64,000 nt of DNA, from positions 13,516,001 to 13,580,000 of the forward strand of contig OZ281497.1 in NCBI GenBank assembly GCA_965637545.1, in the 5' to 3' direction. The DNA is from Phallusia mammillata. Taxonomy: Eukaryota. This document shows, one piece after another, positions 1 through 64,000 of the stretch. How positions within the stretch are numbered: position 1 is the first letter of the stretch; each line of letters opens with the position of its first letter. The position numbers and the translations under genes were made by a program. The notes beneath the pieces were generated by a model. It searched no databases, was not told the DNA's origin, and saw only the letters and a list, made by a program, of their open reading frames with translations.

Positions 1-474
1 CTTCCAACTTTTAACTAAAATTGCAATTTAATAATGTGAATAGTATTTGACCGATATTTGACCTATTTGACTGGTCAATTGACCAGATTTTATTTGACCG
101 GTCAAATGCCCAACCCTAGAGTAATGTCTCCATAGGTTTTCCACAGTCTTCTGGAAAACTGACACACCATATAAAGTGCTTGTCAAACATGTAAATTGGT
201 TAACTTGTTTGTTTGTGTAAGCAGTTTGCAGCCTCCATGGGTAGAGACTGGCTGACTTTATAACCCCAGGGGCATTGATATGCTTGAACATTAATCTGTA
301 TTTAAACAATAATGGATTAAGATTGGCAAGTAATTTCACATTTGTAATACGCTACTTAAAGCTCAACCTTTTTAAACATTTTCAGGAATCTTACCCAACT
401 CACATTTAAAATGCTCCTTAGTAAAAGATATTTTTTTTAACTATCTTGCATTTATTTATTTTTGTTGTTGACAG

Positions 475-3400
475 AGTGGCAGACGAAGCAACCCCTGAAA
501 CAAGAATGATGGCATTTTTACGATTTTACCTCAGCACATTCTCAGCTGGACGAGACAGCTCAGTTGCTAAGAAACCATACAATCCAATACTAGGAGAAAC
601 TTTTCAGTGCTTTTATGATCTTTCGTCGGATCCTAATCAATCCAGTGACTCCCAACCGGTAACTAAATCTTTCTCTTTGTTTTTTCCTGCGTTTTGACAA
701 ATATCAATTTACATTGTTTGACTCTATGCAATTATAGGCAAAGGGATTTATTTTGCTTAGTTTGTATTTCTTCTGTGTAATGCTAGATTTTTCCTCCCAA
801 TATACACCATTAATAGTTTTCTTGATCCTCCCAAACTTTGGCTTTGGGTGCCTCAGCAGTTTTATACTTCTGTTGTTGGACATAAAGAATAAACTACATG
901 CTACCAAAATTAGGGCCAAAAGGTCATTAAACAGCCATTCAGCTTGGCTACTACATGGCATGAGGTTGTTGTCAACATATACGTATTGCAAAACCAATGT
1001 TATTTCAAGTTGTCATACCGTTGTCAGACTGTGGCATTTTAACTTGTTTGTAATATTATGTTTTAATGGTGTAAATGGGCTTAGAAAGCAGGTTATTAGG
1101 TAAAACATTTCTTATTATTCAGGTTGAACAAGGTCCTGTTCCATGGGCATCATCAGATCAAGTCGCATTCGTAGCCGAACAGGTTTCACATCATCCCCCA
1201 ATATCAGCATTTTATGCAGAACACAAAGACAAGAAAGTTCAATTTAATGGACACATATGGACCAAATCAAAGTTTCTTGGTCTGTCTATTGGTGTCCACA
1301 ACATTGGCCAAGGTAAAATAAAGTAGGAAAATTGGACAGATAGACCAAATCGGCCGCCCAATTGTCCTACATACACCATTTGGTGTCTTTTTATTGTTTG
1401 TCTTTATTATGTTTTAGTCTTTTTATAATTGACTTATGGGGCGGAAATTGTTGTCTGTTGAAGGCTTGCATCTTTTTGTCCCTTAAAATGCACCCTAAAC
1501 CCCAGTTGAACAGGAAATCCTTGTCAACTAGCAATAATTCTTCGATACAGCAACAGGGCCTTGACCTATGATGTGGCAAAAACATGTAGATTTTTAACCT
1601 TCCATTTCATGCAAATCAAAAAACATTATGATGCAATAATGCAACAACTTTAATAGAATACATTCCCTGTCACTTGTGTGTTTTTTTTAAATCTAAAATG
1701 TAACACATATTTTATTTATTGTGATTTTTGGCCAAAAAAGTATAATAACTGCTCCTTTATCATTGTACAACATAATAACTTGCCAGTCAGCTTCATTTCA
1801 TGTTTTGTTTTTATCTGGTCGAGTTGTCTTTTGCCTTAAAACAGGATTGGTTACTATTTACAGGGTGCTTAAGGTTGTTGGAGCATGACGAGGAATACAT
1901 AGTTAACTTTCCCAACGGTTACGGTCGGTCGATTCTCACTATACCGTGGGTGGAATTGGGTGGAGATTGTACTGTAACATGTGAAAAAACTGGATACAAT
2001 GCATTCGTTAAGTTTCACACCAAACCGTTCTATGGAGGAAAAGTTCATCGGGTCACATCGGAAGTTTTGTAAGTCTCCTTTCATTAAAACTTGTTTGTCA
2101 ATTACGTTTGACATCTGTAGATCCGGCAACTCACAAAGTTTGTTTTGATAACCTATTTAAACGTTTTAAGTTGTACTGCTGACACACAAAAATTTAGCAC
2201 ATAACACAGTTTTTGATCAATGTATGCATATGATTACTTGCACTGATTTTCGTTCCACAAATAATACCTATTTAAAAGACATACTTGGTCTTTCAGTTTA
2301 AATGTTAGCCAACTCATTAAGTTATTAGTTGAATTCAAAACGTTTCTTATTATTTGCCTAACCTCGTTTTTATAGTGCCCCAAATGCGAAAAAGCCGTTT
2401 TGTACAATTGATGGAGAATGGAATGGGCAAATGTGGGCAAACTACTCTACAGGGGTAAGTGTTTAAAGAATGCGATACACATGTACAGAACTATGCGTAT
2501 TGTGTCCACCTCTAACACGTTGTGCTTTGATTAGCGAAGTGAATGCTTCTTTGACGCAAAAAAGAAAATGAAAAGTCGGAAGTACGTTCGATCATTGGAG
2601 AGACAAGGTAAATTTTAGTGTATTGTTTGTTTTTTGTTTGCTGTCATTTACCTTGCTTGCACTTTTGTGTAATAATTTTACCTGCCGATATACACTATTA
2701 AACGACCGTATAGTTTTGATGTTTAATATTTACGTTTGAACTATGTGCACGGCTTGATCTTGCTTTACAGAACCAACTGAGTCGCGACGGTTATGGCGCA
2801 AGGTAACAGTCAGTCTTGAAACCAACAACATTGACGAGGCAACAGACGCGAAGCGGTTTCTCGAAGATCGTCAACGTCAAGATGCGAAAAACCGGTTGGA
2901 AACTGGCACTGTCTACAAACCCAAGGTAATATGATAAAAAAATATAATGAAAGATGTGTGAATTGTTAAAAACAAATCAAGTAATTGTTCGACTAACAAT
3001 TGAGATAAAACTGGTCAGTCGTATGTTTGTCAATTTTTAAACCGAAATGGATTCGACTTTTTTTAGGTAACAACTTAAGCAGGGTGAAATAAATTTTGTC
3101 CAATTCGAGTTTGTATTCGACTTTACAGTTTAGGAAAGGGGGTTAGATTTTTATGGTTTAAATCTATCTTAATTCGCGGTTTACCATAGAAAATATTTTG
3201 TACATTTTAGCTTAATTGTTGAACATCTCAAATTGAATCAAGTTTGTTATTAAGAGCAGCTTAATGTAAAATCGAATTAAATGAGTTAAAAAAAACGTAT
3301 ACAACAGACTGGTATATATAAATTAATTGCCAGTTTAACATCCGGTAAAAAAAACGTATACAGTACAACAGACTGGTATATATAAATTAATTGCCAGTTT

Positions 3401-3720
3401 AACATCCGGTTTTAGTTATTTAAAAACACCAGCAACCACGCATATTACATGGACCGGATTGTCAAAAACAAAGAACCACGTAGCAATCTTATCTTTCGTT
3501 TTGTACACAGCCTTATTTATTACACAATTTTGTGTGTATTTTAGCCAGGTGATACTGGCTATACAATCTATACGACAACAGTGAAAGTTTTGCTTGTTAT
3601 TGAAACATCAATTTAAATTTCGTTTTACAACTGTGTTGATTTTTTTGTTTGTAGTTGTTTCACGAAGACGACTGCCAGAACTGGATTTACAACACATCGT
3701 TGACTGACAGAAACGCATAA
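475..3720 (+). CDS. OSBPL9: Oxysterol-binding protein-related protein 9-like, 3' exons only (5' part outside window)
   Basis: GT-AG exons 475-658, 1123-1312, 1864-2068, 2376-2454, 2535-2607, 2771-2925, 3655-3720 splice in frame. They give [12 protein letters not shown], the ORD signature [51 protein letters not shown] and end [21 protein letters not shown]. Confidence 0.9.
3287..3410. repeat. ~60-bp tandem duplication in an OSBPL9 intron
   Basis: AAAAAAAACGTATAC...AACAGACTGGTATATATAAATTAATTGCCAGTTTAACATCCGGT occurs twice in tandem; the second copy has a small insertion. Confidence 0.9.
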
Positions 3721-5096
3721 TTGTCAGATCAGTCAACATAATTTATTGCATTACTTCCCTGACAAACCAAATCAGGGTCTTGTGTTTCAAGTGTGATTTC
3801 CTTGTCTACATTTTAGGTTTTGCTTAAGTAGGGACGCGTACTAACAAATATCGTTGCATACTGTCAAGGGCAGAGGCTTTCATCAGTGGATGAATCTACT
3901 CCCATTCACAGGTTAAATTCACAGATTCACAGGTTGCTTTCGGGATAATTTTTTGTAATTCAGCTATCAAAAACCTGGGTGTAAAGCTTATCTTCATTTT
4001 CTGCCTACAGGTAATCAGGAAAAAAATAATGATGACCTCTGCCCTAAGAAATGATTCAGGATGTTGCAAAATAGTAATTTCTGTCAAGAAATTAAATGTC
4101 ATAAGGCCGATTCCCTCTAGTCAGGGTTTTATGGGGGTTTTCAGGTGTGGAATGTGAAGGTTGTAATCTTTTTTACACAATGAGCCATCTACATAAAAAC
4201 TAAATCCATGTCTAGGGGGCGTTTTGTCAAGATCGGTTGTTGAAAGTAGCCCAGCCCTGATAAAATCATAATAATGCGGATAGTAGATTATTATTTTTTT
4301 CACTTTCTTTGCAATCTTACTTGACAGCGCACACATAACATGTTTTTATGTTTTAGTACTCAACTTCCTTCGAAGTATGTTCAAAACACGCCATTAGACC
4401 TTTCCTTTTGAACTTTTTAGTCCCAATGATTTACGTCCTTTTATACCTTTAAAGTCCAGTGCTTATACAGTGCAATTGGTGTTGCTATATGCTGTTTACT
4501 ATTGTTGTCGTTTAGATGTTTGTGAAAATATTAATGTGCGCTTGCTGTGTTTCACGCACTCTGCATCAGATTGTTGCGAGTGACATTGTGGTCACTTTTT
4601 AACACAATAAGTTGTTCGCCAATACAACATCGTTACATAGCATCTGGTTGCTTGCTTTTGCTTTTCTCATATAGTCGTCTGACTTCGCACGAAACTATGC
4701 TGAGAATGGCATTGTGAGTTTAAATTGCTTACAAGTATGTAATCTTGGAGAATCCCCTGAAATTTAATTTTATGGATAAATTAGTTTTGTATTTGCAATG
4801 TGAAAGCTTTTTATCCGCACAGGTTGAGAGTTATTGAAAAGTGAAAACACGTGTACAAGAAATTGCCAACGTCTAGGTGTTATTCCTACAAAGCGTTTTA
4901 GATATAACAAGGAGTAAAGATTTTTCTTGACATCAAGGCAATGAATTTTTCTAAAATAGGATTGCTGCATAAAACGAATGCTGTAGTTAACGGTACAAAG
5001 TTCTTGCTGCGGTGGATTTTATTATTGAAAAAAAAAAACAGAAAAGAAAAAAATGAAACATTGAATTAGGTTTGCAGTCCGGGTGAAGTTTGAAAT

Positions 5097-6624
5097 TTAT
5101 TTTCGTACAGGAAGAAGATCCGACAGAAGTTTCGATGGGCAGCATTGGTCGACCCGCACCACAGCACATGGAAAGTCGTAATCCATCAGCCAATTGTAGA
5201 GGTAGGTGTCTTCCATGTCATCCAAGTCTGGAGTGTTGAGCCTTGAATTCTCCTTTTCCTAAAATACATCGGGTAATAGCTCGGCTTCAATATCTTTCAC
5301 GCTTTTGTTTCATACCAGCTCGATCCCTGCATAAACCCTTGCTTGACCTGGCGTCTTGTGTTTAACTCTTTCAAGTACCCGAACCGTACCTTGAAAAGGT
5401 TTTCCTTTTTTGTTGAAAACACAAATCTAGAAAGAGACGTTGGCGTATTTTGCTTTTGTGGCTTCTAAAATACTTTCTGCTATGATTTTACCTTCATCCC
5501 TTTTTTAATTCCTTGTGAGCTTTTCATGGTTGGCGTATCGGGTACAGCGTCGTCATCAGCCTCGTCATCTGAAGAGTCCTCATCGTCATCTGAATCACTC
5601 AGAGATGACGTCATGTCCGATTCAGCTGTGCTTGTGTCGTCAGCAGGTGTAAATTCGTCTAGACTTGAACTTTCCTGTACAAGGCAAAAATCCCAACCAC
5701 TCTGATCTTTGATTATATAATTTAAATTATCATTAGCTTACACTCGTTTCACTGTCGGATTCTGCAGATTCAGTATCATCATCTTCACTGTCCGACTCAA
5801 CTTTTCGCTTTGTCATCCGTTTATTGTCGTTTCTATCCTTTGTCTTTCCAGCTTTCACAGCCTTCTGTACCACTTTTGATAAACCAGCAGTGGCAGGTTT
5901 GCTGGCTTTTTGTTGGGTTTTAACAGGTTTTTCACTTTTAGTAGGCCTACTCTTCGCAGGTGCATCCTGTTATTACAAAATCGGAAAAATCAATTTAAAG
6001 GCAATATTGAATCACAAACTTCACTTGACTCGTGTTTATACCATTCTCAGAAGCATTAATATGCAACTTTCAAAAGGCGAAAAAAATCATTTTAGTCCTA
6101 TCATAGCCTAGCCTATTATTTGACAGCAGCATCTTTGTTTTCTGACTTTTGGCTAAATGCGGGCGCATCTTGCAAGTCATGGACTGTGTAACTGTAAAAG
6201 GTTATTTTATAAATTTTACGTCGTTGTGAAATGTGTTGCCTACCTAATTTACATGAACAACATCGAAAGTTTTACCTACTTTATGGTCCTTCAACATTTG
6301 CATCAATCCAAGAATAACATAGTTGCTGGGAATGTCGTTTACACCTTTCTTTGTTAATGTGGTGGATTTACGACACACAGCACATTTCACTGAACGCTTT
6401 CCCATTGCACCCGCTTTTAAACACCCTGCAAAACGAGATTAAAGCGGATTAAATACAAGACTAGGCCTATGCTATGATTATCTTTATACTTTACCTTTCA
6501 GACAGCGGCAGCAAAATGAATGTTGGCATTTTAACACTTTAGGCTCTACGTATTGCGAGCAGCAGATTGGACAAGTAAGTAGATCTTCTCGAAGTTTACT
6601 TTGCAGGACACTTCCGGATGCCAT
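5097..6624 (-). CDS. 318-aa RING-HC finger protein with Lys-rich/acidic linker and C-terminal degenerate CAP-Gly-like domain
   Basis: Six exons with canonical GT-AG and matching phases: 6624-6495, 6425-6280, 5966-5742, 5674-5492, 5426-5316, 5258-5097 (957 nt). N-terminus LTCPICCSQYVEPKVLKCQHSFCCRCLKGC...VKCAVCRK is a TRIM-like C3HC4 RING. C-terminus GMKICVFNKKGKPFQGTVRVL...VYAGIEL. Not shown in the ORF track because exons are short. Confidence 0.85.
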
Positions 6625-7099
6625 GATAGCCTAATTGCAAACAACAAAACAAACAAACTCAGCCTACTTGTCCTATTTTAAAGATAACAATTCTTATTTT
6701 AACGTCTACATACAAAACTTTGGTTTACGAAAGAACTCTCCTAGTAAACGGACTGCCATGTGCATCAAAGTCATCTGAGGTGACACGCGTGTTTGCTATG
6801 TGCCTTGGGATGTGAGTGAAACTTGATTGAAGCAATGTTGCGTTCGAAAATTGCTTGAGTTTTCGTAAAAGATAAAAATGTTAATCACAGACGTTGTTTA
6901 ATCTGAATGCCGTAAACCCACAGGACTGATTGTTTAATATTGTAGCACGTGACATAAAAAACAAGCTCAACGTACATTTACACGTTCTGCTTCATTGAAT
7001 AAAATGTACACGTGGGAATCGTGTGGCGAAACAACGGAAGAAGAGTTGTGACGTCAGAATTGGATTTCGCCGGCCACCGCAGGTTTGGAGTTGATAGAC

Positions 7100-7366
7100 C
7101 AGGGGTGGGCAACCTACGGCCCGCGAGCAAACAGCCGGACGGAATGTATGTGTTAAATCCGATTTTTGTAACAAAGAGTTATTACGTTAAACTTTATAGT
7201 TATTAGTTTATTACTAAGAACAGGCATTGTTACGTGCGAAGACAAAATCATTGTGTATTTGACTTTGCTTACACTGCTATGTTATTGCATGACCATCGTT
7301 GCGGCCCGCCTCCGCAATATAATACTACTTTTTGGCCCGCGCATACAAAAAGGTTGCCCACCTTTG
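7100..7366. mobile_element. hAT-type MITE
   Basis: Termini CAGGGGTGGGCAACC / GGTTGCCCACCTTTG, internal GGCCCGC repeats, imperfect TSD (TGATAGAC / GTTTAGAC). Confidence 0.7.
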
Positions 7367-7877
7367 GTTTAGACATTTAAGATATACCGGCGTGATTAAC
7401 AAGTAAGAACCAAAGTTGCCCGAGCTAAGGTTACTTTTTTGCAGTCAGTATTTTATGAACACTATGGTTTGGACAAAATGTGCAAATTTTACTCGCATAC
7501 ACTTTACCTCAACGAATTAAAGAATGCGAAATCAAAACCAAACAGATAATGCAAAGCGATAGAGAGGCAAACAGATTCTTTGGTAATCTCTGTGATCTAA
7601 ATCAGGCCTAACAAAGTTTATTTCACTAAGTTTTAAAATGCCTTTGGCAAACCCCTAAAAATGATTTTTTATGAAATGATTCAATCAAAAAAATGGTAAA
7701 TATTTTTTTTAAATTCCAAATACATTAGGATAAACACTTAATTTTTGCAGTTTGTGACTTGTTTAAACTCTAAGCCTTTTTGCACATATTTTTTTTCATT
7801 ATTTTCATGGTATTAATTGATCTATTACTCATTTTGTTAGGAAATAGGATTCTTGAATTTAATCCTGTTTAACAGTC

Positions 7878-10800
7878 ATGATTTGTAAATATCTTTTCCT
7901 CACTTTTATATTGCACATTGATTTATACGATGCATCACAAATGGTCCAGGTTGATCGTCCAAGGGGAGTGTCTCTAACCAGTATGTTGAGATTTACAAAA
8001 ATTATAAAAGCATGGGTTAAACATATTTAACCACAGTACTTTTCTGTTTAGAATTTAAATTATATTCCACGATAAAAAACAAGCTTGTGGTTATGCCTTG
8101 TTTTACTCTTTTGCAGAAAAAGTTTTATACGACCCAGCAAAAGAATTCACATGCTTTGATGGAAGCCAAACTATACAGTTTCAATTTGTAAATGATGATT
8201 ATTGTGACTGCAATGATGGTTCAGATGAGCCTGGAACATCTGCTTGTCCCAATGGTTCGTTTCATTGCACAAATGCAGGTATATACTTTACTTTTATGGG
8301 AAATGTGTTAAAGTAATTTTAATGCTTTAAGACAGGGGTGCCCAACCCGTCGATCGCGATCGACTGGTCGATCTCGGACTAATTTCAAGTCGATCGCGAG
8401 GGCTGCAGAAACTTATTTAAAATAGTTGCTTTGTAACGCGTTGCTGTACATAGATGACTTTATTTTGTGAATTAATCATAAGATATGTTAATAAGTTCAT
8501 AAGTATAGGCGCTTTGTTACAATACAAAAGTAATAGTTGCAGTAGTAATTGTTACTTTGTTCTGGTACTCGCCATGTCTTTGCTAATTTGTATTGGAATG
8601 GTAGATCTCGAGAGTTGAACTACCTCAAAAGTCGATCTCGAGAGTTAAACTACCTCAAAAGTCGATCTCGAGTCAAAAAAGGTTGGGCACCCCTGCTTTA
8701 AGACATGCTGTATAGATGATTTGAGTTGTTAAATTTGGGAATTTACACAAAGAATGTATACATCAGGTTATCGTCCGCAAAACATTCCATCTTCCCGAGT
8801 AAATGATGGAATATGTGATTGTTGTGATGGCACCGATGAATGGAAAACTCCAACAGCCTGTGCCAGTAAGTACATTATTGTTATACCACAAGGTAAAGTT
8901 TTGTGCCACAAAATAAACTCCTCCATCACTTAACAGATACTTGTATGGAGCTAAGACGAGCTGCACTTGAAGAAAACAAAAAGAAAATGGAGGAATCAAG
9001 TAAAGGTTTTGCTTTACGCCAGGAGTATGCTAAAACTGGACAGGCTAAGAAACTTGAGCGCCAGGTATTGCATTTTAAGATTTCAAGAAATTTGTGGAAG
9101 GTTATTATTTTTGTTTGGAGAATTTGAAAACACTTATTGTGCCATGATGGTTTAATGTATTAAGGACCTACTTTTCTAATTTTTTAAAACAATTGTACAA
9201 AATTACCTAGGTTTTCAGGTTGGGTTGTACTTTTTTGTACAGGAAAAGGTCAAGGAATTGCAGCAGGAGTTAGCCCAAATCCAACTTTTGGAAGATACTT
9301 TAAAAACTGAAAAAGAAGCGATTGAAATTCAAGAAACTGCTGCAATTGATGAGCACAAGCGCATTGCGGAAGAAAAACAACAAAAGATTGCACATGAGGA
9401 AAATTTAAGAAAAGGTGCGGAAGCATTTTCTGAGATGGATGTGGATAAAGATGGCAGGTATTGTTTTGTTTTTTTTAATTTTTACTTATTTTGCAAGTAT
9501 ATTTTGTTCACTTACTGTACATGTACAAGAATTTGAATGTTTGACAAAATGTGAGAAGTGTTCTTTTAATTTTTCAGTTTAACCATTCCTGAGCTTCTGT
9601 CTCATCCTGAACTGGACCCTGACACATCAGATGGAATATTTACTGAGGAAGAAGCTTTGGTGGGTGATAAAAAAATACATATTCAAAGTTATTCTGTTTT
9701 TGTTTTGTTTTTGAGAGGTTGTTAAAAAATAGTCCCACTTCTGGTCTAACACATAACAAGATCAAGGACTTGCAGTGAATTTGTTTATTTTCTTTTAATG
9801 ATGATTTCGTATGTTTTCCATATTTTAAACAGACAATCCTACAAGCTGGCAGTGTTGACATGGCAGTTTTTATGGATACTGTTTGGGGTGCAATAAATGA
9901 AACTTTCAGAACCAATATTCCACCACCCATGGAGGAACAGGAAGCACCTGCAGTAAGTACAAGTGTAATTAACTAGCTTGAATTAAACACCAATTTACAA
10001 ATAATTGTTAAATATTTGAATTAAACCAAACAGAATCTAAACAAAACATGCAAATCTAAAATTGTACCAGAAGTAGGGGGTGAAATCAGTGCTGAAGCCC
10101 ATTTAAAAAAGTCTCAAGCCATTAGTAAGTTTACCAGACACACTTAACTTTTCACCTTGTATAAAATAGCAGGTATTTGTTTGCAATGATTGTAGGCTAA
10201 TAAACCATAATTGGTTTGCAATTTGTTGCTTGTACACCCAACATGATTTATAAAACGAATCCTTTTTCGTCAAAGAAGACAATGGACTGTTTTTCTAAAT
10301 ATTGTAATTTTGTGGCAGTTATGAGTTTATTTACAGGAAGATCAGATTCAGGATGGATCAGAGCAGGAGAGGGAAGCAGACAGAGAATTGTTGGAGGAGC
10401 CTGAGGAAGAAGATCAGGATCAGGATGAGGAGGATGAGGATAGTGATGAAGAGTATGATGATGAGCATGAATATGATGAAGATGGAGAGTATCATGAACC
10501 ACCAGTACTAAGAAAGGTGAAGCAGTGAGAATGAAAAGTTTTATTTTATTCTAACAAGTTTACGCTTTTTCTTGTTTTTACTGACACAACTAAACATAAC
10601 AAGTGTTTGTATCTTTAGGCAGTGGGATATAAATCAAAGAGGTCCAATAGGGTCTTATTATGTTTATGGGATGCTTAATCAATTACAGCAAACATGTTGT
10701 AATATTATTATAGACCCATCTAAGTTAATTTCTAGATTGCCTAGTTAAATTATTACATACAAGACATTTAATTCATTGTGGCATTTTCTATTTTTGTTTG

Positions 10801-12190
10801 ATAATAAAGTTTTTTTAACAATCACTTGTTCTCTTTCCACAACAATGGCAAATTAAGTTTGCCAATGTACCTAAACGAGTGGTTCCCAACCGGGGAGGAA
10901 TTCCTGCCTAGGGAGGAATTTTATGAGTTCAGGGGAGGAATTTCATAAAAACTGTAAAAAAATTACATTTGAAATGTTACAGAACATTTTTGAAAATACA
11001 TTAGGAATGTCCGTTATAATTTGGATCCGGTTGTAAAGGATTCTAAAATGGACATACCTAATTATTACGTCTATTTCAAATTACTTCATTTTTTATGTTG
11101 TATTTGTTTTTCGTCTTACGGGGAGGAATGAATAGTTCGAAAATGTGCAAAGGGAGGAATGTAACAAAAAAGGTTGGGAACCACTGACCTAAACAATCCT
11201 ATGTGGTTGCCCCATTGTAGTAACAGACAAATGGGATGATGCATGGCTTTTTATCCTGTTACTCCAAACAAAGTTGAGTGCCTTTCCTGACCATTTTAAA
11301 CATACTTTTAGGAGACTGATACTTCTAATAGTGGAGAGCCATATGATGAAATTACACAGAATTTGGTTAATCAGGCTAATGAAGCACGTTCCAAGTTTCA
11401 GGAAGCACAAACTAAAAAGAAAAACTTGGAAAATGAAGTGGAGTATGAATTGTTTAAAAAGAATGGTAAATGAGGTTTGTGGGAGAATTCTAACTGACAT
11501 TTTATGCAGATCTTTGAACAAAGCTCTGGAGTTGGACTTTGGTCCTGATGAAGGTTACCAGGCTTTGCAGTTTCAATGCTTTGAACTATTGACCATGGAG
11601 TGAGTTTTTGCGAAAGTTTCATTAAAATACGTTAGTTAACCATTGTATTTTTGTGTATCAGATACAAATACAAACTTTGCCCTTATGACAAAGCAACACA
11701 AAGTCCGAAAAATGGTGGATCAGAAACTGTGCTTGGGTAAGGTAGTGTTAGCCTTCTAGTTTTCTACTATGTATTTTTGCATGATATGTTTTGAGATATT
11801 AAAAGGAACAACTACAGTTTTAACGAAGTTAATGATTAAATTTAAGGCGATGGGGTTCTTGGTCTGGACCACCAGAAAACATTTATGCAAAGATGATGTA
11901 TGAAAATGGAATAACATGTTGGAATGGTCCAGCAAGATCAACAGAGGTGTGTTTCTCATTAAATGTTTTAAATTCATTTTTTCACATTTACTGTTGCAGC
12001 TTGTATGTGATGGTAAGGGTGTTTGTGACCTTTAATTTCCACTTACATGCAGGTTGTAATTCGTTGTGGTATGGAACATAAACTGCTCTCGGTGGATGAA
12101 CCATCTAGATGTGCATACAAATATGAGTTTGCCACCCCTTGTGCTTGTACACAGGTTGATCCAAATGCTTTACCAAGAGATGAATTATGA
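7878..12190 (+). CDS. PRKCSH: Glucosidase II beta subunit
   Basis: 13 exons (7878-7980, 8117-8278, 8767-8865, 8937-9064, 9243-9457, 9578-9659, 9833-9952, 10337-10516, 11312-11442, 11510-11599, 11662-11736, 11847-11946, 12053-12190). Signal peptide, RPRGVS, LDLa-like [22 protein letters not shown], acidic tract, MRH domain ([15 protein letters not shown]) and C-terminal ER-retention RDEL*. Confidence 0.95.
8333..8695. mobile_element. hAT-type MITE, 363 bp, in PRKCSH intron 2
   Basis: TIR CAGGGGTGCCCAACC / GGTTGGGCACCCCTG; perfect 8-bp TSD CTTTAAGA; internal ~30-bp tandem duplication near 8604-8671. Confidence 0.92.
10877..11186. mobile_element. hAT-type MITE, 310 bp, in a PRKCSH intron
   Basis: TIR GAGTGGTTCCCAACC / GGTTGGGAACCACTG; TSD ACCTAAAC; internal GGGAGGAAT repeats. 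Confidence 0.88.
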
Positions 12191-13029
12191 TTTACACATG
12201 TTTGTGTCACCAACTTGGTTAAGTCTTGTGTATTTTGAAGGCAATATTTGAAGCACTTAGCTATGAGCTCATACCTGTAGCTAATATTTCACTTGGTGCC
12301 ATTTGAGCAACGATTTCATTAACTTGTGATTTGTGACCCTCATGTTCCCTTGCTTTGTATGTTCGTTTAAGAGAGTTACTGTGAAATTCACAAAAATATA
12401 AAATTCATGCGTTGCAAAGTTCCTTTGAGATTTCTAAAATTACTTCAAAACTGCTAGTCCTCTAAACCTTAGTAGGCTTGTTCCTGAATAATTATGCATA
12501 TCAGTTTCGCAATGTTTTGTTTTGTCCCATGTTAATACAAATTTGTTTCTAAATAAATGCATTGGAGTATGCCAAGTCTTACTGTTAAGTGTCCAAGTAT
12601 ATTTGTTGATATATTTTCCCTCTTAACCAATATGCTTCCTTGCGAATTTTCGTCATTCCAAGATCCCAAGAAAATTAATGCCGATAGAATAAAATTATTC
12701 ATTATCTTTATTTGGATAATTTGACACTTGCTATCGAAACGATTCGATAATCGGAAAAGATACAGTGTGCAAATGTAATGCTTTATGTAAGTGACCATAC
12801 TCGCTACTCCTAAAACCTTAAAAAAGTCAGCAGGCGAAGCAGTGATGGGGACACTCTAGTCACCTTTTTAAAGACTTGATTGGAGTCTCAGCTGTGAAAA
12901 GAATTGACTTTGACTCGTCGCACCATGAGACTTGACCCGGTGTTCCACCAACAAAACTTGCTACCTTCAACCAAACAACAGCAGCAGTTTACTGCGTGAT
13001 TATTTGCGTAATTTTAACTTAACGCTCGC

Positions 13030-13342
13030 GGGCGTCTGACGTTGCAGGTGCAGCTTGGTTTAAGGCATAACTTTTCCATGTTTGTTTCAAAACTTAGTCA
13101 TTATTTCGACGGCTCGCGAAATTGATTGCAGGATTTTAGCTAGTTCCGCAAAATTGCGCATAAACCGTTTGTCAGACAGTTCGATCTGTGCATCAAGTTG
13201 GAAATTAAGGCTTTTCAGGCGCCATTGATATATATCATATAAACCTGTTTCTTTACATCGGTAATTTTGAAACAAAAAACAAGCAGGCAATTAACCGCCG
13301 TTTGCGATGTGGCCGTAACAGCGAAAAAGTTGTGAACCCCTG
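13030..13342. mobile_element. Truncated hAT MITE related to the 24193-24564 element
   Basis: Shares TTGATTGCAGGATTTTAGC.AGTT..GCAAAA.TGCGCATAA with ~24270-24315; one terminus ...GTTGTGAACCCCTG. Left end not defined. Confidence 0.5.
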
Positions 13343-14109
13343 GTTTAAGCGATTGCAGTACATGTCAAGACCAAGCATTAGCTTTTAGGCGCTTACATTA
13401 CTCCACAAACGCTCTAGCCTAGCGCATCAATGATACTTGTATAGTATCATTGAGCGCATCGGTAAAAATTGGAATTTTGGGTTTTCAAAAACTCCAAAGG
13501 TTGACGTTTGTAGCAGACCACGCAGACAAAATGCTTTTTTTCACACCGATTACACGATGTACTTTGGAACGCTGCATTAAAGCAGCGTTTTCAGCTAATA
13601 TAAATAATAAACGCAAATAGTCATAAGCGAACATTTCACACGGATCGTACCCGGCATTTTTGCACGCTGCATTAAAGCAGCGCTTGCAGCTAAATGAAGA
13701 ACAAACGTAAAATAATTTATAAAACGGATGTTTCACACATTTTCAGGTATATGTTTTGCTTGTATGGGTAAAGTCATATTCTATTTTCGGAACATTTTGA
13801 CTTGTATTTCGCAGTTATACATGTCCGGTACCACTGACGCTTATGTGCCTGTTTTCGAGAAGATTCTGGCAACTAAAAAAGGCTAATGTGGACTTTGCCC
13901 AGTAAAAGTAACATTAACAAACGTAATTGTGTGCGAGAGAAGAAGTTTACTGTTGCATTGTGGGATTATAAAAAGCGCTGTTTTCCGCCTTGAAATCAAA
14001 AAGGTTTGGAATTGTGAAACGATAAATGTTGTGTAACTATACTCAGAATAAAATAGTGAATTAAGGGATAACCTTGCATTATGTTTCAGCTGAATTAAAA
14101 CATAGGATG

Positions 14110-14750
14110 GCTCAAGTTAATGCTGCAGTGCAATTAAGAAGAACAGCAAGAATTTCTGCAAGATCTAAACTATTTCGTGTTCTACGAGTCATCGCTGACA
14201 GCAGCACTCAAACCGATCCGATAGCAGCGGCCAGTTCAAGTCGGCCAGGACCGTTGTCTGAAGTTGTTCGCAGAGAAATCGGTCGCTGGCGTTCCTTGAC
14301 GCTTGCACGCTCACCTTCGCGTGGGACAACGACGAACAGAGTTTTGACGAATACTATTTGAAGTGTTCACTGAATAACGCAATTGGTGTAGACGAGTTTC
14401 TCAAAGCAACTTCACACGACCTGATTCGAGTAGTGCGCGAACGATTCCAGAGAAGTAGTTTACAAGAATACGATTCTGAGCACCAACTTGGACCACCTGC
14501 AAGGAAGAGACGAAGTGTTGATCGCGAGGAAGGCTCTACGTTTCCACCAGAGAGTTGATCGTCGCCATCTGGGTTGAATCACGTTGTGTCAAGCAGCGCC
14601 CACTATCGGCTTTTGGGCTCCACAACCAGGTGAACCACCAATCGTCATAGACCTGGACACCCCTTGCGCCCGTTCGAAGGACTATTCCCGATACAGAGGA
14701 GGAGACAGCGCCACACGTTCTTGTTCACGCTGTTTAATGAGTGTTAGTTA
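14110..14750 (+). pseudogene. Degenerate coding-like segment (frameshifts/stops), possibly TE-derived
   Basis: GC-richer island with three consecutive open stretches in different frames containing DSSTQTDP, PARKRR and IVIDLDTP; cut at the 3' end by a MITE. No family recognised. Confidence 0.35.
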
Positions 14751-14919
14751 CAGTGGTGGGGTTCAGTCGGTTCGCACCGGTTCTACAGAACCGTCTTACG
14801 AAATTATGAGATCAGCGAACCGGTTAGCATTACTGGTGACTGTCAATTGGATTTTTTGTAACAGAACCGGCTAGTTTTGTCGTAGAACCGGCTGACAAAA
14901 AATTTGAATTCCACCACTG
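14751..14919. mobile_element. hAT MITE, CAGTGGTGGG family (copy 1 of 3)
   Basis: TIR CAGTGGTGGG / TCCACCACTG; TSD GTTAGTTA / GTTAGTTT; internal AGAACCGGCT repeats shared with 28633 and 59680. Confidence 0.85.
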
Positions 14920-15003
14920 GTTAGTTTAAAAAACTTTTTAGGACTTGCCTTGACTCGAACCCCTAATGACTTGACTTGAGACTCGAACATCATTTCACTA
15001 GGA

Positions 15004-16793
15004 CAGGGCTACTCAAATGGCGGACCAGGGTCCATATCTGGACCTTTGGGGCGTTGGATGTGCACCTCGACGGTCTTTTGATTGCGGCAAAATACACTCT
15101 ATTGTGTGTTAATTTCTTGATTGTTGCTATGTGAGAGACAGTTCACTTGAGTAGGCAGAGCGATTCTCGGAGTACTGCGAGGAGTCTTAAGTATTTCCAA
15201 AATCTTTAAAGGTCAGATTGTGCAACTTTGTGACGACAAAATGCTCCATAATTATTTCACCACACTGTTAACGAAACGGCGATTGTTTGCTCACAATTGT
15301 ATCTATGACGTAATAAACTGAATTTTGAATCATTACCTTACATCAGGGGTGTCCAACACGTGGCACGCGTGCCAAAAGTGGCACGCAGAGCATTTGAAAA
15401 TGGCACGCGAGCTTTTGCACATTTAGATGAGATGGTAAACCTTAGGATTTATCACGCAATTAAATTTGTTTCTATTGATTCTTCTTGGCCTTTATTCTAA
15501 CTTATGTAAAGATTACCATTAGTAAAGTTACACAACCCACTAAGTAAATTGTTCGTTTTTTTGACAAAATTTAAAGCCTCCTTGCCATAGGCGTAGAGTT
15601 TTAAAAAATGCCTGGGGTGCGACTTTTGATCAATAGCGCCGATACCTATACCATGTGCAGTATACATGTACCCGTACGATACTTCGGCGGTATGCGACTA
15701 TATACCAATACCTTTTCTGTGTTTTAGCCTGTAGTTTCTGTCACATTATAGGTAGTCACTTGACACATTTCTTGGTTGGGACGTTTGCTGTGCGTCTAAT
15801 AACGTATGCACATACCGAAAGGACGATTTGCCGAGTCAGTAATTTTAACAACGATTTAGTTTTTAAAGAACTTGTTACGCAGGAAATAAAAGTAAAACCA
15901 ATTCACGTTTCAAACATAGCTGATCGTGTATTGTTGACGCCCAAACTTAGGTCATCTTGAATTAAGTTTGTGTCGTTGCAGTGCTTTGCAAACGGACATT
16001 AAACACGGCTTAGGAATCGGTAATGCAAACCTACATAACAACATCTAAAAGCGGGTATAAACCCCTTGCATTGTTTAATGTTGGCCCATGGACTTCATTA
16101 ACGAAAAAAATATAATTATTTTTATTTCAGAAAGTTATTGCGCCACATAACACTAAAACGTTAGTGAGCGTGCCGTTTAGCCTATGTTGCGTTTCAACCG
16201 ATGTCTGTTCAGTTAATTACGTCTTGTTTTCAGTTGGAAATACATTTTACAACCGACGTAACTTCAACAAAAATAAGTTTTTGACGTTACACAAAGTACT
16301 CCAGTGCCCCTTGCAAACTATTTGTATCTTGTGTCGCATAAACAGAATAAAATGTTTCTGGAGTATAATAAATAAGTTTACTGGCACTTGACGACATTTT
16401 TTTCTAACCATTTAATAGGGTTCTACATATTGGCCAAATATTCGGATTGAGCCCGTGCCGTTAAGACGTTTAAGACATGGTTTGGAAAAAGTACCAAAGG
16501 TTGGCACGCGAGTATATTTTGAAACCACTAGATAAACTGTATTTTGTATGTCGTTGTGCCAATACTCTCGCGAGGAGTAATTAATGTTTATAGTGCCCAA
16601 TTCAAGCTTTTGTTTTGCTGTCGGAAACATTCGGCTTGAACAAATGCGTTCATCTTGGAGAACGAATTTCCCCAATACCTACAACCAAACTAGGCGAAGA
16701 CATGTTGCATTTGCATTGCTGATAGAAGTGTTCGGACCTTCGGTATTTTTACCTTTTTTCTGGACCTTTCACAAAACTAATTGAGTAGCCCTG
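15004..16793. mobile_element. Composite hAT-type element containing nested MITE insertions
   Basis: TIR CAGGGCTACTCAA / TTGAGTAGCCCTG. Inside are a CAGGGGTGTCCAAC terminus at 15344 and a CATAGGCGTAGAG element from ~15586 homologous to 52077-52742. Confidence 0.7.
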
Positions 16794-16885
16794 GACTAGA
16801 GACTCGGACAACTGTTGACTTGACTTGGGACTCGAACCCCTAATGACTTGACTTGAGACTCAATAAGACTCGGTATCCAAGTCCA
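16794..16885. repeat. GACTTGACTTGAGACTCGA-type repeat fragment
   Basis: The 33-mer GACTCGAACCCCTAATGACTTGACTTGAGACTC is identical at 14952-14984 and 16829-16861; a related fragment lies near 12870-12940. Confidence 0.7.
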
Positions 16886-17335
16886 ACCCTGAGGCGAAGT
16901 ACATGCGTGGCACCACAAAAATATTATCAACCTTTTAAGATGTTTGTTGCGGCGTCTTGTCACCGGCGCACGCCTGAATGAACGCCCAGTCGCCGACCGT
17001 GCGATGCGATCATCGATTACTTTATGCTGCAACTCTGCAGGTGGTTGTGTTTTAGGAAACAAAACTCGGAAGAAATATTAATAATTCGAGAAATAGGATT
17101 TTCTGAGAATGTTTTGCAGTTATAAAAAAATTATCAAGATTACCATTGTTTTTTTGTTATAGGTCATTTGCTTATGTAAATAAAGACATGTATATTTCCA
17201 AATTCCAAGTAAACATTTGTGATAACAAGTAATGGGTTATAATGCAGATCCCAAATTTCTTGTTTTTTGTTGTTTAGAATGATTATTTTTCTGGTGGTGA
17301 GAAACAACTGCCTATAGTTTTTGAAGTTTTGCGCA

Positions 17336-19967
17336 ATGACGGACGAAAGTTTAACATCAAGCCCAACGAAGAGGGTGCTTGCTGCCTTGTTTTATGCATT
17401 TTCATCGGTTTTGATTGTAATGGCCAACAAAAGTGTACTGACAAACTATGGGTAAGAAGCAAATGAATTATGTAGGCATTAAAATATGTGCCTAAAGAAA
17501 ACGTCCGTGCCAAATTGAATTACACCAGTAGTTTGTGTAACACTTTAAATCAGAAAAACAATGAAGCATGAAATCAACACTAAAAACAGAGAAGAAAATT
17601 TGTACATTTCTAAATGAAATCCTGTTTGTCTTCAATTAATTTTTCTATTTATTAAGAAATAGACAAAATATCCGTTTGAACATTTTTCCCTTACCATCAG
17701 GTTTTTAATGTTGGTTTTTGGCATTTTCTCCTTTGTGTCACTACAAGAGTTGTGGTGTTTTTTTGGCATCACTTACCGACTAGCTCACATTTATATAATT
17801 TCAGTGATTTGCACATAAAGTTTGTTAATGCTGCATTATTTTTTGTTAGGTTTCCTTCTGCTCAATTTCTTGGTGTTGGGCAAATGGTAGCAGCAGTGAT
17901 AATTATGCAAATCCTAAAAGTTGGTGGATTTGTATCATTCCCAGACATGAGTAGCACAATCCCAAGAAAAGTAAGTTAATAACAAATGATTTTTATTAAA
18001 TAAAAAATACACATTTATTTAAACATGAACTTGTAAATGTTTTTTTACAAAACAACTTATGGCTTTCTGTAAAATAATTTATTTGCGAATTTTTGGAAAT
18101 AATGATTTATTTTCAGATTTTTCCTTTGCCTTTACTATACCTAGGCAACCTAGTATTTGGGTTAGGTGGAACTAAAAAGCTTAGCCTGCCAATGTTTACT
18201 GTGTTGAGAAGATTTAGCATTTTGATGACTATGTTATTGGAAATATATATTTTTAAGTAAGTAGTCAAAAGTGTTTGCCAATTATAACATGTTGTATTAA
18301 AAATTATCATATATTTTTTACTTTTGAAGGAAGGCTCCATCCAAGCTTATTGTAGTCTCAATTTTAACCATGACTGCGGGGTCTGTTATTGCTGCTAGGT
18401 ATGTATAGGGAGATTTGAAAACACAGCTTGTTTATGAAAAATTATATCTTTTTTAGCAATGACTTGGCATTTGAGCTTGTTGGGTATGTTCTTATTCTCG
18501 CAAATGATGTATGTACTGCTGCAAATAATGTTTTCACAAAAAAACACCTAAATGCAAATGTAAGTGTTGTCTACCCTAACTGAATTTTTCAGTGACACTG
18601 AATGCTATCATGTTCTCAATTTTTAGGAATTGGGAAAGTATGGCATTCTGTATTACAATTGTTTGTTTATGATCATTCCTGGAATGGTTCTTTGTGCTTC
18701 GACGGGTGATGTGGAGAGAGTGAAAAATTTTGAGCAATGGAATGACATGAGCTTTTTATTCCAATTTTTTGTTTCTAGTGTAATGGGGTAAGTATCCTCA
18801 GGATTTTCTTTATTTAGTGGTTTCCAAATAACAAGTGGTAAATTTAGCATGCTTTTGTAAAAAATACAAATATACGTAAACAAATTTTAAGTACAGTATA
18901 TGGAATTGGTGTTTAAAAAAAAACAAAGAGGTATTTTTTTGAAATCTGGTATATTACAATAAAATATAGATACCAGGATCCAGGTGTCCATATTTATTGT
19001 GTAGAATTTTTTTCATTGCACATATTAGTGAAAATGGATCCCATATCTTATACCAGTGGTCTTCAACCTGTTGGTCGCGACCCAAAGTGGGTCGCCTAAA
19101 CTTTTTCTGGGGTAGCTATAGCCTATAAATTCAATTTATTGCCATTTATTACCAAAAAATGATACGTTTTTGTTCTGGTTCACAACCTTTGCTCATGTTT
19201 TGCAGTATAGCTTGGTAGGCCGCGTCACAATCTAGTCATTGTGATGCAATAATCTATATAAAACACAAGTTGTCCTACCCATAGTTACACGATAGAGCCC
19301 CATGAATGACACATTGTGTCCAAAATAATACAGCGGGTACAAGAAAAATTGCATAAATTTCCTGATTTCTGCAAACTGGTGAGCTTTACCGCAAATTAGA
19401 TAGGCCAAATTAAATGAAACTTTCAGGTTCTAACATTTGAGCGTAATAATGTGCACTGAATGCTAATATTTAGAAAAAAACCTTAGTGGGCATATTTACA
19501 TAAAAATAGTTTCAGTTTTGGCATTACTTAAAACAATTTTCTCCCTATCGGAAAAAATGGGGTCGCATGTAAATAATTTAATCTTCTTTTAAATTTGGGT
19601 CGTTTTTAAAAAAGGTTGAAGACCACTGTCTTATACTATACATTTATTTGCAGGGTTGTCCTTATGTATTCTGTAACTATGTGCACTGCTTATAATTCTG
19701 CACTTACGACCACTGTGGTAGGTTGTTTAAAAAACATTTCTGTCACATATGTCGGAATGGTGTTTGGTGGTGATTACATCTTTTCTTGGCCAAATTTTGT
19801 TGGTATAACAATAAGGTATGTTTTGTGGTTACTCATTTTGTGTTTTGTATCGCTACTAAATTTGGTGTGTTTTTAGTGTTCTGGCAAGCCTGGTTTATTC
19901 TGCAGCAGTGTTTATCAACAAAAAACCTACTTCACAAAAAGGTAATGAAGCCAGCACAAAAGTATGA
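17336..19967 (+). CDS. SLC35D1: SLC35D1/D2-like UDP-sugar transporter (fringe connection family)
   Basis: Exons 17336-17451, 17850-17970, 18117-18256, 18330-18398, 18457-18559, 18627-18787, 19654-19815, 19877-19967. Motifs [73 protein letters not shown]. Confidence 0.9.
19054..19628. mobile_element. hAT-type MITE, 575 bp, in an SLC35D intron
   Basis: TIR CAGTGGTCTTCAACC / GGTTGAAGACCACTG; perfect TSD TCTTATAC. Confidence 0.92.
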
Positions 19968-21710
19968 TGGCACATATCACAGTATTTGACTTTAGTCTTT
20001 GTAGCTGGTGCTAGTGACCTCAAATATTTCATTCTTTTATGCTCAAATGCACTTTTTACTTTATATGTTTGGCATCAAGGGGGATCCTGATTTTGTTACC
20101 TTGGTAGAATTGGTTCACCAGTACTGTTAACTTCATGCACCATATGCTTTGCTTAGTGGTAGAAGTATTACACACAATATACTTGTTCACTCCACTATCC
20201 AGAGTGCAAAACATTGAAATAATTAAAAAGAATGTGAAAAAGTAACAAACAGTGGACGACATTTCTATCACCAGCCATAACACTGTTTTCAAGTAAAATT
20301 GCTGCCTTTTGCTTATTTTTATGGCTATTGGAACATTTTTTGCCAAAGACTTTGTATGCAGTTATTTTAATATTATAATTGTTTTGTACCATTGCACTAT
20401 TTAGTTGTTCATAATGTCTGAAAAGAAATTGTAGGAACGCAGTATTTATTATTTGTATTATTTATCACTGTAGTTTGTTTACAATAAACAACATTTTAAT
20501 TGTTAATTTGGACAGCAATATTAGCGTGAGGTTAGGAATCTGGTTAAAAAGAGCAAACTCCAATTTTGTAGGGATAAATGGCAACTTTGCTTCATGTGAA
20601 ATTTTCACACACAAAATATATATTTTTTATGTAAGAGCAAACTATTTCAAAGTTGATCACACAAAGTGAGTATTTGTGCTGAAAAACGTTGATATAGTAT
20701 AGTTACAAAATCAAAGGTAGTTTTAACCCGTTTTTTCTTTACAAAAGAAACTCGAATGCAACAAGATAGTGGCGTTTACTATGCTTCCATTTCTGTACAC
20801 ACCATTACTCATGTGGCCAAAAATTATGAATAGGTATGATTGTTTCCACAGGCACGGGACAATGTTCAGTAATTTGCCCCTAGATTAGTCAGGCTTACTA
20901 CTGTAAAGGTAAGTTCCATGTAGCTGCAGTTAACCAAGTTAAAGCCCTGACATAAATCCTAGCTTCAAGTTCACAAAGCTTTACGATATCTTTTAAAATT
21001 ACCTGCGTAGCAAAATATAAAATACACATTGCTACACCTGCATGCTCATTGCAATCCTGGCAGAAAATTTTGTCCCCCTCTTGCCCAAACGTGACGGCGC
21101 CCATGACCATCAGGTTTGAGAAATATGCTGGCATAGTAAATAAGAATATCTCCATGGTCCTACGTGATCAGTAAGAGGTTGAGAGCCATTATTGTATTGT
21201 AAACGATATATATACGGTACCATACGCTTTGAAATTACATACCTGTTTTGTTCTGTTCCCCTCTTACACATTATTTCAAGTATCGTAGTTTTATAGTTAT
21301 GACAAAATAGCACCGTTATTTGGTTCAGATAATTGTTTAAAACGACACTTCGAAAAGGCAAAATAAGTTTTTTAACCCAGTACAATATGTTGCGCTCATG
21401 GGATCAATAGCGCCATTCTCACTTTACTATTGCTAGTGCTTTTGCTTGCTGAGACTGAGAGCGCGGGAACGTTTTCATTTTGTTTTTTTTCTTTTGTAAG
21501 CTTTAGTTTAGTTACTTTAATGTGTATAGTAAAATGCAATGGTGAATTTTTGTGGTTGATTCTTAATCATAATTGCTGCAATTTTGAAACCTTGCCAGCG
21601 TTCTACTTGTTAGTTAAAAAGTTGCTTGTTTAAGTTTTATACATGTATGTTTAACATGTTTTCTTGTAGGAAAATCTGGACATTGAACTAGTTGTGGTAT
21701 TGTGTTTAAA

Positions 21711-23156
21711 ATGCCCAAGAAACCATCAAATCGCCCAGCACAGTACAATGCAGGGGACCTAATTTTTGCAAAAATGAAGGGTTACCCACATTGGCCTGCT
21801 CGCATTGATGATCTTCCGGAAGGTGCCGTGAAACCTCCATCCAAAAAATACCCAATTTTCTTTTTTGGTACTCACGAAACTGGATTTTTGGCAGCAACTG
21901 AAATCTACCCTTATGAGGAATACAAAAAAAAGTTTGGCCAGCCTCGTCAAAGACCTTTTTACAATGCAGGATTATGGGAAATTGAAAATGATCCAACAGT
22001 GATGTTCAGAGGCCGAGGATCTAATTTAGAAGAGCAAGGGGAGGAGGCTGGTAGTGATGCTATATCAGATGAAGAGCCACAAAATCAGAAGTCAATAAAT
22101 GACCCACCTGCCCCAGTTTCTGAGTCTGACAGCAGCCCTGCTGAAGAAGACTATGATGAAGAAAGTTCACCTGAAGTGGATACAAGTGATGATGATGACT
22201 TTACAGTAAAAAAAGATGGCGCAAAGGCATCTGGTGGTAGTAAAAGTGCAAAGAGTTCTTCAGAAAATGATTCTTCTCATGAAGTTGAACAACCACCGAA
22301 GAAAAAGAGAAAAAAGTCTGTGCAAGAATCGCAGAAATCCAATGAAAAAAAACCACGAACACAGAAAAAGAAGCAAGATTCAAAGCCAATGTCTGACTCA
22401 AGTGACTTAAGCAGTTCTGATAGTGAGACAGAAGATGTTGTATCATCATGGAAACGAAAAGATGCAGAGAGAAAAGAAAAGCAAAAATTAGAGGCTGAAA
22501 AACGGTTGGAAGAAGAAACAAAAAAGATGAAAGCCATTGAAAAGGAGGTAGATCGGCAACAAAAGGACATTTCTCAACAACAAACTAAAAATGAAAAGAA
22601 AAAATCAAAGAGTGATTCCACAAAACACAAGGAAAGAAAGAAATCAAAAGATGACCGCAAACGAAAATCTGAAGTTAAACCTGAACACAAGCCCAAAAAA
22701 AAGGAGACCAAAAAAGTGACGAAAATCAGGCAAATGGAAATAGAAAGTGACGACGAAAGCCCTAAAATTGCTACCAAACAAAGTAAGTCACGTAAACCTT
22801 CAGCTGAAAAAGCAACTACAGGGCCTAATTTACTGCCACAACAGGAGCTGGAAATGTATGAAAAAGTTTTGAAATCTGCATTGACTGTTGAAAATCCCGA
22901 CATTGATAAAGCTCTCTCAGTACTAGACCTTATCGAACAGGTTCAAATCACTGCAGACCTTTTGAAGAAATGCCAATCATTAGTTACAACAGTAAAAAAG
23001 ATTCGCAGATACAGAGCCAGTCAAAAAATCATGGATAAATCTGACAAGGTGTACAACAGGTTTAAGATTATTTTCACTGGTTTGGAAAATGGTGCTGCAG
23101 TTACAGCGGCTGCTGTCACAAAAACTGTCAAGGAAAAAGAACCATCGGATACCTGA
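21711..23156 (+). CDS. HDGFL2: HDGF-related protein 2 / LEDGF-like (PWWP + integrase-binding domain), single coding exon, 481 aa
   Basis: Uninterrupted ORF: [19 protein letters not shown]...[14 protein letters not shown] (HATH/PWWP), acidic/basic middle, C-terminal [20 protein letters not shown]...[24 protein letters not shown] (IBD). Putative 5'UTR intron 21496-21669. HDGFL2 versus PSIP1 orthology cannot be resolved by eye. Confidence 0.9.
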
Positions 23157-24192
23157 TAGTACATTGCTTTGGGATGTGCCCAAAGAGTACGATTTTATAG
23201 CAAGAAACTGCTTGTCTTTCTTCATACTTCACAGATTGTTTTAAACCCAGTTGTTTAAACCAGAAAGTTTGTGTTAAAAGGTGTTTCGGTTGGAAGTTAC
23301 TTGTACATAACAGACTGCATACGTTTTTGGCCAAAACATACCAAGTCCCATTCATGGTGAGATAAGTGTAAATAGAACAACTGCTAAAACCATTACCAGT
23401 TGTCTAAAAACTGTAAAATTGGGCGCTGTCTGTTATGCCAGATTATCAAACGTTTTCAAATTCTGGCTGTATACTATTTGTACATACTTTGTTTTGTCTT
23501 GAATTGAATTTTAGACAAATTTGGTTGAAACTTGTTTTTTTCTGAAGTTATAGCAGTGGTTCTTAATTTCTGCATAGCAACCAAAAAAGTATCATTTGGA
23601 GACTGCTTTTTAAAACTAGGTTTAAAGATAGTTTCCTAAAACAAATTTATGATCAGCAGCACTTAGGTGCATAGCAACTATTTTATCATGCCAGATATCA
23701 ATACAAAAAGTCCATGACCCAGTTCCAATTTTTTCCTTTATGTGCAGTTTGTGCAGTGCCAAACTTATTTGGGTTACTGGAATTAAGAATGACACGGAAA
23801 TAGCTTGCGTTATGGTGGTGATGTAACAGTACAAATGCTCTAGCTTTCCCCAGCTGAAAAGAAATTACTTAATCGCTCATCTGCGATCACAGGGAAGCTA
23901 TTACTTCGTTTGTAGCTTACTGAAATAGGTAATATTACTCTCTAAAAAGTCAGCGTAAAACTCATTGCACAAGGAGACAGTCACATTTTATAATGTGAAA
24001 CCGTGCAATCAGTTACTCCTGTTTTAAAATAGATACGGAACGCACACGCCGAGTATATGTTTTAGATTTAGACGCTGTCTTTAAAATAACGGAGAATGAA
24101 AAGGCAGGAGAAAAGCTTCAATTTTTTACGTTAAAGTCTACACTTAAAAAGAAAATGTTTAGTAATTGTTTACCGAAGACGTTCGTTTAAAA

Positions 24193-24564
24193 CAGTGGTT
24201 GTCAAACTTTGCCATTATTGCGAGGGCTCGCGGTCCTTGAGCCTAAATGTTTATTAGAGAAAAACGAAAGTTGATTGCAGGATTTTAGCCAGTTATGCAA
24301 AAGTGCGCATAACAATGATCCAAAGACAGCATGTGACATCACAAACAAAACAAACATTACGATTGTGCGCGAACAATTGCATGTTTGTTAGTTGTTATGC
24401 AATAAAGGCTATTGTTTAGCAATCGAAACAATCGATTCTCAATTCTACTTTGATTTAAACTTATTCAGTGGCACAAACTGACGCCAAATAAGATAATAGA
24501 AATACTTCAAACTTTTCGCGGTGCCCCCAAAATTGCCTCACGGACCCCAGTTTGAGAACCGCTG
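24193..24564. mobile_element. hAT-type MITE, 372 bp
   Basis: Termini CAGTGGTTGTCAAAC / GTTTGAGAACCGCTG; perfect TSD GTTTAAAA. Confidence 0.85.
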
Positions 24565-25294
24565 GTTTAAAATAACCCCGTATCCTACCGGAAAGTCACT
24601 CATCAAAAACTACCGGCGAAAGCTTTCACAAAAGTTAAGTTACTTACTAATAACAACGCGAGGTAATTTGCACAACGTTACAATAAAGCTCACTTTCAGG
24701 TTCAGTCACACAATTGCTTCTTCTCTTTTTTATAGCCTGGAATAAAATGATGTTTTTTTTATGAACAAAAAATAGCGAGTATGTAGGTGTAGTTTTTCAT
24801 ATGTGCTCCCAGAAAAACACAACGCATATAAAGCCTACATTTCATAACAAGCCAACATCCCGACTTATTGCACATTTTGTTACAAATCTATGCAATTATC
24901 CAGATAATGTAATTATGCTGTGCGACAAACCGGACCATTTATTTTCGGTTTTGGATTTACGATCCCCATTCTTGTAGCCGTGCCTTGAATAACACTCTTT
25001 TGCTGGATACGTGGCTTTAAAAACCGCTCGTGACTAAATGACTAAATTCTGGCATTTCTTTACAACAATAAACAAGGTCAGACAAAACAAAACGGCGATT
25101 CGTGGATTGTGTACGACAGGTCTGTCTTCGTTTCGTTTTCTAACTCATCGTCCCAAGAAAAGAACTCGGCCAAGTAAACTTCTTTGTCTACCTTATTCAA
25201 GAGTTCAAGGCTGCTGACAGAAAGCATAAATGTAACAACATCGTCAGGTTAAGAAGACTTGTAAAAAGTACAGAGGAAAACAGTACAGAAGAGG

Positions 25295-25310
25295 TTTGTG
25301 ACGTCACAAA
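25295..25310. promoter_or_regulatory. 16-bp perfect palindrome with CRE/ATF core upstream of KAT14
   Basis: TTTGTGACGTCACAAA, ~640 bp upstream of the KAT14 ATG; function inferred only. Confidence 0.4.
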
Positions 25311-25950
25311 GATGTTCAGCATACCTGTTGTTAATTTATGATAAATGTTCACTAAAACAAAAAAAATACTTTATCCAAAGCTGAGTCATTTTTGTCCACA
25401 TACTTTATATATTTGTGCATGAACTTAAACCATGCATAAAAAGTAGGTGGTTTCAAACACGCAGTCATGCGTAACGAAATGACACCAATTTATATTTTCA
25501 ATTTCGACATAATGATTGGATGGCTGTTTTGTTTGTGAAATATTGTGGCTTACCGAGTAAACAGTGCGATGTTTTTACAGGCTTGCCTGAAAACGGCTGC
25601 TGGATTTACGCGTTACATTGGTTGTTCGAAAACGACAATCTAATTTATGTCGATGCCTTGAGGCTTGTGCTAACTGCTAATACAAACAAAAAGAAGTGAC
25701 GTTCGTTAGAAATTACCTTTGATTCTGAAGTCTGAAACCAAATGCTCTGAACTCTGTTCTAATATAATTTCGTGCTTTTGGCTCAATAGTTTGCTGATTC
25801 ATCTTTGTGCCATGACACAGATTATGTGGTTGGGATTGCTTTTTGTTTTTATTCCCACTCCACAACATTTTGCCTTCAATACAAATATGAAATCTGTTTT
25901 AGCAGCTGTTGTTCTCTCTTCTTTTGGAACTCTTCTTTTGTAAAACATAG

Positions 25951-28900
25951 ATGTCTGACCTTGAACAGGTGGATGTTATTACAACATCTGAAGATGATGT
26001 AAAGGCAACAGTTTTATCAAAATGTGCGTACTGTGATTGTCAAAAAGATGGTGTTCTTGTGTTCCATTGTGAAAAGTGTTCCCGTTGGATCCATGCAAGT
26101 AAGTATTCTCGTTACTACATTGTTAAGCTAATGGCTGCTTACACTAGATTGTCAAGGGAAAGATAAATCAGTATTATTCTCTCTTATCAAGCATACTAGT
26201 AGTAGGTTCATAATTGACAAAATTGTTGTTTGTAGAAATATGTGTGCTTGCATTTGCACATTTTGATGTTTTCAGTATTTTGTAATACTAAGTAATGGTT
26301 TCATGCACTTTTATCAGTAACTAAAATTCTAGTGATGGGATGGGTACCCGGTACTCGGTATCGATGGTATCAAACGATTTCAGTGGTATCGATACTCGTA
26401 CTTGGTATCGAAATATTTTGTCTCAGTTTTCGATACCAACAGGCGAATACCGAAGGTCGATTTACAACTTAAGATTACAGCCAACTTTATGCCAATATTT
26501 GCTTTGGACAGCACAAAATCGGGAAAAAGTTCAGCCCGGTTACATATATTTTTTTCGCTATTGTGCGTAGATCACATTATTCTGCATGTGCGGGTGTGCG
26601 CCTGTACCCCGACCATGGTAGACAAATTAGCCAGTGATATACAACTAAGTACAACAATGTACTTAAGTACTCGGTAATCGCATTCGGTACTCGGTATCGA
26701 AGGTATATACATGTGGTACTCAGTATCGGTACTTGCTTCAAAACCTGGTATCGTCCCATCACTATAAAATTCAGCAGTGACTGATATCCCTTTTTTCATA
26801 GGTTGTTTACACTCTGGTTCACCTTCGTCGGTTTTAGGGGACAACTATTTCAACTTTAGATGTGTTTCGTGCACAGAGGATGGAAAAGAAACATTTGAGA
26901 GAATGAAACTTACATGGTCTGTCTCTTTGTTTGTTTTTAACATCCAACTAACAATCGGATTAATTTTGTTTGCACACACATTTCACTTGTATAACAAATA
27001 CAATCTAAATTATTATGCTGGTTTGGTTTCAGTGTAAAATGTTTTTGTCTTATAATTTCAGGGGCCAAGTTGTCATGTTAGCATTGTACAATCTTTCTCA
27101 AACAAGCTTAGGAAAACAGGGCTATTTTAAGTGGAAAGAAGATATTTGTGTTTTCATTGATAATCACTGGGATGTTTTATTTGGAAATAAGTATGTATGA
27201 TGGTTGCATTATTTAAAAAAAATAAAAAGTGTAAAAGTCATAAATTGATATTTTTCAGTAAAAAGAAGAATCCACAATGGAGCTGTAGTGTATGCAGCAC
27301 ATTGTCTGCCGGAAATCCACACAGGTTTCAAAGTGGATATGGTGTGTTCAAAGATGCCGGGTGGTGGAGGTTGGCGGATCCGACACATGCCCCAGAATAC
27401 TGCCCAGGAGCTCCCTCTCTTTCCACACCAAGTATATCAATGGTTGCTCTTGTTTATTTCATTAAATAATTGCTTGGTGTAGGTTGGGACTGCACTATAG
27501 TATATGCTAAAATTCTGTTTTACTAATTTTAGGGGCAAAACCCAAGAAAACTTATTTTGGATCTTCATCACGATCAAGTTTGCGAAAACGAGTTCACTGT
27601 CCATCACCAAGACCATCTTCTGCAGATGCCAAGCAAAGGAAAACTGCCAATAAGGTATGTTTGTGCAACCACAATGTAGCTGCTAAAAAATTCAATCACT
27701 TTACCATGCCATAGGAAAGTGCTGCAGAAGATGTAGGCACTGCAAATTCACCTGCCTCTAGTGGAACCAACCCAGATGGCATATCAGCACCCTCTTCTCC
27801 AGCTAGTTCTTTGTCATCATCTGTAGGATTTTTTTTGAAAAGTTGAAGTTTGCTCAGTACAAATGCAACTTTTTGTGTTAAGGATGCAAAAATTTCCATC
27901 AAAAAAGAAACAAAAATTGACCCCACTCTTCCATTAGTTGCCCTTAGTGATGATTCTGATGCTGAAGAACTTATGGGAGATTGCATAAAACGTGAAAGCT
28001 TTGAACTAAGTAATTTAGAGCAAGGTAGGACAATTTCATTGTGCTGCCTTAAAATGAATTGGCTAGTTCATTGCAGGATTTAGAATTTATGAATTAGACA
28101 GCGTCTTATAGAATTTTGCCTGGTCCAATTTTTATTTTGGCAGTGTGTGTTAGTTCAAAAATATTTTTAGGACCTGTACCTCAACAAAGAATAGTGGCTG
28201 AAATTCCTTTTACACTGCCAGCCAATAAGGAGAAGGTTTCCCAAACAATAGATGCTGTTGATGAAAGTGACACGGCCCCCAAGTATGTAATTACTTGACA
28301 TAAAACACAATTTCAGCAAACATAATTTTAGTTTTATCGTTATTCTTTTCTGTAACCACTAAAGTGTATTTTTTAGATTTTTTTTGAAATTTTATATTTT
28401 TTAACAAGCAAAAAGTTTGCATGTTAATTTTACAACATTTACAGTGTAGCTGCACCACCTTCTGCAATTGTCCATTAACTCCCTCCTGCTTTTTTGCGTT
28501 TAATAACGTTTCAACGTTGCGCCCTTCTTGTGGCTCGGCTCGGCGATAAAAAAAAATGGTGTGCTATGTTTTTTTACCCAAGGAAATAATATTGACAACA
28601 ATCATCGTGATGACCACTAGATGGGGCTACGGCAGTGGTGGGATTTATTTTTTTTGTCAGCCGGTTCTATCACAAAAGTCATATTTTTCAGCCGGTTCTG
28701 TTACAAAAAGTACATTGACAGTAACCAGTAATCCTAACCGGTTCACTGAACTTTCGTAAGACGGTTCAAAATTTAAACAAAAAATTTCGTAAGACGGTTC
28801 TATAGAACCTGTGCGAACCGGCTGAATCCCATCACTGGGCTACGGTATCGTTCATGTTTCGTTAAAGCTTTGCAACTCTTTGTTAAAATCAGATATTTGT

Positions 28901-31900
28901 AAGAACTTCGGCTTTATTTTAGTTAAACTGTAGCAGATGATATAGGATGGCCGGAGTCTTATGAAAGTTAACAAATATAAGATTTGCAAAAAACAACCAG
29001 CATACGGAAAGGTTGAACACAAAATCCATGTTACAGAGTAAAACCTTTGAGTTTGTACGACGAGAGAAAACTGCTGAAGAAGCTTCTCACTATTCCTGGT
29101 GTAGAAGCGAATTTAGAGGGACGCCGATTGCGAAGAAAACTCCTGTTGCGTCAGGTTGTAAAAAATTGTTATACCCAATATACAATTGTATCGTAGTTTC
29201 GGAAAAGTTGCGTTGATGATTGTTAGAGTAAACTACGGAATTGAAAGAGAAACGTGACACATTTATGTCTGGACATCACAATCTGTCCCATTTTCCCCAA
29301 AACTTTGGTTCCTAAAAACTCTATGATTTTATAAGTTCATTTTATTTAACTTGGTGCTGTATTAAAAGTTTGTTTTTCGATCACAGTGCACAAATTTTTC
29401 GGTAAGTTCTATAAATCGGTGTGTTTCAGAAAAAGAGAGAACTGGGTTTACCAGTATTTGATTTCGATTCGTTGGTTCGACGCCTGCATGCGAAGGAGCA
29501 GGGATTGCCGATTCCACATGACGAACTATCTCTGCCTACCCGAAAGTCTTCAGCTTTGTCTATTGGCCCAACCATCTATTCACGTCACCATAGAATTCTA
29601 GACCGATTTTTGGTAAGCTTTTTTACTATTTTAAACACTTTACTGCTACGTGATGGTTCTACCCTCCAACCATGATCTGTTTAATACTTACATGTTGTAG
29701 AAACTTGTTTATTAAAGGAAAATAATAAAACAATAGTTGAGATGCTTTTAAGAATAAAACAAAAATCATTCGAACCAATTTTGGGTATTGAAAATGAAAC
29801 AGTCGTTTAATGTGGGTTTGTAGTTCGTAGTCATAGTTACGACCTTTAAATGTTTGGTAGAGCTACTAACACCATAACTGAAATGACAACCAAAAGACGA
29901 TTGGTTATATCTCCAAAAATGCTCACGATTAGGGTCGGGGTAAGGTATTAGCACTTAAAATTCATTAAAACTAACCCAATAAATTAGTTACTAATGTAAA
30001 CATTTTGAAAACTTATTTCCCAACCCATTTATAGCCGCTAAATAAAAAATTCAGCTCTTTACGCCCCCTTGTGAAAGCGAATCTCCCGAGGTTGTCATTT
30101 GAGTTATGGTGTTACTAGCTCTACCTAAATGTTTCCCATAACAATTGCGTTGTAATGTCTAAGTGCTCCATAACATCGGATATACGTCTGTGTTGACAGT
30201 CTTCGGACCGAAAATGTGTTGATGGCAATGATGGAGGCCGCACCTTTCGCCAGAAGTTAGTGGGATGTGACCAAAATTCGTCATCTAACAATCAACTCAT
30301 CGTCAGCCCACACACACAGCGGTAACTTGCACAACATTTTGTTCTAAATTTACATCGGAAAAAGGCACCACCTCTGATTTGGGTTCAATCTCACGCATAG
30401 TCTGGTGCACCCAACACTATTTTACCATACACAAAACGTGTTAGTGGTTAAACGCGGAAAAGGGGTTGAAATCAAACATTTTTTTTAACTACAGCATCTA
30501 GGTCTTAGTTTGTCCGTGCCAAAATTCTGCAGTACCGTATATAAGACATGCGTAAACCCCAACACGTTTTAAGTACTATTTAAAAATGCCATTGAAATAT
30601 TCTGCTTGAATCGAAGTGTCAGTCAAAACAATACTCCCGCTTTGTTGTGTTAAAGCAGACATAACAAAAAATGTAACTCATTTTTCAGAGTTTTGAAGCC
30701 GTACATACGGCGAGATATGGAAACAATTCCGCCAAAGCTCAAACTTTTACGGGAAATCATTTCACATGCACACAGGTTCGTTCCGACCACCGATTGATGC
30801 CAAAAAGTCAACGCGGAAAACCACATGTCCTCTTTCCATATGTCAACAATGTGACCACCGCTGTTGTTGAACACACGTTAACTTGATACCAATCAATTAC
30901 AATAGGCTGAGTTCATCCCATGCAAATCTGCGGAAATACTAACGCTGTCTTTAGATTAGGGTTCGCATTGTTCATCTATGACTAGGTTATTTATTGTAAC
31001 AGTGAAATCAAACATATTGTGGCCAGCTAAATCTGTAAGTTGGGTGATATTATTTTTTTTAAATGGGGAAACATTATCATGTTAAGTAATGCTTTCTCTA
31101 GGCATTGGTTTCATAAAAAAATGCAGCATGGAGCTGATTATTCCCATGGATATCGACAGGTGATTTGTCTCATTACAACAAATCGGTGCCCATCCCCGCC
31201 CAACATAGAAACCAAGACGGGCGCCCTTGACATTTCAATCTACATTCTCACGCAGACACAACACCGAGATGATTTCGGAGCCTTCTGCGCCCATCGACTT
31301 CTGCTACGTTCGTCCTGCGCAAATTCCAACCATTAACTCCATGTGCCGCCACTTCTTCTGGCCTGGGGTCGACCTTTCCGAGAGTCTCCAGTATCCCGAT
31401 TTTAGCGTTGTCGCCCTTTACAAGTGAGTAAACGGCGTCGTCGCGTGCGCCGCCAGCCTGTGAACGCGACAATGATTGTGCTCGCAATCGGCGTTAAGCA
31501 ATGTGGGAACGCGCTACCGCTCTAGCACAATCAGAGTAGTTTGCTGTAATTTGTGTCGACGCAAATGTCAGGATATGAGCAGGTTTGGCAGGCCCTCTCT
31601 CGCTCGCCGCGTCAAAAATAGCGCAATCTGAGAAAGTGTTTCCCTATCAAACATTGACAGGCGCCTCATAACACGCAACATCGCTTGAGCTTTTCAATAG
31701 CTTTGACGTTTTTGCGTTTGCAGCGTCATCCGGTCCCTGCACCCGCCAAGTAGAAAAGGTGCGTTGCGTTGCAAGCATACCCACCTAAGTTGTGAAAATG
31801 CTTTTCATGAGCAGTAATGCAATTATGCCAATGGCCAAAAATAACAGCTGGATTTAGCAATCCTTACAATTCTTCGTAAAAGCGATTTGCCGTTCTTCGT

Positions 31901-33016
31901 AAAAAGCGATTTCGTAATATTTTTTTCTGTTTTGTTAAACAATATTTTGCCCCAAGATAATATGGGCCTCGTAGATATCATTGCTTGGCTTATACTTCCG
32001 TACAATGCCGTATAGCGGTGGCTTATATATAGTTTTCGTGTCCCGGGGTCACATCCAAATTCCAGACGTCAAAAGAGAAGGGTGTTTAACTATTGTATGT
32101 AAAACGGCCTGCAATGCAACAACAAGCAGTCTGCGGCAATGTGCGTTTGATTTGAACAACAATGTATGTATGTTCTCTGTATTGCAATACGAACTTAGTA
32201 AAAAAGCTAGATGCAATATTCTAAACGCCGACGAAATTGTGCCTGAATTAATTAAGACTCTTGCTTCTGTCGAAAACGGTTGACATCCACATAAGTGGTA
32301 GCTGAAAAATAAAATTCTGACGCAATGCTTCACATCTTCTTAGAAAACTGGTGATTGGCTTCGGCTTCCTGGTGCCGGACGTTGCCTTCAACGAAGCTTA
32401 TGTGTCGTTTCTATTGGTTCATCCCGACTGGCAGAAGGCGGGGATCGGCACGTTCATGCTTTACCATTTGATGCAGGTTCGTGCCATATATTTTTGTTTT
32501 GCATTGTCAATCGAGCGCCTACTTCCGTGGTTGCTTGTTTACCCTCGTCCAGCCTGGTCTCGTGATAACCCTGTTACGTCACTGCGGTAGCGGCAAGCCA
32601 TGTATTTTTTGTTTTGCAAGTGCAATATGTGCTGTTGAATATAAGTTGTTGTTGTTATGACGACAGTTGTTCTACTGTGCAAAACCGCATGACTGCAATG
32701 TATTGTTTCGACATTTAAGAAGTTTAGTTTGGAGCGCTGTGAGGGCCTGTCGAGTTGGCCAAAGACAGATAAAAGGGGACTTTATTTACCTCCGTATAGA
32801 AAACACATTAAAATATTTTAAGTAGTGTTGTGCATTTTACAGACTTGCATGGGAAAAGATGTTACACTTCATGTATCGGCATCAAACCCGGCCATGCTGC
32901 TGTATCAAAGATTTGGTTTCAAACCAGAACGCTTCGACGCGGATTTCTACGACAAGTATCAGTCGCCCGACTCAAATGAATGCTCTCATGCCTTTTTTAT
33001 GAGACTCAGTCGATGA
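25951..33016 (+). CDS. KAT14: Lysine acetyltransferase 14 (CSRP2BP/ATAC2)
   Basis: Multi-exon model. N-terminal PHD-like CAYCDC...CEKCSRWIH; LTWGQVVMLALYNL...GYFKWKEDIC; RRLRRKLLLRQKKRELGLPVFD (29038-29154, 29430-29612); IVSPHTQR|VLKPYIRRD (30200-30322, 30689-30774); GNAT domain CYVRPAQIPTINSMCRHFFWPGVDLSESLQYPDFS...HPDWQKAGIGTFMLYHL...HVSASNPAMLLYQRFGF; ends FFMRLSR*. Confidence 0.93.
26330..26764. mobile_element. hAT-type MITE, 435 bp, in KAT14 intron 1
   Basis: TIR TAGTGATGGGA / TCCCATCACTA; perfect TSD TAAAATTC; many GGTACTCGGTATCGA subterminal repeats. Confidence 0.9.
28633..28837. mobile_element. hAT MITE, CAGTGGTGGG family (copy 2 of 3, opposite orientation)
   Basis: TIR CAGTGGTGGGATT / AATCCCATCACTG; perfect TSD GGCTACGG. 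Confidence 0.9.
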
Positions 33017-34835
33017 TATGTATTGTTTTTGTGGACCCACAGTGGACGATGAATATTAAAATGCTCGTCACATGCGGCTTGCGCAAGGCCATTAAGGATC
33101 GAGCCAATTAGGTGCGTCTGCGTTTCATCATTGCTCGCGGAAGTTGCCACAGGAAGGATCGTTGCAACTTGGTTAACGTGTGCCGCCATATGGGGTTGAC
33201 ATTACCCAGCGCGTGGTGTGTAACTATTAAGTAATAAAGCGAGGAAATTTGGCCAGTTGCTGCGTGTGTTTAAAGTTAGCGTATAGTCTGCAGCAAATAA
33301 CAGAAATTCGATTGGTGTGTTCGTCTTGTGTTTTGGTTGGTACACAAAACTGTTCTGTTCTAGTAAAAGGCTTTTGTTACAACAAATACAAAGATGAACT
33401 TTTTGTGTCCGGATGCAAAGTAGATCGGAGAAGCTCGTTTGTGGTTCTCTCGGCGTCACGTTTTTCCAGCAATCTTTCATTGGGAAATTGGAAACCTTCC
33501 TGGGGATGTTGTGTACGTGACATCGCCCTCGACCGGCCTTTTCTAATCACTAACAGCGTGACTAATAATAGCGGTTAGTTGTAAGCTGGTTAATATCGAT
33601 TTACTACTGAAAACAGAGATGTGACAGATAGGCAATTACTCTGAAGCCCAGAAAAGATAGATTTGTTAGAACATCAAGTGTTGCTACGCTGAGCATTTAC
33701 TTCCGTCAAAAAAGTTAAATTAACGGAAAAAAACAAAACGGGTTCAATTTTTATTAAACCAAGCGCTTCAACAGTTGTAGCTGAAAGAAAACAAATTGTG
33801 TAAAAAACGTCTTCCACTCACTGCCAAAGTTTCGAGAAATTTATTGTTGTATTATGCATAAAATTAACAAGAAAAGAGCTTGAAGCAGGTAAAACCGTTT
33901 TTTCCTGTATTTTAGTGTTTTAAGACAAACTAATTTTCCTTTTGCCATTCCTACTCTGAAAGTGTTGTCACTGTAACAAACAGTACCGTTAACAAAATCT
34001 TTGAATGCATTGTTTTTCAAATTCGGAGCGGGACTATTTCCTTGTTTCGGTTGAGAGTTGTTGATCAACTTAAAAAGTCTTTAAGAAGCCATGTCGAGAC
34101 TAAGCATTCAGGACATATACGGTTGGCAGAATAAAAATATGTAATTCCTAATAGGTTTTGAGAAACGAAATTTGGCCTATCAGGTCAAATACATATTTCG
34201 GATATTGACAGTTGCTCCGGAAGAGTCATGGTTAATTGAGACCTCGCGTTCATTGTCGACGCTCCCGTCGGATGTAGTTGGCGTGTGTCGTTCCCACACG
34301 TACTGGAAGCAATACAGCAACACTTTTTCGCGTTCGGACAGATTTCACCAAAAACAGATCCTGTTTAGGAACTGTTCGTTGTGCAACATCACCCAGACGC
34401 TGTTATGACTAAAAAGCAGTCTTTGAGGCAGTTTTGATAACAAATCTTGTATTATCGGCAGAGGGAGAGGGTGATGTAATCATTAGTTGGTGATCCCAAT
34501 ATCACAAATCAACAGAGGTTGTTCGATTTGGAAGTTGTGTAGAAATGCGCCAACGACTTCCTCTGAACCGACGGGTTTTGCCCGACCCACAACAACTTCG
34601 TGTACTGTAGCAGGCGCCAAAAGAGTCGACAAGTGCTGTTGTAGAACAAATTTGTTTTTACAAGAGTCAGAAATATTTCGGTTGTTAGTTTCCAGTTGTA
34701 GGGCAGTTGGATTACTAAGAATATTTCTAAAACCTGAAAATCTTGAAAAAGCAAAGCGTAATAAAACGTGGTTTGGACTTCAAATTAAACTTAAAAAGCA
34801 TCATGAATTCATCTATTTGTTGTTTTAAGGCAGAA

Positions 34836-37201
34836 ATGACTACTACGTCTTACAATATAACGGTTAGCGGTGTGCCGCTGGCCGCAGCAAACAGCACTAG
34901 TGTTTATGATGGTATTCGGTGTGTTAGTCGACAAAAAGCATCATTTCTGCTGTTTTGTGCTTTTCCTGCTTTTTCCATTCTAATCAACGTCATTGTACTG
35001 ATCGCCGTTCTTCGTAGAGCTCGAAAGTTAGTGCGCCAAAGTCATGTATACGCCCATGTCAGCTCTACACTAATTGCAAATGTGCTGTTCTCGGTGCTGG
35101 GTTTGTTGCAGGTAAGTTTACTGGTGTTTACAATAAAATATATATGATTTTACGAATTAAAGAAGGTAACAGTTCTCTATGTGACTTACAATATATTTTG
35201 TGGTTCAATAATGTTGGCATAAAGAAACATATCGATGGACTATAGTAAACAAAGCAGTTAAACTGTCAACTGTCACTGAAACAATGTAAGCGATTTTCTG
35301 GTTAATTTGGAGGATGTTTAACGGTAAATGTTTATTGCAGTTGCTCAGTCTGTATTTCCACTTCGGAGGTTTGCCGAACGACCCCGACCCTGGCAGACGT
35401 GGTCTTGTCCAAGAAGGTTCGAGCAGATTGTGGGCATTCCTCAAATCATTTCTCTGCGGAATGTTTGTCATTATGTGCGGAAATATAGGTGTGTCCACAT
35501 TAACGCCTTTTTTAAAAAAAACCTACGGTATCTGACAAAATAATTGAAGCAAAATTGAAATCGATTTATATTTAGGCATATAGCTTTTAGTTTACGAATA
35601 ATATTTGTATTTCATTTTTAGGTCTTCTGATTGACTGTATTCGCCACAGCACTTGTTCCACATTACGCTCAGCGGCCGGCTGTCGTTCACATTCTGATCA
35701 AACTAGCAGATGGAAAAAGAAGTAAGATTTTTTTATGTATGTGGACCCAAATCATCTGACAGTGGCTTAGTTTAAAATCACTTACACGATAAAAAAATCG
35801 CAATGCAAAACGAAAACAATACGTTTTTTTCATTAAGTTACAAAAGTTTTCAGTTTTAGAAACATTGGTAATAACAACATCGAATGCCACAACACAAGTT
35901 AATTTATTGTGTTCAAGTTTTAAGTTTTAAATTTATTTGCTTAAGCATTTATTTTCTTTGTTAGAATTTTGACGCGTCGCCAACGGTCCTACGTCACAAT
36001 CTCAGTTCTCTGGATCGTTCCAATTATCTACGTGGCAATTCCTCTAGTTGGCTGGAGTTGTCGGGATGTGTGCCTGTGTTTAAGTCAGTGCTTTCCACCG
36101 GATCACCACTACCTCCCATTTCACCACAAGTGCTCTCGAGCTTTCCCACCAATGGCGAATTCGTGGCTGGCGGTGGTGGTTATTTCTTGGGCCTCCTGTC
36201 TGATAGCGATTATCTTTTTTCTCAGAAGGTGAGGAGAGTTCTGATTGTGTTTCGGAGCTGCTAATCACACGCTCATATTGACTTGACTTTAAATCAAAAC
36301 AAGTCTGCTTTTCAACGAAATATAACTTTCAGTGTTTATTGTATGGATTACAAAATGTTTAAATAAACAACTTAACCTCCCCCCCTATCAAATAAGCTAT
36401 ATTTAAGGAAACATTAGTTGCAGTTATTCATTTAATCAGATTTTTCATAGCCGATTTAAAATTTACAGATCTCTTCGACAAGTGTCAAAAATGTGGGTGC
36501 AATGTAACGCTCTCTCCAGTGTAAGGCGTAAAAGTTTGCAAAATGATCTCGAAAGTAGTCAGCGCAGAAGCGAGAAGAAGTGGAGCATGACACCGATTAA
36601 GGAAAACGAAAGTGGTCTGCAAGTAAGCGACGATCTGGGAAAAGACGATGTTTTTGGGAGCGAGCACAACTGCGACGAAAAAGGCAAGGAAGGTGAAATT
36701 CAACTTTCGGATAAGGGCAATTGCGTCGACGGGCAACAATTTCTCAAGAGCGCAGACGAGAAGAACGATGACAGTGACAGATCCCGTGACAGCGGTGTGG
36801 TCACAGACCGGCAGTACTTCTGCGTGGGAAGCTGCGGCAGTGTGTCGCGAAACCAGCGCACATCCGAGACTTCCACTAGCTCGCTCGCAAAACTTAAAGG
36901 CAGCGCTCCACATCGCCGCATGATGGAGCACCTGCGCTCGACACGCTCCTCATCGTTCAGTCTTCGCTACGTCATATGGCTAACCATTACGTTCGGACTG
37001 TGCACCGCTCCTGCTATGATGATTCTGACTGTAGACATGCTGTACAAGGATCTGGTGTTGAATATGGTCGCCCTGAATATGTGTCTGCTCTTCCCTTTTG
37101 TATATTGCTACATTTGCCCGTTTATACTGGTCAAGTGTCTACCGGGTGTAAAAACCTCGTTGTCCGCCTTGATCTTGAGTGTGTATTCCACAACTGACTG
37201 A
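34836..37201 (+). CDS. Orphan rhodopsin-like (class A) GPCR
   Basis: Exons 34836-35111, 35341-35488, 35622-35721, 35965-36228, 36469-37201 splice in frame. N-glycosylated N-terminus (NIT, NST), TM1 SILINVIVLIAV, TM4 VLWIVP, Cys-rich ECL2, long ICL3, TM6 FGLCTAP, TM7 CYICPFIL. Confidence 0.8.
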
Positions 37202-38032
37202 AGTGTCTCAGAACCAAACAAAAATCGTATAGCGCTTTGCTCCACAAAAGTTAAAACAAACAAATAAACTAACTATAAAACTCACGAAAAAAATTGCTTT
37301 TACTTCTTTTTGTAAGGTTAATAGTGTTATACAACAAAAAATATTATGTGGTAATTTTGAAACACAAAAATATATGACAGTTGTAATTTATTGGTTTTGT
37401 AATTTTGTGGCGTTGTTTTTGTATGTTTTTACTTGTCACTGATTTTTTTACAAACGTAAAGGACAACTGAAAGTTAGACATTAGAACATATTATAACCAA
37501 ACGTGCGCGTGTAAAATAGACCAAGCAGCACTGTTCGTTGGTTACATAAGTTTGGAGAAAATTTGTTCATTTTAACTGATCGCTTGGAAATACATTCACA
37601 CCGCTTCACCTGTTTTGTTCCTGTAATCGGTTAAGCGCCCTGGCCAGCACGGTTCCATGTCCATTGTTGGCCTTCTGTGTCACTTGCTTGTTTAAGACTG
37701 CTTTCGACCTTTAATAAAAAGTTAAGTGTTCGCACGTGCGGGGCGCTTTTGTGCGTCGGTCTGGCAAAATATTGACAGAAATACACAATCCCCTGTTTTG
37801 CACATTTGAACAGGTAGCCGCCACAATAGCGGGATTTTTTCCTAATTTCAACTCCAAAAGCACTTTTAACTTGCCACAAGTGGAAGTTTGTTGATAAAGC
37901 TAAAGTGGTTCTGATTTTTTACCGTTATTTTTTCACAGCGACCATCAAGGTATATTTAAGTGTGTGTATATTTACCCCGAAAGCAATATCAGGGCAGTTC
38001 GAGTTTTGCAAATTTATCTGTCGATATATTTA

Positions 38033-39678
38033 ATGGATCTTCATTTTGCCGTGCGCAACAAGGTTTTGGCGGAAATACGATTTCTGGTAGAGAGCGGAAC
38101 GGATCCTAATATCCGCGATGAAGAATTACTCACACCACTTATGTTGTGTTGCTTAGAAAACGACGAAGTTTGGTCGGTTGGGGTCGCTCGTATGTTGCTG
38201 CAGGTATTACAAAGTACAATACGATTTAAGACTTTGCTTTAGGGGCGCAAACTTCCGGCATTTCTTAACTGGGCAGATTGTAGGCTACATCTTTTTTGCT
38301 AAAACTTTTTTCGGGGTTTATTTGTTAAATGTCAAACTTGCTTACGTCAAACGTATCTTGTAAACAATCAATAGGTTTCCCAAGCCAATAAAACAGTTCT
38401 CAACTATTACAGACCGGGGCGAAAGTTGAATGCGTGGACAAATCCGGTAGAAATGCGCTGATGCTTTGTTCTCTGTTTAAACGTCGACAACTCGCTGCGC
38501 TATTGTTGAAAGCTATCGACTTTGATTTGGATACGGTAAGCGATTGCAACAAAATGTATTACAATGAAACTTAAATTGGGGTTTTCAGTCTGATTATGCT
38601 GGAAACACGGCGTTGCACTATGCGGTGCTCGGCGGTGACTCATATATCGTAAAGGAGCTCGTATACGCCCTCAAGCGTCAACAATTGTCGCACCGATCAA
38701 TAAATAAACAAGGGCACACAGCTATGAGCTTGGCTAAGCAAATGAAAAAAGTGGAAATTGTTGAACTATTTCGTTCCCCAGAGCTCGAGTGCGCAAGATA
38801 CGAAAAAGATTTTGTTGTACAGGTGCGGTAAACCTTCACATACAAATCAACCAAGGTGAAAAACTTCTTATGGCCGGCTGTTTTGTTTTTACAGATACCT
38901 AAGAAACTTCTTCGTCGTCCATGGGATGACGAAATGCATCTAATCCAACATCCTAACTTACTCCGGAAAAGTTTAACAAGAGAAATAATTGAAGGTGCTC
39001 AAACTCACCGAGCCCGTTCATTGAATATACCAGGTATTCGTCCATCCCGGCATACGAATAAGGGCGTTGCAAAGAAAAATGCCAAAGTTAAAAGAAACAA
39101 AGCTAACCAGACTAAACCGGACGCTGGATTTGAATGCGAAATTGAGGGTAACTCGTGGCGTACGTTCTTACCAGAGTATTTAACCATTCTCAAAGAGCAG
39201 CAGTCAGCATCTTACCGACATTGTGCCAAAACAGTTTCTCAATCGTATGACGAAATTTTTAACTTTGTGACGATGGAAGACAAGGTCTCTTCAGAATCTG
39301 AAGATAGCTCCACAGGTAACAGTCAGTTTTTTCTATCTTCATTATATGAACATATGGCCTGTACTACGTTCTATTACAGATAAAAATTTGGCACCTATAA
39401 ACCCAGGAGTCGGCGCCCGACGCAAGAGTACTATTAGGTATCCACCAGCGGACTCACAAGGTGTCAGCAGAAGTCGATCGAATTCTGATGTATACGAGGC
39501 TTTTGCACTTCAACCCGATGGAAAGCGCAGAAATCGTCGACAGTCGATGCAACTATTATCAAACCATGCTCTGTTGGAAAGAAGAAAAACTCTCGCGCGA
39601 CTTTCAAACGAACGATTGCCCACAGTGGCCGAAAACGCAAAGGTCGCCCAGGGAAAACCGCGGAAAATACCCGCGTAA
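38033..39678 (+). CDS. N-terminal ankyrin-repeat protein (~4 repeats) with disordered basic C-terminus
   Basis: Exons 38033-38203, 38413-38535, 38589-38822, 38895-39315, 39380-39678. Repeats include GTDPNIRDEELLTPLMLCC, DKSGRNALMLC, DYAGNTALHYAV, NKQGHTAMSLA. Confidence 0.8.
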
Positions 39679-40498
39679 GGAAAGTAGCAAATCGACTATT
39701 ATTTCGTTTTCCAAAAGTAAAAACTTGTACATATTAAAAAAAGGAATGATCACAAAAAGAAACAGTCTGACAAAAAAGCGACCCCTTTAAACTTGCCAAG
39801 TAATTTGACCCAAACCTAAAATTTTACGTCAGTATTTTTAAATAAAAAACTTCTTCGACGCGGATAAAAACCTTATGTAGCCGCGTCTATGAAAAAGTTC
39901 AATTTCTTTTCAGTAATGTACACACAAAGATGTTTGTCAGTCTTTGTTTTTGGTTCTGAAAAAAATAAGCGTTTTTTGAGAGGGATACCTAAAAAAGCCG
40001 ACTCGGTTTCATGTCTTGAACATGTCCACTCTAGTTCGCTTAATAGTCTGAAAATAGCACAAGTATTGCAAAAGGCGCGCACTTTCGACAGCGACTCATG
40101 GAAGAACTGACCGTTTCGACCAAACATAAATGGGTCAAGCACTCAGCGTTTTAACAGCTTACTCTACTAATAATGCCCGCCAACTTCCTGACACTTAAAC
40201 AGTGTATATCAGTACCTTAGTTTATACAGTCATCACACCCCTTTTTTGGTTCAAAACGAGTATTATCAAGCCAATGTTTGCCCTTTATGTTAACAGTAAA
40301 CACAATGTATTGGAGACAGTTTGGTTTCAAAACTCTTAACAGTGAACAAAACTTTGTACATATGCCCCAAAGAAACATAATGCTTGGCAAGATGCAAGAA
40401 CACAAAATGGTAAAGTAACACATAGACAGTGATGTACTTGTACGTGGTGAAGAACTGAAGTACTGTTACCAACATAACAACAAAGCAGAGCACAAAAA

Positions 40499-42803
40499 CT
40501 ACAAGTATTGCAAGCCAGGTATACTGAAACCCCTAGCAAAAGCAGTGACCTCATTTTTAATCTCTGTTATTTTTTGTTGCACTCCTGGATCACCATACAA
40601 TTTTGTCTTAAAATCCTTAAAAGTTGCCTTGGGTGACAGAGATGATTGAATTTCAACTGTTAATTGAACGCCCCTGCAAACACATCTCAACATTAAAAAA
40701 CATGACCCTATTTAACCTGCTTAAAAAGGTACTTATACAGTGCTTGGTGCAATGTTTGAAGGTAAACACAACTATGTAGGTGGGGGTGGGCCAATTTAAC
40801 GACCAATAAGATTCTGGTTAGGTGCCATGACAATATTTATCAATGACAAACAACTGTATGAACACCACTTAACTGTTCAAAGAAAATACTCAAGCTATTG
40901 TCAATATTGTGTCCCATCATGACTCAACCTTTACACCCATGTAACAATATGCAAACAATACAGACTAATCTAAAATTAAGTCATCATCATACCTGTCAAC
41001 AAACTCAGCCACCTTTTGGAAATCATTTTCGTTTAAGCCTCTTGAAGTCAATGCAGGCGAGCCTAGTCGCAAACCACTTGGACGCAAAGCTGATTTGTCA
41101 CCTGGACAAGTGTTCTTGTTGCAAGCCACACCAATTAGCTCAAGAACTTTGTCAGTACGATTTCCATCTGTTCCCTATAATGTTTCAATGTAATGTTTAA
41201 TTAAAGTATAAAGTAAACTTAGCCTACACTTACCTGGCTTGTCAGGTTTACAAGAATAAGATGAGTATCAGTGCCACCAGAAACAACAGTATAGCCCATT
41301 TTGGTAAGTGATTTGGCAAGCTCTTGCGAATTTCGGATAACCTGAAGACTTACACTGTTTATATGTAATACAATATCAATAAACATCAAAATATGTAATT
41401 CCTAACCCGCTTTTGATATTCAACAAACTGAGGTGTTGCAGCTTGATGTAAAGCTACTGCAACACCAGCAATTGCATGATTATGTGGCCCACCCTGCAGA
41501 CCAGGAAACACAGCTTCATTTATTGGCTTTTCCAGATTGTACATTACAGCAGGCTTTGTTTGTGTTGCTGGAAATCTAACACCTCGGCGATAGAATATAA
41601 TTCCTGCCCGTGGACCCCTAATCCAAAATGTGTTTGATTGAATGACTTTTCATTACGTTTTACCATAAAATACCTCAATGTTTTATGAGTGGTACTTGTC
41701 ACAATGTCACAGTGTTCGAATGGTGATGGAATAACTCCAGCAGCAACTAGCCCACTAACATGAGCCATGTCTGCCATTAAATATGCTTGGTTTTCTGAAG
41801 CAATTTCTCTGAATTTTCTGTCGAAAAGATTATTCCTGTTTCAGCTTTAGCTGTTTAAATGGGTTATCAAGTTTTCACATTTTTACGTAGTTTCTTGTCT
41901 TCAAAAATTTATCGCACAAGAGACTTACTTATAATCCAGAAGACGGGGATAGCAGCTCATTCCTGCTATAATCATTTTTGGTTTAAATAATTTGGCATTG
42001 TTTGCAAGTTGCTCATAATCAATTAAACCTGTTTCTGGATTAACCTTTGATGCAAAAACAATAAAGATTTACAAAAAACTAAAATGCAGATGGGAACTGA
42101 ATAATTCAGTTTAACCTAGTTATTTTATGGGTAATTTGAGTGGACAAATTAAATTGTTGCATAATAGTATTTGGCATACACACTTTATATGGCATGGATT
42201 CAAAAAATATAGAAGTGGCAGAGATTTTCTTTTTCTCTGTCATAAACCCATGAGTCAAATGTCCTCCGTCAGGTAAATCCAATCCCATAATCCGTCCATG
42301 TGGCTCAACAATTGCTAAGGATAAAAGCATAACCTTGTTAAATTGTGTCAAAAACAGTAAACAAGTTTACATACCAGTATATACAGCAAAATTTCCTGGT
42401 GAACCAGAATATGGCTGCACATTTACACCCCATTCTTCTGGTGACAACTTATACAGACTCAGTGCTCTTTTTTGACAAAGTCTTTCTAATTCATCAATGT
42501 TTTCTGTACCACCATAGTATCTGTCATATTGCAAAACATGTTGCTTTGTTTGTATTCAAAAATGTTAAACCATTCCACAAACCTTACGCCTGGATAGCCT
42601 TCCGAATACTTGTTGTTCAAACATGAACCAAGTGCTTGCAGAACGGCGGCACTTGCAAAATTTTCTGAGGCGATTAATTCCAGTCCGTCCCTTTGGCGCT
42701 CCTTTTCATTTCGAATAATTCTGTAAATATCAGGGTCATTTTCTTTAAGCGACTCCTCCAGCCAGTTTGAACCGCCATTACAAGTAAAATCGCCTGAAGC
42801 CAT
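40499..42803 (-). CDS. SHMT1: Serine hydroxymethyltransferase, cytosolic type
   Basis: Multi-exon. [48 protein letters not shown]-lysine motif [48 protein letters not shown]; ends FSIPGLQYL*. No ATG-initiated mitochondrial presequence seen. Confidence 0.95.
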
Positions 42804-42940
42804 GGTCCTTTCTTCCAATGCAGCAACAACACACCAACCACGTGCCACAGATACCGCTGAATGGAACGATAACGTCAAATTTCCTATTTATATATGGCAA
42901 CATGAAATCAATCATGCAGAACGATCAAAACATTGCTTTT

Positions 42941-42952
42941 TTTGGCGGGAAA
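42941..42952. promoter_or_regulatory. Consensus E2F site in the SHMT1-TERT spacer
   Basis: TTTGGCGGGAAA exact match; minus-strand TATATAAA at 42894-42887 upstream of SHMT1. Confidence 0.55.
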
Positions 42953-43176
42953 CTGCAACTGCAACTTGCGCAGCAGTTTAAGAGCATCAGGTGTTATCTT
43001 CTTCTGCTTTTCTAATTACAATTAGTTAATATTAATACGTGCTATTAAAAAAAATCCAGATGCTCTGTAACAAATTCCCGTGATGGTGATGTATCGGCTA
43101 TCGGGGATTGGTTGATCACTCTTCCCTATTTTTCTATTCAATTTGATGTTGGATATAACATGCACTTACTTGAAAA

Positions 43177-46100
43177 ATGTGCAATCAAGAGTCTCAAAAT
43201 CTTAGTTTGTGGTCTCTACGATATTCTTCCAATTGTGCAGTTAAATCTCACCCCTTTACATGTAGTCACTTGCTGCAATATTTATCATCAAGTCAAACCT
43301 CCGCCAGAAAAATGGTCAGAGAAATATTTCATCAGCAATCAGCAAAAGACACTTACAAACGATTGGTAGTAAGAAGAATAAACTTAAAGAAAAGTTTACA
43401 GAATCAGAAAAAAACCAAAGAAACATCAGAGTTTATGAAAACATTTGGATTTCTGCACAGAGATTTTCAGGAACAAGAAAGAACACTTATTTGCCAAACA
43501 AAAGTTAGTGTTCCAAGGTCATCACGCAAAGCCATTAAATTGTGCAAGATTATCTTAAAACAATCAAAGAAAAAATATTACTATCCATTGCTTAACATCT
43601 ACTGTCCACTGGTATTGCCAAACAATTTTTCAGATGATATTATTGCCCAAAAGTCAACTCAAGAATTGGTTGAAGAAAATGCAAGATATTTGGAAATGGA
43701 TACCTCTAAAACGGAGGTTTGTCAATAAAGATTTATTATTGTTGTCAACTGTCAGCTGATAGGTGTTAGCAAGGAGTATTAACAATTCTTTTTTAGGTGT
43801 TTTTATTCCTACGTGCTGTCATAAGAAGAATCCTACCAATGAAGGAAACATGGGGTTGCGGTAAAAATGAATCTTTGTTTTTAAAACACATTAAAAGCTT
43901 ACTGACCATGCGTGCATATGACAAAATTAGTGTTGAAGAAATGGTTGATGGCTTAATAACAAAAGACATTCCGTGGGTTTCAAGTGAGATTTTTTTAGCA
44001 TACAAAACTTACTTGCAATTTTATACAAAAAAAAAGAAAAAAAAAGATTCCAACGAAGCAAGTACTAAACCCTAAAAGATCTTTTAAAAATTATGCTTTG
44101 TATTTTAGATGGCCATAGATTGAAAATGCTCAAAACCTTTGTTTTCTGGTTTTTGAAAGATGTTCTATATGTCATCATCAGGCATTTCTTTTATATAACT
44201 GAACATTCATGCTTCAGAAATAGGAAAGTGTTGAATGTTATAATTTAATCTTATATTCATTATTGAATGATGCTCGTATTTCTCAGTTCAACATATAATA
44301 CTAGTAAAAGTAAATAAAAATAAAAATTTAATGATGCTATTATTTAGGCTGGTGTTTTATCGCAAAGAACTCTGGAAGAGTATTGTACGAAATGGTGTCA
44401 CAATTTTGCTCAACAATAAAATTTGGGGTTATAATTTAAGTACAAACAAAGAAGGAGCTTGTTTTCGGTGCAGATTTTGTCCTAAATCATCCAGTATTCG
44501 ACCTATCATATATTTACCAGTGGCAAAAATGACAGACAAGCCAGCAGGTGTAAGTAAAAACCATTTTAGCAGAACACCTTTACATTGCAGCTGTGGGCTG
44601 CATTTTTTTCAGGCAACAGTGTTTTACAATACAGTTCTACAATTTATTTAAATACAACTGCAATAACAAAGCACAAAAGCAGACCACTAACCACTTTTAT
44701 AACCTTGCTTAGAAAATGGAAGCAACTATAGTTTTGAAGATTTTGCAACACATATGCAAGAAATGTCCATGGTTAATAGGTTGTGCTGCACAAGGAATAA
44801 AAGAAATTCATCTTAAGTGGAATAAGTTTGTAACAGCTTCACAATCTACTGCACATGATTTAAAATTGTTCTTTGTAAAGGTGTGTAAGTATTTATGGTT
44901 TCCCTTGTCTATTTCAAGTGGATATTATTAAACTTGAAGGAAATTGGACAGTACGCTTCACCGTTGTTGTTTTTATTCGATATTTTGACCCTTTTTTGTC
45001 AATCCCAATTTTCATTAAAAATGGGACGATATATTCTAGTGTATTTTTCGCGCTGGTCTCCCAAGGTTTGGTGATGGTTGTTCACAGGCTAAATTTTTGT
45101 CTGTACTTACAAATGTTTGGAACCAAAGCCTTCATTCCATAGTTATATATGTGTGTAGTGTTTGAAACCTAACCCCTCTTGCAGGTTGATGCTGATCGTT
45201 GTTTTGACAGAATACCTGTTGACAAGTTATTGGAAGTTTTGAAGTTAATTTTGCAAAAGTATGTGTTTGAAGTATATTCAATCATGTTTGAAGTATGCTT
45301 TATTGTTTTATGTTGCATTTACTTTGTAGAGCTGGAAGCACAAAAGTATCACACTTATCTCCGGTAAGATTTTTTATAGTGTGTGTGAAATTAAACTTCA
45401 CAATAGAAGTGCATTAGTATACATTGCAAATCAATAAATGAAATGTAAACCAGTACTAAATATTTACATCACTTCTACATTGAGGGTTTATTAAAATGGT
45501 AAAAAGTCCTCCCCCCTAACCTTTGATCAAACAATAGATGTTTAGTATCATTGGTTTGCCATTAAAAATTATGTATTCAAACTTTTGTTTTTAGACTTAC
45601 AGAAAAGTTTTTGATTGCTCAGAGGAAATTTTACTCTTTGTACAAAAATCTCTTGAGAATGTTTCTATAACTTGCATGGGCAAGGTGATTTTCACAATAA
45701 ACTATGAAAATTGTTTTCTTCATAAGCTTACTTATTCGTTTTAGAAATATGCAAAATTAGAAGGAATACCCCAAGGGTGGTGTTTATCAAAAATTTTATG
45801 TGACATTCTTTATGGTGACATGGAAATCAAGTATTTTCCAAGTTTAGCATCAGGAACATCATCTGGTGTGTTTGTTTTTTTGGTTTTAATCAACAAAAGT
45901 TAACAGCAAATACATTAATTTGATTTGTCAGATCTTCTTGTACGCTTTGCTGATGACTTTTTGTTTGTTAGTTCAAACCAGCTGAATGCTGAGAATTTTT
46001 TAAGGTATGACCTATATAAGTACTTTTAGGTATACATAAAAGAAAATCAGAGAAATAAGTCAAATAGTTACATTTGACATAAGTGAAAGTTAGAATCGAA

Positions 46101-49100
46101 TTCTGTAATGACAAAATAGCATCAATGCACCTTTTTAAGTGCTCAAAAACTACTTAGTTGCTGTACTAATACCTACAATGCAAATTAATATTCCACTAAG
46201 CATATTCAATTTTTATTTGTCATGTAGTGTTATGAGTTCAGTTGAGAAGTTAATTCTCCCTGTATGATGACAGTTTTAGACTGCAATGATTGTAATTTAA
46301 CATTTTTTTGCCAAAACTGACCTTGATGTTAAATTGTGATCGTGACCAAGCTGATCTTGTTTGAGTTCCATCATAGTGTAGTTTTGTGCTGCACACTTTG
46401 CAGACATGTAGAGAAAACTATGAATTGTTATGTACAGTGTTATTTTATGCAGGTTATTTTGTGCAGTTTAATTGTGCAAATCTATTTGCAGAACGATGCA
46501 CAATGGATTTCCTGAGTATGGATGTTTCATAAATGCAAGAAAAAGTCAAACAAATTTCCTTGTTTCTACAAACCTATTTATCAATTGTGAGTTCCTGGTG
46601 TGAATTGTTCTCAACTGGATCTGATAAAAAATATAACGCTTATTGGTTATAAGCAGGGTTGCCATACCGTCCTTATTTCTAAGATTTGTCCTTATTTTTG
46701 ACTTGAGTCCTTCTTTTATCTTATTTTTAACCATTACTAGTCAAATCTGTGCTACCTGAGCTGTTGTGAGATGCACGAAGTATTTTCTACGAACAAGGAG
46801 TAGCTACAAAAAGATTGTTTCTGGCCAAAATATTGCATATGATATGTCATGGCTCTTGTAAATGCAAAGATTTGTTCAAAAACGTTGGTTTTGTTTCGTA
46901 TGAAAATTTAAGTTTTCAGTTGGTCCTTATTTTTGGTTTCAAGTCGATGGCAACCCTGGTTATAAGTGAGATAAACCCACAAGCAACCAATACAAACAGT
47001 TTAAGCTTGAATTTCATCCAGGTGAAAAGATTACAGAGCAGCAGCAAGCATCTCCCTTTCCATGGTTTGGTTTGCTTTTTCCAACGTGTCTGCCTCCGTC
47101 ATTTAAAGATGGAAAAATTTCTGGAGGTAAAACATCTCTTTTAAACTGATATTCAAGAACCTTAAAAAGTTGGTTGTAACAAAATTGACTGTACATGCAA
47201 CGTTGGGAGGTGAAAGTTTTTTCTTCGAGATGAAGAAGATGGTAAAAAAGCAAATTGAACCATAAAACCTACCTTATCCATAGTTTTGTTTAACAACAAA
47301 AGTAATGAAGTATGTCGTACATAAGACACAGAGTAGATTACTAAAAACAAATTTGCCAGTAAATCATAAACATTCGACTGCGTAATACAATGTCGAACGT
47401 CGATAATATAATGTCGAACGTCGATTTTTTTTATTTTACCACGCAAATGAATGTCTACGATTTGTTCTTCTATATCACTGGCATTTTTGTTTTTAAAAAA
47501 ATCTCACAAATCGGTTTTAGGAAAAGTTTCAGGTGAAAAACTTAACAAGAGTTACGGTTTAATTTTTTTCACGTGTAGACGAATTCTTTTTTTGCGGCTT
47601 GACGCAGCTGAAAACGTTTAAATTGGTGTACAAATTTTTTAGGATCAAAGTTATATGGTGTTTCGCTGGATCTCTCCCGTTACAAGGAAATAGGTTCGAT
47701 ACGAGATTGCATCACAGTCGGCAGTACTATTCCCTGCAGTATTGTTTCTACAACGCTGAAAAGGAACCTGAGACTTCGTCTTCTGCCCATCTGTTTTGAT
47801 CCCGAGGTAAAATATATGGCATAATACTAAAGATAATATTGAACGTAGAAGAACTTTTCTGAAATTGTATTACAGTCAAACTTCGATACTATGCCACCTT
47901 GCTATTATGCCACCCTCGCTACTATACCATTTTTGATCGTCACCAACTAAATTCAATAGAAAATATCTTTACTATGTCACCCCTTACCCTTGATGCTATG
48001 ACACATGAGAGTACAGTATTACTGTATTAACGGTCTGGTTATGGATGGAAAAAGTGGGCCTTCTGATAACTTTCGGTTTGAGCTCATGATAAAACAGAGA
48101 AAACACGAAAAACAAATCGTTGAATAAACAAACGTAGTCAAGTTTCACAGCTTTGCAGCGAGTTATGTAAACGCCGTTCTGTGCTTGTGTAATAAAAATA
48201 ATTTATTTTGTAATAAATTATACTGTATACTGTAATAAATTATAATCGTACAACCCAACGTGGCATTACAGTACATTGTCACGTCACAAGGCTATGTTTA
48301 AAAACAACCCTCGCTATATGCCACTTTCTCTCGGTCCCAAAGCCCACGAAAGGTTGAGAACCACTGGTTTAGGAGTTATAACAACCAAAATACATATTAT
48401 TTTGTTAGGACCGAATTACCGTTGTAAATTAATTCGGTCAAACGGAATAACGAAAAAAATAATTTGCACAGAACGAATAACGTTATTTCGTTTTGTTCCG
48501 TTCCTTTATGAAACACTGCTTAAAACTGTGCATCAAGTTAGACATCAGTCTGTACTACGATGGTTAATTTATAACTAAAACACGTGGAGGCAGTGGCGGC
48601 TGTTAGTAAAATAATCACCTGTGATGTGGCCGTCGATTACGACAATGTTGTGCAACCATGATTCTAAACCCGACGACAAGTATGTTTGAACGGTGTTCGG
48701 GTTTTGGGATACCATAATCCCATGCTTTGTTTAAACAAGATTTAACTGCTATAACAGACACGACCCAACAATATTATCCTCAAAATTATAAGTTTACAAT
48801 GTGCTATTTAGATGCCGTTAAAAATATGAACTGTTTGTGTTTATTTGAAGATTAACACCACACTTCGAATACTCCGCAATATCTACGAAGTTGCCTTGGT
48901 TATTGCATCACAATGGATTGCGCATGACCTCAATCGTTTTCCGCGTCGACGACTTGCACGTAGACGTACAGAAGCTCTGTTCGGAATTGAATTGTTGGCA
49001 AAAGCGGCATTTTCCAGAATCCGAAAACAGTTTCCTGGTATTTTTGCAGCATTGGTTCCCAACCGTTTACTAAATGCGTACCATTTGTCAACTTTCACTG

Positions 49101-50153
49101 TGTCGGCGTACCACCTATAATCTTATTCATTAGCAACGGGAACTTTTCTTGATTAGGTTAGCGTATTTTTGAAACCACCAATATACTGTTATTTTTAAAG
49201 CAAAGTCCGAGGCACCTACTTTCCCCAATTCTTATCAATTAAAACGTAATATAACCTGAAAACTTCGTTAATGTGATTTACACACACAGCAAATGCCATA
49301 AACGCGTTTATGCCAAAATAGTACGCTATAAAGAGGTAGAGAAAGTGTTTTTTTTCTAGCTCAATAGTTGTTTGTTGCAATTCTTGATCTGACTTCAATA
49401 GACAACGCCTTAATGCGTTTTAATTATGTTAATTATGAGTCCGCTGTTCATGCGACTGTCCCATTACCAGTCCGTGGATCATACTGCCGTTTGGCATTAT
49501 CAATGGCCATGACACATCACTTGTGCTAAGCTGCAGTTGTAACATGATACTTATTACTTCATTTCAATATATGTTGCAGCAAAATTTCCTTCCCGTCAAG
49601 TTGTGCTTTGGATATTCTACAAAGCATTCAGCACAAAACTGAAGAGAAGATTGAATCAATACAAATCTATTGTGTTTCATTTGTCTTCAGGTATTAAATT
49701 AGCTCTAGATTGTTTTATTCATATACTGTATACCAGTGGTACTAAATACAGCATGATACCACACATGACTGCATGTTATCACAAGGTTGAAAGTTGTAAA
49801 GGACTTTGGAATATGGTTTTGTAAAAATTATAGTTTTGCAGACTTTTGAAATCGCTGACGATTAGAACTATTCGGGTTGGGTGAGAGTTTGTAATTGAAA
49901 TAGTAGTAGAATCTGGTCTAATTTACCCTTGTTGGGGCCTGTACTCTCACATTTCACTCACCATGCAGTATTCCAAGCGGTTTTATGCGGTAACATGTGC
50001 TATTTAGTACCACCCCTGTAAATACCTAATCTTGTTGGACGTTTAGTGATGCAGCACCAACTGTATAAAACACACCATCCCCAAATGCAACGCTTGCTCA
50101 AGCATTCAACTGCAGTATTTCCAGATGGTCTCAAACATATGTCTATGAAATAA
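43177..50153 (+). CDS. TERT: Telomerase reverse transcriptase, ~790 aa, 16 coding exons, no TEN domain
   Basis: Exons 43177-43716, 43797-43983, 44109-44223, 44348-44549, 44713-44880, 45185-45258, 45330-45363, 45595-45684, 45745-45865, 45932-46004, 46492-46586, 47022-47126, 47643-47806, 48851-49037, 49580-49690, 50047-50153 (2373 nt). Motifs: CP LLNIYCPL; QFP FLRAVIRRILP..WG; T FFYITE; 1/2 CRFCPKSSSIRPI; A FFVKVDADRCFDRIP; B' GIPQGWCLS; C LVRFADDFLFV; D GFPEYGCFIN; E FPWFGL; CTE RNIYEV and LWIFYKAFSTKL. Exact start codon uncertain. Confidence 0.92.
46654..46958. mobile_element. hAT-type MITE, 305 bp, in TERT intron 11
   Basis: TIR CAGGGTTGCCAT / ATGGCAACCCTG; perfect TSD GTTATAAG; internal GTCCTTATTT repeats. 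Confidence 0.92.
47873..48028. mobile_element. Possible Tc1/mariner-type MITE remnant in TERT intron 13
   Basis: TA|CAGTCAAAC start and ...TACTG|TA end, with CTATGCCACC-like subrepeats; TIR match is short. Confidence 0.35.
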
Positions 50154-50718
50154 GACTTGACTTCGATGGATGTTTTTAAAATGAATTTAAAAACTGTGCA
50201 ACTACGTTTAACTAATAAAAGCACAAAATGTGATATTTTTATTTGTTTCTCTGTTATACAGTGAAATGTGGAACACAGGAATTAGTACTTAAACCAAATT
50301 TATACAATATGGGCCACAATATTTAACACCTGGCCAAAGGCTTGGGTTCCACAGAATACATGTTTTTTTAATAGCAGAAATAGAATACATGAAAAATTGC
50401 CAATAGAATACACAATCTTTCATACATGGCACAGATATAAGCAATGGGAGACGCTGTGATGTTTGTGAGTGGTTACCACAATGGTACAACAACAGGTGAT
50501 GGTGGAAAGTTTCAAATAAAACAGAAAAAAACCATCACAGCATATGCCAATATAAACATTAATATGCCATATATTTTGTACACAAAAGCAAATGCACATA
50601 AAATATGTTCTTAAATTACTCGCCAAAATAACAACCGTAAATTTGGCTAGTGTATATTGCAGGTACATGCTGAAGCAAATCTCAGTTTATATATGTATAT
50701 TTATCAATTTAATAGAAG

Positions 50719-51954
50719 CTAGTAAACATTAGCTAAACCTGCAGATTTTCTTGCTTTTTGAATTACTGCTCGCAACATAAATTGTTGACGTGATAATGCT
50801 CGCACATGCTTTAAAAATGTGTCAACATCTACAACATCCTTATGAAGTGCCTCACTTAGATAGTAGATGGTATCCTCAAGTGCTTGCTCCTCTGCAAATG
50901 ATGTGACAATTTGCCTGTATACAGGAGTTGTAGCCATCACAACATCATCCACATCAAGGTTATCCTGTTTTTGCTGCAATTTATCAATTTCGCTGGTCAA
51001 TTCATCATTTCTTTGCTGCAACATAATTCTATTTGCATCTGCATCATTGATTTCCAATTCGAGCCGCTTAAGTATTCCATCAATCTTTTCCTGTCCAACC
51101 TTTAATTCGGATTCAGTCTTTCGCAAAGCCTGTGTTTCACTTTCTGCTTGTGCAAGAGTATCCTTTAGCCTTCTCTTCAACTTTTCATTAACTGCTGACA
51201 AAAGTGATGCTTTAATCATGCTGTCTTCAATTTTTGTATCCTTTGACTGCTGCATACCAGCTTGTGACTGTGGAGGATATGCTGTTGGGATAACGCTCAT
51301 CTGATTCGGCTGTGGATAGCCACTATATGGTGGGTACCCAGTTCCAGTTGGTGATGGATATGGTGGTTGCTGAGTAGTTGTTGTGGGGTAGGGTGTTGGT
51401 GCCCGATAGTTTGTGGTTGGTGGACCCTGAGGAGGAAAGGCTTGACCAGGATAAGGGGTTCTCTGTTGTGCAGGATATGGTTGGGCCTGTGGGGGTGGTG
51501 GTCGACCTGGAGCTGGTTTTGCAAATACTGGAGGTTCTTCACTAAAAACTGCTGCCATCACTTGCACACAACCAACTAAATTGTGGCTTCTGGGGCGCCA
51601 GTCAGTTAAATATGGCAAGTAGATTCTTCCATTTGAGTCAACATGCTTTCCTTGTCGCACCTGCATTGTGCTGGTTGGCTGCACAAAACATAGGGGTGGA
51701 ACTTGTGGATGGGCTTCTTGTAGCCAAAGTGCCACAGGTATGTTGTAGGTTGTTCCCTTGTAAACTACTGGTATAGTACCTTTTAGACAGACCAAGTTTT
51801 TGCTTGAACCATCATTAAAAATAAATCTTTCAATAGATGGCTTTAGATCTTTGTAATGACTGATAAGGTTCAATGCATCCTGCCTTGCTGCATCCGGCTG
51901 GTTGTATTTACCTTGCATTTGAGACCTAAGATAAGCCTCCATAGGATGTGGCAT
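50719..51954 (-). CDS. TSG101: Tumor susceptibility gene 101 (ESCRT-I), single coding exon, 411 aa
   Basis: Uninterrupted ORF: UEV domain (LKGTIPVVYKGTTYNIPVALWL...HVDSNGRIYLPYLTDW), Pro/Tyr-rich region, coiled coil, steadiness box (FAEEQALEDTIYYLSEAL...FLKHVRALSRQQF). Putative 5'UTR intron 53440-51975. Confidence 0.96.
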   Translation of the reverse strand: MPHPMEAYLRSQMQGKYNQPDAARQDALNLISHYKDLKPSIERFIFNDGSSKNLVCLKGTIPVVYKGTTYNIPVALWLQEAHPQVPPLCFVQPTSTMQVRQGKHVDSNGRIYLPYLTDWRPRSHNLVGCVQVMAAVFSEEPPVFAKPAPGRPPPPQAQPYPAQQRTPYPGQAFPPQGPPTTNYRAPTPYPTTTTQQPPYPSPTGTGYPPYSGYPQPNQMSVIPTAYPPQSQAGMQQSKDTKIEDSMIKASLLSAVNEKLKRRLKDTLAQAESETQALRKTESELKVGQEKIDGILKRLELEINDADANRIMLQQRNDELTSEIDKLQQKQDNLDVDDVVMATTPVYRQIVTSFAEEQALEDTIYYLSEALHKDVVDVDTFLKHVRALSRQQFMLRAVIQKARKSAGLANVY

Positions 51955-52076
51955 TTTTAAGCTGTTTGAACAACCTGTAATCAAAATAAAGTTAACCTTA
52001 ATTCATACCTTTTTTCAGCCAAGCATACAATTTTTTTAAAGATGAAAAAACATGTGCACCCAAATTTCATTCAAAA

Positions 52077-52742
52077 CATAGGCGTAGAGTTTTAAAAAAG
52101 GGGGGTGCGCCGTTTGATCTTCCAAAAACGATGCCTATACCATGTACAGTATCTGTACCCGTATAAGACCAAATAACGACATCTTTTACGTGCTTAAGCA
52201 TGTAGTTTCTATCACATTGATTTGCAAATAGTCACTTGGCGCAATTTATTTGTGTTCGATTGGAACGTTTGCTGTGCGTCTAATAACGTCTGATGTAAGG
52301 AAAGGACGATTTGCCGAATCAGCCACTTTAACAAGTTTAAGTTTAAAGTTTTAAATATAGCCGATATATGTATTGTTGACGCTTAAACTTAGGTCACCTT
52401 GTATCAAGTTTAGGCCGTTGCAGAGCTTTGCAAACAGACATTAAACTCGGCTTGGAAATCAATATATTAACTATTTTTATTGCAGGGAGTATTGCGAATA
52501 ATACTAAAACGATAGTCTATAAGTCATGTTTATGTTGCATTGAAATGCCTATTTATTGCCAAACAATTACAATTGTTACGTTTCAACCGACGTCTGTTCG
52601 ATCAATGGCGTGAATGCAAGTGCATTTGTTTAGCTGGAAACACGTTTTAATTAACCGACGTAACTTGAACAAAGATGCGATTTTGACGTTATACAAAGGA
52701 TAAGGCCGGGGGTGCGCGGCACCCCCGCACTCTACGCCAGTG
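52077..52742. mobile_element. hAT-type non-autonomous element, 666 bp, in the TSG101 5'UTR intron
   Basis: TIR CATAGGCGTAGAG / CTCTACGCCAGTG; perfect TSD ATTCAAAA; subterminal hairpin GGGGGTGC-GCG-GCACCCCC; homologous to ~15586-16390. Confidence 0.9.
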
Positions 52743-53771
52743 ATTCAAAAGGTGTAACATGTAAGTTTGCACTTTGTACCATACACCAGACCGGCTTCTG
52801 CATAGGACGTCAAAACGTTGGTATAGAAATATAATTGGCAGAAGTGCTCTAAATTTGATATCAGACCTGATGGCCGCAACAGCCAGCTAAATAGCTTATT
52901 ATACGGTTATACCAGCCCCGCTCTTCAAGTGTTTTCTTACACAATGCCATTGGAAAGTGGAAAACACGATATGTTTATGAAATATTTCAAAAAAACAAAA
53001 CCCTGCTTGAATGTTGAACATTGTAGAAAATATGACTTAACTTAAGATGATATCAACACAAATCCACTTTTCGGATACAATTTGCTATAGATTTTGATAT
53101 GAATTTCTGAACACGCTAAAAATTTGAACTGGAAGCACATCTTAAATCCAAAAATATTTTGAACCTAATTCCATCTCTTGACTCTTGTTGACTGATTACA
53201 CATACACAAAACACAACTATCACGGGAAATAATCATCATCATTGAAACGTATATGTCGCTTGTTGCGTATCGCACATCGCGCGGCGTAAAATAAAATACT
53301 CTCTTCGGTTCGAAAATTTCAAAACGTTATGTTCACTAAACATTCAACAAATGTTTGGCCGAAAAAAACTATGTAACAAATTAAAAAAAAAAAATTAAAA
53401 AAAAAATTTGGATAAAAATTCTTTTTTCAAAGGTACTCACAACTTCTGATTTGGATGGAAAGCTGTGCAGCACGTTTACCTTATCATGTTGGAAGTTAAT
53501 TTAATAAAACTCCATATTTGAAAAAAATGGTGCTATGTTTGTGGTTGCACCAAATGTGGATCAAAGAGTTTTTAATACTCTTTGTGTGAATCGACAAAGC
53601 GAATTCTATGGTGTTGGTAAAAGTGTGTCAAACAAAGTTTTGTACTGCAGTGAAGGCGTAATATTTTACTCGTTACCTATTGAAAATCTGACGCTTCGAA
53701 TAGTTGCGTATAATTACGTGAATGGTGATTAAACATTATTGGTTATCGCGATTGAATTAACATAAAAAATC

Positions 53772-56700
53772 ATGCCCAAGGGAAAAGAAAGACCGCCTCC
53801 GAAGAAAGGGAGAAAAAACGTGCTCAATATGGTAATTTACCATTGGTTAAAAAACTTTGACAATTTGATTGTAGAACTGTCTCATTTCGCTACTGGAGCA
53901 GCTTTTGTTCTTTACCTGTATCTTCTAGCTTTCAAATTAATTTCTAGAATTGAAATGATTAAAACTTAATTGCATTTGTATTTATTGGGTGTTTATTTTA
54001 AAGATGGGATATGATGAAGGAGTTGAATCAGATGATGATGACATGGAGGCACAATTGGCAGCACTTTTAGGGGAGGGAGGCTCTACAACAGCAAAGAAAA
54101 AACCTGCACCAAAATGTAACAAAAGCATGTATTGTCTTTTTTTCTATTTAAGAAAACATTGTGCTATAATCACCCATACATTTCAAAAAAAGTAATTTTT
54201 CAGTTTGAAATAGTATAGACTGTTATAAATTGTATGTTGTAACTCTGTTTATTTACTTTCAATTTAGTGTTGGATTGGTCGATTATTGATGCCCAAGTGG
54301 CTTCATCAATGCGAGATGTGGATGAAGAAGATGATGATGAAGTTACTGAAGAGGATGAGAGTGAGCTTATGGTAAGATGTCTAAAATTCAATAATCTAAA
54401 TCTAATGGCTCACTCTAATAGTCTTGTATGTTTGTAACAACATTCCTTGGTTGTGGTGCACATTAACTTAAAATACAGAATAAAATTTAATTTTCCTGAA
54501 ACAATGCTGAACAAAAGACATTGACAATGATTAATGATTCAAGTTGTTTCTTTTAGGATTACATGCCAAAACTCACCCACATTTATTTTTACAAACTAGC
54601 CAAACCAACACCCACAAACACTTTTGATTTTGTATTAGGGAAATGTCTTAGCATGTACCGTTTGTTACAGTCAGAACTAACAGATCTAGTGGGAGATGAC
54701 GAGCCAGCCTTACTTCAACCCGCACAAGCTCGAGGTCGGAGCAGATCTCCCAGTCCACAACCACAAGCTGGAAGCTCAACCGTGGAATTGCTGACTAGTC
54801 GTAAAACTGTGTATCAAACTGCTGTGAAAACTGCCCAAAAGGATGGACAAACTTCAAAGGTAAATTTCTCATTTATTGCTATGAATCATCTGTATTTTGA
54901 ACCAGGTTTTTAAAGCAATTGTGCACTTAACAATATGTTTTCCAACTTAAGTGACTACTTTGGCATTTACTCATAATTTTGTTATGGGTTTGGATTGAAG
55001 TTTTACTTGTTTAATTTTGCAAATAAAGTATTCCTTGCATTTTGTATCGTGTACATATTTCCTTGCATTTTGTATCGTGTACATATTTCCTTGTATTTTG
55101 TATAAATACTAGTCTAAAGCTTAAATTTTAAATCTATAGGTCAGGAGGCTACAAAGGGGAATTAAAACTATTGATGACCTTCTTAAACTGGCCAAGAAAG
55201 GAAAACCTATCTCTGAAGATGACATTCCTCCAATGGTTGCTGGTGCTGTAAATCCCCCAACTTCAACTCCCGCCGTTGTGGAGACAGAACCTATCAAGCC
55301 AAAAGACCCTCCACCTTCTATTGCCCCAAAACCTGTGGTGAAAGAGGCTCCCACAAAAGTCCAACAAGCTGAGGCTGACCCTAAAATTCGACAGATATTA
55401 GAAAGCAGAAAACAAGAATATAAAGTGGCTGCATTACAAGCAAAAAGGGATGGAGACAAAACAGCTGCCTTGGGATACTTTAAAGTTATCAAGGTACAGT
55501 ATATAGTTTTTAAATTGTTGTATTGCATATAATGCTGAGTGAATCTATTGTAGCAATTCGATGCTGCCATACAAAATGCAAACGAGGGGCAAACTGTTGA
55601 CATTTCAAAAATGCCAACATCACTTAAGGACAAACCTGTGATCAATGGTATGTTTTGCAAAACATTATGTAATTTATGCAATTTTTGTTGACTAATATGT
55701 TGTGTAGCTCAACCTCCTCAGCCAGTAGTGCAGCCAGTGTCGCAACTTAAAAATGAGGATCCTGCACAAACACAAGAGCCGGAAGGTACATTTTATATAC
55801 ATTGTTTGACTTTGTTTTGATTTTTTAGCTTTTAATCAGCAATGTAGTTTTTATAATTACCAACATAGAAAAAAAATATTTCTAACATAACCTGCATACA
55901 AACATATAACAATGTTTTTAGTCCAACAACCAAATGTACCAACTGTGCCCAAAACTGCTTTGGAGGCATTAGAACAACGTATGCAAAAATACCAGTCCAG
56001 CGCTGCTGATGCCACGAAGGAGGGAAATGGTGGAAAAGCAAGAAGAATGGGCAGGATTGTGAAACAATATCAAACAGCTATTCGCTCTCACAAAGCTGGC
56101 AAACCAGTTAACTTTGATGAGTTGCCTGTCCCACCAGGGTTTCCTCCTATACCAGGTTCAAATCTAATTGTGCTTAATTTTGTATTCTAATTTGAAATGG
56201 ATGTTGGCTGGATGATACTGTATATAGATCCAGATTTTATTATGGGTCCATATTGTTTTTGTCTATATTTTTTTTCTTTTTTCCGTCTAACGCGGATTTG
56301 TTCCCACGTTTTGGTCAAGAAAGAATGGTTCAAACTTTTTCAAATTTACACACATTATAGATATTGGTCTAAAGATGGTGAATGTGAATTTTGACCCCGT
56401 TTGATCCCTCGGTTCACCCACAGCCCCCCAAAACGTGAAATTTTTAAAACATCTATATATACTTATATGCTAAAATCTATATATGCTAAAATACTTCATT
56501 AAGGAGTTATATGCTTTGTTGTTTGGTGCAATATGAGGCATTTCAAAGAATTTTGTTCCTTAAAAAAAGATTTACCCATTTTCACCCCTTAAACCCCAAA
56601 ATATTCGTTTCTGTCTAACGCTGGTTTGTTAAATGCGTTTGGTCAAGAAAGAGTGTTTCAAATTTATTCAAATTTGCACAGATGTTAGTTATTGTTCCGA

Positions 56701-59700
56701 ATTTGATCCTCCGGAAGTTTGACCCCAAATGACCCTGTTAAATAATTGTTTGCAGTAGGTTATTTGTTTAGTATTTAAAAATTTGTCTTAATTGGCCAAA
56801 TAGTTACTTTTACAGCCCATAATATGTGTACACTGTCAGTCAGATAGAAGTCTCAACTCTCAAGGTAGTAATTCACTTGTTTACGATTAAGGAGTGTGAA
56901 TGCAGCGGGAGTACACAGCTTGACGGTTTTACGAGACAGTCGTGTTGGTGATTAGAAATCAGCAATTTTTGCGCAGCTATGCTATGTCGTTTTATTAAGT
57001 TATCAAGCACATTTTTAGTTTTGGAAAATAGTATTTTTCCTGTTCTTAATTACTGTTTTTGTAATTATATGACAGTAATGATGCGAAAAGAATACGGACA
57101 AGACTTTTAAAGTTGGGTTAAGGCTAAAGTTGGTTAAGTTTTTCCTTAAGAATCTAAAAATAACCAGGATGTTTGTTCACCATAAATCCACACAAACGTG
57201 CGTGTGGAGACCCATGGGTTTTTGCTTGCAAAAACAATCATATGTGTAGATCAAATGATGTGTATAGTAAATTGGTAAATATCTAACAATGATTGTGCCC
57301 TATTTTTACTGTTACCAAATCGCATATGCATATGTGTGGGGACCCATTAGATTATGCTTGCAGAAAGAATTATGTTATAAAGTGCCAGGAAAAAGATAGG
57401 ACCCAATGAAATGTAGGTGCCAAATATATATCCATTATAAACATAGTAAAATGGTATATGTGATACATCGTTAAATATGATGTAGTATATATAAACTGGC
57501 AATATATAGGAAAACCACTATTCTAGTTTCTTTATTATTTAAAATTGACTACATCCATTTTACCTTGTTTTAGGTGTTAAGGAAACACAGCAAGAAAATT
57601 TGCTGCAAAAGGCAGAATCACTGATACAACAAAATGTGGAGGAAGAACCAGGTCCCTCCAAACCTGCCCCAAATCAGTTGCCTGTCCCAGTAGCTGTGGG
57701 TAACTTGATGCTTTTGTAGTATCTATTGAACAATACCTGTTTTTTTGTTAATGTGTAAAGGCTGGAAGAAGCAAGTCACCACAGAGCCAGAAGGGAAGCA
57801 AGTCCCCATCACCAACTCCCACCAAAGGAGCACCAAAAAGTAAGTGATTGGGGTTGAACCAAACATGTCCTAGTGATAATGCACATATCTTATTTATCTT
57901 ATTTTGACTTACTTGGACAAGGGATTTTGTGTTGTTGTACTGGCACTCGTATGAATATTTTTAAGTTGGACTTTTCCTGCCTTTTTTGCCACTGAGCATT
58001 TTATATTCCTACATTTGCATTCAAATGCTACAAGTTTCAGAGGGTTATAACTTAGATATGCAGTTGCAATTCAAATGTGAAGTAAGTTTAACTAATTTAA
58101 TGATGACGAAAACAATTGTTTACCTTATTTAGTAGACAGATTTCACCAGTCAAACTTTTTCCCAGTAAATGTGTTCCTAACACACAATCACCTTTCATGG
58201 TGGGCGAAGATGTTTCTGCCTGCGAGCAATAGAGCCATTCGAATTTACATAACTAAGTGGATTTTTTTAAGTTTGTGAAGTAAAGATCTATGTTTATTGT
58301 AGTGCATATGAAATTTGGGTTTGTTCAACACCTCTCTTCTGGTTTTATTGGGTACAAAACGTTCAATTTTATATTTTTTGTTTTGTCTATTAGCCCCATA
58401 TGACCAACAAGTGGCATTCCTGCAAAATCGACAGGCTGCTTTTAAGAGAGCTGCACTTGAAGCAAAGAAAAAGGGCGACAAAGCAACTGCATTGGAATAC
58501 TTGCGCCAAATGAAAGGTTTTGATGAGATGATACAGGCAGCAAAAAGTGGTTTGAAGGTTAACTAACAAGCTTTGCAGCATTTAATCCATTTTAAATGTA
58601 AAAAAACAACTTGTTTTTATGTACTGTAATACTACATTGATGTTAGTCAGTACAGTTTAGACTTGCGATTACCAACCTTTTTTGACAAATTCCTTACCAA
58701 TCCAAAACTTTTTTATCCCTCCTCTATAGACTACATAGTATAAACCACACAAAGATCAGTTTAACTGGGGTCTTTAATGAACTGCACAGGTTATATATCC
58801 AGGGCTGTAGTGTCTATTTACAAACCACACAATTTAAAGTAAATTCCTCCCCGTTTGAGAACCACTGGTTAAAACATGACGTTTTGATGACAAGAAGATT
58901 TTGTTTTTTTCTAACGAAAAGCTTGGCTCAATTCTAGGTTGATATAACCAATGTCCCACAACCACCAGTTGAACACAGCAGAAGCTCACATGGGGATGAA
59001 GGTTTTGAGGTCATTGAAAGTCATGAAATTTCAAAGTCCACAAGAAAATCAACACCCGAGGAAGATGATGAGTTGTATTCCAAACTTTCCAAAATGCTGC
59101 AGAAGCAAGTGGAGGTCCAAAATAGTTGAAACTCATGTTAAAAATTAAATTAACCAATTAACATCATCGCAGGAAATAAGAATGACAATAAAGATAACAA
59201 ATACAATAAAAAAATTAGAGATGGATTTTTTAACTCTTTTTAAACTGCAAAATAAATGTTCTAAACTTTGAACTATATTATTACTTATGTTTGCATCGTT
59301 TAAAACCACAAAGTCACATTTTAACTGAAATTTATGTGGTAGTAATGGTTTGTAACTTGAAACAATACTTAGGCTAAAACCATTTTTTCCATTTTAAAAC
59401 ATAACATTTTAAATCGCAGAAAGCCAGGGCATTTGCGCAGCAGATGACACATACTGGCGATGTAGCTGGTGCTGAAAGATGTGACAGACTTGCAGGAACA
59501 TCACAGGCAGACTATGATTATGTGAGAAGTTGTCGTCGCCATGGTGATCCTCCTCCCCACTTTTACTATGAAGACAAGTAAGAATAGTTCAGTGCTTCTG
59601 TGATATTTTAAACTTCAAATAGGAAAATATGTGAATATTAACAGATTTAATAAGGTCTCTTGACTTTTATGGTTCTATGCAGTGGTGGGATTCAGCCGGT

Positions 59701-62700
59701 TCGCACCAGTTTTATAGAACTGTCTCACGAAATTTTATGAGATCAGCAAACCAGTTAGTATTACTGGTTATTGTCAATGAAATTTTTGTGACAGAACCGG
59801 CTGCAAAATATGACTTTTGTGATAGAACCAGCTGACAAAAAAATTGAATCCCACCACTGGTTCTATGCCCAACTAAACCTAAGTTGACAAGGTACCTAGC
59901 CTATGAAATGGCTTCGTGGCCTGGACCAAATCAGCACAGTTAGTACTTAAAATATGATTTTAATGTGTACACTTAGCTCAGAAACAAACACAATGATAAA
60001 CATCAATTAATTAATTGTTTCAGAAATTTGATTGTATGTTTGTTTTAGGGTTTGATTGAGTACAATATTCGTTGCAGGTCTTTCAACACTGTAAAAATTA
60101 TTCCTGACCTTGGAAGTAATGAAATGGAACTTGAATTAGTGCAATGTATGGATCTAAATACTGGTGGAAAAGAAGCAAAAATATTCATTGAGTGGGAATT
60201 TCCATTTCCACATGTAAGTTTTGTAAAAGGTGTAAATCGTTTTGTTTTAAATTTTGGCTGCCTTAGATAGATTAGTGCACCTTTCAGCATACCGGAGTAA
60301 TAGCACCAAACTACTAAAATTTGTTCATGTACTTTTATTCCTGTTGTTTGGTACATTGACATCCCAACTTTATTTTGTAGGACAATCCATGTAAGGGAAA
60401 GAGTGAAGAGGGTCAGGGCACAAAAAATTTGAAGTTTAATGAACATTTCCGTGTTCCATTCATTAGAAAATTAAAGGCCAGCCATAGAGCTGTGAAAAAC
60501 AAATCCCTGAAGCTTGAGGTGTTTCAAAAGGGGTATGTCTCACAGTTGCAATTGGGCTTTTTGTGGATATTTCTAAATTCCATCTTATCTTTTTGTACAG
60601 TGGTTTTCTGAGAAGTGATAAGTCTTTTGGAAGTGTGACAGTAAAGTTGGCACCCCTTGAGGCCCACTGTGAAATTCATGCTGTTGAGGAGGTAAATGTG
60701 CAGAGATAAAATACTAAGAAACAACAGACCCTGCATGTTTTCTTGCTTTTAAATAATTGTAATGTCTGTACACCATTCTTCGAATAAGAAAAACAATGTG
60801 TTCTGAGCACATGCATGTTTTCTGAGCACATGCATGTTTAAAATGTTTATGCTGGTGATGTTCGAGGACTTTTCCAGAGAAATTTCCAGACGCTTATTAG
60901 AGCACTGTTTATACTGTTATGAAACATGTGGTTACAGAAATGCTTGCACAACTGTTTCAAAAACCTCAGAAAAAAAGCCGTTTAAACACAGTAAATCATG
61001 TTTTTGCACACAAACAAAACATTTACCAAACTTGTGTTCATTTTGCCTATCATGAATATATTTAAACATGCAGTATTCAATTGCTTACAGATTAAAGATG
61101 GTCGTAACACAGTGGGAAAAATTGAAGCGTACATACGATTACGAACACCTCTTCTTGGATCAGATGTCAGTACAACCAAGGAGAAATGGCTTCACATAGA
61201 ACATAGAAAGCGACATCATTCTCCACCAGCAAGTACAAGCAAAAGTAGCTCAAAGCAAATCTCACCCAAGCCAAGTGGCAGCTCAAGAAAACCGGTTATA
61301 AAGTAAGTTTGGTGTTTGTAGCATATCTAGATGAATCAGCATGATATCTATAAAGGATTTTAAGTGTAAAGGTCACACCAGAAATTCATTCAGAAGAAAT
61401 TGTTAACTGCATGCAGTATTTGCATTGAAGAAACTAACTGAATAAAAAAAAGACAGTTTGAAAACAAATTCCACTTGAGTTTTTTTGTGTGTGTGTGTGT
61501 TATTTAAAGTGCAGTAGAAGGCTGCCATAAACTTTTAGTCAAGGGCCCTTGTTACTTAGTTTAGTTTAATTTTAAAGGTGAACAACAATTTGGGTTTGGA
61601 AAGATGCATGGCTTGTGTAGTGCGTAGTGAAGTCAAATTGTGCTTCTTGGTTACCTTGTTGTGACGTAGAAACTACACCTAGTCTGTTTGATGGTTATTG
61701 CATTTTTCCACACAGATTTCTGTCATACATTGCAAATGCATGTCACATTTAGGCTTTGTATCAATAGTGAACTTTGAGGCAGATTTATACAGACGACCTG
61801 ATTGACCATTTTAGAATTAAATTTACCCTCCGTGTTAACAACAGTGACATGTTGTTTAAGAAAACATTTTTGTAGTTAAGAACTTTGGGATATCAGGCAA
61901 CTCTGTATGAAATGCTCAGTCGTCTTCAAGGTGCACATCAGCAAAACCAGCATGACCCATTTTGCAAAATATTAGTTTTGCAGAACAGCTAGTTTTACAA
62001 GTAAAGAGTAATTTGCCCTTATTTTCCTGCATCCTTGCATCCTGATTCAATTATCTGGATTTTGTGTGATTGTAGACCAGAAAGTTTTTTTATTTGACTT
62101 TTGACAGACCTATCACAAAGCCTGTTTCAACGGTGTTTTCATTTGTTGCAGTAAGAAATCCAAAGTTTGTGTTTTGTCATGAGGGACATACAAGACAGTA
62201 TATGATGCCACCACAAGGAGGTCCACTCCCAAAAAAGAAATTTAAATTTAATTTCATTTGTACAAAAAGAAATTAATAATTCTAGTAAAGCTGCATTAAA
62301 ATGTTTTGGTACCTGTTTGTATTTAATTTTTTACATATTTTATCAGTAAAGACATTGTTCCAGTTTTTTCAAAGTTCTATTTTTTGTTACATACCATGCA
62401 ATAAACTTTTACCACTGCAAGTTATTTGTGTACATGCTTCGTGGTTTCAAATATTCTCAGTAGAGACATACAAGCCACTACTTTGGTGTAAAACATAACA
62501 ATGTTCGATAAAAAGTTATGTAGGTTTAAAGCAGACAAGCTTAGCAATATTGCTTGCTTCTAAATTGTAATTGGGATTTTAACTTGTTTTGTAGTATATC
62601 CAGTATGGAGGTACTTCGACTGGATATGAAAATTGTTGATACAAAAATGGGAAAGTTTAAACAACGTGGTGAGAGAACTCCGACTGATTTGCAGCGTGAG

Positions 62701-63065
62701 ATGATAGCTCTTAAGAAGAAACATGATGAGACAAAGAAATTTTTGGAAGATGGTGCACAACATGCAAGAAAGGGTAAATACATGAAGGCCTAGCCCTAGA
62801 ACCAATTTTTGTCCACTTTTGTCTTTAACCATATACTATTTGCAGAATATGCAATGTGCTTGGCAGCACAATATCAGCATCTTGGGGCTGAAGCACAAAG
62901 TTATGCAAGACAAGGAAAGAAAGTAAGTTCTGTATGAAATTGTTACCTTGGGAATGCTCAAAACGTTGGAATTAAAATGTGTGCTTTACTTTTCAGGAAC
63001 AGGCCAAGCTAGCACTTACCAAGAAGTCATTTGTACAGAAGGAGTTGGAAAAGTATAACACATAA
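53772..63065 (+). CDS. CC2D1: Coiled-coil and C2 domain-containing protein 1 (Lgd/Freud-1 family)
   Basis: About 20 exons. DM14 repeats (LESRKQEYKVAALQAKRDGDK, LEQRMQKYQS...YQTAIR..KAGKPVNFDELPVPPGFPP, LQNRQAAFKRAALEAKKKGDK); C2 domain (IIPDLGSNEMELELV...EWEFPFP, LKLEVFQKGGFLRSDK, RLRTPL...EKWL); C-terminal helical tail ending ELEKYNT*. Confidence 0.93.
55031..55100. repeat. 28-bp tandem repeat, ~2.5 copies
   Basis: ATTTCCTTGCATTTTGTATCGTGTACAT repeated in a CC2D1 intron. Confidence 0.85.
56281..56740. repeat. Diverged ~130-bp direct repeats, possibly a Helentron/DINE-like non-autonomous remnant
   Basis: TTC.GTCTAACGC...TTTGGTCAAGAAAGA...TTCAAATTT.CAC...GACCCC at ~56281 and ~56609; family assignment is inference. 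Confidence 0.45.
59680..59859. mobile_element. hAT MITE, CAGTGGTGGG family (copy 3 of 3)
   Basis: TIR CAGTGGTGGGATTCA / TGAATCCCACCACTG; perfect TSD GTTCTATG. Confidence 0.92.
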
Positions 63066-63738
63066 TGTGGTACAGAAAAGTGAATCACAAGAAAATTATC
63101 GTTGTCAAACGACCGCTGATGTTTGTGAATTGATTTTATTGCATGAGAAAATGCAGTACGATTCTATTTTGCTATGCAAATCGTTGTGTTTTGACTTGAG
63201 TTGTACGTTCCAGGAGTGTCAACATGTCAGTTTGTTACGATTGTTGGATTTGTCTTTTTGGCTTGAATAATTTGTAATGGGGCTATCATTAGTATGAAGA
63301 CTAATTTATATCGATAAATAATAAAATCGTGTCACGCAATATTGAATTTTAGTTGACCACGTGCGTATACAAAAACGTACTATTGACGACTTATTACAGT
63401 AAATGTTGTATTGTATGCACTTTAAACACTGCTTGCAAATAAAACCATGTCATGTACATATTTCGATATTTGCGGAAACGTAGTCTTTTAGTTGTTCAAA
63501 TGAAGGATTTTTTATGCTTGATTCGATTTGACTGAAACCGGGACAGATGTACTTTCCGATTGCTAAAAATATTACTTATAGTCAGTTACTTTGTGTGAAC
63601 AAATTCCATGCGTCAAAAGCATCTTTAAATATTCGCAAAGTTTGCTTATTGGTCGGAAAAGGTTATTTAATTAAGTCTCAAAAGTAAGATGTGCGTACGG
63701 TAACCACCACGACAGAAGTGTTTGGACAAGGCATGCGC

Positions 63739-63752
63739 CGTCACGCGTGACG
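63739..63752. promoter_or_regulatory. 14-bp perfect palindrome in a GC-rich promoter-like patch
   Basis: CGTCACGCGTGACG; probably upstream of a gene beyond the window end (inference). Confidence 0.35.
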
Positions 63753-64000
63753 AATCATTGAGCCGGTAATAAGAGCGGAGGCCGATTTGAGTTGAGTCAG
63801 CCTCTTTGGCCTTTGCTAAAGACTTTTACCCGCTAGTTGGTGCCTAAAACTCTTGTGCAAATAAAATATTTGTTGAAGTCATGGAAAGTTGACTAATGTT
63901 GTTGATTTCAACTTTCAAGATACTAGTCATCGGGTAGTCGCCATGCTTAGTATTGTTTCTCACAACGTTTGTAAATGCAACAAATGCCATTAAGAGAAAT

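Follow-up and report, generated by a model that had tools for sequence, protein, structure and literature searches.

In human telomerase, the TEN domain of TERT and the TRAP segment of its IFD are considered indispensable for repeat-addition processivity and for recruitment by TPP1. The TERTs of two insects, Tribolium castaneum and Spodoptera frugiperda, have neither TEN nor TRAP, and Spodoptera telomerase is processive in cells despite this (PMC11892584; PMC12920920). Spodoptera TERT is active without TEN, and its low intrinsic processivity is raised by cofactors (PMC11892584).

Among living animals, tunicates are the group most closely related to vertebrates, and they share with them the TTAGGG telomere repeat. 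The ascidian Phallusia mammillata belongs to the same group as Ciona, whose TERT was described in a 2007 paper, before the TRAP motif had been defined. Lai et al. (2017; PMC5405514), citing this work (Li, Yates and Chen, Gene 2007), give the TERTs of Ciona intestinalis and C. savignyi as being without a GQ motif. Here we describe the TERT of P. mammillata.

Results

Gene model and transcripts of Phallusia TERT

The window, a stretch of 64,000 nucleotides, contains a single-copy, expressed TERT gene. Pfam Telomerase_RBD has matches at this locus only in the 240-Mb genome. Using RNA contigs from four studies together with UniProt entry A0A6F9DTZ8, the cDNA-derived TERT of this species, we obtained a model of 16 exons on the forward strand (CDS 43177-50153), with an ATG at 43177 and a stop codon ending at 50153, which encodes 790 residues. 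GT..AG joints in RNA-like contigs from the four studies back the spliced model, except that the placement of exons 14-16 relies on GT-AG sites giving the UniProt sequence rather than on contigs. The protein encoded in the window differs from the 790-aa entry at 3 residues, and the translation of exon 1 is identical (100%) to its residues 1-179, including the start methionine.

Transcript contigs from the four studies begin at 42964, 42976, 42996 and 43047, that is, 130-213 nt before the ATG; being ends of assembled contigs, they do not fix the cap site. All four lie inside the gap that separates TERT from a divergent SHMT gene. The first exon of SHMT (42583..42864, reverse strand) is supported by contigs and by a Pfam SHMT match at 42486-42878 on that strand, and roughly 100 bp separate the ends of the SHMT contigs (42833-42864) from the starts of the TERT transcripts. 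An earlier note on this DNA, made from the letters alone, had put 373 bp between TERT and SHMT1, and the distance from the SHMT ATG (42803, reverse strand) to the TERT ATG is exactly 373 bp. The TERT 5' UTR (42964..43176, +), as delimited by the contig starts, has five ATGs upstream of the start codon, and a TGA (43171-43173), in frame and two codons ahead of the TERT ATG, also falls within it.

These data bear on the possibility that TEN exons were missed because they are used from another promoter, or in an isoform of certain tissues, and join exon 1 on the 3' side of the TGA. Only assembled contigs were used, from which rare isoforms are dropped, and one alternative joint in them, from 43859 to 44108, shows that minor TERT isoforms exist. 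However, contig cover is unbroken from 42964 to 43714 in the four studies, whose contigs contain no joint or listed loose end 5' of exon 1 and no link to an upstream exon. SHMT starts 100 bp away on the opposite strand, the UniProt entry and the NCBI model of Clavelina TERT start at the equivalent place, and there is no TEN-like match anywhere on the chromosome that carries TERT. TEN exons spliced into TERT from upstream of SHMT, the arrangement by which the earlier note thought its reading might fail, appear in no contig, and the transcripts start at 42964-43047. We therefore regard missed TEN exons as extremely unlikely.

Phallusia TERT begins at the TRBD

The protein very probably consists of the TERT ring only, namely the TRBD, the reverse-transcriptase domain and the CTE, without TEN or linker. 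Its first TRBD motif, which is TFLY/CP2-like, begins after 13 residues, leaving neither a TEN nor a linker ahead of it; the TEN (with its GQ motif) and the linker of a canonical four-domain TERT are thus absent. The earlier note had read the ORF as starting at the TRBD without TEN, and this reading holds, with the N-terminal motif at residues 14-51 and the TGA upstream.

The coding part of exon 1 (43177..43714, aa 1-179), established from contigs and UniProt, carries the N-terminal TRBD motifs. The TFLY/CP2-like motif (43216..43329, aa 14-51) was placed by the tunicate alignment and profile, which align it to human TERT 333-366; Y16, L33, L36, S39, S42, A43, R44, V47, I50 and F51 are invariant in five tunicate sequences. 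In the CP motif region (43510..43611, aa 112-145), where the Takifugu TRBD (4lmo) aligns from aa 112, the invariant residues are R114, R117, K118, C123, L127, K131, L138, C143 and P144. The QFP motif lies in exon 2 (43795..43983) and the T motif in exon 3 (44109..44220), both seen in contigs and both matched by Pfam Telomerase_RBD (E 1.2e-12 and 1.5e-7, respectively). Thus the TRBD has its T, QFP and CP motifs.

A search with the 170 N-terminal residues of Phallusia TERT alone (phmmer against PDB) returned chance matches only. When a profile of five tunicate N-termini was run against 177,635 PDB sequences, human TERT supplied the top three matches, followed by the Takifugu TRBD. Positions 26-59 of the profile align to human TERT 333-366, and the alignment continues collinearly over human 405-471. 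The E value against human TERT, 0.13, is weak on its own, and the match is convincing only through its rank and collinearity.

The catalytic core is intact and the IFD is short

The remaining exons, all on the forward strand, were assigned from contigs and the alignment to human TERT. Exon 4 (44345..44549) completes the T motif and contains motifs 1-2. The intron before it has non-canonical GA..AG ends (intron 3, 44224..44347): the pieces 44109-44220 and 44345-44549 are contiguous in a contig, the position of the cut is uncertain by 4 nt, and GA-AG was chosen because it is the sole option that yields an AG acceptor. Exon 5 (44713..44878) runs from the motif 3 region to the start of motif A, and exon 6 (45183..45258) contains motif A, with the catalytic D406 at 45188-45190, and the first IFD helix. 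Exon 7, of 33 nt (45330..45362), lies in the short stretch that replaces the human TRAP segment, and exon 8 (45594..45682) encodes the last IFD helix. Motif B' is in exon 9 (45743..45864; Q480 at 45772-45774), motif C in exon 10 (45931..46002; D518/D519 at 45952-45957), motif D in exon 11 (46490..46586) and motif E in exon 12 (47022..47124). The CTE starts in exon 13 (47641..47806) and continues through exon 14 (48851..49037), whose start agrees with a contig loose end behind 47806, and exon 15 (49580..49690) to exon 16 (50047..50153), which includes the stop codon; the last two exons follow from GT-AG sites and the UniProt protein.

Chain alignment of Phallusia and human TERT gives 193 bits (E 8e-56). 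Residues 170-429 align to human 450-735, a block that includes the T motif, and residues 464-750 align to human 817-1093, which covers the CTE (thumb). Motifs 1, 2, A, B', C, D and E of the reverse transcriptase are all present, and B', D and E align to their human counterparts. The catalytic aspartates, which had been described as intact, were found as D406 in motif A and D518 and D519 in motif C.

Between the two aligned blocks, in the IFD, 34 residues of Phallusia stand opposite 81 of human TERT. From the motif A aspartate (D406) to the motif B' glutamine (Q480) the spacer is 74 aa, compared with 121 aa in human TERT (D712 to Q833, read off the HMMER alignment to PDB human TERT), and therefore the TRAP part of the IFD is missing. 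The earlier estimate of about 60 versus 110 aa was right in direction and size. Both flanking helices of the IFD are kept, and the protein is about 47 residues short where human TERT has the TRAP segment; the IFD with TRAP that belongs to a canonical four-domain TERT is thus absent as well. All four runs, like the UniProt protein from cDNA, take the same exon 6-7-8-9 path across the IFD, and so extra IFD exons are not used. The further IFD exons in introns 6-8 that the earlier note had named as grounds against its view did not appear in this single path.

An AlphaFold2 model of Phallusia TERT, built on a 7-row alignment, was too poor to use (pLDDT 39.4, pTM 0.29), and for that reason our structural statement rests on an ESM Atlas model and on the sequence alignments. 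The Atlas model, which is of the identical protein, has a pTM of 0.72 and superposes best on clusters of TEN-less arthropod TERTs of 709-740 aa (TM 0.72/0.76, residues 14-779), so that the superposition takes in the CTE to residue 779-790. In being a ring alone that starts at the TRBD and is without TRAP, Phallusia TERT is like a TEN-less minimal TERT.

The same architecture in other tunicates

Clavelina TERT (NCBI model) and the TERTs of three other tunicate assemblies start at the equivalent place, the TRBD. The Clavelina spacer between aspartate and glutamine is 74 aa, as in Phallusia, and a third tunicate locus has IFD exons as in Phallusia. Word-index homologue searches with Phallusia TERT returned only itself, Clavelina TERT and one microsporidian TERT. 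Because Clavelina has the same architecture, the three assemblies have the same start and Ciona lacks the GQ motif, a TERT without TEN and TRAP appears, from these sequences, to be a trait of the tunicate lineage. By parsimony, the tunicate loss was independent of the losses in insects and nematodes, since vertebrates and a sea urchin keep TEN.

A search for TEN in trans

The earlier note had suggested that a TEN might be supplied in trans, which would make this a natural split telomerase with a TEN-like module encoded by a separate gene. There is a precedent, since in the human enzyme TEN can act on the TERT ring in trans (Robart and Collins 2011, cited in PMC11892584). A genome-wide search with Pfam TEN_TERT gave a single match, at G000:C6:9796486-9796707 (26.1 bits, genome-wide E 0.0013), just over the curated cut-off, and this ORF is present in contigs of study P6, whose run X17 had spliced TERT. 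However, the ORF is one member of a lineage-specific family. Five copies are clustered on C6 and there are more on C1, at least two of the C1 copies coming after a kinase exon. TEN_TERT matches one of seven family members, whereas TPR families match two. An AlphaFold model of the ORF (pLDDT 81.6) consists of 13 helices and has no strand, and its best PDB matches by Foldseek, which include no TERT, are the TPR proteins sNASP, KLC and LGN. A word-index homologue search with the ORF found nothing. We rejected it as a free-standing TEN because paralogues, Pfam, AlphaFold and Foldseek point to a TPR-like family. No further TEN_TERT candidate appeared genome-wide even at E <= 10, a weak negative because the model is unproven on animal TENs and a diverged TEN could escape it. 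The suggestion thus found no support beyond one false positive, and we consider a separately encoded TEN very unlikely.

Telomeres and telomerase partners

The pattern (TTAGGG)6 has 6,457 overlapping matches in the genome, compared with 0 for a control pattern. Long, near-perfect arrays of TTAGGG occupy the ends of chromosome-scale contigs: the array that closes contig C1 is at least 3.3 kb long, and a CCCTAA array of about 1.5 kb opens contig C4.

It could be argued that TERT is a relic with a non-telomeric role and that the telomeres are kept by another mechanism, because its activity is a prediction from sequence and the vertebrate telomerase RNA model (RF00024) has no match in the genome. 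But homology searches for telomerase RNA are reported to fail in all examined tunicate genomes (PMC8704543). Furthermore, all reverse-transcriptase motifs and the three catalytic aspartates are intact, spliced transcripts of the gene occur among the RNA contigs from several studies, five tunicate sequences have conserved TRBD motifs, and long TTAGGG arrays at chromosome ends are the expected product of telomerase. A relic is exceedingly improbable on this evidence.

TPP1 (PF10341) and POT1PC (PF16686) had no match in the genome in an exon-by-exon search that, being without a positive control, is uninformative. The POT1 OB model (PF02765) gave two collinear sub-threshold exon matches at C4:9988783-9989590, which look like a real POT1.

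Discussion

We propose that the TTAGGG arrays at chromosome ends are made by Phallusia TERT, which would operate in the manner of the minimal insect telomerases. Repeat-addition processivity and telomere recruitment would then come from outside the TEN-TRAP-TPP1 interface, most likely from accessory proteins. It is reasonable to suppose that recruitment and processivity work differently in Phallusia, as the earlier note had it. More tentatively, and with the balance against it, ascidians may have replaced this interface with another factor that acts in trans to provide processivity and recruitment, while still building kilobase-long TTAGGG telomeres. Such a factor could be a free-standing TEN that is too diverged for the Pfam model, or it could work by way of the F-x-x-x-F-G motifs, specific to tunicates, that are found between TFLY and CP.

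Kilobase TTAGGG arrays are present in Phallusia although its sole TERT is without TEN and TRAP. Therefore, ascidians are a chordate counterpart of the insect minimal telomerases, and their eggs and embryos are workable experimentally for asking what replaces TEN and TRAP. That the loss itself is perhaps not new had been anticipated, and the loss of TEN/GQ is indeed already published for Ciona (PMC5405514); the co-loss of TRAP in a chordate is a modest addition. What is new here is the transcript-supported Phallusia gene model, the TRAP co-loss, the TRBD start conserved in Clavelina and three further tunicate assemblies, the short spacer shared with Clavelina, and the negative, if weak, search for a TEN in trans.

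Compared with known systems, Phallusia TERT resembles Ciona TERT, as the latter is described in PMC5405514, in that the GQ motif of TEN is gone and the TRBD and RT motifs are kept; it differs in genus and in being a shorter protein (790 aa). It resembles the Tribolium and Spodoptera TERTs in being a ring only, with TEN and TRAP absent. In contrast to insect TERT, it has kept the TFLY/CP2-like motif, which can be aligned to human TERT; its telomere repeat is TTAGGG, whereas that of arthropods is TTAGG; and its gene contains many introns, whereas the TERT genes of Lepidoptera have none (PMC11892584). With human and vertebrate TERT it shares a collinear TRBD, RT and CTE, all catalytic residues and the TTAGGG repeat. 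It differs from human TERT in that the first 320 or so residues of the latter (TEN and linker) have no counterpart, and in that the roughly 47 IFD residues it lacks fall where human TRAP contacts TEN and TPP1 (PMC11892584).

Results

The TERT coding sequence of Phallusia mammillata (43177-50153 in the window, which covers G000:C4:13516001-13580000) comprises 16 exons and encodes 790 residues. Queried with the translated exon 1, phmmer retrieved from 1.84 billion representative proteins a 790-aa protein, UniProt A0A6F9DTZ8 ('Telomerase reverse transcriptase', Phallusia mammillata), at 100% identity over residues 1-179 and with the same first Met; our model differs from this entry at three residues. 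Fourteen RNA runs contained some 30% of the words sampled from the 7.9-kb stretch, as would be expected for spliced mRNA. Four of the studies were represented by one run each in an alignment to 42300-48299, and exons 1-13 were defined by identical GT..AG joints in all four runs. A loose contig end behind 47806 matched 48851, linking exon 13 to exon 14, and the UniProt C-terminus was exactly reproduced via GT-AG sites at 49037/49580 and 49690/50047. Intron 3 (44224-44347) has non-canonical GA..AG ends. The exon 3-4 junction was seen only as contiguous record positions in the RNA contigs, in whose pieces 44220 is followed immediately by the exon start at 44345, and the cDNA-derived UniProt protein spans the junction. 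The cut is ambiguous over 4 nt, and none of the choices is GT-AG or GC-AG.

Two side features of the transcripts were also seen. An alternative GT..AG joint (43859-44108) removes 124 nt from the 3' end of exon 2; because it shifts the frame and occurred in run X1 only, this isoform is minor and probably non-productive. In introns 11-13, the stretches 46646-46965, 47871-47917 and 48100-48299 carry a pile-up of many unrelated high-depth contigs with loose ends, and behave like transcribed interspersed repeats.

The TERT contigs of the four studies begin at 42964, 42976, 42996 and 43047, and the contigs contain no joints upstream of these starts. An in-frame TGA (43171-43173) ahead of the ATG prevents any extension of the ORF inside exon 1. 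Hence no exons coding for a TEN are spliced into the gene from the far side of SHMT, the outcome that the earlier note had named as a refutation. The 5' UTR contains five upstream ATGs (43060, 43083, 43089, 43146 and 43160), the last of which begins an ORF of 69 codons running across the main start in a different frame; these elements may restrain translation.

The N-terminus itself corresponds to the beginning of the TRBD. We aligned Phallusia TERT with two Clavelina lepadiformis models (XP_076812032 and CAK8676013) and with ORFs of exon 1 in further tunicate assemblies, and found two invariant blocks, one comprising Y16, L33, L36, S39, S42, A43, R44, V47, I50 and F51, and the other running from R114 to P144. 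Among all 177,635 distinct PDB sequences, the three that best matched the N-terminal profile were human TERT, followed by the Takifugu TRBD. Profile positions 26-59 align to human TERT 333-366, and a second, collinear stretch aligns to human 405-471; the E value is weak (0.13), yet given the rank and the collinearity we consider the assignment sound. We take this human segment to be the TFLY/CP2 motif, which opens the TRBD. In every tunicate sequence aligned, 14-47 residues separate the first Met from the TFLY/CP2-like motif, and at both of two further tunicate loci exon 1 is followed by a Telomerase_RBD exon. TERT begins at the TRBD and lacks a TEN, as had been proposed. One Clavelina model has 80 extra Cys- and His-rich residues, which resemble a neighbouring exon fused to the gene and not a TEN.

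Between the TFLY-like and CP motifs of tunicate TERT sits an F-(L/M)-x-x-F-G motif, present once in Phallusia (P0001, aa 85-91), twice in Clavelina (P0005, approximately aa 186-192 and 223-229) and twice in one other tunicate; it was noted in the sequences P0004 and P0006 as well. We know of no human TERT counterpart.

The shortened IFD was borne out as well. Phallusia TERT aligns with the human protein in two blocks (170-429 with human 450-735, and 464-750 with human 817-1093), between which 34 Phallusia residues lie opposite 81 human residues. The motif A Asp and the motif B' Gln are 74 aa apart in Phallusia and in Clavelina, compared with 121 in human, and the IFD exons of a third tunicate locus agree with this. 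The flanking IFD helices are kept, and the gap coincides with the human TRAP segment. All four RNA runs, like the cDNA-derived protein, follow one and the same exon 6-7-8-9 path, so no extra IFD exons from the introns are used, the second refutation that the earlier note had named. The catalytic aspartates (D406, D518 and D519) are all present, as described earlier.

The Pfam scan placed Telomerase_RBD in two plus-strand ORFs (43797-44072 and 44069-44245). In the whole 240-Mb assembly, this domain was matched at this locus only; thus, there is no second TERT gene. SHMT (42486-42878, minus strand) is divergent from TERT, with 373 bp from ATG to ATG. The SHMT contigs end at 42833-42864, about 100 bp from the TERT contig ends, which suggests a common bidirectional promoter (42833-43047). 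At a locus in another tunicate assembly (L017), SHMT also adjoins TERT upstream, yet on the same strand. On the other side, a TSG101-like gene of 421 aa (UEV and Vps23 core; 50719-51984, minus strand) is convergent with TERT, with 565 bp from stop to stop. It is an uninterrupted ORF in an intron-rich genome, and so may be a retrogene.

Could a TEN be supplied in trans, as the earlier note suggested? We scanned all six frames of the genome with Pfam TEN_TERT (PF11474; cut-off 25 bits) and obtained a single, nominally significant candidate at C6:9796486-9796707 (26.1 bits). It lies in an open ORF of 362 codons that is present in the RNA contigs of one study. The candidate has four paralogues within 90 kb, making five clustered on contig C6, and more distant copies on contig C1 (G000:C6:9795772-9881109 and G000:C1:33230187-33553486; L006-L013); on C1, an exon for a protein kinase C-lobe precedes at least two of the copies. 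Of seven family members, TEN_TERT matched this one only (25.3 bits in the scan of the family), and TPR families matched two of the others. The AlphaFold model of the candidate (pLDDT 81.6) is entirely helical, and its Foldseek matches were the TPR proteins sNASP, kinesin light chain and LGN, with no TERT. We therefore rejected it as a chance match: the family consists of lineage-specific, all-helical TPR-like domains, with no homologue in the word-indexed protein database, and the TEN_TERT hit is a false positive of the Pfam model. TEN_TERT gave no other candidate in the genome; this negative is weak, as the Pfam model may be centred on ciliates and could miss an animal TEN.

A run of six TTAGGG repeats matched the genome at 6,457 overlapping positions, and the reversed control matched nowhere. 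At the end of contig C1 stand 3.3 kb or more of TTAGGG, on the strand running 5' to 3' into the end, and contig C4, which bears TERT, opens with about 1.5 kb of CCCTAA. Of the partners for which a check had been proposed, a probable POT1 was found on C4, about 3.6 Mb from TERT, where two collinear exons match the POT1 OB-fold model and read like the N-terminus of a typical POT1 (G000:C4:9988783-9989590, minus strand; L014 and L015). The TPP1 and POT1PC models had no match in an exon-by-exon search of the genome, and the vertebrate telomerase RNA model had none either; these negatives are uninformative. In the tunicate genomes examined previously, telomerase RNA was not found by homology (PMC8704543).

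Discussion

The structural interpretation of this gene, a TERT that begins at the TRBD and has a short IFD, is right. Part of it is not new: Phallusia TERT is already in UniProt under its correct name and, according to Lai et al. (2017; PMC5405514), TEN loss has been published for ascidians, namely for Ciona. The literature searched mentions neither Phallusia TERT nor TRAP loss in tunicates. What we add is a TERT model with transcript support from a second genus of ascidians, the loss of the TRAP segment along with the TEN and with the same spacing in Clavelina, chromosome ends of TTAGGG that are kilobases long, and the elimination of the sole candidate for a TEN in trans.

A further addition is the predicted structural match to arthropod TERTs. 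An AlphaFold model from a seven-row alignment was unusable (pLDDT 39); the ESM Atlas model of the exact Phallusia sequence has a pTM of 0.72. The best structural neighbours of the Atlas model were arthropod TERT clusters of 709-740 aa (TM 0.72/0.76), with 647 aligned residues covering query residues 14-779. A language-model feature search likewise placed an arthropod TERT cluster first, with a 1045-aa chordate cluster behind. By this end-to-end match, the Phallusia protein corresponds along its full length to a TEN-less TERT ring.

How Phallusia TERT achieves processivity and recruitment is something we can only infer. A recent paper on insect telomerase names nematodes and arthropods as TEN-less groups and does not mention tunicates. 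According to recent work (PMC11892584; PMC12920920), the TERTs of Tribolium and Spodoptera lack both TEN and TRAP, and Spodoptera telomerase is nonetheless processive in cells, for which accessory proteins have been proposed. Phallusia TERT resembles these insect enzymes in lacking both the TEN and the TRAP segment.
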